In this document: one piece after another, positions 1 through 29,192 of the stretch | Layout of the letters: every line of letters starts with the position of its first letter | Numbering within the stretch: position 1 is the stretch's first letter | DNA from: a virus | Lineage: Duplodnaviria > Heunggongvirae > Uroviricota > Caudoviricetes | DNA: 29,192 bases | IMG/VR virus record: IMGVR_UViG_2700989521_000016 | Reading direction: 5' to 3' (one strand) | Notes under the pieces: generated by a model | Databases searched by the model: none | The model's input: only the letters and a program-made list of their open reading frames with translations | Told to the model about the DNA's origin: nothing | Program-made: the position numbers and the translations under genes

Positions 1-1251
1 GTGCTTACCGATACAAAATTAAAAAACCTCAAGCCGCAGGACAAACTATACAAAGTCTCCGATCGTGACGGGCTGTATGTAGCTGTACTTACGTCAGGTA
101 CGGTCTCGTTTCGCTATGACTACCGTATCAACGGTCGCCGCGAAACACTGGTAATCGGGCAGTATGGGCGTGACGGTATCAGCCTGGCAGAAGCTCGAGA
201 AGAACTGATTGCTGCAAAGAAGCTGCTTAAAGCAGGCCAGTCACCGGCTACGGCTAAACGTGACGGTATCAAAAAGATTCGTGGTGCCGATACGTTTGCG
301 GTACATACCGACAGTTATATGAAACACGTCATCCTGGCTGAAAGTACCCGCGCAATGAAGCAGGCAGTGATAGACCGTGACATACTTCCGGTTCTTGGCA
401 ACAAAATGATGGCTGAAATTACCACATCGATGGTTCGTGATTTGTGTGACCGGATTGTCGAACGCGGTGGCCGGGCAACAGCAGTACAGGCCAGGGAGAT
501 CATCAGCAGCGTATACCGTCACGCCAATGACCGTGGTCATGGTTTGTTTAATCCTGCGGCTGACATTAAACCTTCGTCTATCGCCATATTTAAACCACGA
601 GAGCGAACACTGACACCAGAAGAAATTGGCCTGTTCTTCCGTACGCTGGATGCCATTGGTGCTATGGGCACTATGAAAATGGCTTTAAAGCTGGTGCTTA
701 TCACTATGGTTCGTAAAGGCGAGTTCACCAATGCAACGTGGGATGAAATAGATTTTAAAAAATGGACATGGACAATTCCTTCAGACCGCATGAAGGGAAG
801 CCGGGCGCACGTTATTTACCTGCCTAAACAGGCACAGGATATATTGGTAGGGTTGCAGATGTGCGCTGGTGGAAGTGAATATCTGGTTCCTGGTCGTTAC
901 AACTTCCGGAAGCCATTATCTAATGCCGCGCTGAACTCTCTGATCGACAGAACGGTGAAAATAATAAATGAAGATGGTGAGCATATTCAGGACTTCACTG
1001 TACATGATATGCGCCGTACAGCCAGTACGTTGTTGCATGAGGCTGGTTATCCTTCAGACTGGATTGAAAAGGCTCTGGCACATGAGCAGAAAGGTGTGCG
1101 CGCCGTATATAACAAAGCGGAATATGCCAGACAGCGCGCCTACATGTTGCAGCAGTGGGCCGATATGATTGATTCCTGGATTAACGGGGAGCATACGGAT
1201 CTGATTCCGTTCTCCCCGTCGAAGTTTGAGAAGTGGATGGCGGGGGAATAA
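1..1251 (+). CDS. int: Tyrosine site-specific integrase, P4-type; begins at window edge with GTG, so the 5' end may be truncated by a codon or two
   Basis: 416-aa ORF; N-terminus (LTDTKLKNLKP...DGLYVAV...FRYDYRINGRRETLVIGQYG...SLAEAR) matches the characteristic P4-family integrase N-terminal domain from memory; C-terminal region has the R...H..R...Y-type catalytic-domain pattern (HDMRRTAST...VYNKAEY). Confidence 0.9.
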   Translation: MLTDTKLKNLKPQDKLYKVSDRDGLYVAVLTSGTVSFRYDYRINGRRETLVIGQYGRDGISLAEAREELIAAKKLLKAGQSPATAKRDGIKKIRGADTFAVHTDSYMKHVILAESTRAMKQAVIDRDILPVLGNKMMAEITTSMVRDLCDRIVERGGRATAVQAREIISSVYRHANDRGHGLFNPAADIKPSSIAIFKPRERTLTPEEIGLFFRTLDAIGAMGTMKMALKLVLITMVRKGEFTNATWDEIDFKKWTWTIPSDRMKGSRAHVIYLPKQAQDILVGLQMCAGGSEYLVPGRYNFRKPLSNAALNSLIDRTVKIINEDGEHIQDFTVHDMRRTASTLLHEAGYPSDWIEKALAHEQKGVRAVYNKAEYARQRAYMLQQWADMIDSWINGEHTDLIPFSPSKFEKWMAGE

Positions 1252-1254
1252 CGT

Positions 1255-1449
1255 TTAATTATTCTGCTGATTTTCTTCCATCTCGGCTTCTGCTGCCAGT
1301 GATTCAATTTTATCTGCGAATATTGCTGACAGTGTTGCAAATTCAGCATCAGTGACAGCGGGAATTGGAACAAACCTGATCCCGCTGTGTGCAAGCATGT
1401 TTGCAGTTTCAAGGCATTTCCTTAAATCTGCTGGTGATGCCCGGTTCAT
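1255..1449 (-). CDS. Small hypothetical protein (64 aa), acidic C-terminus; translationally coupled to upstream methyltransferase
   Basis: ATG at 1447-1449 overlaps the TGA stop (1446-1448) of the methyltransferase gene (ATGA overlap on minus strand); ends 3 bp from the convergent integrase stop. Confidence 0.4.
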   Translation of the reverse strand: MNRASPADLRKCLETANMLAHSGIRFVPIPAVTDAEFATLSAIFADKIESLAAEAEMEENQQNN

Positions 1450-2096
1450 GCTGCACGCTCCCGCCCCTGGTTGTCTGTTGGTGACAGCGGAGCATTGCTG
1501 AATGCATTTGTTAATCTGGCAATATCCAACGCGTATCCAGGGTGTAGTTGCACTGCCGGGTCTTCGCACTGATTACCCCAAACATCGAAGCCATGAGACG
1601 ACTGGCGGGCGAACAGTTCAATGCGAGAAACATCGCCTAACAATTGCACAAGTTTTTCACGAACGACATCTGGTTTTCTTGAATGCTCAAGCCGCGGTGC
1701 GGTAAATGACTGAACGATCCCTGCATTAATGCGCGGAGGTAGTTTTCCCTTTACTGCAAACAGGCAATCTTCACTATTGGCGCGAGTCATGTGACCCATA
1801 CCCATAACCAGTTTATCTGGTTGTCGACTACCACATTTTATCCACGTGAATCCCTTCATGGTCATCAGACGGAATCCCCAGGCTTCAACAACTTTTAGTG
1901 CTTCGAGTGGTTGTGTTGGCACCCACCACATGGCCAACAGACAGTTTTCATCGGCCAAATCCCACACAGGAAGGCGGCAGATATCCAGCACACTCATAAC
2001 CGGATATTTAAAACCGGCACCGCGATTACCATCTGCGGCTTTGTCCCGGTATACCCAGGGTGGATCTGCATAGATTAGTGTGTATTTCTTAGTCAT
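1446..2096 (-). CDS. MT-A70-family N6-adenine DNA methyltransferase (orphan, no adjacent restriction gene seen)
   Basis: 216 aa from ATG at 2094-2096 (MTKKYTLIYADPPWVY...); DPPW catalytic motif near N-terminus typical of MT-A70/phage Dam-like methyltransferases; the ORF track gives a GTG start at 2108, the ATG was preferred. Confidence 0.85.
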   Translation of the reverse strand: MTKKYTLIYADPPWVYRDKAADGNRGAGFKYPVMSVLDICRLPVWDLADENCLLAMWWVPTQPLEALKVVEAWGFRLMTMKGFTWIKCGSRQPDKLVMGMGHMTRANSEDCLFAVKGKLPPRINAGIVQSFTAPRLEHSRKPDVVREKLVQLLGDVSRIELFARQSSHGFDVWGNQCEDPAVQLHPGYALDIARLTNAFSNAPLSPTDNQGRERAA

Positions 2097-2388
2097 AAAC
2101 CACCCCACAACATCCTATGCCGCTATAGTCGCCACGGCGAAGGCCGTTACCTTTTGTGATACATTGGTCCCTGCGAACCGCGATCCTTGCACGCTCAACA
2201 TCACCAGAAGCAACATCCATACACTGAAGCCAAAGGTGAGCGGCAATGCGGAACTGTCCTTTTTTCTCTCTTTCAATTGCGCGTTTTTCGAACTCTATCG
2301 CCGCAGGAGTAACTGCGACAATCTTTGACGGACTGCGCATTGAAACCTTGTTCATGTGATATTTTTCAAGTCGGCTTAACTTTCTCAC
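2089..2388 (-). CDS. Hypothetical protein; start uncertain (GTG 2388, ATG 2355 or ATG 2340)
   Basis: ORF in the same leftward operon, stop overlaps the methyltransferase start by 8 bp; no recognisable family; weak RBS. Confidence 0.3.
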   Translation of the reverse strand: MRKLSRLEKYHMNKVSMRSPSKIVAVTPAAIEFEKRAIEREKKGQFRIAAHLWLQCMDVASGDVERARIAVRRDQCITKGNGLRRGDYSGIGCCGVVYD

Positions 2389-2497
2389 TTAATCCAACCC
2401 TCTCTGAAAATTAATGCCAGCAGATAAAGCCATGCTGAAACAGAAGCCAGGAATAAGTACCATCCTGACCATTTGCTCCAGTGCCTTAGCAGCGCAC

Positions 2498-2746
2498 TCA
2501 TGCCGCGTTGCTCACGGGACGATATACACGTTGCTGAACAGGAGGTTTTTTACCCTGGAACTCTGCCGGGCTTGCTGCCTGACGTTCATCAAGCCAACGC
2601 TCAACTTCATCACGGTTCCAGGCGCAGCGTTTATCGGTGATATACCAGCGTTTAGGAAATTCCCCTGCGCGCTCCATACGGTCGATAGTGCTCCATGACA
2701 GTGGCACCACCGCCAGGAGTTCCTTCTTACCTAATGCACCTTTCAT
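2498..2746 (-). CDS. AlpA-family phage DNA-binding protein / excisionase-like regulator
   Basis: 82 aa; motif LLAVVPLSWSTIDRMERAGEFPKRWYITDKRCAWNRDEVERWLDERQ resembles the AlpA/Xis winged-helix family; good SD (AGAGAGGT) upstream of ATG at 2746. Confidence 0.8.
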   Translation of the reverse strand: MKGALGKKELLAVVPLSWSTIDRMERAGEFPKRWYITDKRCAWNRDEVERWLDERQAASPAEFQGKKPPVQQRVYRPVSNAA

Positions 2747-2795
2747 AAATACCTCTCTTGGTTGCAGTGCGGCGCGTATGGCGCCGCGGTGGTGG

Positions 2796-3737
2796 TTACA
2801 TAGATGTTTCGTTTAATTCTTCCCGACGAACGCTGTAAACGTCGGTGGCTTTTGCCAGCAGTTCGTCATCATCTGAAAGTTTTTGTGCAATGTATTTGTA
2901 AGCCTTATCCAGTTCGGAGACAGTGCTGTAATTCATCGCTGCGCTGGTAAAGGCCATTAGCATTTCTTCTGGAGCACGGCTATCCGCTTTACGCGTTTGC
3001 TCATCAGGCTTTTTCACTTGTTTAGCGTTGATCAGACTGTTCATTCCCGCAGCAGTGATCGTTTGCGGAGTAATGTCTCGCTCAACGCGCGGTGCCGTTT
3101 CCTGTAATTCGTCTGGTGTGTAGACGCCCATGATTACGTCAGGACAGTGCAAGCGAGACCAGCGTTTTGTCGCAAGGTATGCGAGTTGTTGTTTCGGATC
3201 ACTGGCCCAAAGTGTGGAGTTTCTTACCTGTGCTTGAGACAGCATTAACTCAAGCACTCGAGGTTGATCCTCGCCCTTCATGGTTGCCCATACGCGAACA
3301 CCGCAACCTTCTTCGTCTTTTAGAGTCCAGCCTGGTGCGATATACGGATTGCCGTTTTTGGATGTTTTCTCAACAAACTTACCGATCACGCGTTCCCACG
3401 GCCCGAACCACTCGTAGTTGATGCGATCTTTTGTTGGCGACATTGTTGAGATAACTGCGTTTACTAATTGGGCTTCATAACCTAGCGTGCCGTTCACAAC
3501 ATGGGTTTTCTGAGCCACGGCAAACGGGTTCATTCCCCACTGCGCAGCCTGCATTGCCACGGCCATGCAATCAGCTGGTTTCCCGGCGAGGTGCGCCGGT
3601 ACCGTTACGCGGCTTTGCGCCATTACCTCGGCGAATTTCATCAGTTGGTTCAAGCCGTCTGGGCTGAAAATAGTTGCAGCAGTTCCAGCGATTGCTGTGT
3701 CTACTGGTGCGTTGATGTTTGCGATGTCGTTGCTCAT
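2796..3737 (-). CDS. bet: Bet/RecT-family single-strand annealing recombinase
   Basis: 313 aa from ATG at 3735-3737, which overlaps the exonuclease stop (ATGA); shares the ERDITP motif and surrounding pattern with lambda Bet from memory; the ORF track's alternative start at 3764 would overlap the upstream gene by 30 bp. Confidence 0.85.
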   Translation of the reverse strand: MSNDIANINAPVDTAIAGTAATIFSPDGLNQLMKFAEVMAQSRVTVPAHLAGKPADCMAVAMQAAQWGMNPFAVAQKTHVVNGTLGYEAQLVNAVISTMSPTKDRINYEWFGPWERVIGKFVEKTSKNGNPYIAPGWTLKDEEGCGVRVWATMKGEDQPRVLELMLSQAQVRNSTLWASDPKQQLAYLATKRWSRLHCPDVIMGVYTPDELQETAPRVERDITPQTITAAGMNSLINAKQVKKPDEQTRKADSRAPEEMLMAFTSAAMNYSTVSELDKAYKYIAQKLSDDDELLAKATDVYSVRREELNETSM

Positions 3738-4555
3738 ATGTACATATCCTGTTTGCGTGCCCACTCAGGGCGTTTAATGATTTCCACACCGCCCCATTCA
3801 TCATTGATGCGGCATTCGTGATAGGTATTCAGATCCCGGCGGAACAGAGTGTGCCCGGCATCGACATCCTGCGCATCCAGCTCGAACACGCGTACCGGAT
3901 ACCGACCACAATCAATGCTTTCGCTCACGGCAAGAAAGAAAAAACCATGCGGCTGACCAGTAACCCTCATTGCGCCTTCGCGGTACATTGCGTCCTGCAC
4001 GTGGTAGCGGAATTCCTCGATGTGGCGTGCAAAACGGTCCATATCCGCAACCTTTTTCACGTCGACGATCACGTTGTGCTCGTTCAGCCATTTGTCTGGA
4101 CGAATTCGGCACAACTCACCCGTTTCTTCATCGTTCCAGTACATTGATGCTTCGCAGTAACCAGGTGCTTCCAACATCCAGCGTGCCGCCGGATGAGCCA
4201 TTGCGCTATCACGCATCAGCTCCAGTTTTCGCCACTGCTCGACATCAAGTACCGCAATACCCATATCCGTCACATCACGAAGAAATGCTTCTTCGTCAGC
4301 TTTACCTTGTTTTGTCCGACGATCGAATTTCGGTGAAACGATGAAGCGTTTGTCGAATTCTCCAGGTTCCAGAAGCAGGCAGTGCAATGCGGTTCCCATA
4401 TCCAGTGCAGACTTTTTCTCTTCGTCTTCTGGTGCTGCCTGAACCCATTTAAGAAGCGCCGGATTCTTGGCAACCATGTCCAGTTGCGACTTACTCACGC
4501 CGTCACCGGCGTGGTAGTCTTCGTTGCTGATGTCGAAATAAATTCCCGGTTTCAT
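3734..4555 (-). CDS. PD-(D/E)XK-family exonuclease, recombination partner of Bet (RecE-like/DUF3799-type, not lambda Exo-like)
   Basis: 273 aa; position immediately upstream of bet; D...D-x-K-type motifs (RIRPDKW...IVDVKK); no resemblance to lambda Exo/YqaJ as recalled. Confidence 0.75.
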   Translation of the reverse strand: MKPGIYFDISNEDYHAGDGVSKSQLDMVAKNPALLKWVQAAPEDEEKKSALDMGTALHCLLLEPGEFDKRFIVSPKFDRRTKQGKADEEAFLRDVTDMGIAVLDVEQWRKLELMRDSAMAHPAARWMLEAPGYCEASMYWNDEETGELCRIRPDKWLNEHNVIVDVKKVADMDRFARHIEEFRYHVQDAMYREGAMRVTGQPHGFFFLAVSESIDCGRYPVRVFELDAQDVDAGHTLFRRDLNTYHECRINDEWGGVEIIKRPEWARKQDMYI

Positions 4556-4851
4556 GCCGCGTCCCTCTGCCCATCAAGCTGATCTGCCAGATCCCAGCTG
4601 GCGATAATTGCCATTGCCTCTCGCCGGTAGGCATCCATTAGTTCTTCGAACTCAGGGCTGTCTTTAGCGGCCTCCAGTACTTCCTGGCGAACGCCTTTGC
4701 CTGTTACAACGTCGAAAGTTGAGGCCAGTTGATGAAGTCGGATGCTCTCAATCAGTTCAACTTGTCGGTCATATAGCTGTTCTGACAGGCGGTAGTCCTT
4801 GTCGAACGCCAGCATGATTTTTTGAAGATTTTTCTGCTGATTAACGTTCAT
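4552..4851 (-). CDS. Hypothetical early protein (99 aa)
   Basis: ATG at 4849-4851 (MNVNQQKNLQK...); stop overlaps exonuclease start (ATGA); no family recognised. Confidence 0.55.
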   Translation of the reverse strand: MNVNQQKNLQKIMLAFDKDYRLSEQLYDRQVELIESIRLHQLASTFDVVTGKGVRQEVLEAAKDSPEFEELMDAYRREAMAIIASWDLADQLDGQRDAA

Positions 4852-4853
4852 TA

Positions 4854-5006
4854 TCAGCCCTCCCATATCTCGTTATCGTTGGCCACATCGCGAGCTTCTT
4901 TGCTGACGAAAGCCCACTTAATGCCTTCCTGTAAGGTGCGGAACTTCCAGCTCATGAATCCGCATGCAGTAACACAGCACCAACCGTTGATAATTTTCCA
5001 CTGCAT
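4854..5006 (-). CDS. Small hypothetical protein (50 aa), first gene of the leftward early operon; Cys/Trp-rich with hydrophobic segment
   Basis: Not in ORF track (below length cutoff); ATG at 5004-5006 preceded by GAGGTG SD 8 nt upstream on minus strand; TGA stop at 4854-4856, 3 bp from next start. Confidence 0.4.
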   Translation of the reverse strand: MQWKIINGWCCVTACGFMSWKFRTLQEGIKWAFVSKEARDVANDNEIWEG

Positions 5007-5025
5007 AACTTGTCACCTCGGCTTG

Positions 5026-5102
5026 TTACCGTTGAGGTAATAATTATGCGTATTTGGTTTGATGTCAATAGATATGAGTTGAAAAAATTACCTGCAAGGT
5101 AA
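5026..5102. promoter_or_regulatory. PL-like leftward early promoter region with two perfect TTACC-N5-GGTAA operator palindromes (5026-5040, 5088-5102)
   Basis: Perfect palindromes TTACCGTTGAGGTAA and TTACCTGCAAGGTAA read directly; minus-strand TTGACA (5063-5068) and CATAAT/TAATTA-like -10 candidates lie between and adjacent to them; exact -35/-10 spacing not resolved. Confidence 0.6.
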
Positions 5103-5113
5103 TTAGATGGACA

Positions 5114-5137
5114 ATAAAAAAGCCGCCAAATGGCGGC
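5114..5137 (-). terminator. Rho-independent terminator downstream of the repressor gene
   Basis: Stem GCCGCC/GGCGGC (5122-5137) with 4-nt loop, followed on the minus strand by a 6-nt U tract (complement of AAAAAA 5116-5121). Confidence 0.65.
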
Positions 5138-5159
5138 TTACTTACTGAAAAATATGATT

Positions 5160-5744
5160 TTATTGTTTGTTTTTTTCGTTCTGGTTGATGACAAATTCAA
5201 TGTAACTTTCGATCTTTGCTTTCTCGGTTTCAGGTAACAATGCGTAGCGCGAGCGGTCATAGTTGATAGTTGCAGGGTCGTGCGGGTGAATCAGTAGTTC
5301 ATATCCGTGACGCCCGAATGCAGATGCAACATTCTCCAGAGTGGAAATGGAAACGCTGACCTCATTGTTTAACAGGCGGCTGATTGTCACCTGGGCGACG
5401 CCGGATGCGCGGTGAAGTTTTCCCTGAGTTGAAAGGTCGCGGCTTTCACTCATCCAGCGTTCCAGGTTGTGAGCCGCCAGCTGACCAATGTCGCTTGGTC
5501 CAACAGGCTGAAAACCCTCCTGAGAAAGCGAGCGATCGATATCAAGCCAGTTACGTGGTTTATTGGCGGCAGCTTCAATTTTTCGCGCAACCTGGTCGCC
5601 GATAACCTTCTTGCCAAGAGCCCAGCGGTTTACCAGATTTGCCTGAGTTCCAAGTTTTTCTGCCATCCGCGTCTGAACACCATTGAATTCACGGTCGATC
5701 AAGTCGTTGAGATTTTGCCTGCGGACGTCCTGGATACTTTTCAT
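5160..5744 (-). CDS. Prophage repressor candidate with two tandem XRE-type helix-turn-helix domains and no recognisable S24 peptidase domain
   Basis: 194 aa; two HTH-like segments (MAEKLGTQANLVNRWALGKK...; ASGVAQVTISRLLNNEVSVSISTLENVASAFG); divergent from Cro-like gene with operator palindromes between them. Confidence 0.75.
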   Translation of the reverse strand: MKSIQDVRRQNLNDLIDREFNGVQTRMAEKLGTQANLVNRWALGKKVIGDQVARKIEAAANKPRNWLDIDRSLSQEGFQPVGPSDIGQLAAHNLERWMSESRDLSTQGKLHRASGVAQVTISRLLNNEVSVSISTLENVASAFGRHGYELLIHPHDPATINYDRSRYALLPETEKAKIESYIEFVINQNEKNKQ

Positions 5745-5799
5745 TTTCTGGAAAATCGCCTCATATATGAATCAGTAGATGATTCAATTTAAAGCAATA

Positions 5800-5862
5800 T
5801 TACCCAACAGGTAAATGCACCCCATAGGTAACTATCCTTGATTTTTGTTACCTTATGGGTGA
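5800..5862. promoter_or_regulatory. Tripartite operator region between repressor and Cro-like genes (sites 5800-5814 perfect, 5817-5831 imperfect, 5848-5862 9/10)
   Basis: TTACCCAACAGGTAA, GCACCCCATAGGTAA, TTACCTTATGGGTGA read directly; TTGATT -35-like hexamer at 5837-5842 upstream of the Cro-like gene. Confidence 0.65.
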
Positions 5863-5898
5863 ATATTTATTATCTGAAATAAATATCAGGCAATAGCT

Positions 5899-6129
5899 AT
5901 GAGCGATAACGGACATTTCGATTTCAAAAAGCACTGGCTTGCACTTACTCCGGATGAGCGTGAAGCCTTCGCACAGGAAGCCGGAACGACGAGTCACTAT
6001 ATCCAGACTCACTTAACAGGTAAGCGCAAAATGACAGGTAAAGTATTGATGAATGGGCTTTTTAAAGCCTGTAAAACAAGACAATGGCTGCGCTCAAAAG
6101 CAGAACTGGCATACTTCTTCTACTCATGA
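5899..6129 (+). CDS. Cro-like / YdaS-like small DNA-binding regulator
   Basis: 76 aa; position divergent from repressor; pattern resembles Cro/CI-type HTH (EAFAQEAGTTSHYIQTHLTGKRKM); weak SD. Confidence 0.65.
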   Translation: MSDNGHFDFKKHWLALTPDEREAFAQEAGTTSHYIQTHLTGKRKMTGKVLMNGLFKACKTRQWLRSKAELAYFFYS

Positions 6130-6150
6130 TATCCAGCCACAAACCTCTGT

Positions 6151-6173
6151 AGACCGCCATCCGGCGGTCTTTT
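6151..6173 (+). terminator. Rho-independent terminator after the Cro-like gene (tR1-like position)
   Basis: Stem GACCGCC/GGCGGTC (6151-6168, loop ATC) followed by TTTT (6169-6172). Confidence 0.65.
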
Positions 6174-6279
6174 CATATCTATTCGCACCTTAAAGGTAAT
6201 AAAAAACCAAATCTGGTTGATCTTTTTTTTGTGTCAGCACAAAATAACCGTAATCCCAATACTAATAACAGGGCTTACC

Positions 6280-6480
6280 ATGGAAATCATTACACGTATT
6301 GATGCCGCAAAGCGCGGACTTAAACGCTACTACACCGGAAAACCATGTAAGCACGGACATGACAGTGAACGCTGGGTTTACAACGGACACTGTGTTGAGT
6401 GCACCATGGAATCAAACCGTCGCATCAGGGCAGAGATTAAGCAGATCATGATTAATTCCTCCCCACAACATTCAAGCTGA
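6280..6480 (+). CDS. Small zinc-ribbon-like protein (66 aa) in the cII-equivalent position
   Basis: ATG at 6280; C-x-H-G-H ... C-x2-C motif (KPCKHGHDSERWVYNGHCVEC); the ORF track's longer version begins with TTG at 6217 and was not preferred; weak RBS. Confidence 0.45.
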   Translation: MEIITRIDAAKRGLKRYYTGKPCKHGHDSERWVYNGHCVECTMESNRRIRAEIKQIMINSSPQHSS

Positions 6481-6495
6481 TAGCGGAGATTAATC

Positions 6496-7311
6496 ATGAG
6501 CAGACATGCAACAGATTGGGCCTGGGAGACAGATCCAGGTAGCTCATCATTAAAGCTCATACTGCTCTCGATGGCTGACAGAGCCGATGAATATAACCTC
6601 TGCTACCCCAGCATAGAACGCCTCGTTAAAGACACTTGCCTGAATAAAAAAACCGTGCAGGCCGGGCTTATATCGCTCATGAAAATGGGGCTTATTTCAG
6701 ATACCGGAGAGAGAAAGGGAGCGACGAAAAGAGTGCGGGTTTTCTCTCTTAATATAACCAAAAACGGGAACATTAAAGGCAACCGGGAAGGGGGGAATGA
6801 ACCCGAAAACGGTAATGTTCCCGAAAACGGTAATATAACCAAAAACGGGATGTTGAATGATCCCAAAAACGGGATGTTGAATGATCCCAAAAACGGGATC
6901 CAGAACCAGTCATATAACCAGTCATTTAACCAAGAGAGGGAGAGCAGGACAAAAAACGGGAATTCTGTGCCTCATGACCCCGGCGCAAACAACGCCGTGA
7001 TGAATAACTTTGTTCCTCCTGGTGGGCCAGGGCAATTAGGCAAATTTGTCATGCATGAACAATGGCAGCCATCAGATGACTTTCTTCGGAAAAGCTCATT
7101 GCAGGGGATCTACCTGGACAGTCTGCCAACGGCACAGGAACTTGCAGAGTTCAGAATTTACTGGATGGCTGAGGGTAAGGCATACCATCAGGCACAGTGG
7201 GAGCAGAAGCTGGCAAGGCGGCTGCAGATTAGCAGACAGAAGCAATCAACATTACCTGATAACAACGTTCCGCACTGGAACAGCCCTGAAGCATGGGAGG
7301 ATTTCTTGTGA
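6496..7311 (+). CDS. Replication initiator protein (lambda O-like organisation: N-terminal HTH domain, iteron-encoded linker, C-terminal DnaT-like domain)
   Basis: 271 aa; sits directly upstream of and overlaps the P-like gene; internal iteron array encodes an NG-rich linker; GGAG SD upstream. Confidence 0.75.
   Translation: MSRHATDWAWETDPGSSSLKLILLSMADRADEYNLCYPSIERLVKDTCLNKKTVQAGLISLMKMGLISDTGERKGATKRVRVFSLNITKNGNIKGNREGGNEPENGNVPENGNITKNGMLNDPKNGMLNDPKNGIQNQSYNQSFNQERESRTKNGNSVPHDPGANNAVMNNFVPPGGPGQLGKFVMHEQWQPSDDFLRKSSLQGIYLDSLPTAQELAEFRIYWMAEGKAYHQAQWEQKLARRLQISRQKQSTLPDNNVPHWNSPEAWEDFL
6757..6900. repeat. Iteron array (candidate origin of replication) embedded in the replication initiator gene
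   Basis: Direct repeats read from sequence: CCCGAAAACGGTAAT at 6802-6816 and 6820-6834 (18-bp period); CCAAAAACGGGATGTTGAATGAT at 6839-6862 and 6863-6886 plus a partial third copy; related CCAAAAACGGGAA at 6757-6769. Confidence 0.7.
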
Positions 7312-8093
7312 ACAACGTTTTTACCGCAATACAAAACCGTGACGGAGAGGCCCTTTCTCGCATGTCAGGTTATGAGCATCAGTACACCAACAATGACAAC
7401 GTAGTGAACATGTCAGCAGAGAGGCTTGTTGATGCCCTTTTCAAACAGTTGAAACAACTGTTTCCGGCGGCAGTGGTAACCAACCTGAAGACGCCAGAGC
7501 AGGAAGTTGCTGCAAAACAGCAGTGGATTGCTGCGTTTGCCGAAGGGGGGATCCGAACCCGTAAACAGGTTTCTGCTGGTATGCGCCACGCCCGCGCCAG
7601 TGATTCTCCGTTCTGGCCGTCGCCAGGGCAATTCATCAAGTGGTGCAAAGACAGCAAGATGGTTCTTGGCGTCACCATTGACGATGTGATGACGGAGTTT
7701 CACCGGTACAGCAAGGAAAAAAGTTTATATCCTGGTGGTCCCGAAAGATTCCCGTGGCGGCATCCGGTTATGTACTGGGTCGTATGTGATACCCGCCGTG
7801 CAATGTATCAGCGCCAGCTTAGCGAGATTGAGGTTGAGAAACACGCGCGCAGGCTGCTCGATGATTGGGCGAAAAAGGTGGCTTCCGGACAGCAGATACC
7901 CGATCCGGTGATCAGCATACAGGCAAAGCCAGAACCCATGAGTACGCCTCCGGAAACAGGGAGAGACGTTTACCATCCACCAGGGCGAAGTTTCGGGTGC
8001 ATGCCTAACGCCGCCACCCTGGGGGGAATAACACCGGCGCAGTGGCTGATGGAGGAATACAGGCGGGGAAAGGCGGCAGGATTTATCAAGTAA
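7308..8093 (+). CDS. Replication protein P-like (DnaB helicase loader family)
   Basis: Motif SAGMRHARASDSPFWPSPGQFIKWCKD parallels lambda P (NAGMRVARRQNRPFLPSPGQFVAWCRE) from memory; GTG at 7308 overlaps the O-like stop (GTGA) with GGGAGG SD 7 nt upstream; alternative ATG start at 7293. Confidence 0.85.
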   Translation: MNNVFTAIQNRDGEALSRMSGYEHQYTNNDNVVNMSAERLVDALFKQLKQLFPAAVVTNLKTPEQEVAAKQQWIAAFAEGGIRTRKQVSAGMRHARASDSPFWPSPGQFIKWCKDSKMVLGVTIDDVMTEFHRYSKEKSLYPGGPERFPWRHPVMYWVVCDTRRAMYQRQLSEIEVEKHARRLLDDWAKKVASGQQIPDPVISIQAKPEPMSTPPETGRDVYHPPGRSFGCMPNAATLGGITPAQWLMEEYRRGKAAGFIK

Positions 8094-8098
8094 TACCA

Positions 8099-8118
8099 GC
8101 GCGATAGCGCATTTTTTT
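8099..8118 (+). terminator. Probable rho-independent terminator after the P-like gene
   Basis: Short GC stem (GCGC GATA GCGC, 8099-8110) followed by ATTTTTTT (8111-8118); stem is only 4 bp so strength uncertain. Confidence 0.45.
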
Positions 8119-8130
8119 ACGCCTCAATAA

Positions 8131-8207
8131 TTACCTTCTGGGTAATGAGATATTCTAAAATCTATTGATTTCGTGTCTTATGTGGTTTTTAATTACCTCA
8201 GGGGTAA
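8131..8207. promoter_or_regulatory. Promoter region of the nin-like operon with two perfect TTACC-N5-GGTAA palindromes (8131-8145, 8193-8207)
   Basis: TTACCTTCTGGGTAA and TTACCTCAGGGGTAA read directly; TTGATT (8165-8170) then 17 bp then TTTAAT (8188-8193) looks like a sigma70 promoter; second palindrome overlaps the -10/RBS of the gene starting at 8211. Confidence 0.6.
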
Positions 8208-8210
8208 ATC

Positions 8211-8555
8211 ATGAGAAAGCAGATACAGGCTCTTGGTCGACTCAAAACAGGCCAGATGAACAAAACAGAATCTGCGTATTGCCAGCACCTTGAGCAGCGT
8301 AAACGTGCAGGGGAAATCGCCTGGTATCGGTTCGAGGGTATCAAGCTGCGGCTGGCTGACAACACGTTCTATACGCCAGATTTCGCTGTGATGCTCGCCA
8401 CTGGTGAGATGGAACTGCATGAAGTGAAAGGTTTCTGGACCGACGACGCTAGGGTGAAAACCAAAGTCGCCGCAGATCAGTATCCGTTCCGAATCATCGG
8501 GGTAACGGTTAAGCCAAAGAAAGCAGGTGGCGGCTGGAATATCGAAGAGTTCTGA
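8211..8555 (+). CDS. Hypothetical protein, possible PD-(D/E)XK-fold nuclease-like
   Basis: 114 aa; pattern TPDFAV...ELHEVKG suggestive of a D...E-x-K motif; inference only. Confidence 0.6.
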   Translation: MRKQIQALGRLKTGQMNKTESAYCQHLEQRKRAGEIAWYRFEGIKLRLADNTFYTPDFAVMLATGEMELHEVKGFWTDDARVKTKVAADQYPFRIIGVTVKPKKAGGGWNIEEF

Positions 8556-8616
8556 ATCGACGATCTTTTTAGTTATCAATGTAATCAATAAGTTATGTGG
8601 ATAAGCGAGGGTAAAG

Positions 8617-9120
8617 ATGGAAAGTAATATCAAAGGGTTAGTTTCCGCCGGGCATGAGATGGCTTCGGAACTGAAAGCAGAATGTGGGGCCGTTGATATG
8701 CGTAGTGTGGCAAAGCTGATCAGCAATTTGGCAACGCAATTGGAAGTGCAACTGGTGCGTGCTAATGCGCTGGCCGAAGACCACCAGAGAGCGATTGAGT
8801 CAATTAAGCAGGCTGATGCAGCTGTTAAGTTGGCACACGAGAAGTTTTCGGCGCTGGCAGCGGAGAATGCAAAGCTGAAGAAGTTCTGCAAAGACGCTGC
8901 ATTCGATGCCGATTACGAAGCAGAGCTAGGTATGGAGAGAGGTGGATTCAGTGATGCACTTAACGAAATAAAAACCCCAGCCACCGACGCCTTCCTGGCT
9001 GAAGTGCGGGCTCAGGGTGTGGAGATGCTCTACGCAAGCAGAGCGGCTCAGTGGGCTGATGAATTGTTAGCTGAGCTTAATGAATTCGCCACTCAGCTTC
9101 GCGAAGGAGGTGCAGCATGA
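8617..9120 (+). CDS. Hypothetical protein (167 aa), Ala/Glu-rich, probably coiled-coil
   Basis: ORF with GAGGGT SD; no family recognised. Confidence 0.6.
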   Translation: MESNIKGLVSAGHEMASELKAECGAVDMRSVAKLISNLATQLEVQLVRANALAEDHQRAIESIKQADAAVKLAHEKFSALAAENAKLKKFCKDAAFDADYEAELGMERGGFSDALNEIKTPATDAFLAEVRAQGVEMLYASRAAQWADELLAELNEFATQLREGGAA

Positions 9121-9350
9121 GCAATCAGATTAAGCCTGCCAGAAGAATTGATGCAGATGGTAATGCCAGAGACGTCGACAACGCTTACGAGGAGGGAATC
9201 TACGCCGCCGTAATAGGCCTCGAGGTAACTGACAATCCGTATTCAACAGATGATCCACTCAACCGTAAGCTTTGGCTAAAGGCTTTCGCTGGGGTCAAGA
9301 GTGGAAAGATCAGAAGCGCCGCCCAGTTACGCAAAGGAGGCAACCAGTGA
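9117..9350 (+). CDS. Hypothetical protein (77 aa)
   Basis: ATG overlaps previous stop (ATGA); GGAGG SD upstream. Confidence 0.55.
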   Translation: MSNQIKPARRIDADGNARDVDNAYEEGIYAAVIGLEVTDNPYSTDDPLNRKLWLKAFAGVKSGKIRSAAQLRKGGNQ

Positions 9351-10120
9351 GCAAGATTGATTATCAGGCACTGCGTGAAGCGGCAGAAAAAGCAACGTGT
9401 GGTGAGTGGTCGCTCGAATATGGAGAGGGCCGATTTGATGGTGATGATGCGCTAATTAATCGCGAGGCTGCTGGATATATTCCCATTTGCAGAATTGAAG
9501 GAGCGCATCCTGAAAGCGGTTTCGATGAAGATTTCCAAATGGAACAGCAGGCCAATGCTGAATTCATCGCTGCAGCCAATCCGGCTACCGTGCTGGCACT
9601 GCTGGATGAACGGGAAAGAAACCAGCAATACATCAAACGCCGCGACCAGGAGAACGAGGATATTGCGCTAACGGTAGGGAAGCTGAGAGTTGAGCTGGAA
9701 GCCGCAGAGAATAACCTCATTGATAGTGAATGCCATGTTGCTGAACTGGAAGAAGCGCTACGCAATAAGCAGGCGTTACTTGAAGCATCAGAGAAGCGCA
9801 ACGCAAAATTACAAAGCGAGAATGCATACATCCGCAACCGGTACAAAGAACTGGACCTATTAATCGGGAAAAACATTCTGGTCATGCAGGCTGCCATTAT
9901 CGAATGGCAATCGACTGGCGACGCTAAAAGCGGACTAGCATGGATTTATAACACACTGTTTGGCCCAGGCGAATTGCCGGACGAATCTGAGAAAAATGCT
10001 CAGGCCTACTTTAATCGCAAATATGCACCGATTGACGAAAAGCTTATGGCGCTTCACAAGTGGTTTTGGGAACAAAGTGAAGCCGAGCGCGCCGCTGGCA
10101 TTCGCATCAAAGGAGAGTGA
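9347..10120 (+). CDS. Ead/Ea22-like protein (tentative), coiled-coil central region
   Basis: GTG at 9347 overlaps the previous stop (GTGA) with AAGGAGG SD 6 nt upstream; N-terminal IDYQALREAAEKATCGEW motif recalls the ead/Ea22-like family from memory; the ORF track's upstream extension from 9272 overlaps the preceding gene and was not used. Confidence 0.6.
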   Translation: MSKIDYQALREAAEKATCGEWSLEYGEGRFDGDDALINREAAGYIPICRIEGAHPESGFDEDFQMEQQANAEFIAAANPATVLALLDERERNQQYIKRRDQENEDIALTVGKLRVELEAAENNLIDSECHVAELEEALRNKQALLEASEKRNAKLQSENAYIRNRYKELDLLIGKNILVMQAAIIEWQSTGDAKSGLAWIYNTLFGPGELPDESEKNAQAYFNRKYAPIDEKLMALHKWFWEQSEAERAAGIRIKGE

Positions 10121-10121
10121 T

Positions 10122-10331
10122 ATGGCTATCGCTGCAAGTTACACCATGCATCTCTATTGTGATTGCCTCCAGTGTACAGATGGCAAATATAAGTCGCCAG
10201 ACTTCGGTGAGTATATAGGTACGTCATGGGCTGGCTGTGCAAAAGAGGCGCGCAAGGATGGCTGGCGAATAAGCAAAGACAAAACGCGTGCTTTTGCGCC
10301 CGGGCATAAAGTTTTGAGGATTAACAAATGA
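10122..10331 (+). CDS. Small Cys-containing hypothetical protein (69 aa)
   Basis: ATG at 10122 with AGGAGA SD; C-x-C-x2-C cluster (HLYCDCLQCTDG); the track's longer ORF from 9960 overlaps the upstream gene. Confidence 0.5.
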   Translation: MAIAASYTMHLYCDCLQCTDGKYKSPDFGEYIGTSWAGCAKEARKDGWRISKDKTRAFAPGHKVLRINK

Positions 10332-11017
10332 CCACTATAACCAAAGAGCGACTGATGACAATCAAGGAGTGGCGCGAAACATACGGACCTGGTAGCAACG
10401 TTGTGCTGCCAGCAGAAGAAGCGGAAGAACTGGCACGAATTGCACTGGCATCACTGGGAGCAGAACCAGTTGCTTATATTTTCAAACATCCGGCCGGGAA
10501 ATTATTCTGGGCTTTAACGGATGAAAGCAATAAAGAGCAAGCGGACGTTATTCCTGTTTATGCTGCCGCGCCTGCGTCGGTTGTGCCGGATAATGCATCA
10601 GAGCCTCTTGCTTATGCTTACAAAGAGCTTACGCCTGAGATTATGCGCAACCATTTAGCTGTATTCGAGCGATATGGAATAGCCCCAAACGATAGCTCTA
10701 CCACAATTCAGGCACTGCGAATCGCGCTGGATGGCATAGAGCGGAGCGACGCCATGCTTCATGGTGCCGAACCTGTAAGCCAAACTTACAAGTTGAACCA
10801 GCTATCGGGCAACTCTCCGGTAACTCCGGATGATTGGATAAGCTGTAGTGAGCAAATGCCGGACGACGCGCAGTGGTGCGTAGTGAACACAGAATACGGG
10901 TATTACGTGCAATGCTGGTCTGAAGGTCAAGGGTGGCTTGGTGATGATATCAGCATCCCTGAATGCGATGTAATCAATTGGATGCCGCTACCAGAACCGC
11001 CGCAGGAGGTGAAGTAA
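10328..11017 (+). CDS. DUF551-domain protein (tentative)
   Basis: 229 aa; C-terminal pattern DDWISCSEQMP...W...NWMPLPEPP resembles DUF551 from memory; ATG overlaps previous stop (ATGA). Confidence 0.6.
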   Translation: MTTITKERLMTIKEWRETYGPGSNVVLPAEEAEELARIALASLGAEPVAYIFKHPAGKLFWALTDESNKEQADVIPVYAAAPASVVPDNASEPLAYAYKELTPEIMRNHLAVFERYGIAPNDSSTTIQALRIALDGIERSDAMLHGAEPVSQTYKLNQLSGNSPVTPDDWISCSEQMPDDAQWCVVNTEYGYYVQCWSEGQGWLGDDISIPECDVINWMPLPEPPQEVK

Positions 11018-11385
11018 TGGACTATTCACAGTTAAGTGATTTTGAAATTAACAGAATGGTAGGAGACATAATTTTTAAAGGCCTTTGGGCATGTAAACCG
11101 GAAACATCAGGGAATAACACCAACAAATGGTATTACGGAAATGCTGATACAACTTTTGAGCCATTAAACCCTTTACCTGACTACTGCAATGATCCGAGCG
11201 CCTCATGGCCTGTAATCGCAAAACATCAGATCAGCATATGTGCATACGAAAGAAATAATCCTGGAATGAAGAATGAATATTGGTGGGAGGCGGATAGATT
11301 TTGTGAATTTATTACCATAGACAACAACCCACTCCGCGCCGCCATGATTGTATTTCTCATGATGCAGGAAAATCAGAATGGCTAA
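11017..11385 (+). CDS. Hypothetical protein (122 aa), possibly NinX/DUF2591-like
   Basis: ATG at 11017 overlaps previous stop (TAATG); GGAGG SD; N-terminus MDYSQLSDFEINRMVG; family assignment from memory only. Confidence 0.55.
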   Translation: MDYSQLSDFEINRMVGDIIFKGLWACKPETSGNNTNKWYYGNADTTFEPLNPLPDYCNDPSASWPVIAKHQISICAYERNNPGMKNEYWWEADRFCEFITIDNNPLRAAMIVFLMMQENQNG

Positions 11386-11716
11386 ATCATCAGCAGAGCG
11401 CAAAGCCGCTCAGAGAGCCAGACAAGCTGCATCTGGTGTGCGTAAGCTGGAAATTGTGCTTGATGCTCAGGAAATTGAAATGCTGGAGCGTAACTGTGCC
11501 ACGCGTCGCCCCGGGCGTGCGCCTTACGAATTTGGTGAGTATATAGCGTTACTGATCCGCCAGGATGATGCACGCGTGCGCGGGCGTATAAAATCGATCA
11601 GCAGAAAACGTTGCGGTAAGTGCGGCGAGAGAGTTCCAGTTAATTCATGCCCGTGTAATGGTGACTCGCAATGCTGGGTGACTAAAGGCTGGCATGAAAC
11701 GAAATTAATAGTGTGA
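11378..11716 (+). CDS. Hypothetical protein (112 aa) with C-terminal Cys cluster, last gene before terminator and packaging genes
   Basis: Basic N-terminus, RCGKCGERVPVNSCPCNGDSQCW zinc-binding-like cluster; could be a regulator, but no family recognised. Confidence 0.55.
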   Translation: MAKSSAERKAAQRARQAASGVRKLEIVLDAQEIEMLERNCATRRPGRAPYEFGEYIALLIRQDDARVRGRIKSISRKRCGKCGERVPVNSCPCNGDSQCWVTKGWHETKLIV

Positions 11717-11724
11717 CATGTCAC
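11713..11724. repeat. Perfect 12-bp palindrome GTGACATGTCAC, copy 1
   Basis: Read directly; overlaps the stop codon of the gene ending at 11716; identical copy at 13978-13989. Confidence 0.8.
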
Positions 11725-11765
11725 GAGTAGATTATGCATGATGAATTTGATGGGTTTTGAATACT

Positions 11766-11791
11766 GCCGCCAACTATGGCGGCTTTATTTT
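11766..11791 (+). terminator. Rho-independent terminator separating early/middle genes from the packaging genes
   Basis: Stem GCCGCCA/TGGCGGC (11766-11783, loop ACTA) followed by TTTATTTT (11784-11791). Confidence 0.75.
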
Positions 11792-11802
11792 GCATGATAC
11801 TA

Positions 11803-11835
11803 TTACCACAACGGTAACTATTACCACGGTGGTTA
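11803..11835. promoter_or_regulatory. Two TTACC-N5-GGTAA-type palindromes directly upstream of the small terminase start (11803-11817 perfect, 11821-11835 9/10)
   Basis: TTACCACAACGGTAA and TTACCACGGTGGTTA read directly; second site abuts the terS ATG at 11835. Confidence 0.6.
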
Positions 11836-12431
11836 TGATGCCTGCTGAACCTAAAACCTATAAACGCAAATCAACGCAATTTAAGCCACTAACAGCAATG
11901 CAGGAGGCTTATTGCCAGTCATACATCAAAACGCCTGAAAACCAGACTCAGGCAGCGATTAACGCAGGATTCTCCCCAAATACAGCGGCAGTTAAAGCCA
12001 GTGTCATGATGCGCGATGAACGCATTCAAAAACGGATTGCCGAGTTGATGGAGGAGCGCAACAAACGAATGCGCATCAGTGCTGATTACGTTCTCATGCG
12101 CCTGGTGGAGATCGACCAGATGGACGTGATCGACATCCTCAACGACGATGGGAGCCTTAAACCAATCTGTGAGTGGCCGAAAATTTGGCGCACTACGCTT
12201 AGTGGCTTTGATCTGTCATCGACCATCATGAACATGAACGAGGATTCGATAGAGACAATCCTCAAAAAAATTAAATGGCCTGACAAGGTGAAGAACCTTG
12301 AGCTGATTGGTAAGCATGTTGATGTCAACGCGTTCAAAGAACGTCTGGATGTTAATGTGAATGTGACAATTGCTGATCGCATAGCAGCAGCCAGGAAGCG
12401 ACTCAAAGAACGTCAGGATGGTAATCACTGA
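11835..12431 (+). CDS. terS: Terminase small subunit
   Basis: ATG at 11835 (MMPAEPKTYKRKSTQFKPLTAMQEAYCQ...), downstream of terminator; position immediately upstream of the large terminase; the track's 11757 start lies inside the terminator and was not used. Confidence 0.7.
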   Translation: MMPAEPKTYKRKSTQFKPLTAMQEAYCQSYIKTPENQTQAAINAGFSPNTAAVKASVMMRDERIQKRIAELMEERNKRMRISADYVLMRLVEIDQMDVIDILNDDGSLKPICEWPKIWRTTLSGFDLSSTIMNMNEDSIETILKKIKWPDKVKNLELIGKHVDVNAFKERLDVNVNVTIADRIAAARKRLKERQDGNH

Positions 12432-12460
12432 CAGATACAGCGTTATCTCCTGAAGAGCAG

Positions 12461-13903
12461 TTGATCGAGGATATTGCAGGGTTCACTCACGATCCGCTTG
12501 GCTATGCCCTCTATGCGTTCCCGTGGGGGGAAGAGGGGACTGAATTAGCACATGCCACCGGTCCACGTCAGTGGCAGGCTGATGCGTTCCGAGAGATACG
12601 TGATCACCTGCAGAATCCAGAGACGCGCTATCAGCCGCTTATGCTGGCACGTGCTTCGGGTCACGGTATTGGTAAATCCGCATTCATCTCAATGCTGATC
12701 AACTGGGGCATGTCCACTTGCGAGGATTGTAAGGTCGTGGTGACCGCCAACACCGACAACCAGCTACGAACGAAGACTTGGCCGGAAATTATCAAGTGGT
12801 CGAACCTTGCTATCACGAAAGACTGGTTTACCTGTACCGCTACCGCGATGTACAGCAATGACCCTGGGCACGACAAGCGGTGGCGAGCTGACGCAATCCC
12901 CTGGTCTGAGCACAACACTGAGGCATTCGCCGGACTACACAACGAGCGCAAACGCATCATCGTGGTATTCGATGAAGCGTCGAACATTGCGGATCTGGTG
13001 TGGGAAGTTGCCGAGGGTGCGCTAACGGACGAAGACACTGAGATTATCTGGGTGGCGTTCGGAAACCCGACGCGTAACACCGGGCGTTTCCGTGAATGTT
13101 TCCGCAAGTACAAACACCGCTGGAAGTGTGCGCAGATTGACAGCCGGACGGTGGAAGGCACTAACAAACAGCAGTTGCAGAAATGGGTTGATGACTACGG
13201 GGAAGACAGCGACTTCGTTAAAATCCGTGTGCGCGGCATATTCCCGGATGCATCTGAATTGCAGTTTATCCCTACTGGCCTTACTGACGAGGCAATGAAA
13301 CGGGTGGTAACCGCTGCGCAGGTTGCACATGCTCCGGTGATAATCGGCGTTGACCCGGCATACTCCGGCGTTGATGACGCTGTGATATACCTGCGGCAGG
13401 GGCTGCACAGTAAGGTGCTGTGGACTGGCAACAAGACCACTGACGATCTGATTATGGCGAAGCGTATCGCTGACTTTGAAGACCAGTACCAGGCTGACGC
13501 AGTGTTCATCGACTTCGGTTACGGAACTGGTCTGAAGTCAATCGGTGACGGCTGGGGTCGTACATGGCAACTTGTTCCGTTCGGTGGCGCGTCTACTGAC
13601 CCGCAGATGCTCAACAAGCGTGGGGAGATGTTCATCTCATGCAAGACATGGCTGAGGCTGGGTGGCATGCTTGATGACCAGGAAACAGCGGACGACCTGT
13701 CGGCGGCTGAGTACAAAGTTCGAGTGGACGGTAAAATCGTTATCGAACCGAAGGAAGATATCAAGGAGCGGCTTGGGCGTTCGCCGGGTAAAGGCGATGC
13801 GCTACTGCTGACGTTTGCGTTCCCTGTGTCGAAGCGTCTGCGAATTCCCGGGCAGCAGAACCAGCAAGGCAAGGCCATCACAGATTACGATCCCTATGCT
13901 TAA
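12461..13903 (+). CDS. terL: Terminase large subunit (ATPase plus nuclease domains)
   Basis: 480 aa; Walker A-like ASGHGIGKS; VVFDEASN Walker B-like; TTG start at 12461 as in ORF track (in-frame stop at 12422-12424 limits upstream extension). Confidence 0.85.
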   Translation: MIEDIAGFTHDPLGYALYAFPWGEEGTELAHATGPRQWQADAFREIRDHLQNPETRYQPLMLARASGHGIGKSAFISMLINWGMSTCEDCKVVVTANTDNQLRTKTWPEIIKWSNLAITKDWFTCTATAMYSNDPGHDKRWRADAIPWSEHNTEAFAGLHNERKRIIVVFDEASNIADLVWEVAEGALTDEDTEIIWVAFGNPTRNTGRFRECFRKYKHRWKCAQIDSRTVEGTNKQQLQKWVDDYGEDSDFVKIRVRGIFPDASELQFIPTGLTDEAMKRVVTAAQVAHAPVIIGVDPAYSGVDDAVIYLRQGLHSKVLWTGNKTTDDLIMAKRIADFEDQYQADAVFIDFGYGTGLKSIGDGWGRTWQLVPFGGASTDPQMLNKRGEMFISCKTWLRLGGMLDDQETADDLSAAEYKVRVDGKIVIEPKEDIKERLGRSPGKGDALLLTFAFPVSKRLRIPGQQNQQGKAITDYDPYA

Positions 13904-13953
13904 TCCGTTGGAGGGGATAATGCTGCTGATATCCTCTGGCGAGGATAAAACAA

Positions 13954-13973
13954 AGCCAGCTCATCGGCTGGCT
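13954..13973. terminator. Bidirectional terminator-like hairpin between terL and the convergent moron gene
   Basis: Stem AGCCAGC/GCTGGCT with loop TCATCG; A-rich upstream (U tract on minus strand) and GTTTGTG downstream on plus strand. Confidence 0.55.
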
Positions 13974-13977
13974 GTTT

Positions 13978-13989
13978 GTGACATGTCAC
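13978..13989. repeat. Perfect 12-bp palindrome GTGACATGTCAC, copy 2
   Basis: Read directly; identical to 11713-11724, shared flanks extend the match to tGTGACATGTCACg. Confidence 0.8.
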
Positions 13990-13993
13990 GGTG

Positions 13994-14350
13994 TTATTGC
14001 TCGCTTAGCTTCTGCTTCAGCAAGTAACCTTCGAGCATCCAGATTTTGTTTACAGCATTCTGCCGGGCAATCTTCCGACCAATTTCTGCATCAAAGTTTT
14101 CCTGGCTTGCACAGGCACTCTCTCCGGTGACGGTGAAGCCATTCTTCAGCACCAGTACGCAGAAAGTCAGGAGGTCTGTAGAGTTATGCGCTGTCCATGA
14201 ATCGCCAACGCCCATATTGGCGGCACGAATGCCGTCATAAGCAGTAAAGAAATGCTCTTCAAGAATGATGCTTTCGATATATTGAGGCGTAACTCGCGGT
14301 GCCGTTTTGCCTTTCTCAACGATTTCTTTTTCGATTTGCTGGTCGTTCAT
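13994..14350 (-). CDS. Moron-like hypothetical protein (118 aa) on the opposite strand to the late genes; possibly Gp49/Sf6 gp66-like family (tentative)
   Basis: ATG at 14348-14350 with AAGGTGAG SD; flanked by terminator hairpins on both sides; motif NGFTVTGESACASQENFDAEIGRKIA recalls a conserved phage family from memory. Confidence 0.7.
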   Translation of the reverse strand: MNDQQIEKEIVEKGKTAPRVTPQYIESIILEEHFFTAYDGIRAANMGVGDSWTAHNSTDLLTFCVLVLKNGFTVTGESACASQENFDAEIGRKIARQNAVNKIWMLEGYLLKQKLSEQ

Positions 14351-14361
14351 AATCTCACCTT

Positions 14362-14385
14362 AAAAAAATGCCCGGCGAACCGGGC
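14362..14385 (-). terminator. Strong rho-independent terminator between the tRNA and the moron gene
   Basis: Minus strand reads GCCCGG-UUCG-CCGGGC followed by A + UUUUUUU; U tract ends 12 nt before the moron start codon. Confidence 0.75.
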
Positions 14386-14547
14386 GAACTGGAAGCAATG
14401 AGTTCTTCCTTCCGTGGATGTACGGGTTTACAGCATGAAGTCATCGCAATGGCGTCCTGCTGTAAAAAGTGCGGTGATAGTCCTTCAAGGGAAACCATCA
14501 CCGCCAAGCACTGGAACTTCTGGCATCACGGTCCTTAGGCGTGATTC

Positions 14548-14624
14548 TGGCGTGGCATGCAGGATTCGAACCTGCGACCAACCGCTTAGAAGGCGGTTGC
14601 TCTGTCCGACTGAGCTAATGCCAC
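14548..14624 (-). tRNA. tRNA-Arg (anticodon UCU), phage-borne
   Basis: Manually folded 77-nt cloverleaf on minus strand: acceptor GTGGCAT/ATGCCAC, D-arm GCTC/GAGC, anticodon stem ACCGC/GCGGT with loop CTTCTAA (anticodon TCT), T-arm GCAGG-TTCGAAT-CCTGC identical to E. coli argU as recalled, discriminator G and encoded CCA. Confidence 0.8.
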
Positions 14625-14946
14625 AACGCTGAGAGCACTTAGCCTGTTAAGGCACCACACTTTGTCGCGGCTCCATAAATGCTCTCATCGTTGTACCCTC
14701 GTCTCTTCCGAGGCGTCACACCGAATCGCCGGGATGGTGAATCCCCGTGCGCGGAATAAAACCGCTCGACTTGCACATTCCGGCTACCTGGTTCGTTTGC
14801 CCGAGCAAGGGAGGGTGCCCCTTAAACGTATCCAGGCCGCTATCGGCGCATGTGCCATACGCCGTACTGCTCAAAATAAAAGCTCACTCCACCTGTTCAA
14901 TTTAACGACAAGCCAGTCAGGTTAGTAACCGGAATGAACTTTTTGG

Positions 14947-14961
14947 TTACCTGAAAGGTAA
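14947..14961. promoter_or_regulatory. Perfect TTACC-N5-GGTAA palindrome at the head of the virion-gene operon
   Basis: TTACCTGAAAGGTAA read directly, right half-site runs into GGTAATAAT (possible -10); a second GGTAATAAT at 15017-15025. Confidence 0.6.
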
Positions 14962-15051
14962 TAATTCGTGCGTTAAATGTCAACCGACTACGATAAATAA
15001 ATCATATGTGGTTAAATTGGTAATAATTTAATTGCGTACGGAGTCATTGAT

Positions 15052-15258
15052 ATGTGCATGGGTAGCTCACCATCAGTGCCTGCAACACCAGAAGTTCAGG
15101 CAGCACCACAGGAGCAGGATGCCGCCGTTGTTGATGCCCGCGACGAAGAAACTCGTCGCCGTCGCGCTGCTGCTGGTCGTAGTTCTACGCTGCTTACCGG
15201 TTCTCAGGGCGACACATCAACCGCTAATACCAGCGGTAAAACGCTACTTGGTCAGTAA
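15052..15258 (+). CDS. Small hypothetical protein (68 aa) preceding the portal gene
   Basis: ATG at 15052 with CGGAG SD; Ala/Pro/Arg-rich; no family recognised. Confidence 0.5.
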   Translation: MCMGSSPSVPATPEVQAAPQEQDAAVVDARDEETRRRRAAAGRSSTLLTGSQGDTSTANTSGKTLLGQ

Positions 15259-15272
15259 CCGGAGTCATTGAA

Positions 15273-16952
15273 ATGGCGGAAACAACTAAAGAGCGATTGA
15301 ACAAACAGTTCGCACAACTTGAAAGCGAGCGTCAGTCGTTCGAGCCGCACTGGCGCGAGTTGAGTGATTACATCAACCCGCGTGGTTCCCGCTTTCTGAC
15401 TTCTGAGGTCAACCGTAACGATCGACGCAATACACGCATTATTGATTCGACCGGGACTATGGCGGCGCGCACTCTCGCCAGCGGCATGATGTCAGGCATC
15501 ACAAGCCCCGCGCGTCCGTGGTTTCGCCTGGCTACGCCAGATCCTGAAATGATGGATTATGGCCCTGTTAAGTTGTGGCTTGAGGCGGTGCAGAACCGCA
15601 TGAACGATATGTTTAATGAGTCGAATCTCTATCAGTCTCTGCCGCAGTTATACGGAAGCCTCGGCACATACAGCACTGGTGCAATGGCAGTGCTGGAGGA
15701 TGACGAGGACATCATTCGCACAATGCCATTCCCGATAGGCAGTTACTACCTGGCTAACTCACCTCGTGGCAGTGTGGACACCTGTTTTCGCAAGTTCTCT
15801 ATGACTGTTCGTCAGCTTGTTCAGGAGTTCGGGCTAAATAACGTCAGCGAATCCGTAAAAAGCATGTGGGAAAGCGGCACCTACGAGAAGTGGATTGAAG
15901 TGATGCATTCGGTTTACCCGAACATTGACCGCGATACATCGAAGCTGGATAGCAAGAACAAGCCATTCAAATCGGTTTATTACGAGGTTGGTGGCGATAA
16001 CGACAAGTTGTTGCGTGAGTCCGGATTCGATGAGTTTCCAATTATGGCTCCGCGCTGGGAAGTTAACGGCGAAGATGTTTATGGATCATCATGCCCGGGT
16101 ATGCTGGCGCTTGGACCTGTTAAGGCATTGCAGCTTCTCCAGAAGCGCAAGTCGCAGTTGATTGATAAAGCCACCAATCCGCCGATGGTTGCTCCGACTT
16201 CCCTCAAGAATCAGCGCGCCTCCCTTCTTCCTGGCGACATCACGTATATCGATCAGATTACTGGTCAGGATGGTTTCAGGCCTGCTTATCTGGTTAACCC
16301 CAGTACAGCAGATCTGGTAGCAGACATTCAGGACACTCGCCAAATCATTAACAGCGCCTACTTTGTCGATCTGTTCATGATGTTGCAGAACATCAATACC
16401 CGCTCGATGCCTGTTGAAGCGGTGATCGAAATGAAAGAAGAAAAACTTCTGATGTTGGGGCCGGTTCTGGAGCGTCTGAACGACGAATGTCTTAATCCTC
16501 TCATTGACCGCGCTTTCTCGATGATGGTGCGTAAAAACATGCTGCCGCCACCGCCTGACGCGATGGAAGGTATGCCCCTGAAGGTCGAATACATTTCCGT
16601 CATGGCTCAGGCGCAGAAGTCTATCGGCCTGTCCAGTCTGGCGTCTACGGTCAACTTCATTGGTCAACTTGCGCAAGCGAAACCAGAAGCTCTCGACAAA
16701 CTCAACGTTGATCAGGCGATCGATGCATTCGCTGATATGTCCGGAGTGTCTCCAACCGTCATTGTTCCGCAGGAACAGGTTGAGCAGGCTCGCCAGCAAC
16801 GGGCACAGCAACAACAGCAGCAACAAATGATGGCGATGGGGATGGCGGCGGCACAGGGTGCCAAGACGCTAAGCGAAGCTAAAACTTCGGATCCGAGTGT
16901 TTTGTCAGCTATGGCGAATGCAGTTAGTGGTCAGGGTGGGCAATCACAATGA
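15273..16952 (+). CDS. Portal (head-to-tail connector) protein, podovirus type
   Basis: 559 aa; position after terminase; size and C-terminal Gln/Ala/Met-rich tail (QQRAQQQQQQQMMAMGMAAAQG) recall podovirus connector proteins; family assignment from memory. Confidence 0.8.
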   Translation: MAETTKERLNKQFAQLESERQSFEPHWRELSDYINPRGSRFLTSEVNRNDRRNTRIIDSTGTMAARTLASGMMSGITSPARPWFRLATPDPEMMDYGPVKLWLEAVQNRMNDMFNESNLYQSLPQLYGSLGTYSTGAMAVLEDDEDIIRTMPFPIGSYYLANSPRGSVDTCFRKFSMTVRQLVQEFGLNNVSESVKSMWESGTYEKWIEVMHSVYPNIDRDTSKLDSKNKPFKSVYYEVGGDNDKLLRESGFDEFPIMAPRWEVNGEDVYGSSCPGMLALGPVKALQLLQKRKSQLIDKATNPPMVAPTSLKNQRASLLPGDITYIDQITGQDGFRPAYLVNPSTADLVADIQDTRQIINSAYFVDLFMMLQNINTRSMPVEAVIEMKEEKLLMLGPVLERLNDECLNPLIDRAFSMMVRKNMLPPPPDAMEGMPLKVEYISVMAQAQKSIGLSSLASTVNFIGQLAQAKPEALDKLNVDQAIDAFADMSGVSPTVIVPQEQVEQARQQRAQQQQQQQMMAMGMAAAQGAKTLSEAKTSDPSVLSAMANAVSGQGGQSQ

Positions 16953-17245
16953 CAGATTACGAAGACGATCAACTGAAAGAAGAAAACGCCCGTAAGCAAC
17001 GTGACATGGCGCAGCGTGAAATTGATGACATTCGCTTTGTCATGAGCAGTGAACAGGGGCGTCGCGTTGTATGGTCGGTGCTGGAGAAAGGCCGTGTGTT
17101 TTCCGCTATCTCACCGATGGACGCTATGGCAATGGCATTTAATGAGGGGCAACGCAATCTGGCGCTGGAACTGTTTCAGCGCGTTATGGCGCATTGCCCT
17201 GAACAGTATTTGAAGATGGCCAAAGAGGCCAGTGAACAGGAGTGA
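16949..17245 (+). CDS. Hypothetical acidic protein (98 aa) between portal and scaffold
   Basis: ATG overlaps portal stop (ATGA). Confidence 0.55.
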   Translation: MTDYEDDQLKEENARKQRDMAQREIDDIRFVMSSEQGRRVVWSVLEKGRVFSAISPMDAMAMAFNEGQRNLALELFQRVMAHCPEQYLKMAKEASEQE

Positions 17246-17247
17246 TC

Positions 17248-17943
17248 ATGAATTTATTTGAGCGTTTGCTGTATCGCCGTCTTTGCAATGAGCAACCAGT
17301 CGATGGTGGAGCAGCTCCGGCTGCGTCAGAACCGTCAGCGCCTGCAGGTGATAACCCTGCTCCAGTTGGTGATCCATCACAACAGGAAGGTGATAAGACA
17401 CAACCTGTTGCTGATGGCGATAAACCTGCTGATGACAAAAAGCCTGAAAGCGATAAGCAGGGTGAAAAAAAGGACGGCGATAAACCGGAGGGTGCGCCTG
17501 AGAAGTACGAGTTTCAGGCTGCTGAAGGCGTAGAGCTGGATACAGAAGCGTTGAAGGAATTCGAGCCGGTGGCGCGAGAACTTAACCTGACCAACGAGCA
17601 AGCGCAAAAGCTGGTTGATGCTTATCCGAAGATTCTGGCAGGTGTTCAGCAGCGCCAGGCAGAAGCCTGGCAGAAAACAACCGAGCAGTGGGCTGCGGAT
17701 GTAAAAGCTGACAAAGAAATCGGTGGCGACAAGTTGATTTCTAACCTTAGCGCCGCACAGCGTGCGCTTGACCAGTTCGGGACACCTGAACTCAAAGAGT
17801 ATCTGAACGCCACCGGGCTGGGTAATCACCCTGATCTGGTCAAAACGTTCGTGAAAATCGGAAAGGCGATGTCTGAAGATGGCATGGTCACCGGTGGTAA
17901 TGAAGGCCAGCGTAGTGCGGCCGAAGTGCTCTATGGCAAATAA
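17248..17943 (+). CDS. Scaffolding protein candidate
   Basis: 232 aa; highly acidic, Pro/Asp/Lys-rich low-complexity N-terminal region and helical C-terminus; position between portal and major capsid; ATG at 17248 with ACAGGAG SD (track gives GTG at 17242). Confidence 0.65.
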   Translation: MNLFERLLYRRLCNEQPVDGGAAPAASEPSAPAGDNPAPVGDPSQQEGDKTQPVADGDKPADDKKPESDKQGEKKDGDKPEGAPEKYEFQAAEGVELDTEALKEFEPVARELNLTNEQAQKLVDAYPKILAGVQQRQAEAWQKTTEQWAADVKADKEIGGDKLISNLSAAQRALDQFGTPELKEYLNATGLGNHPDLVKTFVKIGKAMSEDGMVTGGNEGQRSAAEVLYGK

Positions 17944-17951
17944 GAGAGGAA

Positions 17952-18944
17952 ATGACAATGGCTGTTAAAGGCTTAACTGCGCTAACGCTGGCTGACTGGG
18001 GTAAGCGCGTCGATCCAAACGGGAAAGTCGATAAGATTATCGAGCTTCTCGGTCAAACTAACCCGATCCTTCAGGATATGCCTTTTGTCGAAGGGAACCT
18101 TCCTACCGGACACCGAACCACCATTCGTTCTGGTTTACCTTCAGCTACCTGGCGTTTGCTGAACTATGGCGTACAGCCAAGCAAATCAACCACAGTGCAG
18201 GTCACCGATTCCGTTGGCATGCTGGAAACCTATGCTGAGGTCGATAAGTCACTGGCTGATCTGAACGGCAATACCGCCGAATTCCGCCTGTCTGAAGACC
18301 GAGCATTTATTGAAGCGATGAATCAGCAGATGGCGCAGACGCTGTTTTATGGTGATTCCAGCGTTAACCCTCAGCAGTTTATGGGACTGTCCTCCCGCTA
18401 TTCCAGCCTGTCTGCGGGTAATGCTCAGAACATCATTGATGCTGGTGGCACGGGTACAGATAACACCTCAATCTGGTTAGTGGTGTGGGGCGAAAACACC
18501 GTGCATGGCATCTTCCCGAAAGGGCAGAAGGCTGGCATTCAGATGGAAGATAAAGGCCAAGTGACACTGGAAGATGCTAATGGCGGCAAGTACGAAGGCT
18601 ACCGTACCCATTACAAATGGGATAACGGACTTGCTCTGCGTGACTGGCGTTATGTCGTTCGCATTGCAAACATCGATGTCAGCAATCTTTCAGAACCTTC
18701 CTCTGCCGCAAATATTGCGAAGTTGATGGTTAAAGCACTGCATCGCATTCCAAACCGTGGCATGGGGCGCCCAGTGTTCTACATGAACCGCACTGTAGGG
18801 CAGGCTCTTGATCTGCAATCTCTGGAGAAAACATCTCTGGCGATCAGCGTAAAAGAGACAGAAGGCGAGTGGTGGACTTCATTCCGTGGTGTACCAATCC
18901 GTGAAACTGATGCGCTTCTGGAAACAGAAGCCCGCGTGGTGTAA
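17952..18944 (+). CDS. Major capsid protein candidate
   Basis: 330 aa; position after scaffold; followed by a stable hairpin and then a terminator, typical of highly expressed capsid genes; alternative ATG at 17958 has better SD spacing. Confidence 0.7.
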   Translation: MTMAVKGLTALTLADWGKRVDPNGKVDKIIELLGQTNPILQDMPFVEGNLPTGHRTTIRSGLPSATWRLLNYGVQPSKSTTVQVTDSVGMLETYAEVDKSLADLNGNTAEFRLSEDRAFIEAMNQQMAQTLFYGDSSVNPQQFMGLSSRYSSLSAGNAQNIIDAGGTGTDNTSIWLVVWGENTVHGIFPKGQKAGIQMEDKGQVTLEDANGGKYEGYRTHYKWDNGLALRDWRYVVRIANIDVSNLSEPSSAANIAKLMVKALHRIPNRGMGRPVFYMNRTVGQALDLQSLEKTSLAISVKETEGEWWTSFRGVPIRETDALLETEARVV

Positions 18945-18960
18945 CGCCTGTTATTAACCT

Positions 18961-18980
18961 GTGGGTCGTAACAGACCCAC
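18961..18980 (+). other. Perfect 7-bp stem-loop (GTGGGTC-GTAACA-GACCCAC) in the intercistronic region after the capsid gene
   Basis: Read directly; no U tract, so more likely an mRNA processing or stability element than a terminator. Confidence 0.5.
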
Positions 18981-18995
18981 TAATGGAGAAAGAAG

Positions 18996-19433
18996 ATGAT
19001 CACCGACAAACTGTTGATGTTCTCCGAAGCTCAGGCGGTTACGAATACCGCGGCTTCTACTGACGTAATCGATCTCGGTCCAATTGACGGAAAACATCGT
19101 GATATCGGCGTGGGTTACCCGCTTGAGTTTTGGGCGCTGGTTAACACAGCCGCCGCGGCAAGCGGTGATGCAACTGTAAACATCCAGTTGCAGACGAGTG
19201 AGAATAACAGCTCATGGACCACTATTTATGATAGTGGCGCACTGGCAAAGACCGCCCTGACAGCAGGTAAACGAATTGTTTCTGCAAAGGTGCCTGCCGG
19301 TGTTAAGCGATATCTGCGTGTTAACTACTCCGTCGCAACTGGCCCACTAACGGCTGGCGAATTCACTGCTGGTATCAGTCTTGATGTTGATGCCAATACG
19401 CCGTATCCGATCCGCTCAAAAGTAATTGGTTAA
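18996..19433 (+). CDS. Hypothetical virion protein (145 aa), possible capsid decoration or accessory protein
   Basis: ORF with GGAGAAAG SD; position after capsid gene. Confidence 0.6.
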   Translation: MITDKLLMFSEAQAVTNTAASTDVIDLGPIDGKHRDIGVGYPLEFWALVNTAAAASGDATVNIQLQTSENNSSWTTIYDSGALAKTALTAGKRIVSAKVPAGVKRYLRVNYSVATGPLTAGEFTAGISLDVDANTPYPIRSKVIG

Positions 19434-19443
19434 GGTGATATCG

Positions 19444-19779
19444 ATGTCAGGTGAGAAACCAAGATACCGCGTTCTGCGCCTCTCTCATATCCATAACACA
19501 CTGTGGCCGGAGGGGGCAGAAATCGAATACGAAGGTGAGCCTGGTAGCGCACTGGAACCTGTTAACGATGCAGCCAGACAGGCAAAAGCAAAGGTAGCAG
19601 GAAAGGTGTCTATGGCAGCAACCAGCACCAAAATCATCAACGATGTGTCAGATGATGGTGAACTGGATAAGCTCCGTGAAGAGTACGAATTGCTCTTTAA
19701 CGAGAAGCCACACCATAACGCCAAAGCCGAAACGCTCCGCGAGAAGATCGCAGATAAGCGTAAAGAACTGGGCGTGTAA
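19444..19779 (+). CDS. Hypothetical protein (111 aa)
   Basis: ATG at 19444 with AAGGTGA SD (track begins at TTG 19426). Confidence 0.55.
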   Translation: MSGEKPRYRVLRLSHIHNTLWPEGAEIEYEGEPGSALEPVNDAARQAKAKVAGKVSMAATSTKIINDVSDDGELDKLREEYELLFNEKPHHNAKAETLREKIADKRKELGV

Positions 19780-19794
19780 GCCTCGCGAATCAGA

Positions 19795-19816
19795 CAAGGG
19801 GCTTCGGCCCCTTTAT
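19795..19816 (+). terminator. Rho-independent terminator after the capsid gene cluster
   Basis: Stem AAGGGGC/GCCCCTT with TTCG tetraloop followed by TATT. Confidence 0.65.
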
Positions 19817-19829
19817 TGCAGGAGTGTAT

Positions 19830-20153
19830 ATGGAACTCGTAAACCTCAAAACCGGCACTGACAGCTACCAGGATGAGAGCGGAGAAACCAGAACTCGCGA
19901 TGAATACCCGTGGGGGCTGTGCATCACTCTTAATAACGACACATTGAATAAGCTGAAGGCGCAACCTCAGGGCGTCGGAACAGAAGTGATGATAACTGCA
20001 AAGGCTGTTATTCGAGGCCTGTCTGCCAGAGAAACTGACGATGGTGTTAATCGCAGCGCCGATCTGCAGATCACTGATATGGCGATCGCTCCTGTTTCCG
20101 GGGATGTAGAAAAATCAGCGGCTGAAACCCTGTACGGCAATGGGGGTGAGTAA
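19830..20153 (+). CDS. Hypothetical virion-module protein (107 aa)
   Basis: ATG at 19830 with GGAG SD (track gives GTG 19824). Confidence 0.55.
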   Translation: MELVNLKTGTDSYQDESGETRTRDEYPWGLCITLNNDTLNKLKAQPQGVGTEVMITAKAVIRGLSARETDDGVNRSADLQITDMAIAPVSGDVEKSAAETLYGNGGE

Positions 20154-20758
20154 TGGCCTCTGTAGTAGAGATCTGCAATCGTGCGCTGTCCAATATTGGC
20201 AATAGCCGCAGCATTAACAGCCTGACGGAAGCCAGCAAGGAAGCGGGGGAATGTTCGCTGCACTTTGAGGCCTGCCGTGATGCTGTGCTTTCTGATTTTG
20301 ACTGGAACTTTGCTACCAAACGCGTGTCGCTTGCAGATACGAGCAATCCACCGCCTGACTGGGAATATGCGTATCAGTACCCGTCCGATTGTCTGCGCAT
20401 TACTGAAATTATGCTTCCTGGTGTACGCAATCCAACAGCAGCAATGCGCGTTCAGTACGAAGTTGGTGCAGACACCAACGGAACAGGAAAGTTGATCTAC
20501 ACAGACCAGCCTCAGGCATGGCTCAAGTATGTCTCTCGCGTTACAGATGTGAACATGTTTGATGCCATTTTTATGGAGGCGTTGGCCTGGCGTCTTGCGG
20601 CAGCTATTAACATGGCGCTGACTGGGAATGCAGACCTCGGTACGTTTGCCCTCAATATGTACAATCGCGTGATTCTTAGTGCTGGCTCGCATAGCCAGAA
20701 TGAATCACAGGAACCACAGCCACCGGTTGATGAGTTTACCATTGCGAGGTTGTCCTGA
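20153..20758 (+). CDS. Tail tubular protein A / gatekeeper-like (podovirus gp11-like, tentative)
   Basis: 201 aa; immediately upstream of the large tail tubular B-like gene; size and position match podovirus gp11; ATG overlaps previous stop (TAATG). Confidence 0.6.
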   Translation: MASVVEICNRALSNIGNSRSINSLTEASKEAGECSLHFEACRDAVLSDFDWNFATKRVSLADTSNPPPDWEYAYQYPSDCLRITEIMLPGVRNPTAAMRVQYEVGADTNGTGKLIYTDQPQAWLKYVSRVTDVNMFDAIFMEALAWRLAAAINMALTGNADLGTFALNMYNRVILSAGSHSQNESQEPQPPVDEFTIARLS

Positions 20759-23229
20759 TGGCTATCAGTTGGATCCAGCCCAGCTTTGCCGGTGGTGAGA
20801 TTGGACCGTTGTTGTACGGGCGTATTGACATGGCGAAGTACCAGGTGGCATTGCGCAAGTGCGATAACTTTATCGTGCGGCAGTATGGCGGCGTTGAGAA
20901 TCGACCTGGTACGCGTTTTGTCGGTGCCGCCAAATACCCAAATCGGAAATGCCGCCTGATCCCGTTCCAGTTCTCGACGGTTCAGACCTATGCTCTGGAG
21001 TTCGGACACCAGTACATGCGCGTTATCAAAGATGGTGCGTTGGTGCTGAACAGCAGCAATGTTATTTATGAAATTGCCACGCCATATACTGAAGCCGATC
21101 TGTTCCGAATTAAATTCACGCAAAGCGCCGACGTGCTTACGCTGGTTCACCCGGCATACCCGCCGAAAGAGTTGCGCCGATATGCTCATGACAACTGGCA
21201 ACTGGTTGATGTGGTAACGAAGAACGGGCCATTTGAAGATATCAATATTGACGAGTCAGTGACGGTTTATGCCAGCGCCAGCACCGGGACAATTACGTTA
21301 ACGGCAAGCGCCTCTATTTTTGGCGCGGAGCAGGTAGGAAAATTGTTCTATCTGGAACAGCCTGCAGTGGATTCAGTGCCGGTATGGGAAACCAGTAAGA
21401 GTACGTCGATTGGCGATATTCGCCGTGCAGACAGTAACTACTATCGCGCCGTTACAGCAGGCAAAACAGGTACTTTGCGCCCTTCGCATACAGAAGGCAC
21501 ATCATGGGATGGCTGGGGCGGATCCGGTGATGATGATACTGGCATTGAGTGGGAATATCTGCACAGTGGTTTTGGCATTGCCCGTATCACTGCTGCAAAT
21601 GGAACTACTGCAACTGCCGAGGTGATTTCCTATATCCCTTCGCAGGTAGTTGGCGAGGATAATGCCAGCTATAAATGGGCTAAATATACCTGGAACAGTG
21701 TTAATGGTTATCCTGGCACTGTTGTTTATTATCAACAACGTCTTTACTTCGCCGCATCGACTGCGTTCCCTCAGACTATCTGGGCCAGCCGTACCGGGGA
21801 TTATAAGGATTTTGGCAAAAGCAATCCTACGCAGGATGACGACAGAATTATCTACACCTATGCCGGGCGTCAGGTTAATGAGATCCGCCACCTGATTGAT
21901 GTCGGTTCGCTGGTGGCACTGACTTCCGGAGGTGAGTACGTCATCACCGGCGACCAGAACAAAGTGTTAACCCCATCATCATTTGCATTCAGCTCTCAGG
22001 GATCAAATGGCTCGAGCAATGTCCCACCAATTGCCGTGGCGAATATTGCTCTGTTCGTCCAGGAGAAAGGCAGTGTTGTCCGTGATTTGGCCTACTCATT
22101 CGATGTTGACGGCTATCAGGGGAACGACCTGACCATCCTTGCCAATCATCTTTTTCAGAAGCACAGCATTGTTGACTGGTGCTTCTCTATTGTCCCTTAC
22201 TCCAGCGCCTTCTGCATTCGTGATGACGGTAAATTACTGGTGATGACCTATTTGCGTGATCAGCAGGTTTTTGCATGGGCACCACAATCCAGTACCGGAA
22301 AATATGAAAGCACATGCAGTATCAGCGAAGGCAATGAAGATGCGGTGTATTTCGTCGTTAACCGAACCGTTAACGGGCAAACAGTGAGATACATCGAGCG
22401 GCTGTCCAGCCGTTTATTTACCAGCGATGAAGATGCTTTCTTTGTTGATTCTGGCCTTAGCTATGATGGAAGAAATACGTCTGACAGAACGATGACCATC
22501 ACTGGTGGTTCTGGCGAATGGGATTACCGCGTGGAATATACAATCAGTATTTCTGGTGGTGCGTACTTCACCAGTAGTGATGTCGGTGCGCAACTACAGT
22601 TCCCTTATACCGGAACTGATCCTGATACTGGCGATGAAGTGTCAAAAGAATTACGTTGCGACATTATTTCTGTAACCAGCAACACCGCTGTAGTGGTTCG
22701 TGCTAACAGGAACGTCCCGCCATCCCTCAGGAATGTGGCCACCACGAACTGGCAGATGGCGTGCCGGGCATTTGGCGGCTTGTCTCATCTTGAAGGTCAG
22801 ACCGTAAACATCCTCTCTGATGCGAACGTGGAACCACAGAAAGTAGTTTCCGGAGGTGCCGTCACGCTTGAATCACCAGGGGCTGTAGTGCACATCGGCC
22901 TGCCAATAACTGCTGAATTCGAAACACTGGATATCAACATTAACGGACAGGAAACGCTGCTGGACAAAAAACAGGTGATCCCGTCCGTTACTCTGGTTGT
23001 GAATGCCAGTCGCGGCATCTGGGCGACTACTCCCGGCGGTAAATGGTACGAATATCCACAGCGTGAATTCGAGTTCTACGATGATCCTGTTGATGACGCT
23101 ACCGGAAAAGTAGAAGTGAAACTGGACAGTAACTGGGGCAAAAACGGACGTGTAAAAATCCGTCAGCTTGATCCGTTGCCGCTGTCTGTTCTTGCCGTTA
23201 TTCCTCGCCTTACTGTTGGGGGATTCTGA
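20758..23229 (+). CDS. Tail tubular protein B / nozzle-like (podovirus gp12-like, tentative)
   Basis: 823 aa; segment QQRLYFA...SRTGDYKDF...DDDRIIYTY...SLVALTSGGEYVITG parallels T7 gp12 as recalled; start overlaps previous stop (TGATG). Confidence 0.7.
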   Translation: MAISWIQPSFAGGEIGPLLYGRIDMAKYQVALRKCDNFIVRQYGGVENRPGTRFVGAAKYPNRKCRLIPFQFSTVQTYALEFGHQYMRVIKDGALVLNSSNVIYEIATPYTEADLFRIKFTQSADVLTLVHPAYPPKELRRYAHDNWQLVDVVTKNGPFEDINIDESVTVYASASTGTITLTASASIFGAEQVGKLFYLEQPAVDSVPVWETSKSTSIGDIRRADSNYYRAVTAGKTGTLRPSHTEGTSWDGWGGSGDDDTGIEWEYLHSGFGIARITAANGTTATAEVISYIPSQVVGEDNASYKWAKYTWNSVNGYPGTVVYYQQRLYFAASTAFPQTIWASRTGDYKDFGKSNPTQDDDRIIYTYAGRQVNEIRHLIDVGSLVALTSGGEYVITGDQNKVLTPSSFAFSSQGSNGSSNVPPIAVANIALFVQEKGSVVRDLAYSFDVDGYQGNDLTILANHLFQKHSIVDWCFSIVPYSSAFCIRDDGKLLVMTYLRDQQVFAWAPQSSTGKYESTCSISEGNEDAVYFVVNRTVNGQTVRYIERLSSRLFTSDEDAFFVDSGLSYDGRNTSDRTMTITGGSGEWDYRVEYTISISGGAYFTSSDVGAQLQFPYTGTDPDTGDEVSKELRCDIISVTSNTAVVVRANRNVPPSLRNVATTNWQMACRAFGGLSHLEGQTVNILSDANVEPQKVVSGGAVTLESPGAVVHIGLPITAEFETLDININGQETLLDKKQVIPSVTLVVNASRGIWATTPGGKWYEYPQREFEFYDDPVDDATGKVEVKLDSNWGKNGRVKIRQLDPLPLSVLAVIPRLTVGGF

Positions 23230-23693
23230 TGATCGATGTTCAAATTATTCCCGCAACCGAAGAGCATCTTCAGATGATTTTGCCGGATGTTCGTCAGGCT
23301 GATATTGACGAACTGTATGCTGTATCGCTGATGACTACCGAAGATGCGCTGCGTGTTGGTCTGCGCACTGCGACCATGGCCTGGTCAGGATTTGCAAACG
23401 GAGAACTGGTAACCATGTTTGGTGTATCTCCGGCGTCAATGATTGGTGGCAATGGTACGCCCTGGCTGGTCGGAACCAGCCGTATTGAAAAATATCAGAA
23501 GACATTTCTTCGCCACTGCCGCCCTGTATTGCAGCAGATGCTGGCAGTTTATCCGCGCCTGGAAAACTACGTCGACGAGCGAAACCATGTTGCCAAAGCA
23601 TGGCTGCACTGGCTTGGATTCAGGCTTGAAGAAGCCGCGCCTTATGGTGCTCTTGGTCTTAATTTCCACAGATTTCACATGGAGAGAAAATAA
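23229..23693 (+). CDS. Hypothetical virion protein (154 aa), positional equivalent of podovirus internal virion protein A
   Basis: Start overlaps previous stop (TGATG); no family recognised with confidence. Confidence 0.55.
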   Translation: MIDVQIIPATEEHLQMILPDVRQADIDELYAVSLMTTEDALRVGLRTATMAWSGFANGELVTMFGVSPASMIGGNGTPWLVGTSRIEKYQKTFLRHCRPVLQQMLAVYPRLENYVDERNHVAKAWLHWLGFRLEEAAPYGALGLNFHRFHMERK

Positions 23694-24232
23694 TGTGTAA
23701 CCCAGCCATCGCTTTGGTTGCCGTCACAGTGGCATCCACAGCCGCGTCAATGTACAGCCAGAGCAAGCAGGCAAAATACCAGTCAGCCATAGCTGATCGG
23801 AATACTGAAATTGCTGAAGCTCAGGCACAGGATTCAATCAATCGTGGGAATATTGAAGCGGATCAGCGTCGTCGTGAAATGCGTCAACGCTCAGGCACTG
23901 CGGCGGCCACTATGGGGGCTACCGGTGCGGAATTAAGTAGCGGAACAGCTCTTGACGTTTTTGCGGATAATGCTCAGTTCGGCACTCTTGATGCGTTAAC
24001 GACAGTGAATAATGCTCAGCGTGAGGCATATGGGTATCAGGTTCAGGGAATGAATGCTCAGGCACAGGGGGCTGCTGCTCAGTCGGCTGCTAAATCATCG
24101 ATGACCAGCACTTTGTTAACGGCACCACTAAAAGCATACGGTGCATACCAGATGGGCGGAGGAACGTGGAGCCCATTCTCTCAGAAGGCTGCGCCGATTT
24201 CTGCTGCTGTTGGCACTCCAACCGGTCGATAA
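23693..24232 (+). CDS. Internal virion protein B-like (podovirus gp14-like, tentative)
   Basis: 179 aa; begins MC, hydrophobic N-terminus, Ala/Gln-rich, ends ...TGR, as recalled for T7 gp14-type proteins. Confidence 0.6.
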   Translation: MCNPAIALVAVTVASTAASMYSQSKQAKYQSAIADRNTEIAEAQAQDSINRGNIEADQRRREMRQRSGTAAATMGATGAELSSGTALDVFADNAQFGTLDALTTVNNAQREAYGYQVQGMNAQAQGAAAQSAAKSSMTSTLLTAPLKAYGAYQMGGGTWSPFSQKAAPISAAVGTPTGR

Positions 24233-24244
24233 GGGGATAATAAG

Positions 24245-26677
24245 ATGCCAGTTGTACCAACAACATCGGGCCGTCAGGTTCAGAGCAGAGGGATTTCGAC
24301 GCAGGGATTCTCATCGTTTCAGACACCAAATGTCGGTGATGTACTTGGCGATGTTGCAGAGCAATATGCAGGTATTATTGCGCAGGCAAAACAGCGTGCG
24401 AATGTTGCTATGGCTCAGGATGCTTCTCTTAGCTTAAGCCAGATAAGCAGCGATCTGCTGAATAACCCTGAAACAGGTTTGCTTAACCTGAAAGGGAAAA
24501 ATGCTATTGGAAAAGGTCAGGAGTATACGCAGCAGCAGCGCATTCAGTTCACTACGCAGGCCGGGCGGCACGAGATAGGGCAAATTAATGCCTACGAAGA
24601 AGGTCAGTTTCAGGCGACGCTGCTGAATAATGGTAAAAATGCCGCAGCATTGTATGGCGACAATGCCGCATATGTATTGGCTAATAAGCAAACTTTCCAG
24701 CAAATTGAGGATTACGGCATTGCGCATGGCTGGAGCGACGAGCAAATCCAGGCCAAGAAAATCGAGTTTAAAGAGAAGGTTGCTGATGCCGCATTGTCCC
24801 AGTGGTCGGCAAACAATGCGACCGCATTCATCCAAAGTAATGGCGAGTTAAGTGATACTGCTGCTGGAGCTCGCCGTGCTGTAGCAGATAGTGACTCTTC
24901 CGAGCGTGCCCGTGGCATACGCAACAATAACCCAGGAAATCTCGAATACAGCAAAACTAATCCGTGGGTAGGCCAGACCGGTGATGATGGTCGATTTGCT
25001 AAATTCGAAACACCTGAACACGGGATTCGTGCATTAGGGCGAAACCTGATGTCGTATCAGAGGCAGGGTATTGATACCGTCAGCGAGATAATTAATCGCT
25101 GGGCACCGCCTACTGATAAAAATGATACTATGTCGTATATCAAAGCAGTGTGCGAACAACTTGGCGTTTCTGCTGATGATCCTCTCGATGCATCTAATCC
25201 TGATACCCTGAAGGCGCTTTGTGCAGCCATTATCCATCATGAGAACGGTAGCCAGCCATACAGTGATCAGCAGTTAACTGCTGGTGTCAGTGCAGCACTT
25301 GGTTTATCAACAATTCCAACCAACACCAAACGCTATACCGGTAATGCAGCATTCGATGCGGCATCTCCTGAGGCTCAGGCAAGTTTTATGCGACAGGCGG
25401 ATCAACTGCGTCGGCAGCAGCAGGCTGAATATAAAACGATAATTGACAGCAAGGTTCGCGATGCGACGGCTGCGTATATGCGTGGCGTTGAATTTCCTAA
25501 CCCACCTGGTGAGGATGATTTTATTGCAGCTTATGGCGTCAGAGAAGGAAACCTGCGATATACCGAGTTCAGAAATACGCAGATCGCCGGACAGTATATA
25601 GGCTCTTTCCGCAACATGCCGACAAGCAGCATTACCGCATATGTTGAGCAATTACGCCCGGATACTGGTGAGACAGGAGAGGGTTATGCGTCTCGCGCAG
25701 CTCTTTATGACAACGTTGTTTCGGCTGCAAATCAGGTGATAAAGCAGCGGCAGTCGGATCCTGTGCAGTTCTCTCTTGCCTCCGGACAGGCAAAGCCTAT
25801 CGACATGAGCAATAAGGATAACTTTGGACAGAGCGTTGCCTTGCGTGCCGCTCAGATCAGTGACCTTGCTAAGTCATATGGCACTCCACTGACGTTCTTT
25901 TCCAAAGACGAGGCCAATCAGATCGGTGTTTTCTTTCGTGATGCTCCAGTTTCCCAACAGGCAGCATATCTCGATACCATCAGGCAGAGCACTGGTGGTG
26001 GGCAGGTGTATATGTCAGCACTACAGCAGATCAGTGCCAACGCTCCATCTGCTGCCGTTGCCGGGATACTGATGGACAAGCCTGGTGGTATTTTGGCAGA
26101 AACAAACTGGTTTAATCCGGATGTTTCCGTGTCTCCTGAAACCGCTGCGCAGACAATTCTTGCTGGCGCGGCGGCTCGTAAAGGTACTGATGATGCGAAA
26201 GGTATTCCGATGCCTAAAGATGCTGATCTTCGCCTTGAGTTTTCTGACATGGTGAAGGATGCATTTGCTGGTGATGCTCAGGGGGCATCAATGGCATACG
26301 AGATCGCAAAGGACTATTACGCTGGTGTGATGGCGAAAAAAGGCGTGATATCAGGCGAAATTGACACTGATATCTGGAAACAGGCTGTTAACGTAGCTAC
26401 AGGTGGCGTGCATGACTATAACGGAATGGGGAATGTCCTTTTGCCGTGGGGAATGTCTGCAGAGCAATTCGATAAGCAGGTTAATCAGGCTTGGAATGAA
26501 CAAGTTGTCGGCACCGGGATAAAAACACCGCCTGGTCAGTATGGTTTGCAAAGTTACGGCGATAGTCAGTACCTGGTGAAACTTGGTACTGGTTATCTGC
26601 TGAAAGATGATGGTTCTCCCGTTGTTCTTAATCTGACACAGAAGCGTCAGAGATTCTCCGGAGATATTCCGCAATGA
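24245..26677 (+). CDS. Large internal virion/ejection protein (810 aa) with an embedded globular domain of possible enzymatic function
   Basis: Position and size match podovirus internal core proteins; conserved-looking segment RGIRNNNPGNLEYS...FAKFETPEHGIRALGRNL...IIHHENG at about nt 24905-25260. Confidence 0.7.
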   Translation: MPVVPTTSGRQVQSRGISTQGFSSFQTPNVGDVLGDVAEQYAGIIAQAKQRANVAMAQDASLSLSQISSDLLNNPETGLLNLKGKNAIGKGQEYTQQQRIQFTTQAGRHEIGQINAYEEGQFQATLLNNGKNAAALYGDNAAYVLANKQTFQQIEDYGIAHGWSDEQIQAKKIEFKEKVADAALSQWSANNATAFIQSNGELSDTAAGARRAVADSDSSERARGIRNNNPGNLEYSKTNPWVGQTGDDGRFAKFETPEHGIRALGRNLMSYQRQGIDTVSEIINRWAPPTDKNDTMSYIKAVCEQLGVSADDPLDASNPDTLKALCAAIIHHENGSQPYSDQQLTAGVSAALGLSTIPTNTKRYTGNAAFDAASPEAQASFMRQADQLRRQQQAEYKTIIDSKVRDATAAYMRGVEFPNPPGEDDFIAAYGVREGNLRYTEFRNTQIAGQYIGSFRNMPTSSITAYVEQLRPDTGETGEGYASRAALYDNVVSAANQVIKQRQSDPVQFSLASGQAKPIDMSNKDNFGQSVALRAAQISDLAKSYGTPLTFFSKDEANQIGVFFRDAPVSQQAAYLDTIRQSTGGGQVYMSALQQISANAPSAAVAGILMDKPGGILAETNWFNPDVSVSPETAAQTILAGAAARKGTDDAKGIPMPKDADLRLEFSDMVKDAFAGDAQGASMAYEIAKDYYAGVMAKKGVISGEIDTDIWKQAVNVATGGVHDYNGMGNVLLPWGMSAEQFDKQVNQAWNEQVVGTGIKTPPGQYGLQSYGDSQYLVKLGTGYLLKDDGSPVVLNLTQKRQRFSGDIPQ

Positions 26678-28476
26678 GTTACTTTGGCCTTAATCCAGTA
26701 AACCAGAATCAGCAGCTTGACGAAGCAGCATCAAATCCAGCTGGCTTTAACAGCGATGTTGGTTTTTTCGACAACGCTGTAGGAGCGGCATTGTCTGGTT
26801 TGTACTCCGGGCTGGTGGCAAAGCCAGATCAGTTGCTATGGGCAGGGATGGATAAAATCGTATCCCCGATTGCTCAGTTTGTTAACGAAAACACCTCGCT
26901 CAATGACACTTCAGTTTCATACATTGCTGAGCAGAGAAAACTAGCAGAGCAGCAGGTTAAGCGGCTGACGCCTGATGCCGCGACAACCGGAACCGCCGGG
27001 CAGGTTCTTTATGGGTTGTTCGATATGGGCGGGCAGGCTGTTGTCGGTACAACGCTCGGTGGTCCGGTCGGAGGTGCTGCGGCGGTAACTTCTCTACAGG
27101 GTTTTTCTGAGTTTGAACGGCTGACAGCACAGGGTGTTGATTTCAGGACGGCGCAGGAAGCGGGATTAGTGCAGGGTATTACTGCTGGTGCCGGAACACT
27201 GATCCCTATGAGCCTCGGGTTACGTGCTGGTGGTGCGCTGGCGGAAGGTGTGGCGGCTCAGCTTGCGCGGACGGGTGAAAGTTCAGTGCGACGCGCCGCA
27301 GCAACAGCAGTACGTGCAACGCCAGATATTGCCTATGCCGCAGGTACAAATATTGCGTTCGGTATGGCACAGCGTGGGCTTACTGCAAAAACGCTTCGTG
27401 ATGGTGGCTATAGCGAAATGGCTAACCAGTATGATGTGTTGGATCGACAGGCAATTGCTATTGATGCTGTTCTTGGGGTGGTGTTTGGTGGTGTCGGCAG
27501 ATTTATTAACTCTCGCGGCGAGCCTACAAGCGCACCAAATTTTTCACCAGTTGATATCGATGCTGCACTGGCGGCGAATGCCGCTCATCATGCTGAAATT
27601 GATATTGCTCCCGGCGTTCCGATCAACGTGCTTTCGCGTAATTCGCACATTCAGGCTCTGCGAAAAGCCATGTCTGATGTTAGCCAGGGGAGACCTGTAG
27701 ACGTTGCCAGCATTGTTGAGTCTGCATCTTTCAGTGAAATTCCTGGGCGCAAGAGTCTGCTGTCTCAGGCAGTTAATGAGGCTCTGTCATCTGTAGATGA
27801 TGGAGTAACGGCGCGCGCTATAGAAAATCGGTTGCTTGAAGAACAGGCCGCGCAGCTTTTGCCGCGTGGCGATAGACAGGTTTACCAGTCTGAAATCGCT
27901 AATAGCCAACGAATTATTGAAAATCTCACTGAACAGCGCGCACAAATTCTTGCAGAAGAGCCAACCGGTAGCGGTAAGGCTTTATCTCGTGCTCGATCAG
28001 ATAAACAGGCCAGACTTCGCGATATTGACCAACGAATCCGGCAGGCACAAGAACGCCTGGAATTTTCCCGTAACGCGTTGGCACCGCATGAGCCTGGCGG
28101 TCAGTTTTTTGAAGCTCGAGCAGAACTGGCACGGCGACAGCAGGCAGAAAGTGAACTTAATGCTCAGGCTGTTTCATTCTATAAAACAGCAGAGGTCAGG
28201 ACGCCAGACGAAGTAGCTCCTTTTGAGCCCGGTAAGATATTGCAACAGACAGAACAAAAAATGATGGCAGATCCGGCAGGAGATATTGATCTGCGTATAG
28301 CTGAAGACTCGCTGCTTGAATCTCCGGACATGATAATCACCGTGCTGGATGATGATGGTAATCCACAATCGCGCAGCGCGCGTGAAGTACTGGATGAAGC
28401 GAACAGGGAAAGTGAGCAGGCAATACAGGATTCCAGCCTGTTTGATGTCGCTGTGGCGTGTTTCTTGAGAGGTTAA
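26674..28476 (+). CDS. Internal virion/ejection protein (600 aa)
   Basis: Start overlaps previous stop (ATGA); Gly/Ala-rich N-terminal half, charged helical C-terminal half. Confidence 0.65.
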   Translation: MSYFGLNPVNQNQQLDEAASNPAGFNSDVGFFDNAVGAALSGLYSGLVAKPDQLLWAGMDKIVSPIAQFVNENTSLNDTSVSYIAEQRKLAEQQVKRLTPDAATTGTAGQVLYGLFDMGGQAVVGTTLGGPVGGAAAVTSLQGFSEFERLTAQGVDFRTAQEAGLVQGITAGAGTLIPMSLGLRAGGALAEGVAAQLARTGESSVRRAAATAVRATPDIAYAAGTNIAFGMAQRGLTAKTLRDGGYSEMANQYDVLDRQAIAIDAVLGVVFGGVGRFINSRGEPTSAPNFSPVDIDAALAANAAHHAEIDIAPGVPINVLSRNSHIQALRKAMSDVSQGRPVDVASIVESASFSEIPGRKSLLSQAVNEALSSVDDGVTARAIENRLLEEQAAQLLPRGDRQVYQSEIANSQRIIENLTEQRAQILAEEPTGSGKALSRARSDKQARLRDIDQRIRQAQERLEFSRNALAPHEPGGQFFEARAELARRQQAESELNAQAVSFYKTAEVRTPDEVAPFEPGKILQQTEQKMMADPAGDIDLRIAEDSLLESPDMIITVLDDDGNPQSRSAREVLDEANRESEQAIQDSSLFDVAVACFLRG

Positions 28477-28481
28477 ATTAA

Positions 28482-29192
28482 ATGAGACAGGAATGTATAC
28501 AAGCGGTCCAGCAGGCGGCGCAGCGCACGTTAACGGCGCGAGAAATACAGAACATTGAAGACCGCATTTATCGAAATATGCGCTCCATTGCTCGTGATGA
28601 CACGATGTCGTGGAGACAACTTTCCGAATCAGAGCGGCTATATCGTGCAGCACAATTGGCATCTGAAGAATTACAGCGAGAAGCGGCATTAAAGAAACGT
28701 CGTGTGGCCCTCACTATAGCCGCACGTCAGAGATTGGATAAATTTATCAATAGCTATCAAGGGGCTGATGGGAAACTTGGCGCTCTTAACCGTACTATTG
28801 CTTTTAATGCAGACGGTAAATCGAATTTCCTCTCTGTTGAATCCAGAACAAAAGCCACCCGTGAGTATGCATTGAGTCAATTGCAGGAGGCATTCGAAGC
28901 AGTTGATCCTCGCTTTTTTGGTCTGTTTGAAGATGAAGCGGGCGTACGTGACCTGGTATATGAAATGCGGGGGCAAAATACTGGCAATGCTAAAGCAAGA
29001 AAAGGTGCTAAGGCGTGGAGAGAAGTGACAGAGCTACTGCGCCGCCGGTTTAATGATGCTGGTGGGGACATTGGCTATCTCGAAAACTGGGGGATCCCTC
29101 AACATCATTCTATGGAAAAGGTTGGGGCGGTATCAAAGGATAAGTGGGTTAGCGATGTTATAGGTAAGCTGGATCGTAGACTGGCCCCCTGA
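28482..29192 (+). CDS. Hypothetical virion-module protein (236 aa); stop codon is the last three bases of the window
   Basis: Complete ORF, TGA at 29190-29192; charged/helical; no family recognised. Confidence 0.6.
   Translation: MRQECIQAVQQAAQRTLTAREIQNIEDRIYRNMRSIARDDTMSWRQLSESERLYRAAQLASEELQREAALKKRRVALTIAARQRLDKFINSYQGADGKLGALNRTIAFNADGKSNFLSVESRTKATREYALSQLQEAFEAVDPRFFGLFEDEAGVRDLVYEMRGQNTGNAKARKGAKAWREVTELLRRRFNDAGGDIGYLENWGIPQHHSMEKVGAVSKDKWVSDVIGKLDRRLAP

Follow-up and report, generated by a model that had tools for sequence, protein, structure and literature searches.

Organization of the locus

The window (the whole stretch of 29,192 nucleotides analysed here) is a phiV10/ε15-like podovirus prophage of the genus Uetakevirus, integrated at guaA in Escherichia coli and carried by approximately 360 of 5426 complete E. 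coli genomes (roughly 7%). The features that bear on its regulation are collected in Table 1. A leftward repressor gene (rep) and a rightward gene for a Cro-like protein diverge from one intergenic region, and the palindrome TTACC-N5-GGTAA, whose longer consensus form is ATTACC-N5-GGTAAT, recurs along the window.

Table 1. Genes, palindromic sites (predicted operators) and promoters in the window.
Feature	Position	Strand	Remarks
Perfect palindrome	5026..5040		Adjoins −10 and start site of leftward early promoter; half-sites invariant in 6 genomes
Leftward early promoter, TTGACA-17-AATTAT	5040..5068	-	Promoter scan, 10/12 matches
Perfect palindrome	5088..5102		Upstream of leftward −35; 62 bp from 5026
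Rep repressor gene, 194 aa	5160..5744	-	Probable binder of the palindrome
Perfect palindrome	5800..5814		Divergent rep/cro-like region
Degenerate palindrome, 2 mismatches	5817..5831		17 bp from 5800; left half GCACC
One-mismatch palindrome	5848..5862		Between −35 (TTGATT, 5839-5844) and −10 of rightward cro-like promoter
Cro-like protein, 76 aa	5899..6129	+	phrog_35 'transcriptional repressor'; possible second reader of the palindromes
Weak operator-like site, 2 mismatches	6185..6199		Past cro-like terminator, ahead of replication genes
Perfect palindrome	8131..8145		Upstream of nin-region promoter
nin-region promoter, TTGATT-17-TTTAAT	8165..8193	+	Read by eye, backed by conservation
Perfect palindrome	8193..8207		On nin promoter −10 and start site; 62 bp from 8131
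Perfect palindrome	11803..11817		Between strong terminator (11766-11783) and terS
One-mismatch operator-like site	11821..11835		Covers terS ribosome-binding site; terS start 11838
tRNA-Arg(UCU)	14548..14624	-	Likely product of leftward unit starting at the 14947 palindrome
Perfect palindrome	14947..14961		105 bp before start codon (15052) of first virion-operon gene
Candidate leftward promoter, TTGACA-17-TACCTT	14955..14983	-	−10 inside the 14947 palindrome; points at tRNA-Arg; inferred from sequence
28-bp block invariant in 6 genomes	15004..15031	+	Extended −10-like TGgTTAAAT (15009-15017) and GGTAAT half-site (15019-15024)

Palindromic sites and their promoters

The seven perfect copies in the window are exactly those named in the original prediction, and none is found in 100 dinucleotide-preserving shuffles; the accompanying expectation of about 0.03 under uniform base composition is arithmetically correct (29192/4^10). 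When one mismatch is allowed, the total rises to 9 sites against 0.34 expected, and only 5848 and 11821 are gained. At two mismatches, 26 sites are found in the window against 7 expected, so the sites at 5817 and 6185, each with two mismatches and the left half GCACC, are not significant alone. Four listed copies had been called near-perfect; this description fits 5848 and 11821, with one mismatch each, while 5817 and 6185 owe their place to synteny. Their credibility comes from alignment to relatives, in which the matching sites are perfect or have one mismatch: 5817 aligns with position 33358 of ε15, its counterpart being a perfect site in ε15, SPC32H and BUCT711, and one-mismatch sites syntenic to 6185 are found in phiV10 (33112), Tyrion (35365) and BUCT711 (6032). 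L006, an annotated prophage with 99.8% identity to the window, carries 12 sites (8 perfect and 4 with one mismatch), and all 12 lie within non-coding DNA, which makes up 8.6% of the element, provided that terS begins at the conserved ATG (11838) and not at an upstream TTG. The window sites are likewise non-coding, as had been claimed. In the window the sites fall into six regions; the whole prophage has at least eight such regions, with sites ahead of nearly every transcription unit.

At the leftward early promoter, GTCAATAG is invariant in 6 genomes, and the 62-63 bp spacing of the two palindromes is kept in phiV10, Tyrion, ε15, SPC32H and BUCT711. Similarly, the 62-bp spacing of the nin pair is invariant across 6 genomes; the nin-region promoter itself does not meet the strict rule of the promoter scan. 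We infer that at both loci alike a promoter is sandwiched by two operators 62 bp apart. At the 5848 site in the divergent rep/cro-like region, TTGATTTTT is invariant. No acceptable sigma-70 promoter is visible in the sequence upstream of terS; the candidate TTGCAT ... TAACTA was rejected, as its spacer would have to be 19 bp.

The distance from the 14947 palindrome to the gp3 start codon is exactly 105 bp in six genomes. The invariant 28-bp block downstream of this palindrome is probably the core of the virion-operon promoter. Its 27-nt core (15005-15031) occurs once in phiV10, and a search for the late-promoter motif elsewhere in phiV10 recovered only a shorter TATrTGGTT-like core. The best candidate for a rightward start site is approximately 70 bp downstream of the centre of the 14947 palindrome, a long way for repression by simple occlusion. 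On the opposite strand, a tRNA-Arg promoter possibly lies within the palindrome, and the alignment shows that GTCAA and its distance to the palindrome are invariant. The 14947 site overlaps this candidate leftward promoter no less well than it would serve the rightward virion operon. A terminator-like hairpin lies at 14504-14471, and an Rfam search of 13900-15100 with gathering and E-value thresholds returned only the tRNA, leaving the 320-nt leader without a known RNA family.

Conservation of the sites

In the GenBank record of ε15 (AY150271.2), seven copies of the same palindrome, all carrying ATTACC-N5-GGTAAT, are annotated as protein_bind 'repressor / lysogeny' at syntenic positions, namely upstream of terS, gp3/portal, the tailspike gene and nin, with three more downstream of the repressor gene. 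A sequence scan of ε15 additionally finds rep/cro and holin sites and the second nin site, which the record lacks. The source study for the ε15 repressor-binding sites is reportedly that of Kropinski et al. (2007, Virology 369:234). Besides the palindrome itself, ε15 and the present prophage share gene order, repressor family and the sites at terS, gp3/portal, the leftward early region and nin; they differ in that ε15 has three leftward operators versus two here, and two perfect rep/cro operators versus one. The dispersed pattern is therefore an already annotated, genus-wide feature of ε15-like phages, confirmed here but ordinary. Text searches of the literature for the operator consensus or half-sites with phage repressors returned nothing relevant, and a search for Uetakevirus repressor binding sites returned unrelated papers only.

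Alignment placed syntenic intergenic sites at the leftward early, rep/cro, nin, terS and gp3/portal positions. Such sites are present in every Rep-bearing genome examined, including phages of E. coli, Enterobacter, Klebsiella and Salmonella and prophage loci of Superficieibacter, Erwinia, Klebsiella, Citrobacter and Scandinavium. Among 6 genomes from four host genera, 94% of half-site columns are invariant, compared with 20% of the central N5 and 42% of other intergenic columns, a footprint that fits a dimeric DNA reader. It had been foreseen that the motif might turn out to be a common host sequence; approximately 109 kb of flanking host DNA contains no perfect site, versus 8 in 40 kb of prophage. 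Among the genomes examined, the motif tracks a Rep with the helix NLVNRW and is missing without it: no motif was found at loci near distant homologues of the Rep N-terminus with a different helix, nor in Sodalis phiSG1 (portal 57% identical, without Rep), which is a weak control since phiSG1 is a mosaic, decayed element.

Rep, the Cro-like protein and Ant

Rep (WP_000836290.1) matches the SPC32H Rep (PDB 5D50) over its full length (aa 1-190, E 4e-42). The Pfam search returned only HTH families (HTH_3 at aa 106-147 and, below threshold, a Cro-like HTH at aa 21-61) and no Peptidase_S24 autocleavage domain. Five clade representatives share 69 invariant positions, and the NLVNRW helix is invariant among them. 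Identity to the ε15 repressor, gp38, is 42-43% overall and is higher in the N-terminal domain (53%) than in the C-terminal domain (38%). The SPC32H Rep-Ant switch is reportedly that of Kim and Ryu (2013, J Virol) and Kim et al. (2016, PNAS), with PDB entries 5D50 and 5D4Z; according to the latter study, the N-terminal domain of SPC32H Rep reportedly reads DNA. Two reports describe SPC32H Rep as a tetramer that binds palindromic sites and is freed by Ant (PMC9638917, PMC9986798), and in the second its C-terminal part is a tetramerisation and antirepressor-binding domain (PMC9986798). The repressor had been predicted to contain tandem HTHs: the HTH_3 assignment stands, whereas the N-terminal HTH is sub-threshold and the C-terminal part corresponds in the homologue to tetramerisation and Ant binding.

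Rep is identical to the ORF21 repressor of ZX5, whose overexpression reduced holin transcripts by 99.97% and left no free phage (PMC9782041); this repression could be indirect. In L006, a region beyond the end of the window encodes a homologue of Ant (84% identical) and contains a perfect LexA box, CTGTATGAATATACAG.

Proposed mechanism and alternatives

Based on the annotation, the homology and the co-occurrence presented above, it is highly likely that the palindrome is the operator of Rep, a non-LexA-like maintenance repressor of the SPC32H/ε15 type that would directly silence all lytic units. The single-protein regulon originally proposed for the immunity, nin-like, terminase and virion operators agrees with both the comparative evidence and the ε15 annotation. 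One N-terminal HTH of Rep would recognize one half-site. The SPC32H tetramer is described as having two DNA-binding pairs (PMC9638917), so Rep may hold two palindromes at once; such a grip fits the recurring pairs, which are spaced by 17-18 bp (rep/cro, terS) or by 62 bp, approximately six helical turns (leftward early, nin). Within each 62-bp pair, a sigma-70 promoter would lie between an operator upstream of the −35 and an operator on the −10 and start site. During lysogeny, Rep would directly silence the leftward early, cro-like and replication, nin, terS, virion and tRNA-Arg units and, outside the window, the tailspike and lysis genes, with no regulatory cascade. Looping between operators may contribute, and the assignment of promoters to the late sites is tentative. 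Upon induction, the small LexA-controlled antirepressor Ant would strip Rep from the DNA.

The sites could instead be read mainly, or also, by the Cro-like protein, which would then dampen every unit as a repressor of the lytic phase. Its match to phrog_35, its HTH (AGTTSHYIQ-HLT, invariant across four host genera) and the fact that operators are common to Cro and repressor in lambda-type switches count in its favour. It is conserved as strongly as Rep and is present with the motif in every genome examined, and for this reason the comparative data cannot tell the two proteins apart as binder. However, the ε15 record gives the sites to the repressor, the paired sites suit a Rep tetramer with two DNA-binding pairs, and overexpression of Rep alone silenced the lysis genes in ZX5. 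This alternative is judged improbable; joint use of the rep/cro sites by both proteins is quite likely, and the Cro-like protein as sole binder is unlikely. A host transcription factor conserved in Enterobacterales and recruited by the phage could account for the same motif in phages of four host genera, but it is a very remote candidate, given the count in flanking host DNA and the co-occurrence of the motif with an NLVNRW-helix Rep; we know of no E. coli regulator with an ATTACC-N5-GGTAAT consensus. There is practically no chance that the inverted repeats work at the RNA level, whether as small hairpins, as RNase III sites or as terminators. Although they lie in untranslated regions, and RNase III sites are annotated nearby in the ε15 record, their stems are just 5 bp, the 'loop' is free to vary, and several sites are upstream of the accompanying promoter and hence not transcribed from it. 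The hairpin reading was rejected because the half-sites are nearly invariant without compensatory changes.

As regards the late copies at terS and the virion operon, there is a small but real chance that they are auxiliary anchors, which raise the local concentration of Rep, form loops with the immunity region or stop read-through rather than repress a promoter. The lack of a good sigma-70 promoter at terS, where the sites stand between the strong terminator and the start codon, and the long distance from 14947 to the rightward start-site candidate speak for this role. Against it stand the exact spacing to gp3 in six genomes, the overlap of the 14947 palindrome with the conserved TTGACA-17-TACCTT and the similar operator-plus-promoter modules ahead of the tailspike and holin genes of L006. 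This role is a variant of direct repression by Rep and does not contradict it.

Comparison with other phages

Among the closest known systems is SPC32H, whose Rep is a full-length homologue, also without a Peptidase_S24 domain, and which shares the operator motif, its positions and an Ant with a LexA box (in L006). The C-terminal domain of Rep is only approximately 38% identical, versus 84% for Ant; the ant region of the present prophage lies beyond the window, and binding and tetramerisation of the present allele are predicted by homology. In lambda, cI operators are found in two regions only, the late genes depend on the Q cascade, and the cI protein is RecA-cleavable. The divergent repressor/cro region with three operators, the leftward operator set and the cooperative oligomeric repressor on paired sites resemble lambda OR/OL, where cI forms loops over a long range. 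In contrast to lambda-type cI, Rep lacks the C-terminal S24 autocleavage domain (Pfam), and the operators are not confined to two immunity promoters but extend over the regions counted above.

The P1 repressor C1 acts through many operators across the genome on many operons, including late functions, and antirepressors control induction; one repressor with dispersed operators, direct operon control and antirepressor-controlled induction are thus common to both systems. The proteins are unrelated, and P1, a plasmid prophage, has asymmetric 17-bp operators, unlike the symmetric palindromes here. The stoperators of L5/L1 are asymmetric and orientation-dependent, lie mostly in transcribed regions and block elongation, whereas the present sites are symmetric and at promoters. 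One report describes stoperators as many repressor sites across the genome, beyond the immunity region (PMC1934351).

Significance

The value of the site map is mainly for annotation, as records of phiV10-type prophages carry no operator features, and experiments published in 2022 on the identical repressor did not map where it binds (PMC9782041). No new biological question is opened, since P1, L5 and ε15 already provide examples of dispersed operator regulons. The mapped sites are ready targets for reporter or ChIP work.

The map explains how a single protein may keep the entire element silent with no late-gene cascade. With at least ten operators across every transcription unit, immunity specificity could not be swapped as a cassette, unlike in lambdoid phages. 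We tentatively suggest, as a doubtful extension, that the whole genus is locked to one operator and one helix, so that repressors only 42% identical would cross-repress and, relatedly, that the 14947 site governs a divergent pair formed by the tRNA-Arg(UCU) promoter and the extended −10 virion promoter. If so, the supply of a rare-codon tRNA would be tied directly to the lysis-lysogeny switch, and a single operator would be shared by phages whose hosts include E. coli, Salmonella, Klebsiella, Enterobacter, Citrobacter and Erwinia.

Identity and gene content of the element

The region covered by the window shares 96-98% identity with the Escherichia phages phiV10, vB_EcoP_ZX5, PAS61 and phiv142-3; with Salmonella phage ε15 the figure is about 80%. 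These identities make the element a prophage of the genus Uetakevirus (ε15-like podoviruses). E. coli WP3-S18-ESBL-09 carries a copy, 99.8% identical, that adjoins guaA, and at least 80% of the window's first 25 kb is present in 359 of the 5426 complete E. coli genomes.

Features of the element and copies of the operator in the window
Feature	Position	Strand or direction	Remark
Integrase	1-1251
Recombination genes		leftward
Repressor (Rep)	5160-5744	-	194 aa
Cro-like gene	5899-6129		76 aa
DnaT-like and P-like replication genes
Iteron-like repeats	6757-6962		inside DnaT-like gene
Short hairpin with T-run	8100-8120
nin-like block	from 8211		first gene DUF1064
Gene for 112-aa protein	11378-11716		last gene before terS
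Strong terminator	11766-11783
terS	11838-12431		then terL
Gp49-family gene		leftward
tRNA-Arg(UCU)	14548-14624	-
Virion operon	from 15052
Perfect operators	5026, 5088, 5800, 8131, 8193, 11803, 14947		TTACC-N5-GGTAA
One-mismatch operators	5848, 11821
Two-mismatch operator-like sites	5817, 6185		GCACC for TTACC
Leftward early promoter	5068-5040	-	TTGACA-17-AATTAT
-35 of candidate leftward promoter	14983-14978	leftward	TTGACA
tRNA-Arg leader, about 320 nt	within 14471-14983	-
13-bp hairpin terminator	14504-14471		after tRNA-Arg(UCU)
Invariant 28-bp block	15004-15031		ATATGTGGTTAAATTGGTAATAATTTAA

The iteron-like repeats (CCMAAAACGGGAW; five to seven copies, two of them exact 24-mers) are probably the replication origin, by analogy with lambda O. 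The 112-aa protein, whose N-terminus is basic and may be a ribbon-helix-helix and whose C-terminus is rich in Cys (CGKCG...CPCNGDSQC), matches phrog_536 'transcriptional regulator' (E 6e-54), has no match in Pfam, NCBIfam or PDB, and may be a late-gene regulator.

Operator copies in the window

The seven perfect copies of the palindrome in the original prediction were recovered exactly by a motif search of the window, and none occurs in 100 dinucleotide-preserving shuffles. Of four copies described as near-perfect, 5848 and 11821 stand, since allowing one mismatch gives nine sites against 0.34 expected. The other two carry two mismatches each and are not significant on their own, because at up to two mismatches the window holds 26 matches against 7 expected; they gain credibility from their alignment with perfect or one-mismatch sites of relatives. 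Read with its flanks, the consensus is ATTACC-N5-GGTAAT. The claim that the sites are all intergenic also holds: in the near-identical prophage, as annotated, the 12 sites (eight perfect and four with one mismatch) all fall within the 8.6% of the element that is non-coding.

Conservation among relatives and the probable binder

A scan of complete genomes took in every one of the four Rep clades found among the sequenced phages, with phiV10, Tyrion (Enterobacter), BUCT711 (Klebsiella) and the two Salmonella phages ε15 and SPC32H. In each genome there are 8-11 perfect copies, or 13-18 when one mismatch is allowed, against about 0.5 expected. The copies are syntenic: a pair 62-63 bp apart downstream of rep, two or three sites between rep and cro, a weak site after the cro terminator, a pair exactly 62 bp apart before the nin block, a pair 18 bp apart before terS, a single site exactly 105 bp before the gp3 start codon, one or two sites in the ant/tailspike intergenic region, and a TCACC variant before the holin genes. 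Searching with the Rep alignment brought up another six prophage loci in Enterobacterales, and these repeat the arrangement. Four alignments, each of six genomes from four host genera, show invariance at 94% of half-site columns, compared with 20% of the central five and 42% of other intergenic columns. Conservation of this kind is what a dimeric, sequence-specific reader of DNA leaves behind; an RNA hairpin, being tolerant of compensatory change, would leave another pattern.

Rep matches SPC32H Rep (PDB 5D50) over its full length (E 4e-42). Its description as a tandem-HTH repressor is half right: Pfam detects HTH_3 at aa 106-147, while the Cro/YdaS-like HTH at aa 21-61 is sub-threshold, and no S24 peptidase domain is found in Rep. 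Compared with ε15 Rep, the N-terminal 72 residues are 53% identical and the C-terminal domain 38%, and across five aligned clade representatives the putative recognition helix, NLVNRW, does not vary. Kim et al. (2016) reportedly identified the N-terminal domain of SPC32H Rep as the DNA reader. Two papers describe SPC32H Rep as a tetramer on palindromic sites, with each DNA-binding pair drawn from different dimers and with tetramerisation and Ant binding both assigned to a C-terminal domain; the small antirepressor Ant breaks the tetramer (PMC9638917; PMC9986798).

A host motif spread at similar density, which would have refuted the original prediction, is not seen in the roughly 109 kb of chromosome flanking the prophage, where no perfect copy occurs; one-mismatch copies there are near chance, slightly high in one 50-kb stretch, and those that were placed lie inside genes. 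Sodalis phage phiSG1, whose portal is 57% identical, has neither a Rep match nor a motif copy. No copy lies near five distant homologues of the Rep N-terminus (Paraburkholderia, Hydrogenovibrio, Thiomicrospira), and in both of those translated NLVNRW is replaced by other helices. From these controls, the motif tracks the DNA-reading helix of Rep, the probable binder of the palindrome. The HTH of the Cro-like protein is also invariant, and this protein co-occurs with the motif everywhere; the comparative data fit Rep and the Cro-like protein alike and cannot separate them as reader. A lambda-type cI switch is ruled out, since Rep lacks an S24 domain and the operators are not confined to the immunity region. 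Dispersed-operator regulons like this one are found in P1 (C1) and mycobacteriophage L5.

Promoter architecture

At the leftward early promoter, located by promoter scan, operator 5026 abuts the -10 and start site, and operator 5088 is placed beyond the -35 on its upstream side. On the plus strand this arrangement recurs at the nin promoter (operator 8131, ATCTATTGATT, TTTAAT, operator 8193), and the centre-to-centre distance of 62 bp at both pairs is kept in all six genomes. This distance, about six helical turns, would place both sites on one face of the DNA, and a Rep tetramer with two DNA-binding pairs could clamp the promoter between them. In the rep/cro region, site 5848 is flanked by an invariant TTGATTTTT and by the rightward promoter's -10, with 5800 and 5817 towards the repressor gene. 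The hairpin GCGC-N4-GCGCATTTTTTTAC, which separates the replication genes from the first nin operator, is invariant in the six genomes; the phiV10 record annotates it as a terminator, which the terminator scan did not call because the stem is only 4 bp.

The two terS sites fill the 45 bp between the strong terminator and the start codon, where no acceptable sigma-70 promoter was found. To the right of 14947 the sequence is nearly invariant up to the gp3 start codon, and to the left it diverges with indels. The 28-bp block is invariant in the six genomes, more conserved than the flanking genes, and contains an extended -10-like TGgTTAAAT and a GGTAAT half-site. It also contains the inverted repeat TTAAATT/AATTTAA. 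Shorter relatives of the block (TATrTGGTTwwwAA) are present at 8179-8193 in the window, at the nin promoter, and at two places in L006, an annotated E. coli locus whose 99.8%-identical prophage runs past the window end: ahead of the tailspike gene (about 36493-36515) and ahead of the holin genes (about 42286-42298). A candidate leftward promoter has its -10, TACCTT, inside operator 14947, and its -35 and spacing are invariant; it points through a structured leader (fold z -2.4) to tRNA-Arg and then the hairpin terminator. The leader is partly conserved (ACATGTGCCATAyGCCGTAC) and matches no Rfam family, and ε15 has no tRNA at this position. Operator 14947 may thus govern a divergent pair, the putative tRNA-Arg unit leftward and the virion operon rightward.

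Induction and the integrase-proximal site

Beyond the window end, the near-identical prophage encodes an 85-aa protein 84% identical to SPC32H Ant, with a perfect LexA box (CTGTATGAATATACAG) upstream (L006 36394-36464 region) and a further Rep operator (L006 36450-36464) after it, facing the tailspike gene. Together with a Rep that lacks an autocleavage domain, this matches the SPC32H switch, in which SOS reportedly removes LexA, Ant is made and Ant releases Rep (as ascribed to Kim and Ryu, 2013); induction here would follow the same steps. Ant is far more conserved than the C-terminal domain of Rep (38%), its reported target. In ZX5, free phage disappeared and holin transcripts fell by 99.97% when the identical repressor was overexpressed (PMC9782041), which is consistent with direct repression of late units but no proof of it.

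All six genomes keep a one-mismatch variant, TTACCyTAAAGGTAT, 43 bp ahead of the integrase start and just outside the window's left edge (L006 4513-4527). The ε15 record annotates an integrase-binding site that overlaps it, so the variant may serve as an Int arm site instead of a Rep operator.

Relation to existing annotation

The reading of a single phage protein acting across transcription units is supported and is not new. The ε15 record (GenBank AY150271.2) carries seven protein_bind features labelled 'repressor / lysogeny', upstream of terS, gp3/portal, the tailspike gene and a nin-region gene and, in three cases, downstream of the repressor gene; all seven extracted sequences contain ATTACC-N5-GGTAAT. 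The regulon is therefore already known in the type phage of the genus. Our scan of ε15 adds four perfect sites missing from that record (two at rep/cro, one at 62 bp from the nin site already annotated and one upstream of the holin operon). Neither the RefSeq record of phiV10 nor the annotated E. coli prophage has operator features, and the 2022 study of ZX5, with the identical repressor, only speculated on action at 'PL' (PMC9782041).

On every defining feature tested, the element is a member of the ε15/SPC32H Rep regulon, with binding by Rep predicted. Apparently unrecorded in the sequence records examined are the conserved operator-promoter-operator cassette with its 62-bp spacing, the possible Rep-controlled tRNA-Arg promoter, and the sharing of one operator sequence across hosts and repressors only 42% identical. 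The last point suggests that immunity specificity has become frozen through the dispersal of the sites.

Follow-up and report, generated by a model that had tools for sequence, protein, structure and literature searches.

The open reading frame at positions 5160–5744 of the window—the whole stretch of 29,192 nucleotides of viral DNA analysed here—encodes, with a probability that we put at about 0.88, the repressor that maintains lysogeny in a Uetakevirus prophage integrated at guaA. This protein, Rep, belongs to the family of the Rep repressor of the Salmonella phage SPC32H; it would read palindromic operators, and it would be released from them by the antirepressor Ant while staying uncut.

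In the switch that we propose, the N-terminal helix-turn-helix (HTH) domain of Rep would read ATTACC-N5-GGTAAT palindromes at the promoters of the early-left and early-right operons, dimerisation would fall to the second HTH-like domain, and the C-terminal tail would bring the dimers together into a DNA-binding tetramer. Without a protease domain, Rep would stay uncut after DNA damage. The signal would instead run through the RecA-stimulated cleavage of LexA, which would lead to the de-repression of a separate ant gene of 85 codons, sited outside the window, with the virion-gene block on one side and the tail-fibre gene on the other. Ant would then bind the C-terminal module of Rep and take the tetramer off the DNA, leading to lytic growth. 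An antirepressor-controlled repressor without self-cleavage is an already known and structurally characterised switch; what the first-pass annotation had inferred for this gene was right, but it is not new.

Domain layout of Rep

The gene and the parts of its product are laid out as follows.

5160–5744, minus strand: rep, 194-aa prophage repressor, with the ATG at 5744 and the stop codon at 5160–5162
5535–5744, minus strand: Rep residues 1–70, Cro/XRE-type HTH, presumed operator-binding domain (weak Pfam match, PHROG, homology and structure model)
5289–5489, minus strand: Rep residues 86–152, second domain of HTH_3 type, which by homology would be the middle domain that serves dimerisation
5163–5288, minus strand: Rep residues 153–194, C-terminal tail, assigned by homology to tetramerisation and the binding of Ant (CAD/TetDloop module)

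The presence of two HTH-type domains, which had been read from the sequence before, is borne out by Pfam, PHROG and structure prediction. The full-length protein matches Pfam HTH_3 in two stretches (E=1.2e-9), accompanied by a YdaS/Cro-type HTH match at residues 21–61 and by HTH_26 and LacI-type HTH matches at residues 104–148. Taken alone, the C-terminal half reaches 25.8 bits for HTH_3—above the gathering score of 23 bits—and the N-terminal half gives weak matches to HTH_3 (15.7 bits) and YdaS (20.3 bits), both below the cut-off. The N-terminal HTH is upheld despite these sub-threshold scores, since two PHROG repressor families cover residues 1–76 (phrog_5736, 2.8e-11; phrog_12107, 4.1e-10), since this part is 54% identical to the aligned N-terminal part of SPC32H Rep, and since it folds into a bundle of four helices in the AlphaFold model. 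The model as a whole consists of two helical bundles at residues 4–59 and 86–151, joined by a linker of low confidence. A C-terminal helix is placed at residues 172–193, in a model with a mean pLDDT of only 74 that lacks the strand of the tail. Within this tail, Y162, L170 and F184 are conserved across 31 homologues.

Comparison with the Rep–Ant system of SPC32H

The closest structurally characterised relative of Rep is found in SPC32H, whose record (KC911856) has both rep and ant annotated, with a gene order for both as in the E. coli prophage. Rep matches the SPC32H Rep chain 5D50_A over residues 1–190 (phmmer, E=4e-42) and 5D4Z at 4e-20, and BLASTP gives 42% identity (E=2e-53). This identity is spread unevenly, with 54% in the N-terminal domain, 19% in the linker, 33% in the middle domain and 43% in the C-terminal tail. 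A Foldseek search with the Rep model likewise returns 5D50 and 5D4Z as best matches, and the C-terminal half including the tail reaches a TM score of 0.83 to 5D4Z_H. The title of PDB entry 5D50 reads 'Crystal structure of Rep-Ant complex from Salmonella-temperate phage'. The primary description of the system is due to Kim & Ryu (2013, J Virol) and Kim et al. (2016, PNAS).

In SPC32H Rep, the N-terminal domain binds DNA, the middle domain dimerises, and the C-terminal module both tetramerises and binds Ant (PMC9986798). On DNA, the protein is a tetramer at palindromic sites, and a tetrameric Ant takes two Rep dimers, thereby breaking the Rep tetramer (PMC9638917). The three-module layout, the genomic position and the palindromic half-sites are all common to the system described here. 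From this homology, the second HTH of Rep would be a dimerisation module and not a second reader of DNA. Hence, the earlier description of tandem HTH motifs stands as far as two HTH-like domains are concerned, but by analogy with the SPC32H literature only the first would contact operators. The host of SPC32H is Salmonella and not E. coli, and the Rep–Ant interaction of the E. coli variant would follow by analogy; against it stands that the Ant-binding and dimerising domains are only 33–43% identical to those of SPC32H Rep.

Relatives and function of the repressor

The repressors of phiV10 (gp40), vB_EcoP_ZX5 (ORF21), the O157 typing phages 9/10, PAS61, phiv142-3 and others have the same sequence as Rep (100% identity), so that the phiV10, ZX5 and typing-phage proteins show no difference from it at the protein level. 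The GenBank record of phiV10 describes gp40 as having "two helix-turn-helix motifs" and as similar to the putative repressor epsilon15p38. This epsilon15 repressor, gp38, comes from the same genus and shares the synteny, but its sequence has diverged to 42% identity with Rep; Kropinski et al. (2007) reportedly found it experimentally to be the major repressor.

For the identical ZX5 protein, functional data are at hand. Overexpression of ORF21 brought free phage down to zero and lowered the transcripts of endolysin by 99.99% and of holin by 99.97% (PMC9782041). The ZX5 lysogen releases 1e7 PFU/mL spontaneously and 1e9 after mitomycin C (PMC9782041), and this rise in titre indicates that the prophage type is SOS-inducible though its repressor is non-cleavable. 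Together with the immunity position of the gene and the homology to SPC32H Rep, the function of ZX5 ORF21 supports the earlier proposal that the open reading frame is the immunity repressor.

The prophage and its end in the window

The window contains the greater part of a podovirus prophage of the phiV10/epsilon15 type (genus Uetakevirus). A leftward early operon carries genes for a methyltransferase, a PerC-like activator, an excisionase-like protein, RecT and a RecE-like nuclease. Beyond the immunity region follow replication genes, the terminase, a tRNA-Arg gene and the virion genes up to a homologue of gp20. Two features mark the frame of this arrangement.

1–1251: integrase gene, at which the window exactly begins
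14548–14624, minus strand: phage-borne tRNA-Arg (anticodon TCT) that separates the terminase block from the portal block, a placement shared with SPC32H and ZX5

The nearest complete genome is that of E. coli WP3-S18-ESBL-09 (NZ_AP022036.1), whose prophage—referred to as L002 in the following—is 99.7–99.9% identical; it is integrated at the 3' end of guaA, where phiV10, epsilon15 and ZX5 are also reported to attach (PMC9782041). The last 16 nt of the window (29177–29192, TAGACTGGCCCCCTGA) diverge from every prophage-carrying complete E. coli genome, and the junction at this point is present in no complete E. coli genome. These nucleotides are the end of a multicopy element that continues into an IS3-family transposase gene with a programmed frameshift. 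We take this element to be IS2. From the IS-like end at 29177, the source is either interrupted by an insertion sequence in the virion gene homologous to gp20 or a contig broken at an IS copy, and the prophage in the source may be defective.

No self-cleavage module in Rep

The first-pass annotation had seen nothing resembling an S24 (LexA/CI) peptidase domain in the candidate repressor, and an HMM search bears this out. A Pfam search with the full protein finds neither Peptidase_S24 nor another cleavage domain at E<=1, and none of the 86 database homologues of Rep—about 194 aa in length and alike in Pfam content—carries an S24 domain. Neither an Ala-Gly nor a Cys-Gly dipeptide occurs anywhere in the 194 residues. 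The conclusion that RecA-stimulated self-cleavage is unlikely thus gains support from the sequence, in which both the self-cleavage module and the dipeptide are missing. SPC32H Rep is likewise reported not to be cleaved.

With lambda CI, P22 C2 and LexA, Rep has in common an operator-binding N-terminal HTH at divergent promoters and a repression that needs oligomerisation. These proteins, however, carry an S24 domain and a cleavage dipeptide, whereas Rep is without both and uses a different oligomerisation module. As a side observation, the Rep homologues P0064, P0077 and P0083–P0086 are frame-shifted or shortened to 106–128 aa and probably stem from decayed prophages or split gene calls.

Immunity region and candidate operators

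The position of rep is the canonical one for an immunity gene: it diverges from a cro-like gene, ends at a terminator of its own, and is flanked by the recombination operon (early-left) on one side and the replication operon (early-right) on the other. The region contains the following elements.

5899–6129, plus strand: cro-like gene, 76 aa (phrog_35 'transcriptional repressor', 1.5e-11; 74% identical to SPC32H_042)
5120–5139, minus strand: intrinsic-terminator-like hairpin closing the rep transcript; a terminator is annotated at the same place in phiV10
5800–5862: rep/cro palindrome cluster (5800–5814 perfect, 5817–5831 with 2 mismatches, 5848–5862 with 1 mismatch)
5845–5873, plus strand: PR-like promoter TTGTTA-17-TATTAT of the cro-like gene, a consensus match only, overlapping the palindrome at 5848–5862
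5026–5102: pair of perfect palindromes (5026–5040 and 5088–5102), 62 bp apart, around the PL-like promoter and just beyond the rep terminator
5040–5068, minus strand: PL-like promoter TTGACA-17-AATTAT (10/12 consensus positions)

Under the PL-like promoter, the early-left operon comprises small ORFs and the genes for the RecE-like exonuclease, RecT and the excisionase-like protein. The palindrome is defined as TTACC-N5-GGTAA, usually extended to ATTACC-N5-GGTAAT. At up to 2 mismatches, the window contains 26 matches against 7.1 expected, and none of 100 shuffles reached as many; in L002, 13 matches at up to 1 mismatch stand against 0.87 expected. A variant with a spacer of 6 nt gave no matches, which leaves the spacer of 5 nt as the right pattern. 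The cluster of three palindromes recurs at the syntenic place in SPC32H (34390, 34407 and 34437), and the pair 62 bp apart is likewise found in phiV10 and SPC32H. As sequence patterns, these palindromes are likely the operators of Rep, an assignment that draws on their fit with the conserved N-terminal domain and with the reported binding of the SPC32H tetramer to palindromes.

The antirepressor gene and its LexA box

If Rep is not cleaved, induction would need an antirepressor or another signal, and the first-pass annotation had noted no obvious candidate in the window. This holds: tblastn searches of the window with the SPC32H-type Ant and with the Bro-N protein of phiV10 returned only noise (best E of 2.1 and 0.36, respectively), and none of 20 other ORFs of the window scanned with PHROG falls into an antirepressor family. 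The advice to look elsewhere in the prophage did lead to a gene, which was found in the near-identical prophage of NZ_AP022036.1.

L002 33616–33873, minus strand: ant homologue, 85 aa, annotated 'hypothetical' (match to 5D50_E, the chain named 'Anti-repressor protein', E=2e-45)

Its product is 83% identical to SPC32H Ant, in a prophage whose Rep is identical to that of the window, and it has no Pfam family. The gene is flanked by the last virion gene and the tail-fibre gene, about 4.3 kb past the point at which the window ends. Hence, ant would be missing from the window because it lies beyond its 3' end, and we infer that the source genome still carries it. The product of phiV10 gp24 likewise matches SPC32H Ant. 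Towards SPC32H, the conservation of Ant (83%) is far above that of Rep (42% overall).

In L002, the start codon of ant is preceded by a perfect LexA box, CTGTATGAATATACAG, whose end lies 22 nt upstream of it, and a perfect box at the same distance is found in phiV10, SPC32H and ZX5. In Tyrion, a perfect box is located slightly farther from ant, and in the Klebsiella phage BUCT711 the box deviates by 1 mismatch. Sequence comparison of SPC32N with SPC32H reveals a change from CTGT to CTTT in the LexA box upstream of ant. A mutation of this box is said to make Ant constitutive (Kim & Ryu 2013), and the base change in SPC32N fits this. As a general pattern, CTGT-N8-ACAG is not enriched in the window, where 9 matches at up to 1 mismatch compare with 10.3 expected. 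The only perfect match, at 18959–18974 in the interval that separates the major capsid gene from the next head gene, is shared with phiV10 and L002; it has a GC-rich spacer and was set aside as probably not a functional LexA site.

By analogy, induction through an antirepressor is supported, as Ant is the trigger in the homologous SPC32H system (5D50, PMC7380047, PMC9638917): self-cleavage of LexA allows Ant synthesis, and Ant inhibits the repressor by protein–protein interaction (PMC7380047). Coliphage 186 with its Tum protein and the Gifsy and Fels-2 prophages share this logic, in which a small SOS-induced protein inactivates a non-cleavable repressor (PMC7380047); their antirepressors are, however, unrelated to Ant, and their repressor architectures differ.

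Alternative explanations

The most serious alternative assigns the main inactivation of Rep to a Bro-N-domain antirepressor, phiV10 gp23 or ZX5 ORF4, and not to the small Ant of the SPC32H type. For phiV10 gp23, the annotation gives Bro-N together with part of a COG3617 antirepressor domain, and the authors of the ZX5 study assign antirepression to the Bro-N protein ORF4, whose overexpression reduced the prophage count of 1e9 to 1e6 and the level of rep transcripts by 75% (PMC9782041). That experiment, however, consisted of overexpression only and showed no binding, and the paper mentions neither LexA nor SPC32H Ant (PMC9782041). ZX5 itself (MW722083) has a small ant gene at 1501–1758, labelled 'hypothetical', to which its perfect LexA box belongs. 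Moreover, L002, which is closest to the window, lacks a Bro-N gene at the locus, yet has kept ant and its LexA box, and SPC32H is likewise without a Bro-N gene. Between ZX5 and phiV10, the Bro-N proteins agree at only 39%, whereas Ant is conserved at 83–96%. We therefore regard a leading role of the Bro-N protein as unlikely, and the gene chosen as the principal antirepressor in the ZX5 study is probably the wrong one. The ZX5 Ant is 95% identical to that of L002 and is absent from the discussion of the paper; the Bro-N gene, ORF4, is found at 2074–2769 of MW722083.

Release by Ant also has to be weighed against a cut or degradation of Rep after DNA damage by a route other than S24, such as a host protease or a cryptic RecA-stimulated site, with Ant as an accessory. 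The mitomycin C inducibility of ZX5 lysogens would agree with this, but by itself it fits either route. Such a cut is very improbable given that Rep and its 86 homologues have no peptidase domain, that Rep lacks both dipeptides, that a crystal structure exists for the homologous Rep–Ant complex, and that SPC32N and SPC32H differ by a single base in the LexA box upstream of ant. The slimmest chance of all falls to the idea that the ORF is an antitoxin or another XRE regulator and no immunity repressor. It could appeal to the record of phage BP9, which labels the ORF 'VapI antidote', and to the weak YdaS_toxin match in Pfam. Both labels were rejected, as no toxin partner is adjacent, the gene takes the immunity position opposite the cro-like gene, the identical ZX5 protein has functional data, and the homology points to SPC32H Rep.

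Possible wider control by Rep

Palindromes of the same type recur outside the immunity region, in the window at 8131–8145, 8193–8207, 11803–11817, 11821–11835 and 14947–14961 and in L002 at 2013, 33950 and 39722. A pair with a distance of 62 bp precedes the DUF1064 operon, and further copies are found where the terminase gene begins and ahead of the portal block, the holin gene and int, with one more at a distance of 40 bp from the ant LexA box. These positions are kept in phiV10 and SPC32H. At the palindromes 8131/8193, 11803/11821 and 14947, no convincing match to a sigma-70 promoter was found on the expected strand. The recurrence of these sites suggests that Rep, or else Cro or another factor, exerts control across the genome.

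A tentative and rather doubtful extension would make Rep more than a repressor of two operators, acting at about 8 palindrome-bearing intergenic regions, clamping promoters, co-repressing ant and being open to cross-induction by Ant. The palindromes often come in pairs exactly 62 bp apart around a promoter, and each promoter could be clamped by one Rep tetramer that holds two such distant sites. Rep and LexA could jointly repress ant or the tail-fibre gene, which would amount to a double lock on induction. With Ant conserved at 83% and Rep at 42%, one Ant might also cross-induce Uetakevirus prophages with a diverged Rep. Part of this wider reading of Rep control may already be contained in the epsilon15 and SPC32H papers.

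Occurrence and annotation

The identification of rep answers no open biological question; its value lies chiefly in annotation, as the link of repressor and antirepressor to the SPC32H Rep–Ant structure offers a mechanism, from the SOS response via LexA and Ant to Rep, with which a whole prophage family can be annotated. In RefSeq, the repressor is labelled only 'helix-turn-helix domain-containing protein' and the antirepressor 'hypothetical protein'. Of 5426 complete E. coli genomes, 545 (~10%) contain the rep region. Homologues of Rep and Ant occur in 545 and 531 of the E. coli genomes, respectively, and among phage records in 37 and 35, which form a nearly identical set of Uetakeviruses.

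Follow-up and report, generated by a model that had tools for sequence, protein, structure and literature searches.

Genetic context of the repressor region

The window, as we call the whole 29,192-nucleotide stretch of viral DNA that was analysed (IMG/VR record IMGVR_UViG_2700989521_000016), belongs, as an E. coli prophage, to the phiV10/epsilon15 group (genus Uetakevirus). Its gene order agrees with that of phiV10, epsilon15, and SPC32H, and its immunity region is 97% identical at the DNA level to those of phiV10, O157 typing phages 9 and 10, PAS61, and ZX5. Hosts of phiV10-like prophages include O157:H7, and the O antigen of the host is altered. We found a phiV10-like prophage in 540 of 5426 complete E. 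coli genomes (~10%). A 154-bp gap separates the repressor gene from a divergently transcribed gene in the position of cro, and a 15-bp inverted repeat, TTACC-N5-GGTAA, occurs in this gap three times. The genes and sites are as follows.

5160–5744, minus strand: repressor gene (Rep), 194 aa; N-terminal HTH, second HTH-like domain in the middle, C-terminal oligomerisation region
5800–5814: operator site a (rep-proximal), TTACCcaacaGGTAA; 10/10, no mismatches to TTACC-N5-GGTAA
5817–5831: operator site b, GCACCccataGGTAA; 8/10, two mismatches, GCACC half (3/5 in the left half)
5848–5862: operator site c, TTACCttatgGGTGA; 9/10, one mismatch, GGTGA right half
5899–6129, plus strand: Cro-position gene; 76-aa product, probably an HTH protein, with PhiV10p41 and epsilon15 gp39 as homologues

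Measured from centre to centre, sites a and b are 17 bp apart and sites b and c 31 bp. A first-pass annotation of this DNA had put three sites at exactly these coordinates, between divergent repressor and Cro-position genes, and our analysis reproduces them to the base. It had graded them as perfect, 7/10, and 9/10; the perfect and the 9/10 site are borne out, while the middle site scores 8/10. The motif had also been described as unrelated to that of lambda, and TTACC-N5-GGTAA is indeed unrelated to the lambda operators.

The repressor and the Cro-position protein

A Pfam search with Rep returned HTH domains only (YdaS-like HTH at residues 21–61, HTH_3 at residues 106–147) and no S24 peptidase, in line with the earlier description of a repressor that lacks a cleavage domain. 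When Rep was compared with the PDB by phmmer, it matched 5D50, which is Rep of the epsilon15-like Salmonella phage SPC32H, over residues 1–190 (E = 4e–42) and 5D4Z over residues 89–190 (E = 4e–20); the C-terminal part aligns with the oligomerisation region of SPC32H Rep. Among papers that cite the SPC32H work, one describes Rep as having an N-terminal DNA-binding, a middle dimerisation, and a C-terminal tetramerisation domain (PMC9986798), and another has it on palindromic sites as a tetramer, where the two DNA-binding domains on each palindrome come from different dimers and the dimer alone binds DNA weakly (PMC9638917). According to the same papers, the antirepressor Ant of SPC32H, itself tetrameric, disassembles the Rep tetramer (PMC9638917; PMC9986798). 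Rep of the window is 100% identical to the phiV10 repressor and to ORF21 of ZX5. Overexpression of ORF21 abolished free phage and lowered the transcripts of endolysin and holin by 99.97–99.99%; no operator map is given in that paper (PMC9782041).

The Cro-position protein matches the PHROG family phrog_35, ‘transcriptional repressor’ (E = 1.5e–11). No match to it was found in Pfam even at E = 5, in NCBIfam, or among PDB sequences at E = 10. Its AF2 model, computed from the single sequence, has five helices (pLDDT 78), and the best compact Foldseek matches of the model are the YdaS N-domain and lambda-repressor-like proteins (TM 0.55–0.59, none significant). Judged by position, PHROG family, and this weak fold resemblance, the protein is Cro-like and probably an HTH protein. 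A promoter-like site is also present on the minus strand just past its gene (6153–6126), and we considered it as a PRE-like establishment promoter before setting this idea aside.

Antirepressor and LexA boxes

The ant gene of SPC32H is reportedly repressed by LexA, and Ant of the SPC32H type is said to be structurally distinct from earlier antirepressors. We found that phiV10 p24 is 88% identical to SPC32H Ant and adjoins a consensus LexA box, CTGTATAAATACACAG. The same arrangement is present in the E. coli genome NZ_AP022036.1, whose immunity region is 99.7% identical to that of the window: its Ant is 84% identical to SPC32H Ant and a LexA box, CTGTATGAATATACAG, adjoins it. Within the window, LexA boxes are no more numerous than expected by chance and none is convincingly placed. 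The lack of a sensibly placed box puts ant outside the window, and colinearity with phiV10 would locate it ~3 kb past the 3′ end.

Promoters at the operator sites

Our comparison covered 12 loci, spread over eight genera. Six of them are the window and five phages (phiV10, epsilon15, Tyrion and BUCT554 of Enterobacter, and BUCT711 of Klebsiella); the other six are prophages (Superficieibacter, Erwinia, Klebsiella, two of Citrobacter, and Scandinavium). Rep identity across these loci is 41–100%. A population sample consisted of 80 IMG/VR contigs, all with 100% identical Rep; these contigs are not independent of each other. The following promoter-like elements were recognized near motif sites.

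5838–5873, plus strand: predicted rightward early promoter (PR-like); –35 TTGATT at 5838–5843, –10 GAATAT at 5861–5866
5786–5815, minus strand: tentative PRM-like candidate, a weak leftward promoter that would serve the repressor gene; –35 TTTACC at 5815–5810, 18 bp, –10 TAAATT at 5791–5786
5026–5102, minus strand: leftward early cassette (PL-like); distal site 5088–5102, –35 TTGACA at 5068–5063, –10 AATTAT at 5045–5040, proximal site 5026–5040
8131–8207, plus strand: third promoter cassette; distal site 8131–8145, –35 TTGATT at 8165–8170, –10 TTTAAT at 8188–8193, proximal site 8193–8207
6217–6245, plus strand: second rightward promoter-like element; TTGATC at 6217–6222, 17 bp, CAAAAT at 6240–6245; score 9.1, conserved, 17 bp downstream of the site at 6185–6199
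14983–14955, minus strand: strong leftward promoter-like element; TTGACA at 14983–14978, 17 bp, TACCTT at 14960–14955; score 12.0, joint second highest in the window

Promoter-like sequences and motif copies lie close together: 5 of the 12 best sigma-70-like matches in the window are within 70 bp of a motif site. The –35 box of the rightward promoter, TTGATT, is invariant in all 12 loci, stands 3–4 bp left of site c, and pairs over a 16–17-bp spacer with GAATAT in the window or AATAAT in epsilon15. An overlapping pair, TTGTTA at 5845–5850 with TATTAT at 5868–5873, scores higher (10.6), and its –10 box has lost the key A in three relatives. Matrix scores of the rightward promoter range from 6.9 to 10.6, and throughout the loci the end of its –10 box falls +119 to +123 from the rep ATG. 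Whichever pair is taken, site c sits between the –35 and the –10 of the predicted promoter. Since it fills the promoter spacer, a protein bound there would exclude RNA polymerase.

On the opposite strand there is a sole leftward candidate at a conserved position. It is the best or near-best leftward candidate at the same place in 12/12 loci, and it is weak (score 6.6 to 8.5). Its –35 box lies within site a, which overlaps both the –35 and the spacer; the centre of site b is ~45 bp upstream of its predicted start.

The PL-like and third cassettes are built alike. The distal site is followed after 19 bp by a –35 box that forms part of a conserved CTATTGA, and after another 17 bp comes a –10 box whose final T also opens the proximal site. 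Both sites of the PL-like cassette are perfect (10/10) and 62 bp apart, and its promoter (score 11.3) drives the recombination genes; across the 12 loci TTGACA is invariant and the site spacing is 61–63 bp. The third cassette lies after the replication genes and ahead of a DUF1064/resolvase-like gene (8211–8555). Its sites are likewise 62 bp apart, a distance of 61–62 bp in 12/12 loci and, without exception, of 62 bp in the 75 scored contigs (of 80). A leftward promoter of cassette type, with the operator starting from the last –10 base, was also sought at sites a and b and rejected, as no acceptable –10 was found.

Motif copies elsewhere in the window

The motif is strongly overrepresented in the window. 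With up to two mismatches allowed, we counted 26 matches versus 7.1 ± 3.0 in dinucleotide shuffles (0 of 100 shuffles reached 26). Exact copies number seven, versus 0.028 expected from base composition and a mean of 0.033 (maximum 2) in 1000 shuffles. Besides the copy at 5800, they start at 5026, 5088, 8131, 8193, 11803, and 14947, none of which had been noted in the first-pass annotation. The three sites in the gap do not form a self-contained tripartite unit: the same motif recurs as 62-bp pairs at two other promoters and at four further places. All seven exact copies are non-coding and adjoin promoter-like or terminator-like elements; near-copies at 6185 and 11821 are non-coding as well. 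Two-mismatch matches within coding regions (4503, 6009, and others) were taken as chance or coding conservation. The sites outside the early promoters are these.

6185–6199: degenerate site, GCACCttaaaGGTAA, past the terminator 3′ of the Cro-position gene
11803–11835: two sites 18 bp apart, TTACCacaacGGTAA (10/10) and TTACCacggtGGTTA (9/10), flanked on one side by a terminator-like hairpin and on the other by the small terminase gene start
14947–14961: perfect site overlapping the –10 of the strong leftward promoter-like element

The position of the degenerate site carries a site with one or two mismatches in 9/12 loci; in the 80 contigs its right half is invariant and its left half variable. 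The sites at 11803–11835 have orthologues at 87 and 105 in phiV10 and at 12 in SPC32H, and the site at 14947–14961 has orthologues at 3252 in phiV10 and 3175 in SPC32H. The promoter-like element that this last site overlaps points at tRNA-Arg(UCU) and a gp49/Sf6-gp66-like gene; a tRNA was the sole Rfam match in the whole window. Scans of the complete phiV10 and SPC32H genomes revealed further sites in the gap between ant and the tailspike gene, ahead of the lysis genes, and ahead of the integrase gene. With sites ahead of most transcription units, the repressor appears to guard most of them directly, unlike lambda CI. A full-text literature search for the motif in several spellings returned no relevant match.

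Conservation of sites and spacers

In 12/12 loci a perfect site a stands +54 to +56 from the rep ATG. Site b follows at 17 bp in 12/12 loci; it is perfect in the epsilon15 and Klebsiella clades and carries GCACC or GTACC in the phiV10 clade and in Scandinavium. Site c lies 30–31 bp from site b, and none of the 12 loci has a perfect copy of it. Its defect is the right half GGTGA in the phiV10 clade, and in the other clades it is the left half, TCACC (or ACACC for Klebsiella); TCACC and GGTGA represent the same base change (A-to-G) in opposite halves. The 5-bp spacers vary freely between the 12 loci, while half-sites, positions, and the –35 boxes TTGATT and TTGACA stay.

The same pattern is seen within the population sample. 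Taking a minor allele of at least 5% as a common polymorphism, we found polymorphic columns at 0 of 70 half-site positions, 17 of 35 spacer positions, and 66 of 926 other positions (spacers versus other columns, odds ratio 12, P-value = 2e–10 for the 80 non-independent contigs). All 15 bp of site a, spacer included, are invariant in 80/80 contigs. In site b the half-sites are invariant and the spacer has seven variants. The degenerate halves, GCACC of site b and GGTGA of site c, show zero variation. Going by sequence, the three sites may differ in affinity and may be filled in order. Inequality of the sites is conserved in the 12 loci and the 80 contigs and is therefore probably functional.

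On the protein side, the Rep helix NLVNRW is invariant in five homologues. The Cro-position protein is more conserved than Rep across clades, and its motif AGTTSHYI plus HL is kept in 11 of 12 homologues, the remaining one having N for H. Going by the alignments, the invariant Rep helix and the conserved Cro-position motif would both match the unchanged half-site.

A probable right operator of a Rep-Ant switch

The sites very probably belong to the known Rep-Ant switch of the SPC32H/epsilon15 type, not to an unknown one. We consider it very likely that the three sites are the right operator of a Uetakevirus prophage, bound by the N-terminal HTH of Rep and probably by the Cro-position protein too, with induction through Ant, and that they are part of a genome-wide set of Rep sites. 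In this model, Rep tetramers on site c, probably together with site b, would block the rightward promoter and thereby keep the Cro-position and replication genes off. At site a Rep would exert negative autoregulation of rep, given the overlap of this site with the –35 and spacer of the likeliest leftward promoter. By homology to SPC32H Rep, the tetramer would have two DNA-binding units, so that one tetramer could hold two operators. Distances of 31 bp (sites b and c) and 62 bp (paired sites) equal three and six turns of ~10.3 bp, which would place both members of a pair on the same DNA face and allow bridging. Sites 17 or 48 bp apart do not fall in helical phase, so same-face bridging could not serve every pair. 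Upon induction, Ant, made after LexA cleavage, would dismantle the Rep tetramers. Beyond the right operator, the set of Rep sites would take in the PL-like promoter, the third cassette past the replication genes, and the entrance of the late region. If the leftward candidate is right, the strongest site would shut rep before site c represses the rightward promoter, unless bridging shifts the affinities. A sub-optimal site c may mean that the rightward promoter is released first as Rep is titrated, or it may reflect a preference of the Cro-position protein.

A bolder version of this model joins several features into a logic different from that of lambda: clamping of operator pairs, a sub-optimal site c, a frozen recognition code, and tuning through spacers. 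We offer it tentatively, and as a whole it is possible but doubtful. Here the Rep tetramer would clamp operator pairs at whole helical turns (31 bp in the right operator, 62 bp elsewhere). It would also guard almost all transcription units directly, including those of the late genes. Site c would be deliberately sub-optimal, the same A-to-G half-site change having arisen in opposite halves in two clades, and the rightward promoter would as a consequence be the first to fire when Ant titrates Rep. As the genome has ~10–15 dispersed sites, the code (TTACC with helix NLVNRW) would have stayed frozen in 41%-identical repressors and in eight host genera; a frozen code would in turn make all these phages one immunity group. 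Affinity could then be tuned via the uncontacted 5-bp spacers, the most polymorphic positions in the region.

The grading of the sites might instead be set mainly by the Cro-position protein, a reading compatible with Rep binding. Like lambda Cro at OR3, this protein would prefer site a and shut repressor synthesis first in lytic growth, and TCACC or GGTGA at site c would lower its affinity there. The better conservation of this protein relative to Rep, with the putative recognition helix kept in 11/12, its match to a PHROG family of transcriptional repressors, and the perfection of site a, invariant in 80/80 contigs down to its spacer, are all consistent with such a role. However, the protein lacks Pfam and PDB sequence matches and its fold matches are non-significant. 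Moreover, every paired site at the other promoters is perfect as well, which means that a full match is not peculiar to the side of the repressor gene. We therefore regard this explanation of the grading as unlikely.

One could also expect a switch of the lambda style, where repressor dimers fill three sites by intrinsic affinity, the best site represses the lytic promoter first, and the weakest serves late autoregulation. The arrangement of three sites between divergent genes, their unequal and conserved quality, and the placement of one site in the rightward promoter and one over the leftward candidate agree with this expectation. However, it is the rep-proximal site that is perfect, and site c, within the promoter, departs from the consensus in 12/12 loci, opposite to the affinities of lambda CI; the spacings are 17 and 31 bp and not about 24 and 23 bp; Rep is without a cleavage domain; and Rep is reported to bind as a tetramer with DNA-binding domains from different dimers, the dimer being weak (PMC9638917). 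A lambda-style mode of action is accordingly improbable, and the likeness to OR1-OR2-OR3 that had been proposed earlier holds for the layout and fails for the logic, given the 17/31-bp spacings and the best site on the repressor-gene side.

Binding of the motif by a host factor, or a role in replication, packaging, or recombination, would account for sites at the terminase end (11803–11835) and near module boundaries with high sequence diversity. This reading is barely credible, since across hosts of eight genera the motif holds fixed positions with respect to early-promoter –35 and –10 boxes, is conserved together with phage-encoded recognition helices, and has been annotated as repressor binding by the epsilon15 authors.

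Binding by Rep is our preferred reading. The resulting map comprises three right-operator sites, two 62-bp paired cassettes, and late-gene sites, and this operator set defines what silences phiV10-like prophages and what fires first on SOS induction through Ant.

Comparison with known repressor systems

The Rep-Ant switch and its motif are already known from SPC32H and epsilon15, and operators between the repressor gene and a cro-like gene are expected in a Rep-Ant phage. Our comparison adds a promoter site that is always imperfect, the 31/62-bp phasing, a code common to 41%-identical repressors, and hypervariable spacers. A conserved weak operator embedded in a promoter and an operator code common to distant repressors are modestly surprising.

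The closest system is the SPC32H Rep-Ant switch (Kim & Ryu 2013 J Virol; Kim et al. 2016 PNAS; 5D50, 5D4Z), with homology over full-length Rep, the same domain regions, and no cleavage domain. Gene order is shared between SPC32H and the window, as are the TTACC-N5-GGTAA sites and their places, whereas Rep of SPC32H is only ~42% identical to that of the window. Neither site a nor site b has a mismatch in SPC32H or epsilon15, and site c there has the imperfect left half TCACC; in the window site b has GCACC and site c the right half GGTGA. Three sites make up the left operator of epsilon15 and SPC32H, compared with two in the window. In the epsilon15 GenBank record (AY150271.2) the same motif is annotated as protein_bind ‘repressor, lysogeny’, in features of 16–17 bp that read ATTACC-N5-GGTAAT. 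These lie in the left operator and upstream of the resolvase gene and correspond to 5026–5102 and 8131–8145 of the window. The record marks some of the copies only, and none of the three sites in the gap between the repressor and Cro-position genes; in the phiV10 GenBank record no operator is annotated.

Likeness to lambda OR lies in three palindromic sites between divergent repressor and cro-position genes, further operator sets elsewhere, outer sites that overlap two predicted promoters (the leftward one being a weak candidate here), and likely cooperativity or looping. If the leftward candidate is correct, sites a, b, and c would correspond in layout to OR3, OR2, and OR1. However, the spacing is about 24 and 23 bp in lambda OR, compared with 17 and 31 bp in the window and 17 and 30–31 bp in 12/12 loci. 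Ranked by match to the consensus, the sites would run in the order opposite to that for lambda CI, with the rep-proximal site perfect and the rightward-promoter site imperfect in all 12 loci. Lambda repressor has an S24 domain and undergoes RecA-stimulated cleavage, whereas repressors of this family appear to be tetramers without S24 that are inactivated by an antirepressor. Lambda control acts on two early promoters; here repressor sites are also found ahead of late genes.

Gifsy-1, Gifsy-3, and Fels-2 (Lemire et al. 2011, PMC3121763) and coliphage 186 with its Tum protein resemble the present system, as far as their descriptions go, in combining non-cleavable repressors with small LexA-controlled antirepressors. 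A likeness of another kind is found in Rco of pLS20, which, as a conjugation regulator of a Gram-positive plasmid, is unlike a phage Rep in its role. Rco also has an N-terminal DNA-binding domain and a C-terminal p53-like tetramerisation domain (TetDloop; PMC9986798). SPC32H Rep and Rco have the same tetramerisation fold, and this fold has been linked to DNA looping (PMC9986798). DNA looping as in pLS20 Rco would fit the in-phase 31-bp and 62-bp operator pairs of the window.

Paired operators flank two promoters at a fixed distance

The leftward early (PL-like) promoter at 5026-5102 and the promoter at 8131-8207 share a common design, in which a perfect distal site and a -35 box within CTATTGA are separated by 19 bp, and a further 17 bp lead to the -10 box and a perfect proximal site. 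In both cassettes, the final T of the -10 box is the first base of the proximal site. The two sites of each cassette are separated by 62 bp, and the spacing is kept at 61-63 bp in 12 of 12 related loci from eight genera. Together, the shared design and the conserved spacing suggest that a single repressor tetramer spans the promoter and holds the two sites at once.

Operator spacers are polymorphic

We compared operators among 80 metagenomic contigs (L019-L098), all of which encode an identical repressor. The spacers are located as follows:

5805-5809, spacer of site a, 5 bp
5822-5826, spacer of site b, 5 bp
5853-5857, spacer of site c, 5 bp
5093-5097, spacer in the leftward early cassette, 5 bp
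8136-8140 and 8198-8202, spacers in the third cassette, 5 bp each

The spacers are the most polymorphic positions in this sample: common variants were found in 17 of 35 spacer columns and 66 of 926 columns elsewhere (half-sites, 0 of 70). In the third cassette, the distal site alone has 26 spacer variants. At site b, the first spacer base (C or T) and the last (A or G) occur in all four combinations, which implies recurrent mutation. In contrast to the others, the spacer of site a is invariant (80/80 contigs). In 434 operators, uncontacted central bases tune affinity; one possible reading of the spacer variation is that it would likewise adjust affinity through bases that the repressor does not contact.

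Repressor-type sites elsewhere in the genome

Further repressor-type sites, and the features around them, are located as follows:

6151-6170, terminator 3' of the Cro-position gene
6185-6245, region 3' of this terminator, with the degenerate repressor-type site GCACCttaaaGGTAA from 6185 and, 17 bp past it, a conserved promoter-like element (TTGATC, 17 bp, CAAAAT) preceding both the gene for a 66-aa product and the replication genes
11803-11835, two repressor-type sites (10/10 and 9/10), 18 bp apart
14947-14961, perfect site over the -10 of a leftward promoter-like element (minus strand; TTGACA, 17 bp, TACCTT)
Downstream of the promoter at 14983 (minus strand), in order: about 300 nt; tRNA-Arg(UCU), 14548-14624; gp49/Sf6-gp66-family gene, 13994-14350
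Outside the window, features of the gap between ant and the tailspike gene: L099, 2896-2964; in the related phages or prophages L018, 20822-20891, and L017, 20013-20027

In the population, the degenerate site has an invariant right half and a polymorphic left half, which reads GTACC, GCACC, TCACC or TTACC. The 66-aa gene (6280-6480), in the cII position, encodes a CxHxH...CxxC pattern; its product belongs to phrog_1081 (unknown function) and has weak endonuclease VII family matches.

The pair at 11803-11835, with orthologues in phiV10 and SPC32H, is preceded by a terminator-like hairpin (about 11767-11790) and followed by the small terminase gene, whose ATG contributes its A (11835) as the last base of the second site. 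The phiV10 record annotates an upstream TTG as the start, which places the sites within the coding region. The ATG is the more likely start, since it gives a product of 198 aa, close to the 197 aa of the SPC32H gene.

The element with the site at 14947-14961 is among the three best sigma-70-like promoters of the window. The stretch 13994-14983 (minus strand) would be a tRNA unit under repressor control, antisense within the late region; no Rfam match was found in the roughly 300 nt between promoter and tRNA.

The ant/tailspike gap carries a consensus LexA box adjoining ant, plus a repressor-type site. This site is TCACC..GGTAA in phiV10; in SPC32H and the nearest E. coli relative it is perfect. 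Hence, ant or the tailspike gene may come under repressor control as well.

Recombination genes

The exonuclease (3734-4555) and RecT (2796-3764) genes are separate in the window, as in phage Tyrion, whereas the phiV10 record gives a single 'recET fusion' (p37) across the stretch matching 2796-4555. Either phiV10 carries a true fusion, or the discrepancy comes from annotation or a frameshift.

Operator code and immunity

Across 12 phages and prophages of eight genera (L001-L011, L017 and L018), the recognition helix NLVNRW and the operator half-site are unchanged among repressors of the E. coli, Salmonella and Klebsiella clades that are only 41-45% identical. Ant is 84-88% identical between clades. 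Given the same helix, the same half-site and a similar Ant, the entire genus may form one immunity group, in contrast to lambdoid phages. Possibly, specificity is frozen because 10-15 scattered operators hinder its change.

Follow-up and report, generated by a model that had tools for sequence, protein, structure and literature searches.

A likely replication origin of lambda-like layout within the initiator gene of a phiV10-like Escherichia coli prophage

In phage lambda and in lambdoid and Stx phages, the replication origin sits midway along the initiator gene, straight after the region that encodes the N-terminal DNA-binding domain. The iterons of lambda itself occupy nt 349-433 of gene O, with spacings of 20, 24 and 23 nt (cf. 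PMC7466680), and their number is four in lambda and six in Stx phages (PMC7466680, a study that also recoded the cores synonymously for P27). Direct repeats of about 17-24 bp with one prevailing orientation are likewise found in iteron plasmids (the RepA/RepE/pi/TrfA class, and the HTH_36-type Rep plasmids of Paracoccus; PMC3832669), where they are normally intergenic and have a winged-helix initiator as their reader.

Here we describe a 29-kb window (the whole stretch of DNA that was analysed, 29,192 nt), whose source element is a phiV10-like E. coli prophage. Phages of the phiV10 type (Uetakevirus) are used as reporter and typing phages for E. coli O157. Sequence comparison makes it quite likely that positions 6754-6960 are the replication origin of this temperate phage, laid out as in ori-lambda with six iterons in the linker-coding DNA of the initiator, which would narrow the replication origin of phages of the phiV10 type to about 200 bp. 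The arrangement is the ordinary lambda-like one, in an initiator family for which we found no origin description, and since its design is that of lambda it leaves the view of phage replication unchanged. Our search of the open literature, which leaves an earlier mention possible, found no description of this motif or of a phiV10-type phage origin.

Repeats within the initiator gene

Scanning the window for the core CCVAAAACGGKA with at most one mismatch returned eight matches against 0.45 expected, a number reached in none of 100 shuffles. Seven of the eight start at 6758, 6803, 6821, 6839, 6863, 6887 and 6950, all within 205 nt, and this cluster (6758-6961), made up of six strong copies and a weak one, falls inside the initiator gene at 6496-7311 (Table 1). 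Each of the six strong iterons is built around an A-tract between CC and GG with partly inverted arms, dyad symmetry being clear in the window only for iterons 5 and 6. Tandem Repeats Finder delimited an 18-bp array at 6806-6848 (2.4 copies, 84% matches), a 24-bp array at 6839-6899 (2.5 copies, 100% matches) and a third, 12-bp array at 6904-6932 that was absent from the original prediction. Apart from a weak array at 17409, the program found no other sizeable tandem array in the 29-kb window, across which no second repeat cluster or other candidate origin was visible.

The arrays lie within the plus-strand ORF 6496-7311 and encode NEPENGNVPENGNITKNGMLNDPKNGMLNDPKNGIQNQSYNQSFNQ; ORF translation, Tandem Repeats Finder and the core scan alike bear out the earlier claim of real repeats inside the initiator gene that encode an Asn/Gly-rich linker. 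The 18-bp and 24-bp periods also stand, whereas the two families into which they had been sorted are one 12-nt core at two spacings. Likewise, the iterons do occupy the originally proposed extent of 6757-6900, but the array does not end there: the 12-mers run to 6938, a weak seventh core occupies 6950-6961, and the origin probably goes beyond 6900, to about 6940-6960. The seventh core is poorly kept, with an exact core at that offset in only 2 of 80 near-identical viral contigs, and the window reads GGGA where phiV10 and BP9 have GGGG.

Table 1 Features of the predicted initiator gene and candidate origin (PWM, position weight matrix score)
Feature	Position	Strand	Sequence	Remarks
Predicted replication initiator gene, 271 aa	6496..7311	+		ORF and translation; N-terminal winged helix, putatively origin-encoded linker, C-terminal DnaT-like domain
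N-terminal winged-helix coding region, about aa 1-86	6496..6753	+		presumed iteron reader
Iteron 1	6754..6771	+	ATAACCAAAAACGGGAAC	exact core match; PWM 18.2 bits
Iteron 2	6799..6816	+	GAACCCGAAAACGGTAAT	core match; PWM 19.1 bits
Iteron 3	6817..6834	+	GTTCCCGAAAACGGTAAT	core match; PWM 15.5 bits
Iteron 4	6835..6852	+	ATAACCAAAAACGGGATG	core match; PWM 18.4 bits; its 24-bp unit missing in phage BP9
Iteron 5	6859..6876	+	GATCCCAAAAACGGGATG	core match; PWM 20.7 bits; 5/6 arm positions symmetric
Iteron 6	6883..6900	+	GATCCCAAAAACGGGATC	core match; PWM 18.7 bits; perfect 6-bp inverted arms around AAAAAC
Possible weak iteron 7	6946..6963	+	AGGACAAAAAACGGGAAT	one core mismatch; PWM only 10.2 bits
Three tandem 12-nt units	6903..6938	+	GAACCAGTCATA, TAACCAGTCATT, TAACCAAGAGAG	second module of the candidate origin, conserved; proposed role in unwinding or single-strand binding
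Purine/A-rich tract	6931..6957	+	CAAGAGAGGGAGAGCAGGACAAAAAAC	sits where relatives have an A-rich tract; here only weakly AT-rich
DnaT-like C-terminal domain coding region, aa 184-252	7045..7251	+		Pfam DnaT E 1.1e-15
Lambda-P-type helicase-loader gene	7308..8093	+		likely GTG start overlapping the initiator stop codon (GTGA)

The motif across relatives

The diverse set comprised 84 relatives, namely four phage homologues (Edwardsiella, Vibrio, E. coli PPompW and Acinetobacter) and 80 genome loci (L089-L168) from Gamma-, Beta- and Alphaproteobacteria and Desulfovibrio. The 80 best loci from viral contigs are all near-identical and served for copy-number variation only, diversity being taken from the genome collection. 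Sites were called with an iteratively trained PWM, as a loose regular expression misses divergent motifs. N-domain identity across the 80 genome loci is 40-87%, and nearly all bear repeats; in 80 of the 84 relatives that share the N-domain, the motif stands directly after the winged helix (386 sites in total). Site density is 9.75 per kb in the linker vs 0.148 per kb in the flanks, an enrichment of about 65-fold that is partly circular because the PWM was trained on linker regions, the flanks being scanned at the same threshold. The family consensus is a dyad, AGTCCC-AAAAAC-GGGACT, in which CC and GG are almost invariant, and the last iteron is the most palindromic in many relatives (e.g., GTCCCAACGTTGGGAC).

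Repeats of this kind could in principle be a slippage-prone, low-complexity Asn/Gly/Pro linker, with selection, if any, acting on a flexible peptide and the DNA itself functionless. The window taken alone is compatible with this, as its core-to-core spacings (45, 18, 18, 24, 24 and 63 nt) are every one a multiple of 3 and yield the neat peptide repeats PENGN and PKNGMLND, and copy number shifts by whole units, like that of microsatellite-type arrays. The argument from reading frame therefore rests on the relatives, where no more than 50% of spacings are divisible by 3 (the second commonest is 17 nt), the copies use at least two frames in 61 of 80 loci and all three in 18, and 52 of the 386 sites are inverted, the other 334 running along the gene. 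Within a single locus (L090) one DNA motif encodes PKNG, PKTE and SQKR, and radical changes from Asn to Ile or Phe go with better DNA palindromes (e.g., ATCCCAAAATTGGGAT and CCCAAATTTGG). It is the DNA that is conserved and not the peptide; moreover, the motif is tied to one family of DNA-binding domain, and its near-invariant CC...GG and covarying arms (at pair -3/12 the fraction of loci with complementary bases is 0.81 vs 0.54 ± 0.04 when shuffled) are properties of a binding site. The several reading frames and the inverted copies show that selection acts on the repeat as a DNA element rather than on an Asn/Gly peptide. A functionless linker is thereby made very improbable, and the odd Asn/Gly-rich "linker" of these proteins would be a by-product of origin DNA.

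Arm covariation is also expected of nucleic-acid hairpins, so the dyads might instead form stem-loops in the mRNA, with an effect on how the initiator or P is translated, or terminators on the antisense strand. The RNA fold of 6745-6965 is indeed stable (−57.1 kcal/mol vs −45.4 ± 4.1 for shuffled sequences, z = −2.83), and a consensus scan gives two minus-strand terminator-like hairpins at 6889-6870 and 6865-6846; such calls are, however, no commoner than in shuffles (4 vs 3.1 expected), and an Rfam scan of the repeat region returned no RNA family. Conservation is highest in the A-tract, which would be unpaired, and at the CC/GG next to it; the outer arms are weak, and iterons 1-4 of the window have just 2-4 of 6 complementary arm positions. 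Hairpins would also not account for the constant link with the winged-helix domain of an initiator, or for a downstream module that resembles part of an origin; we regard them as most unlikely.

Under the preferred reading of the repeats as protein-binding sites, the distribution of the motif points to the domain presumed to read it. The C-domains found with this N-domain are DnaT, DnaA_N or without a Pfam match, the last including the lambda-O-like C-terminus of Edwardsiella phage GF-2, whereas SPN1S and Tyrion, which share the C-terminal DnaT-like domain only, gave no PWM match. In the GF-2 O protein this N-domain and the iterons are fused to the C-terminal 144 aa of lambda O (62% identity, E 2e-67). 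It is thus the N-terminal DNA-binding domain, rather than the C-terminal one, with which the motif is inherited.

Near-identical alleles carry from 3 to 9 iterons. In 40 alleles that share one architecture, variation is seen at 2 of 72 core positions vs 9 of 78 positions between cores, a difference that is only suggestive; the count was limited to identical repeat architecture because equal-length alleles with differing architectures shift register.

The initiator gene and its neighbours

The product of the gene at 6496-7311 matches Pfam HTH_36 at aa 18-67 (E 1.8e-10) and Pfam DnaT at aa 184-252, as well as phrog_1032 "replication initiation protein" (E 4e-108), and the next gene encodes a lambda-P-type loader (Pfam Phage_lambda_P, E 5e-56; phrog_109 "P-like helicase loader", E 1.9e-91); by these matches the gene is a replication initiator. 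In the phiV10 annotation the loader CDS measures 786 nt and shares 4 nt with the initiator gene; a further in-frame ATG lies upstream at 7293. The replication module of the window lies downstream of a repressor/cro-like region.

An AlphaFold2 model of the N-domain, based on an alignment from a second homologue search that consisted mostly of truncated N-terminal fragments and had no other use, has a mean pLDDT of 90.3 and the topology H-H-H-H-E-E. Searched against the PDB, this fold matched best the dimeric MarR/Fur/BlaI-type winged-helix DNA binders (E about 3e-3), all hits being generic winged-helix regulators with no initiator and no plasmid Rep structure among them, and the N-domain sequence profile gave nothing significant against the PDB.

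The original prediction had called the gene "O-like", which is apt for its layout, as in ori-lambda, but not for its sequence, in which Pfam, hhalign and BLASTP detect no similarity to lambda O. The N-domain of lambda O is Phage_rep_O and that of the present initiator HTH_36; the initiator has no Phage_rep_O match at E < 0.01 and a BLASTP E of 0.07, the family profile aligned by hhalign with lambda O aa 1-116 reaches a probability of 2.2%, and the PHROG "O-like" families match it only at E 5e-19 or weaker. The C-domains differ too, DnaT-like here and lambda-O-like in lambda.

E. coli DnaT (primosomal protein I), after which this gene is commonly annotated, shares with it the C-terminal ssDNA-binding domain only. 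Residues 180-265 of the initiator align with DnaT residues 85-170, including the solved C-domains 9zbt, 6aep and 4ou6 (E 7e-21 to 4e-20). Full-length similarity to DnaT was rejected, as the alignment is confined to aa 180-265 and the N-terminus is HTH_36; DnaT has nothing that corresponds to the winged helix at the N-terminus or to the linker in whose coding DNA the iterons lie. Given its setting in a phage initiator/loader module, the gene is best read as encoding an origin-binding initiator with a borrowed DnaT-like domain rather than a protein of the restart primosome, which would correct the common "DnaT / primosomal protein" annotation.

Origin layout and the downstream module

Lambda-type origins and the present locus alike have 4-6 iterons, each 18-19 bp long with arms that form an imperfect inverted repeat about an A-tract (lambda ATCCCTCAAAACGAGGGA, here GATCCCAAAAACGGGATC), placed after the N-terminal DNA-binding domain; here the six strong sites at 6754-6900 stand between the two initiator domains (winged helix, aa 1-86; DnaT, aa 184-252). 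Irregular spacings that are not multiples of 3 are common to lambda and the relatives of this locus, copy number differs between relatives in both, a lambda-P homologue follows and overlaps the initiator stop codon as in the lambda module, and the N-domain and iterons are exchanged together relative to the C-domain. The gap between the TCCC and GGGA half-sites, on the other hand, is 6 nt here and 9 nt in lambda, and lambda has a 40-bp AT-rich tract where this locus has a set of three GAAYC units of 12 nt together with purine-rich DNA that is only weakly AT-rich in the window. Iteron plasmids share the direct repeats in one prevailing orientation and, if the winged-helix model (pLDDT 90) predicts the reader correctly, the type of initiator; the 12/13-mers adjoin the iterons where plasmid origins have a 13-mer unwinding element. 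Unlike in these plasmids, the iterons lie within the initiator coding sequence, plasmid maintenance genes are absent and no DnaA box occurs within 1.5 kb, and the fold search with the N-domain retrieved generic MarR/Fur-type winged helices and no plasmid Rep structures.

Across relatives the downstream units have the consensus GAAYCTnnCAn at a spacing of 12 or 13 nt, the first unit beginning 4-6 nt past the last iteron. Of the 80 relatives, 74 have two or more such units and 54 have three or more (background 0.1%), and phiV10 has one 12-nt unit more than the window. An A-rich tract usually comes after them in relatives, where the 30 nt following the last GAAYC unit are 70% A+T vs 56% locus-wide. 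In the window this tract has a GC content of 0.45-0.47 and an AT skew of +0.4 to +0.5; beside the iterons there is no strongly AT-rich segment (GC 0.38-0.47 across 6830-6980 and 0.43-0.47 at 6860-6980, with strong A-over-T skew), and a scan of the window for GC skew and AT content gave no clear AT-rich dip at the origin. The DnaA box TTATCCACA, with at most one mismatch, does not occur in the origin, the nearest lying at 8596, about 1.6 kb off. Tentatively, and with rather more doubt than confidence, the GAAYCTnnCAn triplet may be an undescribed sequence-specific origin element, inherited with the winged-helix domain whatever the C-domain (DnaT-like, DnaA_N, lambda-O-like or none recognised) and possibly a single-strand recognition or unwinding site for the N-domain or a host factor, for which DnaA-trios and Rep-bound plasmid 13-mers would be possible counterparts. 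If true, this would define a prophage origin class widespread in Proteobacteria.

By analogy with the described systems, the N-terminal winged-helix domain would bind the iterons and build a bent nucleoprotein complex, torsional stress would then open the adjacent 6903-6957 with its three 12-nt GAAYC units and purine/A-rich tract, and the DnaT-like C-domain together with the P-like protein of the next gene would bring host DnaB to the opened DNA.

The initiator might also bind the repeats for mainly regulatory ends (autoregulation or a roadblock in its own gene, titration or handcuffing that keeps copy number in check, or a means of shutting out related phages), with strand opening elsewhere. 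Iterons in plasmids and in lambda fragments are known for a role in titration and inhibition. Rep-lambda, for one, is inhibited by ori-containing plasmids (PMC3349717), and such behaviour would suit regulation, as would the very variable copy number (3 to 9) and a window without a strongly AT-rich tract beside the iterons. A conserved 12/13-mer triplet at a fixed offset of 4-6 nt, with an A-rich tract in most relatives, is nevertheless the layout of an origin and not of an operator. The 29-kb window shows no other repeat cluster or candidate origin, and the GF-2 iterons are placed exactly as those of lambda with respect to the right half of the gene, which is lambda-type, so that a mainly regulatory role seems improbable.

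An iteron-type origin within the initiator gene, in the lambda-like arrangement originally proposed, is by comparison supported both by the 84 relatives, in which the motif is frame-independent, linker-enriched and linked to the N-domain, and by the replication gene context. It would supply a sequence signature for the origins of a large Proteobacteria prophage family, CCAAAAACGG iterons followed by the GAAYC triplet. A circular 8.46-kb E. coli record, which could be an assembly or excision product, carries a homologous initiator with four strong PWM sites inside the gene, and its only replication genes are this initiator and P. Of 5,426 complete E. coli genomes, 424 have a close relative of the initiator gene in a prophage.

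The repeat array and its initiator

Tandem Repeats Finder identified three arrays inside the initiator gene, with periods of 18 bp (6806-6848), 24 bp (6839-6899, perfect) and 12 bp (6904-6932), and a tandem-repeat scan found no comparable arrays elsewhere in the 29 kb. The 18-bp and 24-bp arrays share one common core, CCVAAAACGGKA, which starts at 6758, 6803, 6821, 6839, 6863 and 6887 and, with one mismatch, again at 6950; it matches 8 times in the window where 0.45 matches would be expected by chance, a count that none of the shuffles attained. The repeats are thus real, and translation of the gene confirms the Asn/Gly-rich peptide that had been claimed for them. The original prediction was also right about the two arrays and where they lie, whereas its two repeat families prove to be a single motif that occurs at two spacings, and the repeats continue beyond 6900, so that the proposed origin of 6757-6900 is better widened to ~6754-6960.

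Coordinates and annotation of the features discussed
Feature	Position	Strand	Annotation
Tyrosine integrase gene	1-1251	+	Arm-DNA-bind_3 and Phage_integrase; first gene of the window
Initiator (271 aa)	6496-7311	+	Pfam HTH_36, aa 18-67; DnaT C-terminal domain, aa 184-252
Iterons 1-6	6754-6771, 6799-6816, 6817-6834, 6835-6852, 6859-6876, 6883-6900		Possible weak seventh copy at 6946-6963
GAAYC units	G6903AACC..., T6915AACC..., T6927AACC...		After iteron 6
Lambda-P-type helicase loader gene	Likely GTG start 7308		Overlaps initiator TGA stop; Pfam E 5e-56
tRNA-Arg (anticodon TCT)	14548-14624	-	Rfam 73 bits; ARAGORN; phage-borne

The match of the initiator to phrog_1032 (“replication initiation protein”) spans the whole protein (E 4e-108). 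An AlphaFold2 model of residues 1-95, built from an alignment of 47 sequences, gave a confident winged helix (pLDDT 90.3), for which the closest solved folds are dimeric DNA binders of the MarR/Fur/BlaI type; some plasmids of Paracoccus encode Rep proteins of the HTH_36 type (PMC3832669). Despite the frequent annotation “primosomal protein”, we rejected the initiator as a DnaT orthologue, only its C-terminal domain being DnaT-like.

DNA versus peptide conservation

Since all iteron spacings in the window are multiples of three, the window alone cannot separate selection on the DNA from selection on a peptide. We therefore turned to relatives that have the N-terminal winged-helix domain (N-domain) in common, namely four phage homologues (Edwardsiella GF-2, Vibrio Her, E. 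coli PPompW and Acinetobacter BP10) and 80 genome loci from Gamma-, Beta- and Alphaproteobacteria and Desulfovibrio, with N-domains 40-87% identical to that of the window. Nearly all carry 3-11 motif copies at gene nt 260-480, directly past the winged helix. Iterative training on the linkers gave a 22-nt weight matrix, which, scanned over linkers and flanks, found 386 sites, spread over 80 of the 84 loci, at a density of 9.75 per kb in the linker versus 0.148 per kb in the flanks. Copies within a locus occupy two or three different frames in 61 of the 80 loci, only half of their spacings are multiples of three (24 and 17 nt being the commonest), and 52 of the 386 are in inverted orientation. 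In Vibrio salinus, identical DNA (CCAAAAACGGA) is read as PKNG, PKTE and SQKR in successive copies, and in GF-2 and Acinetobacter Ile or Phe takes the place of Asn at just those points where the DNA palindrome improves (ATCCCAAAATTGGGAT, CCCAAATTTGG). These frame differences and coinciding changes argue that the conserved object is the DNA, from which the peptide follows, and they leave a pure peptide linker only a small share of the remaining probability. The comparative evidence is strong and supports the interpretation as an origin with initiator-binding sites; in our judgement the repeats are very probably the initiator-binding iterons of a phage origin.

The family consensus, cAGTcCCAAAAACGGgACt, consists of 6-bp inverted arms (AGTCCC/GGGACT) around an A-tract spacer, and its innermost CC and GG are nearly invariant (1.8-2.0 bits). 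The arms vary between loci in a correlated fashion: positions -3/12 are complementary in 81% of loci (54 ± 4% when shuffled) and positions -2/11 in 76% (63% when shuffled). Good dyads in the window are iterons 5 and 6 (GATCCC-AAAAAC-GGGATG and GGGATC), while iterons 1-4 keep the core with only 2-4 of 6 symmetric arm positions. Because these four are only partly symmetric, the predicted binding mode may be dimers on every site or monomers on direct repeats as in iteron plasmids. Iterons 5 and 6 have three GATC (Dam) sites in their arms, all within 42 bp (6859-6900), compared with ~1 per 250 bp overall; these sites are lineage-specific, as relatives mostly have AGTCCC arms; SeqA and Dam effects on Stx-phage origins have been discussed (PMC7466680).

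A function of the repeats as hairpins would fit the RNA folding of 6745-6965, which is somewhat more stable than shuffles (z = -2.8); this stability is, however, expected from the dyads, and we give the hairpin reading a low probability, again within the small remainder. On the antisense strand, adjacent iteron arms and the A-tract look like terminator hairpins followed by TTTTT (6870-6889 and 6846-6865), but these do not exceed shuffle expectation and are probably a side effect of tandem dyads.

Near-identical alleles contain 3-9 cores. Phage BP9 lacks one 24-mer, E. coli alleles of the gene span 792-870 bp, and proteins of 279-311 aa are common; this copy-number variation mirrors that between lambda, with 4 iterons, and Stx phages, with 6 (PMC7466680). 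Among 40 distinct alleles of the same architecture, 2 of 72 positions vary in cores versus 9 of 78 between them, a difference that is suggestive only.

Origin layout and comparison with lambda

Directly past the last iteron (offset 4-6 nt) lie tandem units of the form GAAYCTnnCAn, at least two of them in 74 of 80 relatives and three in 54, whereas two units occur in 0.1% of random 60-nt windows of the same loci. They are spaced by 12 nt in 64 cases and by 13 nt in 52, and the element is therefore likewise independent of reading frame; phiV10 has one unit more than the window. The 30 nt past the last unit average 70% A+T versus 56% for the loci, often as AAAAATAAAAAA, and in the window the corresponding tract is purine-rich but only mildly AT-rich (GC 0.45-0.47; AT skew up to +0.5). 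By analogy, iterons followed by short repeats and an A-rich tract would be the layout of an origin with its unwinding element, in which the GAAYC units would have a putative role. The iterons of the original prediction stand, but its description was incomplete: a fuller one has a single type of iteron accompanied by the conserved 12/13-mer triplet, which it omitted. That the initiator binds the repeats in a mainly regulatory role appears unlikely to us.

Lambda has four iterons at gene O nt 349-433 (spacings 20, 24 and 23), an AT-rich tract past them and a gene P that overlaps the stop codon; its iteron is a 19-bp imperfect inverted repeat and its origin lies mid-O (PMC7466680). The predicted likeness in arrangement therefore holds, and the sites are alike (lambda ATCCCTCAAAACGAGGGA, window GATCCCAAAAACGGGATC), with a half-site spacing that differs by 3 bp. 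Homology of the initiator to lambda O, in contrast, is undetectable (no Phage_rep_O match, hhalign probability 2%, BLASTP E 0.07), which excludes it from the O family on sequence relation, and its C-terminal domain is DnaT-like, unlike that of O. By its arrangement the locus would work like ori-lambda and represent a well-known kind of phage origin. The GAAYC triplet is the sole feature here that might be new; we found no description of the motif or of a phiV10-type origin in the literature, most subscription journals being outside coverage.

No DnaA box occurs within 1.5 kb of the iterons, and no Rfam family matches the iteron region. The only perfect DnaA box in the window (TTATCCACA; 8596-8604, minus strand) is ~1.6 kb away, in an AT-rich gap between a DUF1064/resolvase-like gene and the next gene, and the DnaA box count in the window is not above chance.

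Linkage to the N-domain and genomic setting

The iterons go with the N-domain and not with the remainder of the initiator. SPN1S and Tyrion, whose common part is the C-terminal DnaT-like domain only and whose N-termini differ, gave no matrix hits, and relatives with the common N-domain have C-terminal domains recognised as DnaT, DnaA_N or none, followed by genes annotated as P protein or replicative helicase. An Erythrobacter sp. relative (locus L164, 1501-2592) has Pfam DnaA_N (E 1.2e-8) at its C-terminus, replacing the DnaT-like domain, which points to another way of reaching the host helicase.

In classical work, hybrids of lambdoid phages defined origin specificity, and GF-2 is a natural hybrid of this kind. 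Its “O” protein (locus L005, 1501-2343) has an N-domain 57% identical to that of the window initiator, its gene carries iterons and 12-mers of this family, and from residue 137 the protein aligns with the last 144 residues of lambda O at 62% identity (E 2e-67). N-domain and iterons form one exchangeable unit. The GF-2 DNA right past the 12-mers (gagaattctgacgaatcctcagac) resembles lambda right of the AT-rich tract (gagaattctggcgaatcctctgac).

In NZ_CP148379.1, a circular E. coli record of 8,461 bp (segment of interest 5594-7088), a homologous initiator and P are the sole replication genes, and the matrix finds four strong sites inside the initiator gene. This weakly supports the initiator and P module as a self-sufficient replicon; the record may represent either a naturally occurring replicon like lambda-dv or an artefact of assembly or excision. 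It is composed of prophage genes of the Qin/Rac-like type (rem, hokD, repressor, cro-like, ydaT).

The window, which is phiV10-like (Uetakevirus) and from E. coli, is probably an integrated prophage and not the genome of a virion, since it opens with the integrase gene. After this come genes for recombination, the immunity region, and then the replication and head genes. The 6217-8093 segment is 98% identical to phages PAS61, phiv142-3 and phiV10, and the initiator gene has close copies in 424 of 5,426 complete E. coli genomes. The tRNA gene sits between the portal gene (15273-16952) and ORF 12461-13903, which has no Pfam match and from its position is possibly a terminase. Directly upstream of the initiator, a small ORF (6217-6480, plus strand; phrog_1081, function unknown) carries Cys/His motifs (CKHGH...CVEC) suggestive of a zinc finger and is conserved in phiV10 and epsilon15, as p42/p40.

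Follow-up and report, generated by a model that had tools for sequence, protein, structure and literature searches.

In phages lambda and P22 the nin region, which lies between the replication genes and Q or gene 23, is expressed from PR when antitermination by N or gp24 lets transcripts pass tR2-type terminators. In phage P1, with its C1 repressor, and in mycobacteriophages L5 and L1, with gp71, one repressor acts at many dispersed operators or stoperators. Closest to the locus described here are the repressor sites of phage epsilon15, whose GenBank record (AY150271.2) annotates one at 12-27, one at 2931-2947, and one at 35906-35922 (labeled "protein_bind repressor"). The repressor Rep of phage SPC32H is reported to be a DNA-binding tetramer that Ant releases and to contain a p53-like tetramerisation domain known from loop-forming regulators.

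Here we describe the corresponding locus in a temperate E. coli phage of the epsilon15/phiV10-like (Uetakevirus) type, represented by a stretch of 29,192 nucleotides (IMG/VR record IMGVR_UViG_2700989521_000016, referred to below as the window). The best explanation of positions 8099 to 8210 as a whole, to which we assign a probability of about 80%, is that they form the control region of a third early transcription unit, a nin-like operon that follows the replication genes. The initial annotation had proposed a separately regulated transcription unit under repressor control beginning at this point, and this is supported by the assignment of its operators, from their sequence, to the phage's own Rep and by the retention of the whole module across the genus. 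The regulatory reading was thus right, but the feature is not new, since the epsilon15 GenBank record annotates the homologous repressor site. A repressor-guarded promoter followed by a variable cassette is ordinary for epsilon15/phiV10-like prophages, with the exception of the last gene, which has a candidate target site of its own that was previously undescribed.

Predicted Rep operators in the window

The gene at 5160 to 5744 (minus strand) encodes the prophage repressor, a full-length match to SPC32H Rep (PDB 5D50, E value of 4E-42) in which the N-terminal DNA-binding region is well conserved. The palindromic motif TTACC-N5-GGTAA was found nine times in the window when up to one mismatch was allowed, compared with an expectation of 0.34, and none of 100 shuffled sequences reached nine. 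Copies are present on both sides of the Rep gene, at 5026 and 5088 (PL) and at 5800 and 5848 (OR). The OR operators (5800-5862) lie between Rep and a cro-like gene, the first of them (5800-5814) being perfect and the second (5848-5862) having one mismatch. Another two (11803-11835) are located immediately ahead of the start codon of the small terminase gene, 11803-11817 being perfect and 11821-11835 having one mismatch, and a single operator (14947-14961) is found upstream of the portal operon; the epsilon15 sites at 12-27 and 2931-2947 are the respective homologs. Epsilon15 has 12 to 15 such sites. Strong terminators together with further operators separate the other operons of the phage, consistent with promoter-by-promoter control by Rep.

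The remaining two copies are the palindromes that had been described as bracketing a promoter ahead of the cassette, and both were found. Operator A (8131-8145, TTACC-TTCTG-GGTAA) has arms that are perfect to 6+6 (ATTACC/GGTAAT) and is homologous to the epsilon15 site at 35906-35922, and operator B (8193-8207, TTACC-TCAGG-GGTAA) is perfect over 5+5, with the sixth pair mismatched. On these grounds the palindromes at 8131 and 8193 are predicted to be operators of the phage's own repressor. Operator B lies 62 bp from operator A and overlaps both the putative transcription start site and the Shine-Dalgarno sequence of the first cassette gene. The ZX5 paper contains no operator mapping.

A weak hairpin and a candidate promoter ahead of the cassette

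Directly 3' of the stop codon of the lambda-P-like gene (8091-8093) is a terminator-like hairpin (8099-8118, plus strand) consisting of GCGC-GATA-GCGC followed by A and T7. With its flanks it folds at -8.7 kcal/mol (z = -2.35). The stem before the T7 tract comprises four GC pairs, whereas the terminator scan requires at least five, and because of this short stem the hairpin is absent from the scan's list. The motif nevertheless recurs in 58 of the 62 distinct related modules and is invariant across the six phages compared, and the phiV10 annotation labels the homologous hairpin a putative terminator. The terminator-like element claimed after the P-like gene is present, although weak; with a 4-bp stem, substantial read-through from PR may occur, and the contribution of a downstream promoter may be small.

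The candidate promoter between the two operators consists of a -35-like hexamer, TTGATT (8165-8170, plus strand), within a conserved CTATTGA block, and a -10-like hexamer, TTTAAT (8188-8193, plus strand), at a spacing of 17 bp. They match the sigma70 consensus at 4/6 and 5/6 positions, respectively, the -10 hexamer having T instead of the consensus A at position 2. As the promoter scan omits the pair because of this missing A, the "sigma70-like" label is weaker than first stated. The hexamers are nevertheless conserved and in register with those of PL. Among the related modules TTGATT is found in 51 of 62, with TTGA invariant in six phages, and the -10 occurs as TTTAAT (51 modules), TTAAAT (5), or ATAAAT (2). 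Transcription from the predicted start would leave a leader of about 10 nt beginning inside the Shine-Dalgarno sequence.

The PL promoter (5026-5102, minus strand) provides an architectural twin. Its operators (5026-5040 and 5088-5102) are also 62 bp apart, 50 of 82 positions are identical in register to those of the 8131-8207 module, and within the inter-operator segment 23 of 47 positions match (shuffle P value of 0.002). The PL -35 hexamer, TTGACA, occupies the same register as TTGATT at 8165-8170, and the scan finds the PL promoter at 10/12. PL and the candidate promoter at 8131-8207 thus appear, at the sequence level, to be built alike, each as an operator pair enclosing a promoter.

Conservation of the module and proposed mechanism

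The module is retained in epsilon15, SPC32H, Tyrion, phiV10, TL-2011b, a Klebsiella phage, and about 60 metagenomic relatives. The order is conserved (terminator-like motif, operator, CTATTGA -35, 17 bp, TTWAAT, and an operator over the Shine-Dalgarno/ATG), and the module is kept whichever gene adjoins it upstream or downstream. In all relatives examined the operator pair follows the last replication gene with an identical 62-bp spacing, and among those aligned the operator arms are invariant while the centers are free. The same half-sites were observed in epsilon15, SPC32H, Tyrion, phiV10, TL-2011b, and Klebsiella ST512-KPC3phi13.3; since they are identical in all relatives examined, none of these provides a heteroimmune case for a test of repressor-operator covariation.

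We favor the following model. Most transcripts from PR would end at the weak terminator (8099-8118), and synthesis would resume at TTGATT-17-TTTAAT, a sigma70-type promoter of moderate strength. In the lysogen, tetrameric Rep would bind both operators, whose centers lie at about -62 and +1 relative to the putative start, six helical turns apart, and would silence the promoter, probably by bridging the two sites. Upon inactivation of Rep, for which relatives use the LexA-controlled antirepressor Ant, PL, PR, and the 8131-8207 promoter would be released together, and such simultaneous release would need no N-like antiterminator. The antirepressor gene is outside the window, and a Pfam scan of 28 ORFs of the window detected no homolog of N, gp24, or Q.

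Genes of the cassette

The cassette is bordered by the P-like gene on one side and the terminase genes on the other. The description of it as eight tightly coupled genes (8211-11716, all on the plus strand) was confirmed, with junctions that overlap or are 1 nt apart; the sole exception is a 61-nt gap after gene 1. Gene 1 (8211-8555) belongs to the DUF1064/PD-(D/E)XK nucleases (Pfam DUF1064, E value of 3.4E-07; phrog_190, "Holliday junction resolvase," 6E-43). It also gave weak matches to T7 endonuclease I, and a PD...EVK motif is visible in its translation. The gene was present in 53 of 54 relatives, a RuvC-type resolvase being found instead in epsilon15 and Tyrion, and from these sequence matches its product is predicted to be a Holliday-junction resolvase. 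Gene 2 (8617-9120) is Eae-like, matching phrog_492 and other PHROGs with no assigned function as well as phiV10 and epsilon15 homologs annotated as Eae-like; it was found in 48 of 54 relatives at a median identity of 58%, compared with 98 to 99% for the flanking genes.

Gene 3 (9117-9350) encodes a small protein with matches below cutoff to NCBIfam Rmf_CrpP_fam (6E-05) and Pfam RMF (0.0018) and was absent from all 54 close relatives. Gene 4 (9347-10120), which begins with a GTG overlapping the gene 3 stop codon, is Ead/Ea22-like (Pfam Ead_Ea22, 3E-35) and was present in 6 of 54 relatives, as was gene 5 (10122-10331), encoding a 69-residue Cys-containing protein that matched only an unnamed PHROG (phrog_926, 1.5E-36). 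The gene 6 product (10328-11017) has a C-terminal DUF551 domain (Pfam, 3.5E-10), with similarity in 27 of 54 relatives at the domain level only. Gene 7 (11017-11385) belongs to the NinX/DUF2591 family (Pfam Phage_P22_NinX, 4.7E-11) and was found in 9 of 54. The last gene, gene 8 (11378-11716), is considered below.

The initial annotation had found no recognised function in the cassette. This did not hold, since gene 1 encodes a predicted resolvase and gene 8 a predicted ribbon-helix-helix regulator, and genes 2, 4, 6, and 7 fall into named families. An Rfam scan of 7800-12500 at an E value of 1 gave no match. Among the relatives the cassette varies from 2.1 to 5.0 kb in length, and other accessory genes occur at this place, namely, those for an HNH endonuclease, a PAPS reductase, an ASCH-domain protein, and EaF. 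Genes 2 to 7, being strongly variable Ea/Nin-type families, therefore constitute a real accessory hot spot. The operon has a fixed frame and a variable interior, with a predicted junction-resolving nuclease first, rapidly exchanged Ea/Nin-type accessory genes in the middle, and a conserved, predicted ribbon-helix-helix protein last.

Alternative readings

Other explanations of the same features were considered. The palindromes might be stoperator-like Rep roadblocks against transcription from PR, the operon having no promoter of its own and being expressed by read-through once Rep is gone. The poor -10 that the scan missed, the weakness of the upstream terminator, the workable position for a roadblock that operator B has just ahead of gene 1, and the presence of other Rep operators behind terminators without an obvious promoter (e.g., 11803-11835) would all fit. 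We nevertheless regard this as unlikely, because roadblocks have no need for two sites 62 bp apart around promoter-like hexamers and because both the CTATTGA block of the -35 and the spacing of 17 bp are conserved and line up exactly with the PL promoter. In addition, two terminators separate the module from cro, one strong (6151-6170) and the other weak but conserved (8099-8118), so that PR transcripts are unlikely to reach it in quantity. A role of the palindromes as RNA hairpins, in which the second would hide the gene 1 ribosome-binding site in read-through RNA or serve as a processing site, is very improbable. Operator B does overlap the Shine-Dalgarno sequence, and RNA of 8120-8215 folds somewhat better than shuffles (z of -2.6), but the stems have only 5 bp each, Rfam yields no match, and the motif also occurs at many sites that are not ribosome binding, including both sides of the repressor gene; moreover, conserved arms, free loops, and DNA symmetry are what is expected of a site for a dimeric protein. 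Similarly, we see hardly any chance that the functional promoter points leftward (AAGACA-16-TAGAAT, 8179 to 8152) and sends antisense RNA into the replication genes. The minus-strand match scores 9/12 in the scan, but epsilon15, SPC32H, and Tyrion do not preserve its hexamers, whereas the plus-strand -35 is invariant, and the region contains 8 promoter-like matches versus 10.0 in shuffles, i.e., no excess.

A different question is whether the repressor-controlled operon is chiefly a module for anti-defence, defence, or host takeover, its separate promoter then allowing immediate expression on induction or infection. We consider this possible but doubtful. Gene turnover in the interior is indeed very rapid among near-identical phages (genes 3 to 7 being present in 0 to 27 of the 54 close relatives), relatives carry other accessory genes at the same position, and a function is assigned for few of the cassette families. 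However, variability by itself is no proof of function, and the two genus-wide genes, for a resolvase and a DNA-binding regulator, are of a housekeeping type. Curated defence models (PADLOC) produced no credible match: the only one among the cassette proteins was "DpdH" at residues 145 to 244 of the gene 4 product, with no other Dpd component, and the matched region is a generic C-terminal domain common to ead/Ea22-like prophage proteins. Of the earlier designation of this place as a hot spot for such functions, the turnover of the interior genes is thus upheld, while evidence for defence or anti-defence was not obtained from these models.

Gene 8 and its candidate binding site

Gene 8 encodes a predicted ribbon-helix-helix protein with a Cys-rich, zinc-ribbon-like C-terminus and belongs to the epsilon15 gp49/N15 gp46 family, for which the annotation is "transcriptional regulator." This small family comprises about 180 clusters at 50% identity and is found in podo-, sipho-, and myoviruses that infect enterobacteria, Vibrio, and Aeromonas. 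The gene 8 sequence gave no match in Pfam, NCBIfam, or the PDB. An AlphaFold2 (AF2) model built from 28 near-identical sequences had a pLDDT of 62, and the resulting fold search was meaningless; a model from a diverse alignment was used instead, and it predicted a ribbon-helix-helix fold. On the basis of this model, gene 8 is predicted to encode a conserved ribbon-helix-helix DNA-binding protein.

A perfect palindrome, GTGACATGTCAC (11713-11724), overlaps the gene 8 stop codon and is a candidate target for the gene 8 product. It is followed by a strong intrinsic terminator (11766-11783, plus strand; -16.2 kcal/mol, z of -5.0) that lies between gene 8 and the small terminase gene, was listed by the terminator scan, and is conserved in relatives. 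A second copy of GTGACATGTCAC (13978-13989) is found just past a hairpin downstream of the large terminase gene. Across unrelated phages, strict GTGAC-N2-GTCAC co-occurs with the gene 8 family, usually at the gene's own stop codon, and sites also lie at operon junctions beside terminators; DNA bearing gene 8 contained 214 sites with N2 versus 3 with N3. No description of this pairing was found in the literature searched. No fixed geometry of the sites relative to terminators or promoters was found, and no specific mechanism was therefore derived for the palindrome.

Several identities for the protein and its site were considered and rejected. Gene 8 has no similarity to the Q proteins of lambda, 21, or 82, and in phages ZF40 and N15 a Q-like gene coexists with a gene 8 homolog. 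Its C-terminus is not a recognizable TraR/DksA zinc finger (PDB profile E value of 0.44, hhalign probability of 21%); there was no match to Pfam zf-dskA_traR even at an E value of 10, and the fourth Cys of the CxxC-N17-CxxC motif is unaligned. As a MatP homolog it had an hhalign probability of 0.2%, and the spacer of its palindrome is strictly 2 bp, compared with 3 bp in the 13-bp matS site. The palindrome does not qualify as a CRP/FNR site, having 4 nt between GA and TC where the consensus needs 6. We tentatively suggest, although we think it rather unlikely to prove correct, that the family comprises uncharacterised ribbon-helix-helix and zinc proteins that bind GTGAC-N2-GTCAC and, in uetakeviruses, where N and Q homologs are not detectable, link the early transcription released from Rep to the late operons, by terminator read-through or by insulation of one operon from the next. 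In that case it would be the lytic cascade, and not an accessory cassette, that the promoter at 8131-8207 gates.

Comparison with known systems

The gene 8 by-product may matter more than the regulatory region itself, as it offers a testable protein-site pair for a family that is called only "transcriptional regulator," with a site resembling the chromosomal matS motif. Compared with MatP-matS of E. coli (matS = GTGACRNYGTCAC), the gene 8 palindrome shares the half-sites with one base pair less between them. Unlike MatP, the gene 8 protein lacks a four-helix bundle or coiled coil and has a Cys-rich C-terminus. The arrangement at the end of the cassette likewise recalls lambda Q/PR'/tR', in that a regulator gene is followed by a presumed site, a promoter-like GTGACA-18-CATGAT, and a strong terminator before the late genes. 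Unlike lambda Q, however, gene 8 shows no similarity to Q in sequence or fold, and the other copies of the palindrome are not beside promoters.

As with P1 C1 and L5/L1 gp71, one repressor is predicted to have sites before many transcription units, including those of late genes. Multiple asymmetric operators are reported for mycobacteriophage L1 (PMC1934351). Unlike in these systems, the sites in this phage are symmetric palindromes for an XRE-type double-HTH tetramer, and at PL and 8131-8207 they are paired around a promoter rather than being oriented elongation blocks.

The cassette occupies the same place as the nin region of lambda and P22, after O/P-type replication genes, and like it is a mosaic of small, translationally coupled genes that includes a junction-specific nuclease (compare Rap/NinG or RusA) and a NinX homolog. 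It differs in its predicted repressor-controlled promoter and in having no detected N or Q homolog, and its Eae and Ead/Ea22 genes are found in the early-left arm in P22. The slot between the fixed resolvase gene and the fixed regulator gene is a sensible site at which to screen for new phage-host interaction genes.

The closest parallels are epsilon15 (AY150271.2) and the SPC32H Rep-Ant system (PDB 5D50/5D4Z), which share the half-sites TTACC-N5-GGTAA and a homologous repressor. In epsilon15 the sites are at the same positions, namely, the operator A counterpart, PL, and the regions ahead of the terminase gene and of the portal operon. The neighboring genes differ, the upstream gene here being a lambda-P-like loader and the first downstream gene encoding DUF1064, compared with RuvC in epsilon15. 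Of this operator pair, the epsilon15 record annotates the first site alone, and it shows no promoter; a second operator across the predicted start and Shine-Dalgarno sequence, the constant 62-bp spacing, and the PL register are added here from the sequences. Prophages of the epsilon15/phiV10 type, common in E. coli, Salmonella, and Klebsiella, would accordingly gate their post-replication operon directly by the prophage repressor, a result whose value is mainly annotational, with a two-operator promoter like PL taking the place of antitermination.

A prophage repressor and its predicted operators

The gene content of the window, comprising an integrase, an early-left recombination operon, a repressor and cro-like pair, O/P-type replication genes, the eight-gene cassette, terminase, portal and podovirus structural genes, was accompanied by mosaic DNA matches at 94-97% identity to the E. 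coli O157 typing phages 9 and 10, TL-2011b, phiV10, ZX5 and related phages. Both phiV10 and epsilon15 belong to the genus Uetakevirus by classification. Similar prophages were found in many complete E. coli genomes, the maximum coverage of 4900-12500 being 86%.

The repressor (5160-5744, minus strand) matched Rep of Salmonella phage SPC32H over its full length (PDB 5D50, E value of 4e-42), and its N-terminal DNA-binding region was well conserved. The DNA-binding form of SPC32H Rep is a tetramer, and the antirepressor Ant releases it (PMC9638917); Rep's p53-like tetramerisation domain is typical of DNA-looping regulators (PMC9986798). The operator motif TTACC-N5-GGTAA occurred nine times in the window when up to one mismatch was allowed, against 0.34 expected, a number reached by no shuffled sequence. 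Apart from the pair ahead of the cassette, copies at 5026 and 5088 flank the strong early-left promoter PL (TTGACA-17-AATTAT, 10/12, leftward) just downstream of the repressor gene, copies at 5800 and 5848 lie between the repressor and cro-like genes, two more (11803 and 11821, spanning 11803-11835) follow a strong terminator and immediately precede the small terminase gene, and one (14947-14961) is upstream of the portal operon. Through the sites at 11803-11835 and 14947-14961 the late operons appear to be directly gated by the prophage repressor, as is likewise annotated in epsilon15.

A conserved PL-like module ahead of the cassette

The initial annotation described a terminator after the P-like gene, then a promoter bracketed by two palindromes and eight tightly coupled genes, and this arrangement was confirmed in the sequence. 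The stop codon of this lambda-P-like gene (8091-8093) is followed by a terminator-like hairpin, GCGC-GATA-GCGC with A and T7 (8099-8118, plus strand), operator A (ATTACC-TTCTG-GGTAAT, core 8131-8145), a plus-strand -35-like TTGATT (8165-8170) placed 17 bp before a -10-like TTTAAT (8188-8193), operator B (TTACC-TCAGG-GGTAA, 8193-8207) and the ATG of gene 1 (8211, plus strand). The distance between the operators is 62 bp, and both contain the direct repeat TAATTACC. Of the two transcription signals claimed, both motifs were present, but the terminator-like hairpin is weak (-8.7 kcal/mol, z of -2.35), its stem of only 4 bp falling below the terminator-scan criterion, and the plus-strand promoter-like TTGATT-17-TTTAAT was not among the promoter-scan matches, an omission due to the T, not A, at position 2 of its -10 element.

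The operator half-sites were identical across epsilon15, SPC32H, Tyrion, phiV10, TL-2011b and a Klebsiella phage, and in all six the pair lies exactly 62 bp apart after the last replication gene, with the second site overlapping the Shine-Dalgarno sequence and ATG of the next gene. The module was kept whether that gene encoded DUF1064 (window, phiV10 and SPC32H) or RuvC (epsilon15 and Tyrion), and also regardless of the preceding gene. The six-phage alignment showed no variation in the arms of the operators, in TTGA of the -35 hexamer, across most of the -10 region or in GCGC-N4-GCGC-A-T7, while the operator centres varied. Among 62 distinct modules from all fetched loci, 51 had TTGATT, 51 had TTTAAT and 58 had the terminator-like motif.

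The same layout was observed at PL, where two operators 62 bp apart enclose CTATTGACA-17-AATTAT-TACC. Aligned in register without gaps, the module and PL were identical at 50 of 82 positions, with 23 of 47 matching in the inter-operator segment (shuffle p of 0.002). Assuming a start site about 7 nt past the -10 element, the operator centres fall at about -62 and +1 in both promoters. During lysogeny, a single Rep tetramer would probably occupy both operators, six helical turns apart, and block the promoter as at PL. The main rival, that the operators act as roadblocks with no promoter between them, is weakened by the conservation of the two hexamers in register with PL.

The claim that the cassette has its own repressor-controlled promoter is thus supported by Rep homology, the operators, their conservation and the likeness to PL, and it has a precedent: the epsilon15 GenBank record carries a 'protein_bind: repressor' feature at 35906-35922, the homologue of operator A, with further repressor sites upstream of the terminase gene, portal operon and tailspike gene and three at OL, and the phiV10 record annotates the post-P hairpin as a putative terminator. 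At the level of annotation, repressor control of this junction has therefore been recognised before. In these records no annotation was found for three details, namely operator B, the constant 62-bp spacing and the layout resembling PL.

Early-right transcription would be split by terminators at 6151-6170 (strong, after cro; -15 kcal/mol, z of -5.3), 8099-8118 (weak, terminator-like) and 11766-11783 (strong by scan and fold), with Rep sites at or close to every point of restart. Given these sites, and since the window ORFs scanned yielded no homologue of N or Q, the phage appears to reach this operon via serial repressor-gated promoters rather than by antitermination. Beyond the strong terminator after the cro-like gene, still within 6151-6230, the sequence GCACC-TTAAA-GGTAA (6176-6190) is a degenerate copy of the operator, and TTGATC-17-CAAAAT resembles a promoter. 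An operator with one mismatch is found at this position in both phiV10 and Tyrion, which suggests that the replication genes too form a separate repressor-gated unit.

Two further features were noted in the early region. The terminator scan by chance brought up a 20-nt unit (TGGGATCATTCAACATCCCG, minus-strand reading) present twice in tandem at 6846-6889, 24 bp start to start inside the O-like initiator gene (6496-7311); the two copies may be origin iterons. In the early-left operon, the product of 2089-2388 (minus strand) belongs to the PerC family of transcriptional activators (Pfam 6e-07) and is encoded beside an AlpA-like protein and an MT-A70 methylase; it is a further candidate regulator in this phage, where neither N nor Q is recognisable.

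Content and turnover of the cassette

The eight cassette genes (8211-11716) are real ORFs whose junctions overlap or are 1 nt apart, except that 61 nt of AT-rich sequence separate gene 1 from gene 2. Gene 1 matched DUF1064 (Pfam 3.4e-07), phrog_190 'Holliday junction resolvase' (6e-43) and, weakly, T7 endonuclease I, with a PD...EVK motif in its translation; DUF1064 has been placed among the PD-(D/E)XK nucleases by Kosinski et al. (PMC1189080), and the swap for RuvC in epsilon15 and Tyrion supports a predicted resolvase role. Gene 2 is Eae-like, gene 3 gave only sub-threshold Rmf/CrpP matches, gene 4 encodes an Ead/Ea22 protein (3e-35), gene 5 belongs to phrog_926, a PHROG with no assigned function, gene 6 carries DUF551 at its C terminus, gene 7 encodes a NinX homologue, and gene 8 matched phrog_536 'transcriptional regulator' (6e-54). 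The proposal of eight unknown genes with likely anti-defence functions was therefore only partly borne out, gene 1 being of resolvase type and gene 8 of regulator type, and the sole PADLOC match in the cassette, 'DpdH' in the C-terminal part of gene 4, was not counted as defence evidence because this domain is the common C terminus of ead/Ea22-like prophage proteins. The PADLOC model concerned, PDLC02890 (127 positions), matched the ead/Ea22 C-terminal domain with an E value of 6e-36 (gene 4 residues 145-257, 9779-10117); what it captures may be a prophage gene and not a Dpd component, and 'DpdH' matches to it need cautious reading.

Turnover was assessed in 54 close relatives having a gene 8 at least 96% identical and the operator pair upstream. 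P, gene 1 and the small terminase gene were each present in 53 of 54 (median identities of 98%, 99% and 98%) and gene 8 in all 54 (98%). Gene 2 was found in 48 (58%), gene 3 in none, genes 4 and 5 in 6 each, gene 6 in 27 (DUF551 domain similarity only) and gene 7 in 9, and the distance from operator A to gene 8 ranged from 2.1 to 5.0 kb. The cassette is a fixed frame with a variable interior; the 'hot spot' designation is therefore correct as to gene turnover, although no function follows from it. What looks like a second variable slot (13994-15030) lies between the large terminase and portal genes, with a leftward gene of the N4 gp49/Sf6 gene 66 family (13994-14350, minus strand) and then about 700 bp with small ORFs only (14350-15030). 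This interval differs in content among relatives, with a tRNA-Arg there in SPC32H and the Klebsiella phage.

Gene 8 and a 12-bp palindrome

Across the gene 8 stop codon lies a perfect 12-bp palindrome, GTGACATGTCAC (11713-11724), with a second copy downstream of the large terminase gene (13978-13989). Both positions are occupied by it in epsilon15, SPC32H and Tyrion too, and these phages carry another copy at the end of the structural operon beside a terminator, the expected count being 0.03-0.05 per genome. Distant homologues of gene 8 were found in otherwise unrelated phages, each with GTGAC-N2-GTCAC: ZF40 (three perfect sites, one 3 nt past the homologue's stop codon), N15 (three, one overlapping the gene 46 stop codon), Vibrio phage K233 (three, two of them exactly 31 nt upstream of start codons, including that of the terminase gene) and a Yersinia P2-like phage (one, plus a one-mismatch site). 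P22, a control with no homologue, had none. In four of the records compared, the sites lie at 2142, 19517 and 39612 (L003), 28550, 33237 and 39269 (L090), 5125, 7622 and 14944 (L091), and 21342, 33227 and 35942 (L092).

In 62 loci from different bacterial species, 89 sites were counted against 1.1 expected; 58 loci had at least one, and in 41 a site lay within -20 to +60 nt of the end of the gene 8 homologue. The 49 N15-like loci contained 105 sites against 0.8 expected, all 49 with the stop-codon site. The 2-bp spacing is strict: when the reference genomes were pooled with the two locus sets, the site counts for 0- to 8-bp spacers were 3, 1, 214, 3, 1, 1, 4, 1 and 1, and the everted control arrangement gave 0 to 6 at any one spacing. 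What follows the site varies, being a terminator, a LexA-box promoter or the next gene; therefore the gene 8 family, which is small (181 representatives among 1.84 billion proteins), and the site travel together as a unit. From these sequence comparisons we infer that gene 8 encodes a protein binding GTGAC-N2-GTCAC. Binding could serve autoregulation, read-through control at operon junctions or something non-transcriptional; ZF40 and N15 also encode Q-like proteins, so gene 8 is there not simply a Q substitute. The literature search found the 12-mer in no paper, and neither the epsilon15 nor the N15 record annotates the palindrome. This gene-palindrome link is the part of the finding most worth experiment.

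In some relatives, including L095 (9273-9740) and L096 (about 10336-10440), the gene 8 palindrome is separated from the pre-terminase terminator by an inserted small gene whose promoter carries a LexA box (TACTGT-N8-ACAGTA type); at this place the window (11725-11765) retains no more than a short remnant (GCATGAT). LexA boxes also follow several of the more distant gene 8 homologues.

The fold matches of gene 8 include the RHH domain of MatP, and phages with the gene 8 family have hosts resembling the clade that contains MatP; at the sequence level, gene 8 and MatP showed no detectable homology. Compared with matS, the MatP binding site (GTGACRNYGTCAC; PMC6907758), the gene 8 palindrome has identical half-sites but a spacer one base pair shorter.

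Follow-up and report, generated by a model that had tools for sequence, protein, structure and literature searches.

A repeated 12-bp palindrome of Uetakevirus-like prophages is probably the operator of a small ribbon-helix-helix-like phage protein

Introduction

Why would a phage carry the same palindrome on either side of its terminase genes? The question is raised by a stretch of 29,192 nucleotides (hereafter the window), a phiV10/epsilon15-like (Uetakevirus) prophage integrated beside guaA, in which two exact copies of a 12-bp perfect palindrome bracket the terS-terL pair. A preliminary description of this DNA offered three possible roles: a regulator binding site, a packaging or recognition site, or a module-exchange boundary. 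The evidence presented below favours the first of these, as a predicted role.

Results

The same palindrome stands at two gene boundaries

The features of the region are as follows.

11378..11716, + strand: gene of the proposed binder, 112 aa, of the phiV10 p55 / epsilon15 gp49 / N15 gp46 family (phrog_536)
11713..11724: palindrome copy 1 (S1), GTGACATGTCAC, with the stop TGA (11714-11716) of the 11378-11716 gene inside it
11766..11791, + strand: intrinsic terminator following S1 and preceding terS (stem 11766-11783, then a T tract)
11835..12431, + strand: terS, small terminase (Pfam Terminase_2, E 1.6e-29)
12428..13903, + strand: terL, large terminase, annotated in a near-identical genome and in phiV10
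13954..13973, - strand: terminator hairpin by S2, with a good leftward T tract and a weak rightward one
13978..13989: palindrome copy 2 (S2), flanked by the terL terminator hairpin and the convergent gene's stop codon
13994..14350, - strand: convergent gene of the Gp49/Sf6-gp66 family (Pfam Phage_gp49_66, E 2.7e-34), its 3' end abutting S2

The window holds only these two exact copies of GTGACATGTCAC, and the stretch that they share extends to 14 bp, TGTGACATGTCACG, so that both the coordinates and the identity first reported are confirmed. S1 overlaps the stop codon of the 112-aa protein's gene, has 4 of its 12 bases within the coding sequence, and stands 41 bp upstream of the intrinsic terminator. 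This terminator is kept in relatives and is annotated as such where the epsilon15 record ends; we place the start of terS at ATG 11835/11838, since a gene begun at the annotated TTG (11757) would include it. S2 lies 4 bp from its hairpin, between the stops of terL (13903) and of the convergent gene (13994). The claim that each copy is next to a terminator hairpin stands for both, with the correction that the S2 hairpin scores as a leftward terminator.

Six perfect 12-bp palindromes were observed in the window against 7.1 expected, in line with the earlier figure of about seven, and GTGACATGTCAC was the only one repeated. Its recurrence is as improbable as first proposed: a repeated 12-bp palindrome of any sequence arose in 1 of 400 simulated windows (first-order Markov), direct calculation gives C(6,2)/4^6 = 0.004, and this particular word was present twice in none of 100 shuffles. 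A plain 14-mer repeat would by itself be unremarkable, since three unrelated 14-15-mers recur in the window outside the origin repeats. The search for near-copies in the window returned a single match with two mismatches, within chance. We conclude that the repeated palindrome is real and not a product of chance.

The site is conserved at syntenic positions while its surroundings diverge

Conservation in related prophages had been suggested as a check, and it is indeed observed. In epsilon15, phiV10 and Tyrion, the palindrome occupies three syntenic places each, with one mismatch in one phiV10 copy. The first is on the stop codon that ends the last early-right gene, the second immediately follows terL, and the third is where the structural operon ends. 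This third conserved copy (S3) lies beyond the window, 17 kb away, at the terminator closing the operon. In Erwinia, Klebsiella, Citrobacter, Rahnella and further genera the 12-mer is likewise exact, against diverging flanks and terminator stems. S1 is exact across many genera with a different downstream flank, and S2 is kept after terL in epsilon15, phiV10 and 7 of 15 genus-level relatives. The S2-side terminator stem varies by compensatory changes (gccagc/gctggc versus cccgcg/cgcggg), with the adjoining palindrome constant. The pattern of conservation argues that the site is under strong selection.

At least six unrelated sequences begin 2-3 bp past S2 in relatives and, taking all copies together, unrelated sequences start 1-3 bp after each one. 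Module-exchange boundary is thus a fair description of these places, the favoured role being that of a regulator site. The bracketing of the terminase genes, by contrast, to which significance had been attached, appears incidental: where genes are inserted before terS (loci L087, L090 and L095), S1 stays with the upstream regulator gene.

In Uetakeviruses, local transcription reaches each site before a terminator. That sites adjoin terminators in general was considered and rejected: 44% of sites, versus 10.6% of random positions, have a terminator-like hairpin within 50 bp, but only in the Uetakevirus-like lineage. In ZF40-like, N15 and Vibrio phages, sites are found inside genes or just after cro, and pairs of sites 2-3 kb apart recur with varying cargo between them: in the window this is terS-terL, in ZF40-like phages the cI-cro region.

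The site travels with a small ribbon-helix-helix-like protein

A homologue of phiV10 p55 is the sole ORF common to site-bearing phiV10, ZF40, N15, a P2-like Yersinia phage and Vibrio phage K233, which are otherwise unrelated. Three sites are present in each of phiV10, ZF40, N15 and K233, and a tandem pair in the P2-like phage. Among 35 loci picked by TerL similarity, all 16 with the homologue carried the site and none of the 19 without it did. Around ZF40-gp22-like genes, GTGAC-NN-GTCAC occurred 83 times in 759 kb (0.72 expected), and around N15-gp46-like genes 99 times in 813 kb (0.78 expected), an enrichment of more than 100-fold, although loci within a clade share descent and these counts overstate the number of independent events. 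Conversely, when the 14-mer itself was the query, 20 of 80 short stretches carried the homologue.

One site usually overlaps the homologue's own stop codon. A site lies at, or within 10 bp of, the end of the homologue's gene in 36 of 46 ZF40-type loci and 41 of 44 N15-type loci, and 21 bp from it in the three remaining N15-type loci. Sites are still nearby in lambdoid and P22-like contigs whose homologues are only about 31% identical, and a Pseudomonas locus (L092) has the homologue with a site; at one Mu-like homologue locus (L348), no clear site was found within 20 kb.

Site and protein also co-vary. Natural variation in the site falls mostly within the four central bases, and the centre dinucleotide is AT in 76 of 83 sites of the p55/ZF40 clade versus TG/CA in 90 of 99 sites of the N15 clade, both of which infect E. 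coli. The predicted beta-strand differs between the clades, RKLEIVL or TKLELNL in the former versus TRRDWVL in the latter. A short dyad DNA site thus co-occurs and co-varies with the protein, as is found between RHH repressors and their operators.

The 112-aa protein is predicted to comprise a basic, arginine-rich N-terminal arm (AERKAAQRARQ), a ribbon-helix-helix-like (RHH) half and a C-terminal Cys-rich zinc finger. Its best sequence and fold matches are of the Arc/Mnt/CopG class, and its conserved core is a predicted RHH-like DNA-binding fold. A structure model from a shallow alignment reached pLDDT 68 and was uninformative in Foldseek; a deeper alignment mended it. Single sequences gave only sub-threshold matches in Pfam and NCBIfam. 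The zinc-finger half matched YbiI (E 0.014) and TraR (E 0.033) in a PDB profile search, and TraR by hhalign (Prob 75%); Pfam zf-dskA_traR did not match, and the fourth Cys is off the TraR position. The family, with homologues in 154 phage records, is found mainly in phages of Enterobacterales, Vibrio and Aeromonas. It occurs alongside Q in ZF40 and N15, and alongside an Ogr-like regulator in the P2-like phage. Literature searches (12-mers, Uetakevirus palindrome, RHH plus zinc ribbon prophage) returned no description of the site or of the protein. The "gp46" of a telomere-phage paper follows a numbering particular to that paper and was left out of account.

A probable operator that may govern RNA polymerase passage

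From these data, we consider it likely that the site is the cognate protein-binding site of the 112-aa family. The whole reading, in which the palindrome is the operator of the 11378-11716 regulator and serves a predicted control of RNA polymerase passage, we regard as somewhat probable. We infer both the binding of the protein to the site and the control of RNA polymerase crossing the boundaries. The protein would dock as a symmetric dimer, its RHH sheet reading the central bases and the GTGAC/GTCAC half-sites on either side serving as fixed contacts. The three sites of a Uetakevirus genome all stand where transcription units end: S1 within the stop codon region of the regulator itself, before the terminator preceding terS; S2 beside the post-terL terminator, at the end of the convergent cargo gene; and S3 at the terminator closing the structural operon. 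The bound protein would then decide whether RNA polymerase passes these boundaries. We lean slightly towards blocking or insulation, including negative feedback on the regulator's own operon, rather than assisted read-through. This functional half of the operator reading is weak, with sites lying off promoters and positions differing between lineages, and a roadblock immediately before a terminator would seem superfluous.

Two new readings may be drawn from the same observations. In the first, which we find doubtful, the protein would be a DNA-tethered elongation regulator, its RHH half on the sites and its DksA/TraR-like zinc finger engaging the arriving RNA polymerase; where a site stands at a terminator or shortly after an early promoter, termination or read-through would be switched. 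In the second, a phage-borne MatP analogue would fold the phage genome via its three matS-like sites.

The site resembles matS more closely than other known sites

The consensus of matS is a 13-bp sequence, GTGACRNYGTCAC, written GTGAC[AG]N[TC]GTCAC (PMC3603311). Judged by sequence, it is the nearest known look-alike of the phage site, nearer than the CRP site: the GTGAC...GTCAC half-sites are identical and both are short perfect-dyad DNA. MatP also contains an RHH element and is among the top structural matches of the 112-aa protein, and in both systems copies are dispersed and not at a promoter. However, the phage site has 12 bp with a 2-bp centre, and the window contains two GTGAC-N2-GTCAC and no GTGAC-N3-GTCAC. 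Beyond the RHH core no match of the 112-aa protein to MatP was detected, and it carries a zinc finger instead; MatP homology was rejected by profile comparison, hhalign giving no sequence similarity (Prob 0.1%). The phage sites lie by guaA, which we take to be outside the Ter macrodomain of the E. coli map, whereas matS lies in the chromosome terminus. The site is therefore not a matS site by its length, by its proposed binder, which is neither MatP nor a homologue, or by its location.

These likenesses nevertheless bear on the alternative that survives best, that the same protein binds the site for a job other than control of RNA polymerase passage, either looping DNA between the roughly three sites, as MatP does at matS, or excluding a host factor. 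Identical half-sites, three sites in each of the four lineages examined as complete genomes, recurring pairs 2-3 kb apart enclosing different cargo, sites away from promoters, and a perfect 13-bp matS-like site that is also present in Vibrio K233 all agree with it. Given the lack of MatP similarity, the spacing one base short of matS and a 112-aa protein in which no oligomerisation domain is shown, we consider this explanation unlikely.

RNA elements, host proteins and packaging signals explain the data less well

Could the palindrome act as RNA? A GUGA-loop-UCAC hairpin bound by the arginine-rich N terminus could mediate N/nut-type antitermination or stability control, and placement offers some parallels. 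As with lambda Q/qut and N/nut, the regulator is the last early gene, with a terminator and then the first late genes (terS) directly after it; each Uetakevirus site is ahead of a terminator; sites of ZF40-like and other lambdoid phages lie after cro or in a cII-like gene, where nutR/tR1 would lie; and variation concentrates in the four bases of the putative loop. We nonetheless judge this explanation improbable. The hairpin is weak (-1.2 kcal/mol, z about 0, no better than shuffles), and its "stem" is invariant without compensatory changes even at 30-35% protein identity, whereas nearby terminator stems co-vary. A variable "loop" is the opposite of boxB-type recognition, the predicted core of the protein is a DNA-binding fold, the protein lacks similarity to Q or N, and most of its sites lie upstream of its gene, an arrangement that suits an antiterminator poorly.

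A host protein, such as a MatP tolerant of the shorter spacing or some other dimeric factor of enterobacteria, might instead bind the site, the phage protein only co-travelling. The half-sites match matS, and MatP is present in Enterobacterales, Vibrio and Aeromonas lineages, to whose phages the family mainly belongs. This is quite improbable, in view of the absence of 13-bp matS from the window, the clade-specific centres kept by N15-type and phiV10-type phages that share E. coli as host, the overlap with the phage gene's own stop codon in most loci, and the Pseudomonas locus with homologue and site. Nor is the site a CRP site. As had been remarked at the outset, the TGTGA / TCAC half-sites recall CRP with a spacer of 4 bp and not 6: the site reads TGTGA-N4-TCAC rather than TGTGA-N6-TCACA, and the flanking T and G are lost at the third copy. 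CRP and LexA sites were both rejected, spacing and sequence being unfit.

A packaging signal, be it pac or a terminase recognition site, would account for the copies flanking terS-terL here and for the Vibrio K233 copy 20 nt upstream of terS. The distribution of the site largely refutes it, and we rate it very improbable. Three copies are present per genome, one of them 17 kb off at the end of the structural operon, at odds with the one site of pac or cos. The same site and protein occur in phages with unrelated terminases: in N15, which has cos ends and a lambda-like terminase, the sites are 28-39 kb into the genome, and in ZF40 they flank the immunity region. S1 follows the regulator gene and not terS when genes intervene, and the phiV10 record starts inside S1 by convention, at the base after the last gene. 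Finally, a chance repeat or passive recombination scar is scarcely credible: 14-bp repeats as such are expected in 29 kb and the copies do sit at mosaic junctions, but the simulations above, a site perfect across genera with diverging neighbours, and the more than 100-fold enrichment over hundreds of kb of independent loci all oppose it.

Discussion

Our analysis favours the palindrome as the predicted operator of the 112-aa regulator. Like Arc, Mnt and CopG, this is a small protein of a phage or plasmid, with a predicted RHH fold and a short palindrome as its proposed target. Two differences set it apart. The classical operators overlap promoters, whereas the present sites are at the 3' ends of genes or operons, including the regulator's own stop codon, and the 112-aa protein has in addition a Cys-rich zinc finger at its C terminus that faintly recalls DksA/TraR. 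The lone promoter-like match at S1 (GTGACA-18-CATGAT) was rejected as a promoter, its -10-like hexamer not being kept in Scandinavium, Buttiauxella and epsilon15-type relatives, where terminator spacing also differs. The RHH centromere-binding proteins ParG, omega and ParR are likewise small, with basic N-terminal tails and several repeated sites. Their sites form clustered arrays beside the partition ATPase gene, whereas the present ones are single and kilobases apart, in phages that mostly integrate into the chromosome.

The site-protein pair recurs in many unrelated temperate phages, and we found no earlier description of it. Epsilon15/phiV10-like prophages have matches in 977 of 5,426 complete E. 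coli genomes, about a fifth, and we found no account in the literature of how these phages switch on or insulate their late genes. One small gene and a 12-bp site with about three copies in each genome give a handle on this question of late-gene control. With the same pair in N15-like telomere, ZF40-like, lambdoid, P22-like, P2-like and Vibrio phages, a result obtained in one of them may be widely transferable. The site could also serve as an annotation marker for operon ends and for the insertion points of cargo genes, and its near-identity to the matS half-sites raises the question of cross-talk with the organisation of the host chromosome.

A repeated perfect palindrome in a Uetakevirus prophage

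The window is a phiV10/epsilon15-like podophage of the genus Uetakevirus, integrated beside guaA; related DNA is present in 977 of 5,426 complete E. coli genomes. It contains exactly two copies of the palindrome GTGACATGTCAC, at 11713-11724 and 13978-13989, which bracket terS and terL and share, as the preliminary description had stated, 14 identical bp (TGTGACATGTCACG). Its estimate of about seven chance palindromes, with recurrence rare, was also borne out: 7.1 perfect 12-bp palindromes were expected in the window and 6 found, GTGACATGTCAC alone recurring; any repeated 12-bp palindrome arose in 1 of 400 Markov simulations of the window, and two copies of GTGACATGTCAC in none of 100 shuffles. 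Repeated 14-mers alone are unremarkable, three unrelated ones lying in the window outside the origin repeats, so what stands out is that a perfect dyad recurs. Both copies sit at gene boundaries beside terminator hairpins, as first noticed:

11713-11724, copy 1, over the TGA stop codon of ORF 11378-11716, 41 bp ahead of the terminator
11766-11783, stem of a strong intrinsic terminator with a T tract, 3' of copy 1
13978-13989, copy 2, between the stop codons of terL and a convergent gene, 4 bp off the hairpin at 13954-13973
14548-14624, minus strand, tRNA-Arg (anticodon TCT), within the variable cargo region that separates terL from the portal gene

The convergent gene at copy 2 is a member of the N4-Gp49/Sf6-gp66 family; the tRNA-Arg gene comes next, with leftward terminators around it at 14385-14370 and 14504-14471. 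Between the terL stop and the terminator lies a 47-bp segment (13904-13950) with its own imperfect inverted repeat, kept in E. coli-type phages and the relative L087 and missing from epsilon15, Klebsiella and Citrobacter types. If terS began at its annotated TTG 11757, the intrinsic terminator, 11766-11791, would lie within the gene; ATG 11835/11838, with GGTGG ahead of it, is the likelier start and agrees with the epsilon15 annotation. The codon at 12428, where the RefSeq and phiV10 annotations begin terL, is CTG and overlaps the stop of terS; TTG 12461 is the first in-frame ATG, GTG or TTG. The stretch from the terminator to terS has two direct copies of ACTATTACCAC at a distance of 18 bp (11799-11809 and 11817-11827), and a related copy lies at 15017-15027 (minus strand) upstream of a gp3-like ORF; TACTATTACCA is kept in relatives, and the equivalent positions are annotated as predicted repressor-binding sites in the epsilon15 record. 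Finally, a dense direct-repeat array (6750-6962) within the DnaT-like replication gene 6496-7311, including 24-nt units (CCAAAAACGGGATGTTGAATGATC, two identical) and 18-nt units, is probably the phage replication origin (iterons).

The palindrome is conserved amid changing neighbours

The complete genomes of epsilon15, phiV10 and Tyrion carry the palindrome at the same three syntenic places, every copy being exact except for a single mismatch in one phiV10 copy:

Place 1, overlapping or adjoining the stop codon that ends the last early-right gene
Place 2, downstream of terL
Place 3, immediately ahead of the terminator ending the structural operon, beyond the window end

In the near-identical prophage of NZ_AP022036.1 (L246), the third copy (4480-4491) has one mismatch, GTGACATGCCAC, with the terminator aggccgctttcgcggcct directly after it; this copy is therefore not always exact. 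The search of related prophages suggested in the preliminary description recovered the exact 12-mer in prophages (TerL 73-95% identical) of 12 genera, Erwinia, Scandinavium, Klebsiella, Buttiauxella, Pseudocitrobacter, Rahnella, Citrobacter, Superficieibacter, Pantoea, Kluyvera, Pseudescherichia and Samsonia, while the DNA on both sides varied. At least six unrelated sequences start 2-3 bp past copy 2, and the terminator stem beside it shows compensatory substitutions; in copy 1, only 4 of the 12 bases are coding. Judged by these comparisons, a 12-mer fixed amid changing neighbours bears the mark of a cis element under selection. Conservation, together with enrichment, excludes a chance origin of the repeated palindrome.

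The site travels with a regulator gene

The gene ending in copy 1 (phiV10 p55, epsilon15 gp49) belongs to phrog_536, labelled 'transcriptional regulator', and its 112-aa product has no Pfam family. In Pseudocitrobacter, Citrobacter and Kluyvera relatives (L087, L090, L095), small extra genes separate copy 1 from terS, and the palindrome remains at the end of the upstream gene. The palindrome thus tracks this gene and not the terminase, and its bracketing of terS-terL is incidental. The insertion, starting right after copy 1 (L087 ~1921-1990), has a good promoter-like TTGAC(T)-N17-TATACT and a LexA-box-like CTGT-N8-ACAG, suggesting a putative SOS-controlled cargo gene.

Homologues occur in unrelated phages, and these have the site (chance expectation, about 0.04 such sites per 40-kb genome):

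ZF40, myovirus, three exact copies, of which one is 3 bp past the homologue's stop
N15, telomere phage, three copies of GTGACTGGTCAC, of which one covers the stop codon of gp46
vB_YenM_42.18, P2-like Yersinia phage, a tandem pair of sites
K233, Vibrio phage, three sites of the form GTGAC-NN-GTCAC

In a six-frame all-against-all comparison, p55 matches all four phages, and no other phiV10 ORF matches even two. Among 35 loci picked by TerL similarity only, 16 have homologue and site, 19 neither, and none just one. Near ZF40-gp22-like genes, 83 sites were found in 759 kb (0.72 expected), at most 10 bp from the gene end in 36 of 46 loci; near N15-gp46-like genes, 99 were found in 813 kb (0.78 expected); 41 of 44 loci have one right at the gene end, and the other three have it 21 bp away. 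Even at about 31% identity, homologues in lambdoid and P22-like contigs have such sites close by; a Mu-like homologue locus showed no clear one in 20 kb. When viral contigs were searched by the 14-mer alone, the homologue was present in 20 of 80 short stretches, and some of the others belong to contigs encoding it elsewhere.

The vB_YenM_42.18 homologue ORF (L122 7971-8315) reaches well upstream of position 8073, where the annotation begins it, and its alignment spans 109 residues, so the annotated start is probably too late; the gene adjoins a large 'Smc'-annotated ATPase in a variable region between replication and portal genes. The TGA within the palindrome, the regulator family's own stop codon, likewise ends unrelated genes: epsilon15 gp18 (L118 19517), a cro-like gene (L124 6775) and K233 gene 0027 (L244 19491). 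K233 also has, besides three 12-bp sites, a perfect 13-bp site of the type of matS, the MatP site of E. coli (GTGACACCGTCAC, L244 19491-19503; chance expectation ~0.009), over the stop codon of a small membrane-protein gene.

Site centres point to a phage-encoded reader

The family is small (211 clusters at 50% identity) and uniform in length (~110 aa). A diverse alignment displays a basic N-terminal arm, a strand-helix-helix core, a long helix and a Cys-rich zinc finger, with an invariant CxxC and two further conserved Cys; the likeness of the C-terminal half to DksA/TraR zinc fingers is only weak (PDB profile E 0.014-0.033; Prob 75% by hhalign to TraR).

As to function, the strongest alternative is a MatP-like bridging role of the regulator. 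The nearest look-alike of the palindrome is matS (GTGACRNYGTCAC), which shares its half-sites and exceeds it by one base; the regulator has no sequence relation to MatP. Binding by a host factor is unlikely. Of 83 sites in the p55/ZF40 clade, 76 have AT at the centre, and of 99 in the N15 clade, 90 have TG or the complementary CA, statistics weakened by shared descent within each clade; the predicted DNA-reading strand is RKLEIVL or TKLELNL in the former versus TRRDWVL in the latter, and both clades infect E. coli. Clade-specific centres and strands argue that a phage protein, and not one of the host, reads the site, and the stop-codon overlap also speaks against a host factor. An RNA element is unlikely too, the hairpin reaching just -1.2 kcal/mol, with a 'stem' devoid of co-variation and a 'loop' that is the varying part. 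The packaging role initially envisaged is ruled out by the distribution of the site.

A putative operator at transcription-unit boundaries

The palindrome is selected, tied exclusively to one protein family and clade-specific in its centre, and the protein has a ribbon-helix-helix (RHH)-like DNA-binding half. From these four features we infer that a symmetric dimer of the regulator binds the palindrome, one operator being embedded in the gene's own stop codon. Among the roles originally listed, a regulator binding site is the best supported. The pair is of a known kind, an RHH regulator and its putative operator, but is unusual in its 3'-end placement, its roughly three single dispersed sites per genome and its fused zinc finger. 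A literature search found no paper with the 12-mers or describing the protein-site pair, and the site is unannotated in the epsilon15 and phiV10 records.

In Uetakeviruses, each site lies ahead of an intrinsic terminator along the local transcript direction, and overall, sites are near terminator-like hairpins four times as often as random positions. This rule breaks in ZF40-like phages (the cI-cro region is flanked by two sites, one of them within a cII-like gene), in another lambdoid group (over the cro stop codon) and in N15 (one within repA). We favour the possibility that binding would control RNA polymerase passage at unit boundaries, which is the weakest step of the proposal. Since RHH proteins are usually repressors, and since other phages have the family alongside Q or an Ogr-like late regulator, a block or insulator that feeds back on the early-right operon seems likelier than assisted read-through.

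Follow-up and report, generated by a model that had tools for sequence, protein, structure and literature searches.

Gene order and layout upstream of terS

We analyzed the region upstream of the small terminase gene (terS) in a 29,192-nt stretch of viral DNA (hereafter, the window, meaning the whole of this stretch). The window is an epsilon15/phiV10-like (genus Uetakevirus) E. coli podovirus prophage, with TL-2011b as its closest phage. The stretch 11300-12500 was 99.8% identical to E. coli WP3-S18-ESBL-09 and had matches in 692 of the 5,426 complete E. coli genomes; in 502 of these, the match spanned at least 80% of the query. Related prophages were found across Enterobacteriaceae. The genes and sites considered here are listed in Table 1. 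In addition, the replication-initiator gene (6496-7311; HTH_36 and DnaT domains) contains, at 6757-6962, five copies of the iteron-like sequence (A/C)C(C/A)AAAAACGGGA(A/T), of which three are spaced at 24 bp. As in lambda, the origin thus probably lies inside the gene for the initiator.

Table 1. Genes, operators and other features of the window, in order of position
Feature	Position	Strand	Details
int	1-1251		followed by early-left recombination genes
OL pair	5026..5102 (5026-5040 and 5088-5102)		62 bp apart; around PL
PL promoter	5068..5040	minus	TTGACA-17-AATTAT; detected by promoter scan
rep, repressor gene (HTH)	5160-5744	minus	HTH_3 domain; product presumed to bind the operators
OR sites	5800..5862 (5800-5814, weak 5817-5831, 5848-5862)		between rep and the cro-like gene
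cro-like gene	5899-6129		phrog_35; adjoins OR; followed by replication genes, then nin-type genes
Operator pair	8131..8207 (8131-8145 and 8193-8207)		62 bp apart; before DUF1064 gene (ATG 8211); same regulon
112-aa "transcriptional regulator" gene	11378-11716		phrog_536
Rho-independent terminator	11766..11792	+	closes the early-right operon; terminator scan
Predicted extended −10 element	11795..11803	+	TGaTACTAT; TG at −15/−14, hexamer TACTAT; +1 inferred near 11810
Operator site 1	11802..11818		ATTACCACAACGGTAAC; core 11803-11817, TTACCACAACGGTAA; 0 mismatches, perfect half-sites
Operator site 2	11820..11836		core 11821-11835, TTACCACGGTGGTTA; 1 mismatch (GGTTA for GGTAA)
Shine-Dalgarno GGTGG	11828..11832	+	5 nt before ATG 11838; read from sequence
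terS, small terminase (Terminase_2)	11838-12431	+	Pfam PF03592, E = 1.6e-29; first gene of the unit predicted to be controlled
terL	to 13903		after terS; structural genes next
Single operator	14947..14961		upstream of the gp3/portal structural operon

The terminator that precedes terS consists of a stem (GCCGCC-AACTAT-GGCGGC, 11766-11783) followed by the TTTATTTTG T-tract, with an RNA fold of −17.2 kcal/mol (z = −3.5 versus shuffles). Only catgatacta lies between the T-tract and site 1, the first of two palindromes that match the 15–17-bp inverted repeat (A)TTACC-N5-GGTAA(T). The two sites are 18 bp from each other, separated by cta, and ATGATG stands at the end of site 2. A preliminary description of this DNA had reported operator-type palindromes of the TTACC-N5-GGTAA type squeezed into about 44 bp between a strong terminator and terS. 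The palindromes are there, and the gap is as short as described, measuring 45 bp from the end of the T-tract to ATG 11838; the perfect motif applies to site 1, the second site being imperfect in every sequence compared. That description also let site 2 end at the terS start codon, which is true of an extra first ATG (11835-11837) present only in the E. coli lineage and not of the conserved ATG at 11838.

ATG 11838 was aligned in all relatives and is the annotated start in TL-2011b and epsilon15. A longer terS can be read from TTG 11757 in the window, and long versions from an upstream TTG or ATG are annotated in phiV10 (41-715) and 66FD (8926-9597); such a gene would cross the terminator and both operators (window 11757-11837). 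In several lineages, in-frame stops occur 3-39 nt upstream of the terS ATG, the spacing between sites 1 and 2 varies among lineages (18, 19 or 20 bp), and the upstream stretch carries 1-2 bp indels in other lineages. The stretch upstream of ATG 11838 is therefore non-coding, and the long terS reading frame is an over-extension. The Shine-Dalgarno sequence is made by the spacer and the right half-site of site 2, and purine-rich counterparts were seen in all lineages. At the other end of terS, 68 related loci start terL with a GTG that shares bases with the stop codon of terS (GTGA). In this window only, the codon is CTG, and the next canonical start (TTG 12461) is polymorphic among relatives (TTG or TTA; region 12428-12463). 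The CTG could be a start-codon shift, a cause of reduced terL translation or a sequencing error.

The genes directly before terS are nin-type and not lysis genes, and a Pfam search found no Q- or N-type antiterminator domain in the early-right genes and ORFs tested. As terS has no lysis genes upstream and no such domain was found, the late region is not lambdoid. In the relatives TL-2011b and epsilon15, the late genes form several separate units rather than a single operon headed by lysis genes. Lambdoid late control (Q, PR', tR') was considered and rejected, with no Q-family domain found in the early-right ORFs tested and no lysis-led operon running into terS. phiES15, a lambdoid control, has a 60%-identical terS behind Q and lysis genes and no such sites before it. 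The earlier remark that the layout is atypical for lambdoid architecture thus misjudged its frame of reference: the late region is of another kind, and every unit of the epsilon15/phiV10 type carries such sites.

With a single exception, every locus with enough sequence before terS carried the 112-aa gene there. Its product has a basic N-terminus and a Cys-rich C-terminus (CGKCG...CPC...C) and returned no match in Pfam, NCBIfam or the PDB; it has 708 homologues, of which those named are "hypothetical" or "phage protein" and the best 120 are at least 77% identical. The AlphaFold2 model (pLDDT 61.7, pTM 0.38) was too poor for a fold search. A perfect 12-bp palindrome, GTGACATGTCAC, overlaps the stop codon of this gene (11713-11724), about 40 bp before the terminator, and recurs once in the window (13978-13989; expected number ~0.002), where the terL terminator hairpin (13954-13973) precedes it and the 3' end of a minus-strand gene (13994-14350) follows, so that the two copies bracket terS-terL. 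Three copies occur in epsilon15 (39612, 2142 and 19517), where the record leaves them unannotated, and three in SPC32H, all next to unit-end terminators; Tyrion has two in the linear record and a third, at the regulator stop, that spans the record ends, again next to terminators. GTGACATGTCAC may be the site of a second regulator or an insulator. Co-occurrence with the 112-aa gene is uninformative here, because the gene is present in all but one such locus.

The operator motif and its presumed repressor

Allowing one mismatch, TTACC-N5-GGTAA occurs nine times in the window against an expected 0.34 ± 0.57, and none of 100 shuffles reached nine. All nine sites fall within the intergenic 8.4% of the window, where they form five clusters (5026/5088; 5800/5848, with a weaker site at 5817; 8131/8193; 11803/11821; 14947). 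Arrays of the same motif (OL and OR) flank rep on both sides in the same element, and phages of this type have ~13-15 sites per genome. These counts, together with the conservation of the half-sites across genera, speak against chance palindromes. The palindromes could also pair in RNA (GGUAA/UUACC) and so form a leader hairpin controlling translation, and the preliminary description had named translation as a possible level of control by the immunity regulator; the leader fold (−9.3 kcal/mol, z = −0.44) was no better than shuffles and Rep is a DNA-binding HTH repressor, both of which speak against translational control. Chance and a leader hairpin together retain an almost negligible probability.

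We also considered that the repeats are recognition sites of the small terminase (pac or cosB-like R sites), which would lie beside terS as in lambda. Their position directly upstream of terS and an apparent 10-bp direct repeat (CTATTACCAC, twice) would suit such sites. However, the same palindrome occurs at seven other intergenic places, including both sides of rep, and the direct repeat was at chance level (25 of 100 shuffles) and, unlike the inverted half-sites, showed no conservation beyond the E. coli lineage. Since the motif occurs across the genome and the direct repeat is neither significant nor conserved, we rejected terminase recognition, which seems highly improbable.

The geometry of the operators differs between units. 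The spacing of the OL and 8131/8193 pairs is kept, at 62-63 bp, by the two corresponding pairs of epsilon15, Tyrion and BUCT711, and SPC32H has it at the second promoter; 62-bp pairs (approximately six helical turns) suggest looping by a tetrameric repressor. At the 8193 site, the −10 in the same register is TTTAAT, which lacks A-11, and the promoter scan reported none there; a promoter at that position was not relied on. At other late units, the gp3/portal operator lies at ~−70 from its candidate promoter (computed) and the lysis and tail-fibre operators at ~−60 from theirs (by eye). These positions are activator-like and not at +1; therefore, the action of Rep at those units may differ from that at terS, and its role across late genes is not uniform. 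The operator at 14947..14961 is orthologous to the epsilon15 "repressor" feature 2931..2947. At window 14947-15024 (gp3/portal) and at epsilon15 2932-3000 and 24704-24770 (including the lysis unit), a single Rep-type operator is followed, ~60-70 bp downstream, by a block of strong conservation, ...CATATGTGGTTAAAT / ...CATATGTGGTTTATT, which holds a candidate extended −10, TGgTTAAAT.

Salmonella phage SPC32H has a structurally characterized Rep/Ant lytic switch (PDB 5D4Z and 5D50), reportedly described by Kim and Ryu in 2013 and by Kim et al. in 2016. The window Rep, encoded 6 kb upstream of the terS sites, is a full-length homologue of SPC32H Rep (PDB 5D50, E = 4e-42). SPC32H Rep forms tetramers, carries its DNA-binding domain at the N-terminus and is inactivated by an antirepressor, and palindromic sites are bound by the Rep tetramer, dimer binding being weak (PMC9986798; bioRxiv 10.1101/2021.09.07.459249). 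The ant gene lies outside this window. In the close relative vB_EcoP_ZX5, repressor overexpression lowered the holin and endolysin transcripts by >99.9% (PMC9782041), which indirectly favours repression of the packaging genes by Rep.

Among 11 lineages, the N-terminal domain of Rep was 50-90% identical and the remainder 33-71%, and the DNA-binding domain contained an invariant NLV(N/S)RW helix. As far as the sequences go, this conserved domain fits the half-sites common to all these phages. The window Rep is 42% identical overall to that of epsilon15, and identity among lineages falls to 41% with the TTACC/GGTAA half-sites unchanged (window; epsilon15, L002; L003, L004, L085 and L089-L098). 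A test of repressor–operator covariation had no power because all lineages share one operator specificity, and the divergence of Rep over constant operators means that immunity specificity may reside in Rep–antirepressor pairing and not in operator recognition. In a prophage of K. pneumoniae ATCC 13883 (L091), the terS module is of the E. coli type and the accompanying Rep is 45% identical. Two close IMG/VR relatives (L039 and L059) keep the terS operators and have no Rep homologue or OL/OR within 10 kb upstream. Each could be a hybrid or a rearranged prophage, and such elements would naturally reveal how the predicted terS promoter behaves once its repressor is missing.

Conservation among lineages and existing annotation

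We gathered 80 viral contigs, 10 genome loci from other genera and 8 phage records, and aligned the regions upstream of terS with site 1 as the anchor. They represented 17 distinct lineages: E. coli and Salmonella phages, Enterobacter phage Tyrion, Klebsiella Kp4865-1, and prophages of Citrobacter, Pseudocitrobacter, Scandinavium, Superficieibacter, Kluyvera, Pseudescherichia, Buttiauxella and Ca. Erwinia dacicola. The columns TG.TA.T, ATTAC and GTAA were invariant in the 17 lineages, and the 5-bp spacer of site 1 varied (ACAAC, AAAAC, ATAAC, TAAAA, TTCAT, ATATT and others). Site 2 was recognizable, with one or two core mismatches, in 15 of 17 lineages, was never perfect, and was lost in Kp4865-1 and Kluyvera; its altered half was the left one in Salmonella-type lineages and the right one in E. 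coli-type lineages. The terminator was kept in 14 lineages and missing in three. The layout upstream of terS is common to epsilon15, Tyrion, SPC32H, 66FD and 10 prophages of other enterobacterial genera.

Part of this layout has been annotated before. The epsilon15 RefSeq record (NC_004775.2) is reportedly that of Kropinski et al. from 2007. It gives a "protein_bind, repressor" feature at 12..27, 20 nt before terS (47), a rho-independent terminator (39646..39672) where the permuted map ends, and further repressor sites before gp3, the tail fibre gene and the RuvC gene and at OL; its sequence has the two-site layout at 12 and 30, 18 bp apart. Epsilon15 resembles the window in the orthologous position, the TTACC-N5-GGTAA core, the preceding terminator and the 18 bp to an imperfect second site. 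Site 1 of the window is the orthologue of the site already predicted by the epsilon15 authors, and two repressor sites before the packaging genes are an ordinary, already annotated design of epsilon15-like phages. The record differs in annotating the first site only; what we add to it from the sequence is the presumed second site, the predicted extended −10 element and the predicted +1 register. SPC32H likewise has a homologous Rep and the same layout upstream of terS, but its site 2 is more degenerate (TTGCT...GGTAA). Aside from the primary epsilon15 and SPC32H operator papers, we found nothing further in the literature on operators in this genus. The feature opens no new question, as it extends an existing annotation.

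A candidate terS promoter and its proposed control

The predicted extended −10 directly 5' of site 1 has the pattern TGnTAnTAT, which was invariant in the 17 lineages with only the n positions varying. TG at −15/−14, T-12, A-11 and T-7, the five positions expected of such an element, are all present and all invariant. Furthermore, the −10-like element and site 1 were retained in the three lineages without a terminator, in which the upstream DNA is unrelated. The composite of extended −10 and site 1 is unique in the window, with no other operator so flanked. We infer that TGnTAnTAT serves as an extended −10 sigma-70 promoter. The 17-bp operator begins with the final two bases of this element, and because of this overlap the predicted start (~11810) coincides with the centre of site 1; the centre of site 2 would lie at ~+19. 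PL has the same register: its −10 ends at 5040, where the operator core begins, and the operator is again centred at +1. The promoter scan found no classical −35/−10 promoter between the terminator and the ATG, and the element escaped it because the hexamer (TACTAT) matches at only four of six positions and there is no −35. In an alternative register (TTGCAT-19-AACTAT), +1 would fall near 11827.

The palindromes are thus probably prophage repressor operators on a dedicated terS-terL promoter that is repressed by Rep. This promoter would be of the extended −10 type and would have no −35, since the terminator occupies that space, and transcription would begin at ~11810. One Rep tetramer, with its two pairs of DNA-binding domains, could bind the strong site 1 (−8 to +9) and, presumably in a cooperative manner, the weaker site 2 (+11 to +27); paired sites fit a tetramer of this build. 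The terS partner site would be adjacent, instead of 62 bp away as elsewhere, because the terminator fills the upstream space. Bound Rep would exclude RNA polymerase and also block any read-through, and the terminator would insulate the terS-terL unit from early-right transcription. Upon induction, the antirepressor would remove Rep and the terS promoter would fire, giving an mRNA with a ~28-nt leader whose Shine-Dalgarno sequence is encoded inside site 2. Site 2 abuts the ATG only because this leader is so short.

An alternative is that Rep binds at these sites as a roadblock and that no promoter exists here: terS would be expressed from early-right transcripts that run past the terminator, perhaps with the aid of an unrecognized antiterminator such as the 112-aa regulator, and the operators would halt leaked transcription in the lysogen in a stoperator-like manner. 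The terminator ends 3 bp before the putative promoter, leaving no room for a −35, and in the three lineages that have no terminator read-through must occur. The gene for the conserved small regulator (phrog_536) usually adjoins terS or is separated from it by one gene, and a weak promoter-like sequence (GTGACA-18-CATGAT, 11713-11742) followed by the terminator resembles lambda PR'-tR'. However, the invariance of TGnTAnTAT in 17 lineages, at this operator and no other, is hard to explain without a promoter, and the register is identical to that of PL. No Q- or N-family domain supports antitermination among the early-right genes and ORFs tested; moreover, ~40% of the E. coli loci have an extra gene between the regulator and terS, and the distance from the regulator's palindrome to terS varies (125, 311 and 469 bp). 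We therefore regard a pure roadblock as unlikely, and a promoter repressed by Rep as the better reading.

The terS sites might instead be used mainly by another protein of the same specificity during lytic growth, for example the cro-like protein, or might act positively. Cro and CI share operators in lambda-type switches, the cro-like repressor gene adjoins OR, and the operators of the gp3/portal, lysis and tail-fibre units stand at the activator-like distances given above. Nevertheless, the strong terS site has its centre at the predicted +1, where a bound protein would repress rather than activate. No observation ties the cro-like protein to the terS sites, and binding by Rep is compatible with this use in any case. 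Such a role appears decidedly improbable at terS, more so than the roadblock, although across the wider regulon the cro-like protein or activation may have a part. The preliminary description had proposed direct repression or activation of the packaging genes by the immunity regulator; with the motif being the same as that of the operators flanking rep, repression by Rep is the best explanation, and the part of the proposal that concerned activation is not borne out.

The likeness to known systems is partial. As at lambda OL/OR-PL/PR, a palindromic operator overlaps the core of a predicted promoter, adjacent sites permit cooperativity, and the repressor gene lies between OL and OR. Lambda CI acts at early promoters only, and the lambda late genes need Q antitermination from PR'; in the window, by contrast, this operator type sits directly on the predicted promoter of the packaging genes and at other late units. 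The operators of P1 C1 and the L5 sites are asymmetric, and L5 stoperators are located inside transcribed regions, where they affect elongation, whereas the window sites are symmetric, few and at promoters. Mycobacteriophage-type stoperators were rejected as a model, the window sites being symmetric and confined to intergenic promoter regions. What P1 C1 operators and the L5/L1 gp71 stoperators (PMC1934351) have in common with the window is one immunity repressor with many dispersed sites that directly silences several units.

More broadly, and only tentatively, these phages may have a flat, single-repressor regulon in which each unit (early-left, early-right, middle, packaging, head/tail, tail fibre and lysis) is a terminator-insulated cassette with one or more Rep operators and sometimes the GTGACATGTCAC palindrome. 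Geometry and affinity alone would then gate and time the late genes, with a +1/+19 pair at terS, +1/−62 pairs that loop at both PL and the middle promoter, and a lone operator at ~−60 to −70 in each of the other late units. If so, the late genes would need no dedicated activator or antiterminator. The findings also correct over-extended terS annotations and may be of use in engineering these phages, for the choice of insertion sites and the prediction of derepression. For the packaging genes themselves, a promoter of their own gated by the repressor would explain how the terminase is kept silent in the lysogen without a lambda-style late cascade.

Follow-up and report, generated by a model that had tools for sequence, protein, structure and literature searches.

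Genomic setting of the unit

A phiV10/epsilon15-like prophage (Uetakevirus) of E. coli carries a unit on the opposite strand between its terminase and portal genes. What does this unit encode, when would it be expressed, and would it serve the phage or the lysogen? The window analysed is the whole 29,192-nucleotide stretch of virus record IMGVR_UViG_2700989521_000016, and the integration site adjoins guaA. The large terminase gene (12461–13903, +) lies on one side of the unit and gp3 (15052–15258, +) and the portal gene (15273–16952, +) on the other, an order that matches phiV10 and PGAP-annotated E. coli prophages. The original prediction of an opposite-strand tRNA-Arg(UCU) followed by a 118-amino-acid ORF at this position was borne out (14548–14624 and 13994–14350, both −), and the unit reaches about 360 nt further upstream than had been noted, up to a conserved promoter. 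Both genes are of known kinds, with existing annotations in hundreds of genomes; the ORF, formerly described as a hypothetical moron, occurs in ∼4% of complete E. coli genomes. The unit and its borders comprise the following features.

13947–13973, both strands: hairpin A, a bidirectional intrinsic terminator with T-runs on both strands that ends terL (+) and the cargo ORF (−)
13994–14350, −: cargo ORF, 118 amino acids with an ATG start, encoding a predicted tetrameric cyclic-dinucleotide sponge (anti-CBASS; Pfam, phmmer, AF2/Foldseek)
14348–14361, −: Shine–Dalgarno sequence AAGGTGA and cargo ATG, the former part of the conserved backbone (nine-relative alignment)
14362–14385, −: terminator B, GCCCGG-TTCG-CCGGGC then T7, directly upstream of the Shine–Dalgarno sequence; right edge of the protein slot
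14391–14466, −: conserved spacer with a GGAAG..CTTCC stem (14391–14413) and the near-invariant block TTTACAGCAGGACGCCATTGCGATGACTTCATGCTGTAAA (14427–14466)
14464–14504, −: terminator C, a 13 bp hairpin then T5, downstream of the tRNA
14525–14546, −: 3′ trailer hairpin AATCACG-CCTAAGGAC-CGTGAT, directly after the tRNA and conserved with or without it
14548–14624, −: tRNA-Arg(UCU), 77 nt with encoded CCA, occupying the RNA slot (ARAGORN, Rfam, argU comparison)
14625–14693, −: stem abutting the tRNA 5′ end, 16–17 bp with arms 14676–14693 and 14624–14641 and a fully variable loop (34 nt here)
14694–14946, −: structured, conserved non-coding leader with hairpins at 14844–14864 and 14697–14713 and a block at 14770–14788
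14947–14961, unstranded: predicted prophage repressor operator TTACCTGAAAGGTAA (TTACC-N5-GGTAA; motif statistics, epsilon15 annotation)
14955–14983, −: sigma-70-type promoter into the unit, −35 TTGACA (14983–14978), 17 nt spacer and −10 TACCTT (14960–14955) within the operator

The tRNA and the RNA slot

The cloverleaf at 14548–14624 is accepted by ARAGORN, which finds a single tRNA in the window, a tRNA-Arg with anticodon tct on the minus strand, and the Rfam covariance model RF00005 gives it 73.3 bits, above the gathering threshold of 29. The earlier statement that its stems have diverged from host argU while the T-arm is identical agrees with a position-wise comparison with K-12 argU. Fourteen of the 77 positions differ and all stem differences are compensatory (acceptor positions 2/4/6 with 67/69/71 and anticodon-stem positions 30–31 with 41–42); the anticodon loop, the T-arm, A20, C35 and the encoded CCA are the same. 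The identity elements of E. coli tRNA-Arg are A20, C35 and U36. All three are present for recognition by ArgRS and the stems are intact, so that on sequence grounds the tRNA is functional-looking. Twelve sequence variants occur among 76 loci, the common ones altering the D-loop only or retaining a wobble pair, a pattern that suggests purifying selection.

Among the 181 unique related gaps, 103 contain the tRNA. It is retained in 55 of 56 unique loci of the E. coli lineage (76 of 77 loci), is patchy outside it, and is missing from epsilon15, Tyrion, 65FD and many other relatives. In the tRNA-less relatives, Tyrion among them, a tRNA-like RNA scaffold occupies the tRNA position, consisting of an acceptor-like stem, one small hairpin and a T-arm-like hairpin together with a hypervariable insert of 30–150 nt; tRNA and scaffold are mutually exclusive in this slot. 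One insert type copies a segment of 16S rRNA and is restricted to three of the 26 variants, which are related to one another. A small ORF across the tRNA-replacing element was dismissed because neither its frames nor its start codons are conserved. The idea that the tRNA is an attachment-site remnant was likewise ruled out: integration is at guaA beside the integrase, and the tRNA is complete and distant from int.

The arm 14624–14641 of the stem abutting the tRNA shares one base with it. Epsilon15 is viable although it has neither the tRNA nor most of the leader. When leader and spacer were compared with Rfam at permissive E-values, no match was obtained.

The cargo protein belongs to the Acb4 family

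The ORF product matches PF13876 (Gp49/Sf6 gene 66) over profile positions 1–82 of 82 with 118 bits (E = 2.7e-34, cut-off 27). According to the Acb4 paper this Pfam family is the Acb4 family of anti-CBASS cyclic-dinucleotide sponges, and Table S3 of that paper lists a protein that is two residues away from the prophage product. A phmmer search of the PDB returns 9e4w (Acb4). The AF2 monomer model has a pLDDT of 81 and an H-H-E-H-H-E-E-H succession of elements, and with this model the best 13 Foldseek matches are all chains of 9e4w (probability 0.99–1.00), the next match having E = 0.26. The model agrees with the Acb4 fold, in which N-terminal helices and a long C-terminal helix enclose a sheet of three strands; the target-normalized TM-score to 9e4w is moderate at 0.46–0.55. 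Judged by its sequence and modelled fold, the product is a member of the Acb4 family.

Its identity to the experimentally validated Acb4 of N4 is 42%. Of the ligand contacts of SPO1 Acb4, only Phe48, Phe62 and Ile66 are kept, while Glu49, Val56, Tyr57, Asn63 and Thr70 are replaced by Thr, Cys, Ala, Asp and Ile, respectively; the contacts Lys36 and Lys81 fall outside the alignment. In the Acb4 paper, all eight of the diverse PF13876 homologs tested bound 3′3′-cGAMP. N4 gp49 is a validated sponge that binds c-di-AMP at 111 nM, and the specificity of Gram-negative homologs is reported as different. By analogy with SPO1, N4 and the eight other tested homologs, the product is a probable anti-CBASS sponge. 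The ORF that had been labelled a moron thus exists, but it is not anonymous: it encodes a probable immune-signal sponge of the Acb4 family, with a predicted lytic-cycle counter-defence role. PADLOC gave no match for the ORF or for most of the cargo proteins found in relatives, and its matches for the BUCT711 cargo were dismissed as coiled-coil noise.

Cargo is exchanged between fixed flanks

We surveyed 181 unique related terL–portal loci and classified the cargo in 179 of them, taking terminator B as the slot edge for clustering. The protein slot is exchanged among near-identical backbones and holds more than 20 cargo families in these 179 loci. Acb4 is found in 64, Tad2-like proteins in ten (three clusters) and the Acb2/Tad1 hairpin domain in two; the remaining cargo includes uncharacterized proteins such as phrog_4780, phrog_4846, phrog_27507 and the 146-amino-acid 65FD type. 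Since Acb4, Tad2-like, Acb2/Tad1-like or uncharacterized cargo occupies one and the same slot, the slot is, as read from these sequences, a counter-defence hotspot in which different known counter-defence families stand between the same conserved flanks.

The description of the cassette as an opposite-strand accessory unit therefore holds, the ORF slot being freely exchanged and the tRNA being present in only 103 of the 181 gaps. The original prediction had named presence throughout the phage lineage, combined with silence in the lysogen, as a point against itself. The tRNA does come close to such presence in the E. coli sub-lineage (55 of 56) but not across the genus, and the ORF is universal nowhere.

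Terminators and spacer

The stem of hairpin A was placed at 13954–13973 by a terminator scan and forms the left edge of the protein slot; a homologous terminator is annotated in phiV10. The segment 13952–13996 is 82–87% conserved in distant relatives, whereas the adjacent cargo is not. The hairpin of terminator B (14370–14385) shows two compensatory pairs (GCCCGG/CCGGGC versus GCCCAC/GTGGGC) and is kept in 174 of 181 relatives, and the stem of terminator C (hairpin at 14471–14504) is likewise preserved through compensatory changes. The intervening spacer contains columns that are invariant across phages of E. coli, Salmonella, Klebsiella and Enterobacter. Its core motif has one exact copy in the window and one further match with three mismatches, which is within chance.

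The cassette had been described as bounded by hairpin terminators. This is true after the ORF, where the terminator is common to terL, but terminators B and C sit between the tRNA and the ORF, and none lies on the outer side of the tRNA. As C and B separate the two genes and no N- or Q-type antiterminator was recognized by Pfam among the regulators in the window, co-transcription of tRNA and ORF is putative.

A promoter overlapping a predicted repressor operator

The operator motif TTACC-N5-GGTAA occurs seven times in the window against 0.00 expected. The GenBank record of epsilon15 annotates the identical motif as 'repressor' sites, and the other copies here are placed on either side of the repressor gene (5160–5744) and on promoters, with the same operator-on-promoter geometry. 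On this annotation, the motif statistics and the geometry, we predict that the operator is a site for the prophage repressor.

The promoter into the unit was found by comparative footprinting only: a strict sigma-70 consensus scan of 13600–15400 returned no promoter, and the −10 element agrees with the consensus at just three of six positions. The promoter is kept in all ten reference phages of the footprinting with a drifting spacer sequence, and the TTGACA-17-TACCTT pattern recurs in 179 of the 181 unique related loci. It is a feature of the conserved backbone and lies outside the exchanged segment.

Because the −10 element lies inside the repressor operator, the unit is predicted to be off in the lysogen and, judging from this arrangement, on after infection or induction. 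The suggestion that the cassette is possibly expressed in the lysogen is not favoured, as the only good inward promoter is the one predicted to be repressed. The operator might mainly serve the divergent gp3–portal promoter.

AGA codons and the tRNA

Codons were counted from annotated CDS sets. AGA is used at about 6 per 1000 codons in the prophage versus 0 in 1540 codons of the flanking host genes. The prophage contains ∼68 AGA and 42 AGG codons, which cluster in genes for replication, late regulation, tail and injection. AGA-rich products include the late regulator (11378–11716), a DnaT-like protein (6496–7311) and tail proteins. However, tRNA-less relatives use AGA just as much: AGA frequencies are 5.1–7.1 per 1000 in tRNA carriers versus 4.4–6.5 in tRNA-less relatives, and AGA load does not correlate with tRNA carriage, either genome-wide or per ortholog.

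Proposed working and alternative explanations

We hold with moderate confidence that the unit is a conserved, repressor-gated leftward accessory operon carrying tRNA-Arg(UCU) and an Acb4-family sponge. Its constant backbone would be made up of the promoter/operator, the structured leader, two intrinsic terminators, the Shine–Dalgarno sequence and the common bidirectional terminator, and would present two exchangeable positions, an RNA slot filled here by the tRNA and a protein slot filled here by the sponge. In the lysogen the prophage repressor on the operator would block the −10 element; upon infection or induction the promoter would fire. RNase P and 3′ processing would free the tRNA, which would top up the scarce host argU tRNA and may help to decode the AGA codons (∼68) and part of the AGG codons (42) counted above. 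Polymerases that get past terminators C and B would transcribe the sponge gene, and an oligomer of the Acb4-like protein would then sequester the cyclic dinucleotides of host CBASS and leave the abortive-infection effector untriggered.

Hendrix defined a moron as an additional gene that brings its own promoter and terminator and is expressed from the prophage. A classical cassette of this kind, with a constitutive promoter of its own and an altered phenotype or translation in the lysogen, would explain the opposite strand, the unit's own terminators and its variable content; indeed the unit has terminators A, B and C and the promoter at 14955–14983, and some Uetakevirus prophages are reported to change host phenotypes (PMC9782041). 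We nevertheless consider it quite unlikely. The −10 element within the repressor operator is an arrangement conserved in 179 of 181 loci, the strict scan gave no other consensus promoter, and two terminators precede the ORF. Furthermore, a lysogen that made the sponge constitutively would lose the use of its own CBASS and set off guard systems such as PanDA. What stands of the earlier interpretation is the opposite-strand accessory unit with an exchangeable ORF; the lysogen-expressed moron does not. We think it very improbable that linkage alone preserves the tRNA, as a neutral passenger or a relic in decay, and that the Gp49-fold product of the ORF does something other than sequester signals. 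The many relatives that do without the tRNA, epsilon15, Tyrion and 65FD among them, and the loss of most SPO1 contact residues speak for it. Against it are the retention of the tRNA in 76 of 77 E. coli-lineage loci with common variants that are confined to the D-loop or preserve wobble pairing, the cGAMP binding of eight out of eight tested PF13876 members together with the validated N4 gp49 sponge, and the substitution of other sponge families at the same position.

The tRNA could also be counter-defence cargo rather than a codon supply, making good the host tRNA-Arg(UCU) lost to a defence that cleaves tRNAs. It would belong to the same repressor-gated operon as the sponge, at a position where counter-defence genes accumulate; it retains every identity element while its acceptor and anticodon stems depart from those of argU, and AGA use does not follow its presence. 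Documented phage tRNAs rescue infection from tRNA nucleases (PMC11464382, PMC11555353, PMC10264068), and tRNA-Arg is among the tRNAs cut by retron Eco2. This argument is guilt by association only, however; the anticodon loop is the same as in argU, while evasion is proposed to work through mutation of that loop (PMC10264068), and the literature searched gave no tRNA-Arg(UCU)-specific defence. We judge such a role unlikely. A broader reading joins both positions of the Uetakevirus terL–portal gap into a dedicated, repressor-gated counter-defence operon with a counter-defence RNA slot, in which the uncharacterized slot proteins would be new inhibitors of bacterial immunity and the scaffold RNAs could be decoys against RNA-targeting defences. 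It is conceivable, although on balance we doubt it.

With the accessory operon as the preferred reading, a hypothetical moron becomes a probable anti-CBASS sponge and a phage tRNA is placed in the same regulated unit. The locus is of value mainly because candidate anti-defence genes can be drawn from it. Terminators A and B serve as fixed flanks by which cargo can readily be collected from thousands of prophages, and because three unrelated sponge families occur at the locus the uncharacterized cargo families are good candidate inhibitors of bacterial immunity. How a gene that lies behind two terminators comes to be expressed is a well-defined regulatory question, and the presence or absence of the tRNA on near-identical backbones is a natural system for weighing codon supply against defence evasion by one phage tRNA.

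Comparison with known systems

The Acb4 family was founded on Acb4 of Bacillus phage SPO1 (PDB entry 9e4w) and includes N4 gp49 and Sf6 gene 66. The prophage protein resembles it in being small and phage-encoded, in scoring far over the Pfam threshold, in having a near-identical protein in the published list, and in its predicted α-β-β-β-α fold with a long C-terminal helix and the conserved motif ...NGF.V.G.S.....NFD.EIG... It differs from SPO1 Acb4 in that identity is only ∼25% and most nucleobase-contact residues are changed; it also comes from a temperate podophage under apparent repressor control, and its sponge role is predicted for the clade.

The anti-signalling hotspot of N4-like phages (bioRxiv 10.64898/2026.06.04.730250) likewise occupies a fixed position between conserved genes and holds Acb4, Tad2 and other sponges, a property that helps in the discovery of further inhibitors. 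In contrast, the locus described here belongs to temperate Uetakevirus phages, usually exchanges a single gene, in allelic fashion, between two terminators instead of a group of neighbouring genes, and possesses a promoter under operator control as well as an RNA slot next to it all. It shares with the lambdoid morons an extra, exchangeable, terminator-flanked gene that is missing from some relatives, but the promoter belongs to the backbone under a repressor operator and the predicted function benefits the phage and not the lysogen.

Among tRNA systems, ileZ-argN-argO upstream of stx in 933W-type Stx phages also provides an AGA/AGG-reading tRNA-Arg in a temperate enterobacterial phage, and there too AGA/AGG is richer in phage than in host genes. 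The prophage tRNA is only 84–86% similar to argO over 57 nt and, unlike the ileZ-argN-argO cluster, is a single tRNA on the opposite strand of the structural-gene region that adjoins a counter-defence gene. The T5 tRNA-Lys counters PARIS and the T5 tRNA-Tyr a retron effector. Like these, the tRNA of the prophage duplicates a host isoacceptor, has stems that differ from the host's and is predicted to be expressed during lytic growth; unlike them, it has an anticodon loop unchanged from the host, and a cognate tRNA-Arg(UCU)-cleaving defence is absent from the literature searched.

Setting of the minus-strand unit

The window holds the left two-thirds of an epsilon15/phiV10-like E. coli prophage of the genus Uetakevirus; it starts at the integrase gene, and guaA adjoins its near-identical copies. 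The tRNA and the 118-residue open reading frame (ORF) fill part of the gap between the large terminase gene (terL) and gp3/portal. The original prediction placed an accessory cassette at 13944–14624. Both genes fall inside these limits, but the unit runs on to a promoter ∼325 nt upstream of the tRNA.

Features of the terL–portal gap
12461–13903, large terminase gene
13947–13973, bidirectional, terminator A hairpin, common to terL and the unit
13994–14350, minus, 118-residue ORF
14362–14385, minus, terminator B, between tRNA and ORF
14464–14504, minus, terminator C, between tRNA and ORF
14548–14624, minus, tRNA-Arg, anticodon tct, the sole ARAGORN tRNA call in the window
14947–14961, operator palindrome TTACCTGAAAGGTAA, enclosing the −10
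14960–14955, minus, −10 TACCTT, 17 nt spacer from the −35
14983–14978, minus, −35 TTGACA (perfect)
15052–15258 and 15273–16952, gp3/portal

ARAGORN, Rfam, the ORF call and variable carriage in relatives confirm that the tRNA and the ORF are real and accessory. As annotations they are nothing new: the 1.4 kb region is carried by 222 of 5426 complete E. coli genomes (coverage of at least 80%), where PGAP reads 'Gp49 family protein', 'tRNA-Arg', 'portal protein', and the paper on ZX5, a phage that is 97% identical, mentions 'one tRNA' without further remark.

In phiV10 and TL-2011b the tRNA is unannotated and plus-strand 'hypothetical proteins' are called over it; SPN1S_0004 spans the conserved spacer immediately downstream of the tRNA position; these are probably mis-annotations.

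Plus-strand 'hypothetical proteins' (L numbers denote related terL–portal gaps)
Window 14414–14632 (+)
L001 (phiV10) 2672–2923, PhiV10p04
L002 3007–3258, F365_gp24
L005 2436–2606, SPN1S_0004

BLAST comparison of the gap with nine reference phages resolved it into an unchanging backbone and two positions of variable content, an RNA slot at the tRNA and a protein slot at the ORF. An IMG/VR survey with three TerL seeds yielded 236 loci with 181 unique gaps. The tRNA occupies the RNA slot in 103 of the 181, its carriage being 55/56 for the E. coli, 23/50 for the epsilon15 and 20/67 for the Klebsiella seed set.

The tRNA-Arg(UCU)

The cloverleaf called by ARAGORN at 14548–14624 agrees with the Rfam tRNA model (73.3 bits; threshold 29). 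Alignment to K-12 argU bears out the proposal that the stems have diverged while the T-arm is identical. The two genes differ at 14 of 77 positions, and all stem differences are compensated (acceptor positions 2, 4 and 6 with 67, 69 and 71; anticodon stem 30–31 with 41–42). The anticodon loop CUUCUAA, the entire T-arm, A20, C35 and the encoded CCA are shared. It is closer to tRNA-Arg genes of Synechococcus myophages (cyanophages such as S-RIM2; 92% identity over 65 nt of the core) than to full-length argU (82%) or Stx-phage argO (84–86% over 57 nt). Judged from these alignments, the tRNA is not a recent copy of the host gene. Among 76 E. coli-lineage loci 12 sequence variants occur, and since the recurrent ones are confined to the D-loop or retain a wobble pair, they point to purifying selection.

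The ORF and the Acb4 family

The ORF scores 118 bits against Pfam PF13876 (N4 Gp49/Sf6 gene 66; cut-off 27), and its sole sequence match in the PDB is entry 9e4w, SPO1 anti-CBASS 4 (Acb4), founder of a family of sponges for cyclic-dinucleotide immune signals. Chang et al. (PMC11722364) placed Acb4 in PF13876 and listed 1,331 homologs; each of the eight that they purified bound 3'3'-cGAMP, with 3'3'-c-di-AMP as a second ligand of the Gram-negative phage proteins. An E. coli protein two residues away from ours appears in Table S3 of that paper, as do the phiV10, epsilon15, Sf6 and N4 proteins. A later preprint reports that the PanDA guard system is set off by N4 gp49, whose binding of c-di-AMP it puts at 111 nM. 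Our protein is 42% identical to N4 gp49 over 100 residues. The topology of an AlphaFold2 model (pLDDT 81) is as expected, and Foldseek against the PDB puts 9e4w chains in all of the first 13 places (probability 0.99–1.00; next match E = 0.26). Only three of the SPO1 Acb4 ligand-contact residues are conserved. On sequence and model, we assign the ORF to the Acb4 sponge family, with sponge activity predicted here.

Acb4 alleles across loci L016–L095 are 112, 118, 123 or 124 residues long. Their N-terminal ∼25 and C-terminal ∼60 residues are nearly identical and the middle segments unrelated, which looks like mosaic recombination inside the gene.

Predicted control by the prophage repressor

The window carries TTACC-N5-GGTAA, the operator motif, at seven places (0.00 expected): 5026, 5088, 5800, 8131, 8193, 11803 and 14947. 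In the epsilon15 record this motif is annotated as 'repressor' sites. The repressor gene is flanked by three copies. The same geometry of operator on promoter is seen at 5026(−) (TTGACA-17-AATTAT) and at 8193(+) (TTGATT-17-TTTAAT). In all ten reference phages examined the −35, the spacer length and the operator of the unit are retained while the spacer sequence drifts, and 179 of the 181 unique related loci show the pattern. We infer that the unit is controlled by the prophage repressor, in which case the lysogen should keep it silent and infection or induction should switch it on. The idea of a lysogen-expressed moron finds no support: the −10 lies inside an operator, the ORF belongs to the Acb4 family, and the unit looks repressor-gated and lytic.

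Outside the immunity region, one operator copy follows the replication genes, another marks the start of terS and a third precedes gp3, which suggests that several separate lytic transcription units stand directly under the repressor.

Terminators and leader

The cassette had been described as bounded by hairpin terminators. Terminator A does end the ORF side, but B and C sit between the tRNA and the ORF. In relatives their stems are preserved by compensatory substitutions and their T-runs are kept. A conserved Shine–Dalgarno sequence and start codon directly follow terminator B, leaving the ORF no space for its own promoter, so that its transcription needs read-through of two terminators. Pfam recognised no N- or Q-type antiterminator among the regulators of the window. 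A near-invariant block of 40 nt, TTTACAGCAGGACGCCATTGCGATGACTTCATGCTGTAAA, lies between C and B (14427–14466, minus) in all relatives examined. The window has a single copy of it, which could play a part in reading through terminator B.

Between promoter and tRNA lies a structured, conserved and apparently non-coding leader (14694–14946, minus) without an Rfam match. Phages of E. coli, Salmonella and Klebsiella share blocks in it that hardly vary, and the variable stretches between these blocks contain indels of lengths not divisible by three. The leader is missing from epsilon15. A stem of 16–17 bp (14625–14693, minus) abuts the 5' end of the tRNA. Its arms are nearly invariant, and its loop differs wholly by lineage (34 nt in the window, ∼47 nt in Klebsiella phages and ∼100 nt in SPN1S, where it contains the T-arm-like CTGGTTCAATTCCAG).

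Codon supply or counter-defence as possible roles

Codon counts from annotated genes bear on the proposal that the tRNA decodes rare AGA codons.

AGA per 1000 codons
WP3 prophage (near-identical to the window), tRNA present: 6.2
phiV10, tRNA present: 7.1
SPN1S, tRNA present: 5.05
epsilon15, tRNA absent: 4.4
65FD, tRNA absent: 6.45
Four flanking host genes (1540 codons): AGA 0

AGG amounts to 3.8 per 1000 codons in the WP3 prophage. AGA is nearly missing from the portal, protease, capsid and terminase genes and is concentrated in a DnaT-like gene, tail/injection genes and a small late-regulator gene. In the E. coli lineage the late regulator has four AGA among its 112 codons, in Salmonella phages none. 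This 'transcriptional regulator' gene (11378–11716, plus; no Pfam family found) lies upstream of terS, has AGA at codons 13, 15, 76 and 85, and may be one place where the tRNA could act on timing. There is thus a demand for the tRNA, but its carriage does not follow that demand. Codon supply is thus plausible, though unproven. A counter-defence role is suggested by the company that the tRNA keeps, its only pointer. Mutation of the anticodon loop, the route put forward for phage tRNAs that evade defences, is made less likely by the unchanged loop here.

A tRNA-like scaffold in relatives

A different element occupies the tRNA position in 57 of 78 tRNA-less loci and in 0 of 103 tRNA-bearing loci. 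Its closing stem is GUGGUG...CACCAC. A 6 bp hairpin (UGCGCA-GGCUGA-UGCGCA, loop GGCUGA) follows on the 5' side, and a 5 bp T-arm-like hairpin, GCCGG-AGAUCAGCA-CCGGC, precedes CACCAC on the 3' side, with a hypervariable insert of ∼30–150 nt inside. Both hairpins covary in loci L132 and L133, and two variants (L204 and L139) have canonical T-loops.

Scaffold examples, minus strand
L055 (E. coli-lineage gap)
L006 (Tyrion), ∼2290–2430
L010 (KpST11)
L195, L204, L132/L133 and others
16S-like insert: L195 7056–7102 (−); also L245 and L248

One insert type resembles 16S rRNA positions ∼254–282 (25 of 29 nt match E. coli rrsH; Rfam SSU clan 38.3 bits, E = 3.4e-7); the remaining inserts have no rRNA similarity. 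One element resembles tmRNA end to end, weakly (15.7 bits, far below threshold). Neither ARAGORN nor Rfam recognised a family for the scaffold, which is an undescribed RNA seen only in relatives.

Elsewhere, one Klebsiella-lineage contig carries a group II intron domain (RF02005, 186.6 bits; L195 1691–1916, plus) upstream of the terminase region. The 65FD large terminase (L015 16741–19191) is annotated with 816 residues versus ∼490 in all other relatives; possible causes are an inserted segment, an intein or a wrongly called start.

The protein slot and comparison with known systems

The comparison with related prophages that had been proposed shows that the protein slot varies as well.

Contents of the protein slot (terminator A to terminator B, 179 loci)
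Acb4 (PF13876): 64
phrog_4780, 262 residues, transmembrane plus coiled coil: 29
phrog_4846, 140 residues: 22
Tad2-like (PF11195), three clusters at 85.7, 78.9 and 57.5 bits: 10
146-residue protein, 65FD type: 10
phrog_27507, 113 residues: 5
Acb2/Tad1 hairpin domain (PF24729), 59.8 bits: 2
Empty: 6
Other uncharacterised cargo families: remainder

Slot contents assort independently, with the tRNA present in 45 of the 64 Acb4 loci. Because three unrelated sponge families share one position, the slot is, by its predicted cargo, a counter-defence hotspot.

In Klebsiella-type cargo, a C-terminal domain of ∼60 residues (...WLNENANPHA...GEI...FLKD; no Pfam match) is fused to the Tad2-like domain; in other loci it stands alone or behind another N-terminus (cargo proteins tied to it are L007 2468–2989, minus, L191, L217 and L113). 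An Rfam int-alpA RNA (L006 1637–1701, minus; 44 bits, threshold 35.8) lies between the two protein-slot cargo ORFs of Tyrion.

Each of the three elements (the tRNA-Arg of a phage, the homolog of Acb4 and the anti-signalling hotspot) is of a known kind; the moderate interest rests on the unknown cargos of the hotspot, the two-terminator puzzle and the undescribed RNA of relatives only. The Uetakevirus protein slot is analogous to the anti-signalling hotspot of N4-like phages (bioRxiv 10.64898/2026.06.04.730250). Its sponge families are consistent with the reported Tad2/Acb4/Sequestin fusions (PMC12265669), and by the same fusion logic the WLNENANPHA domain could be a further sponge domain.
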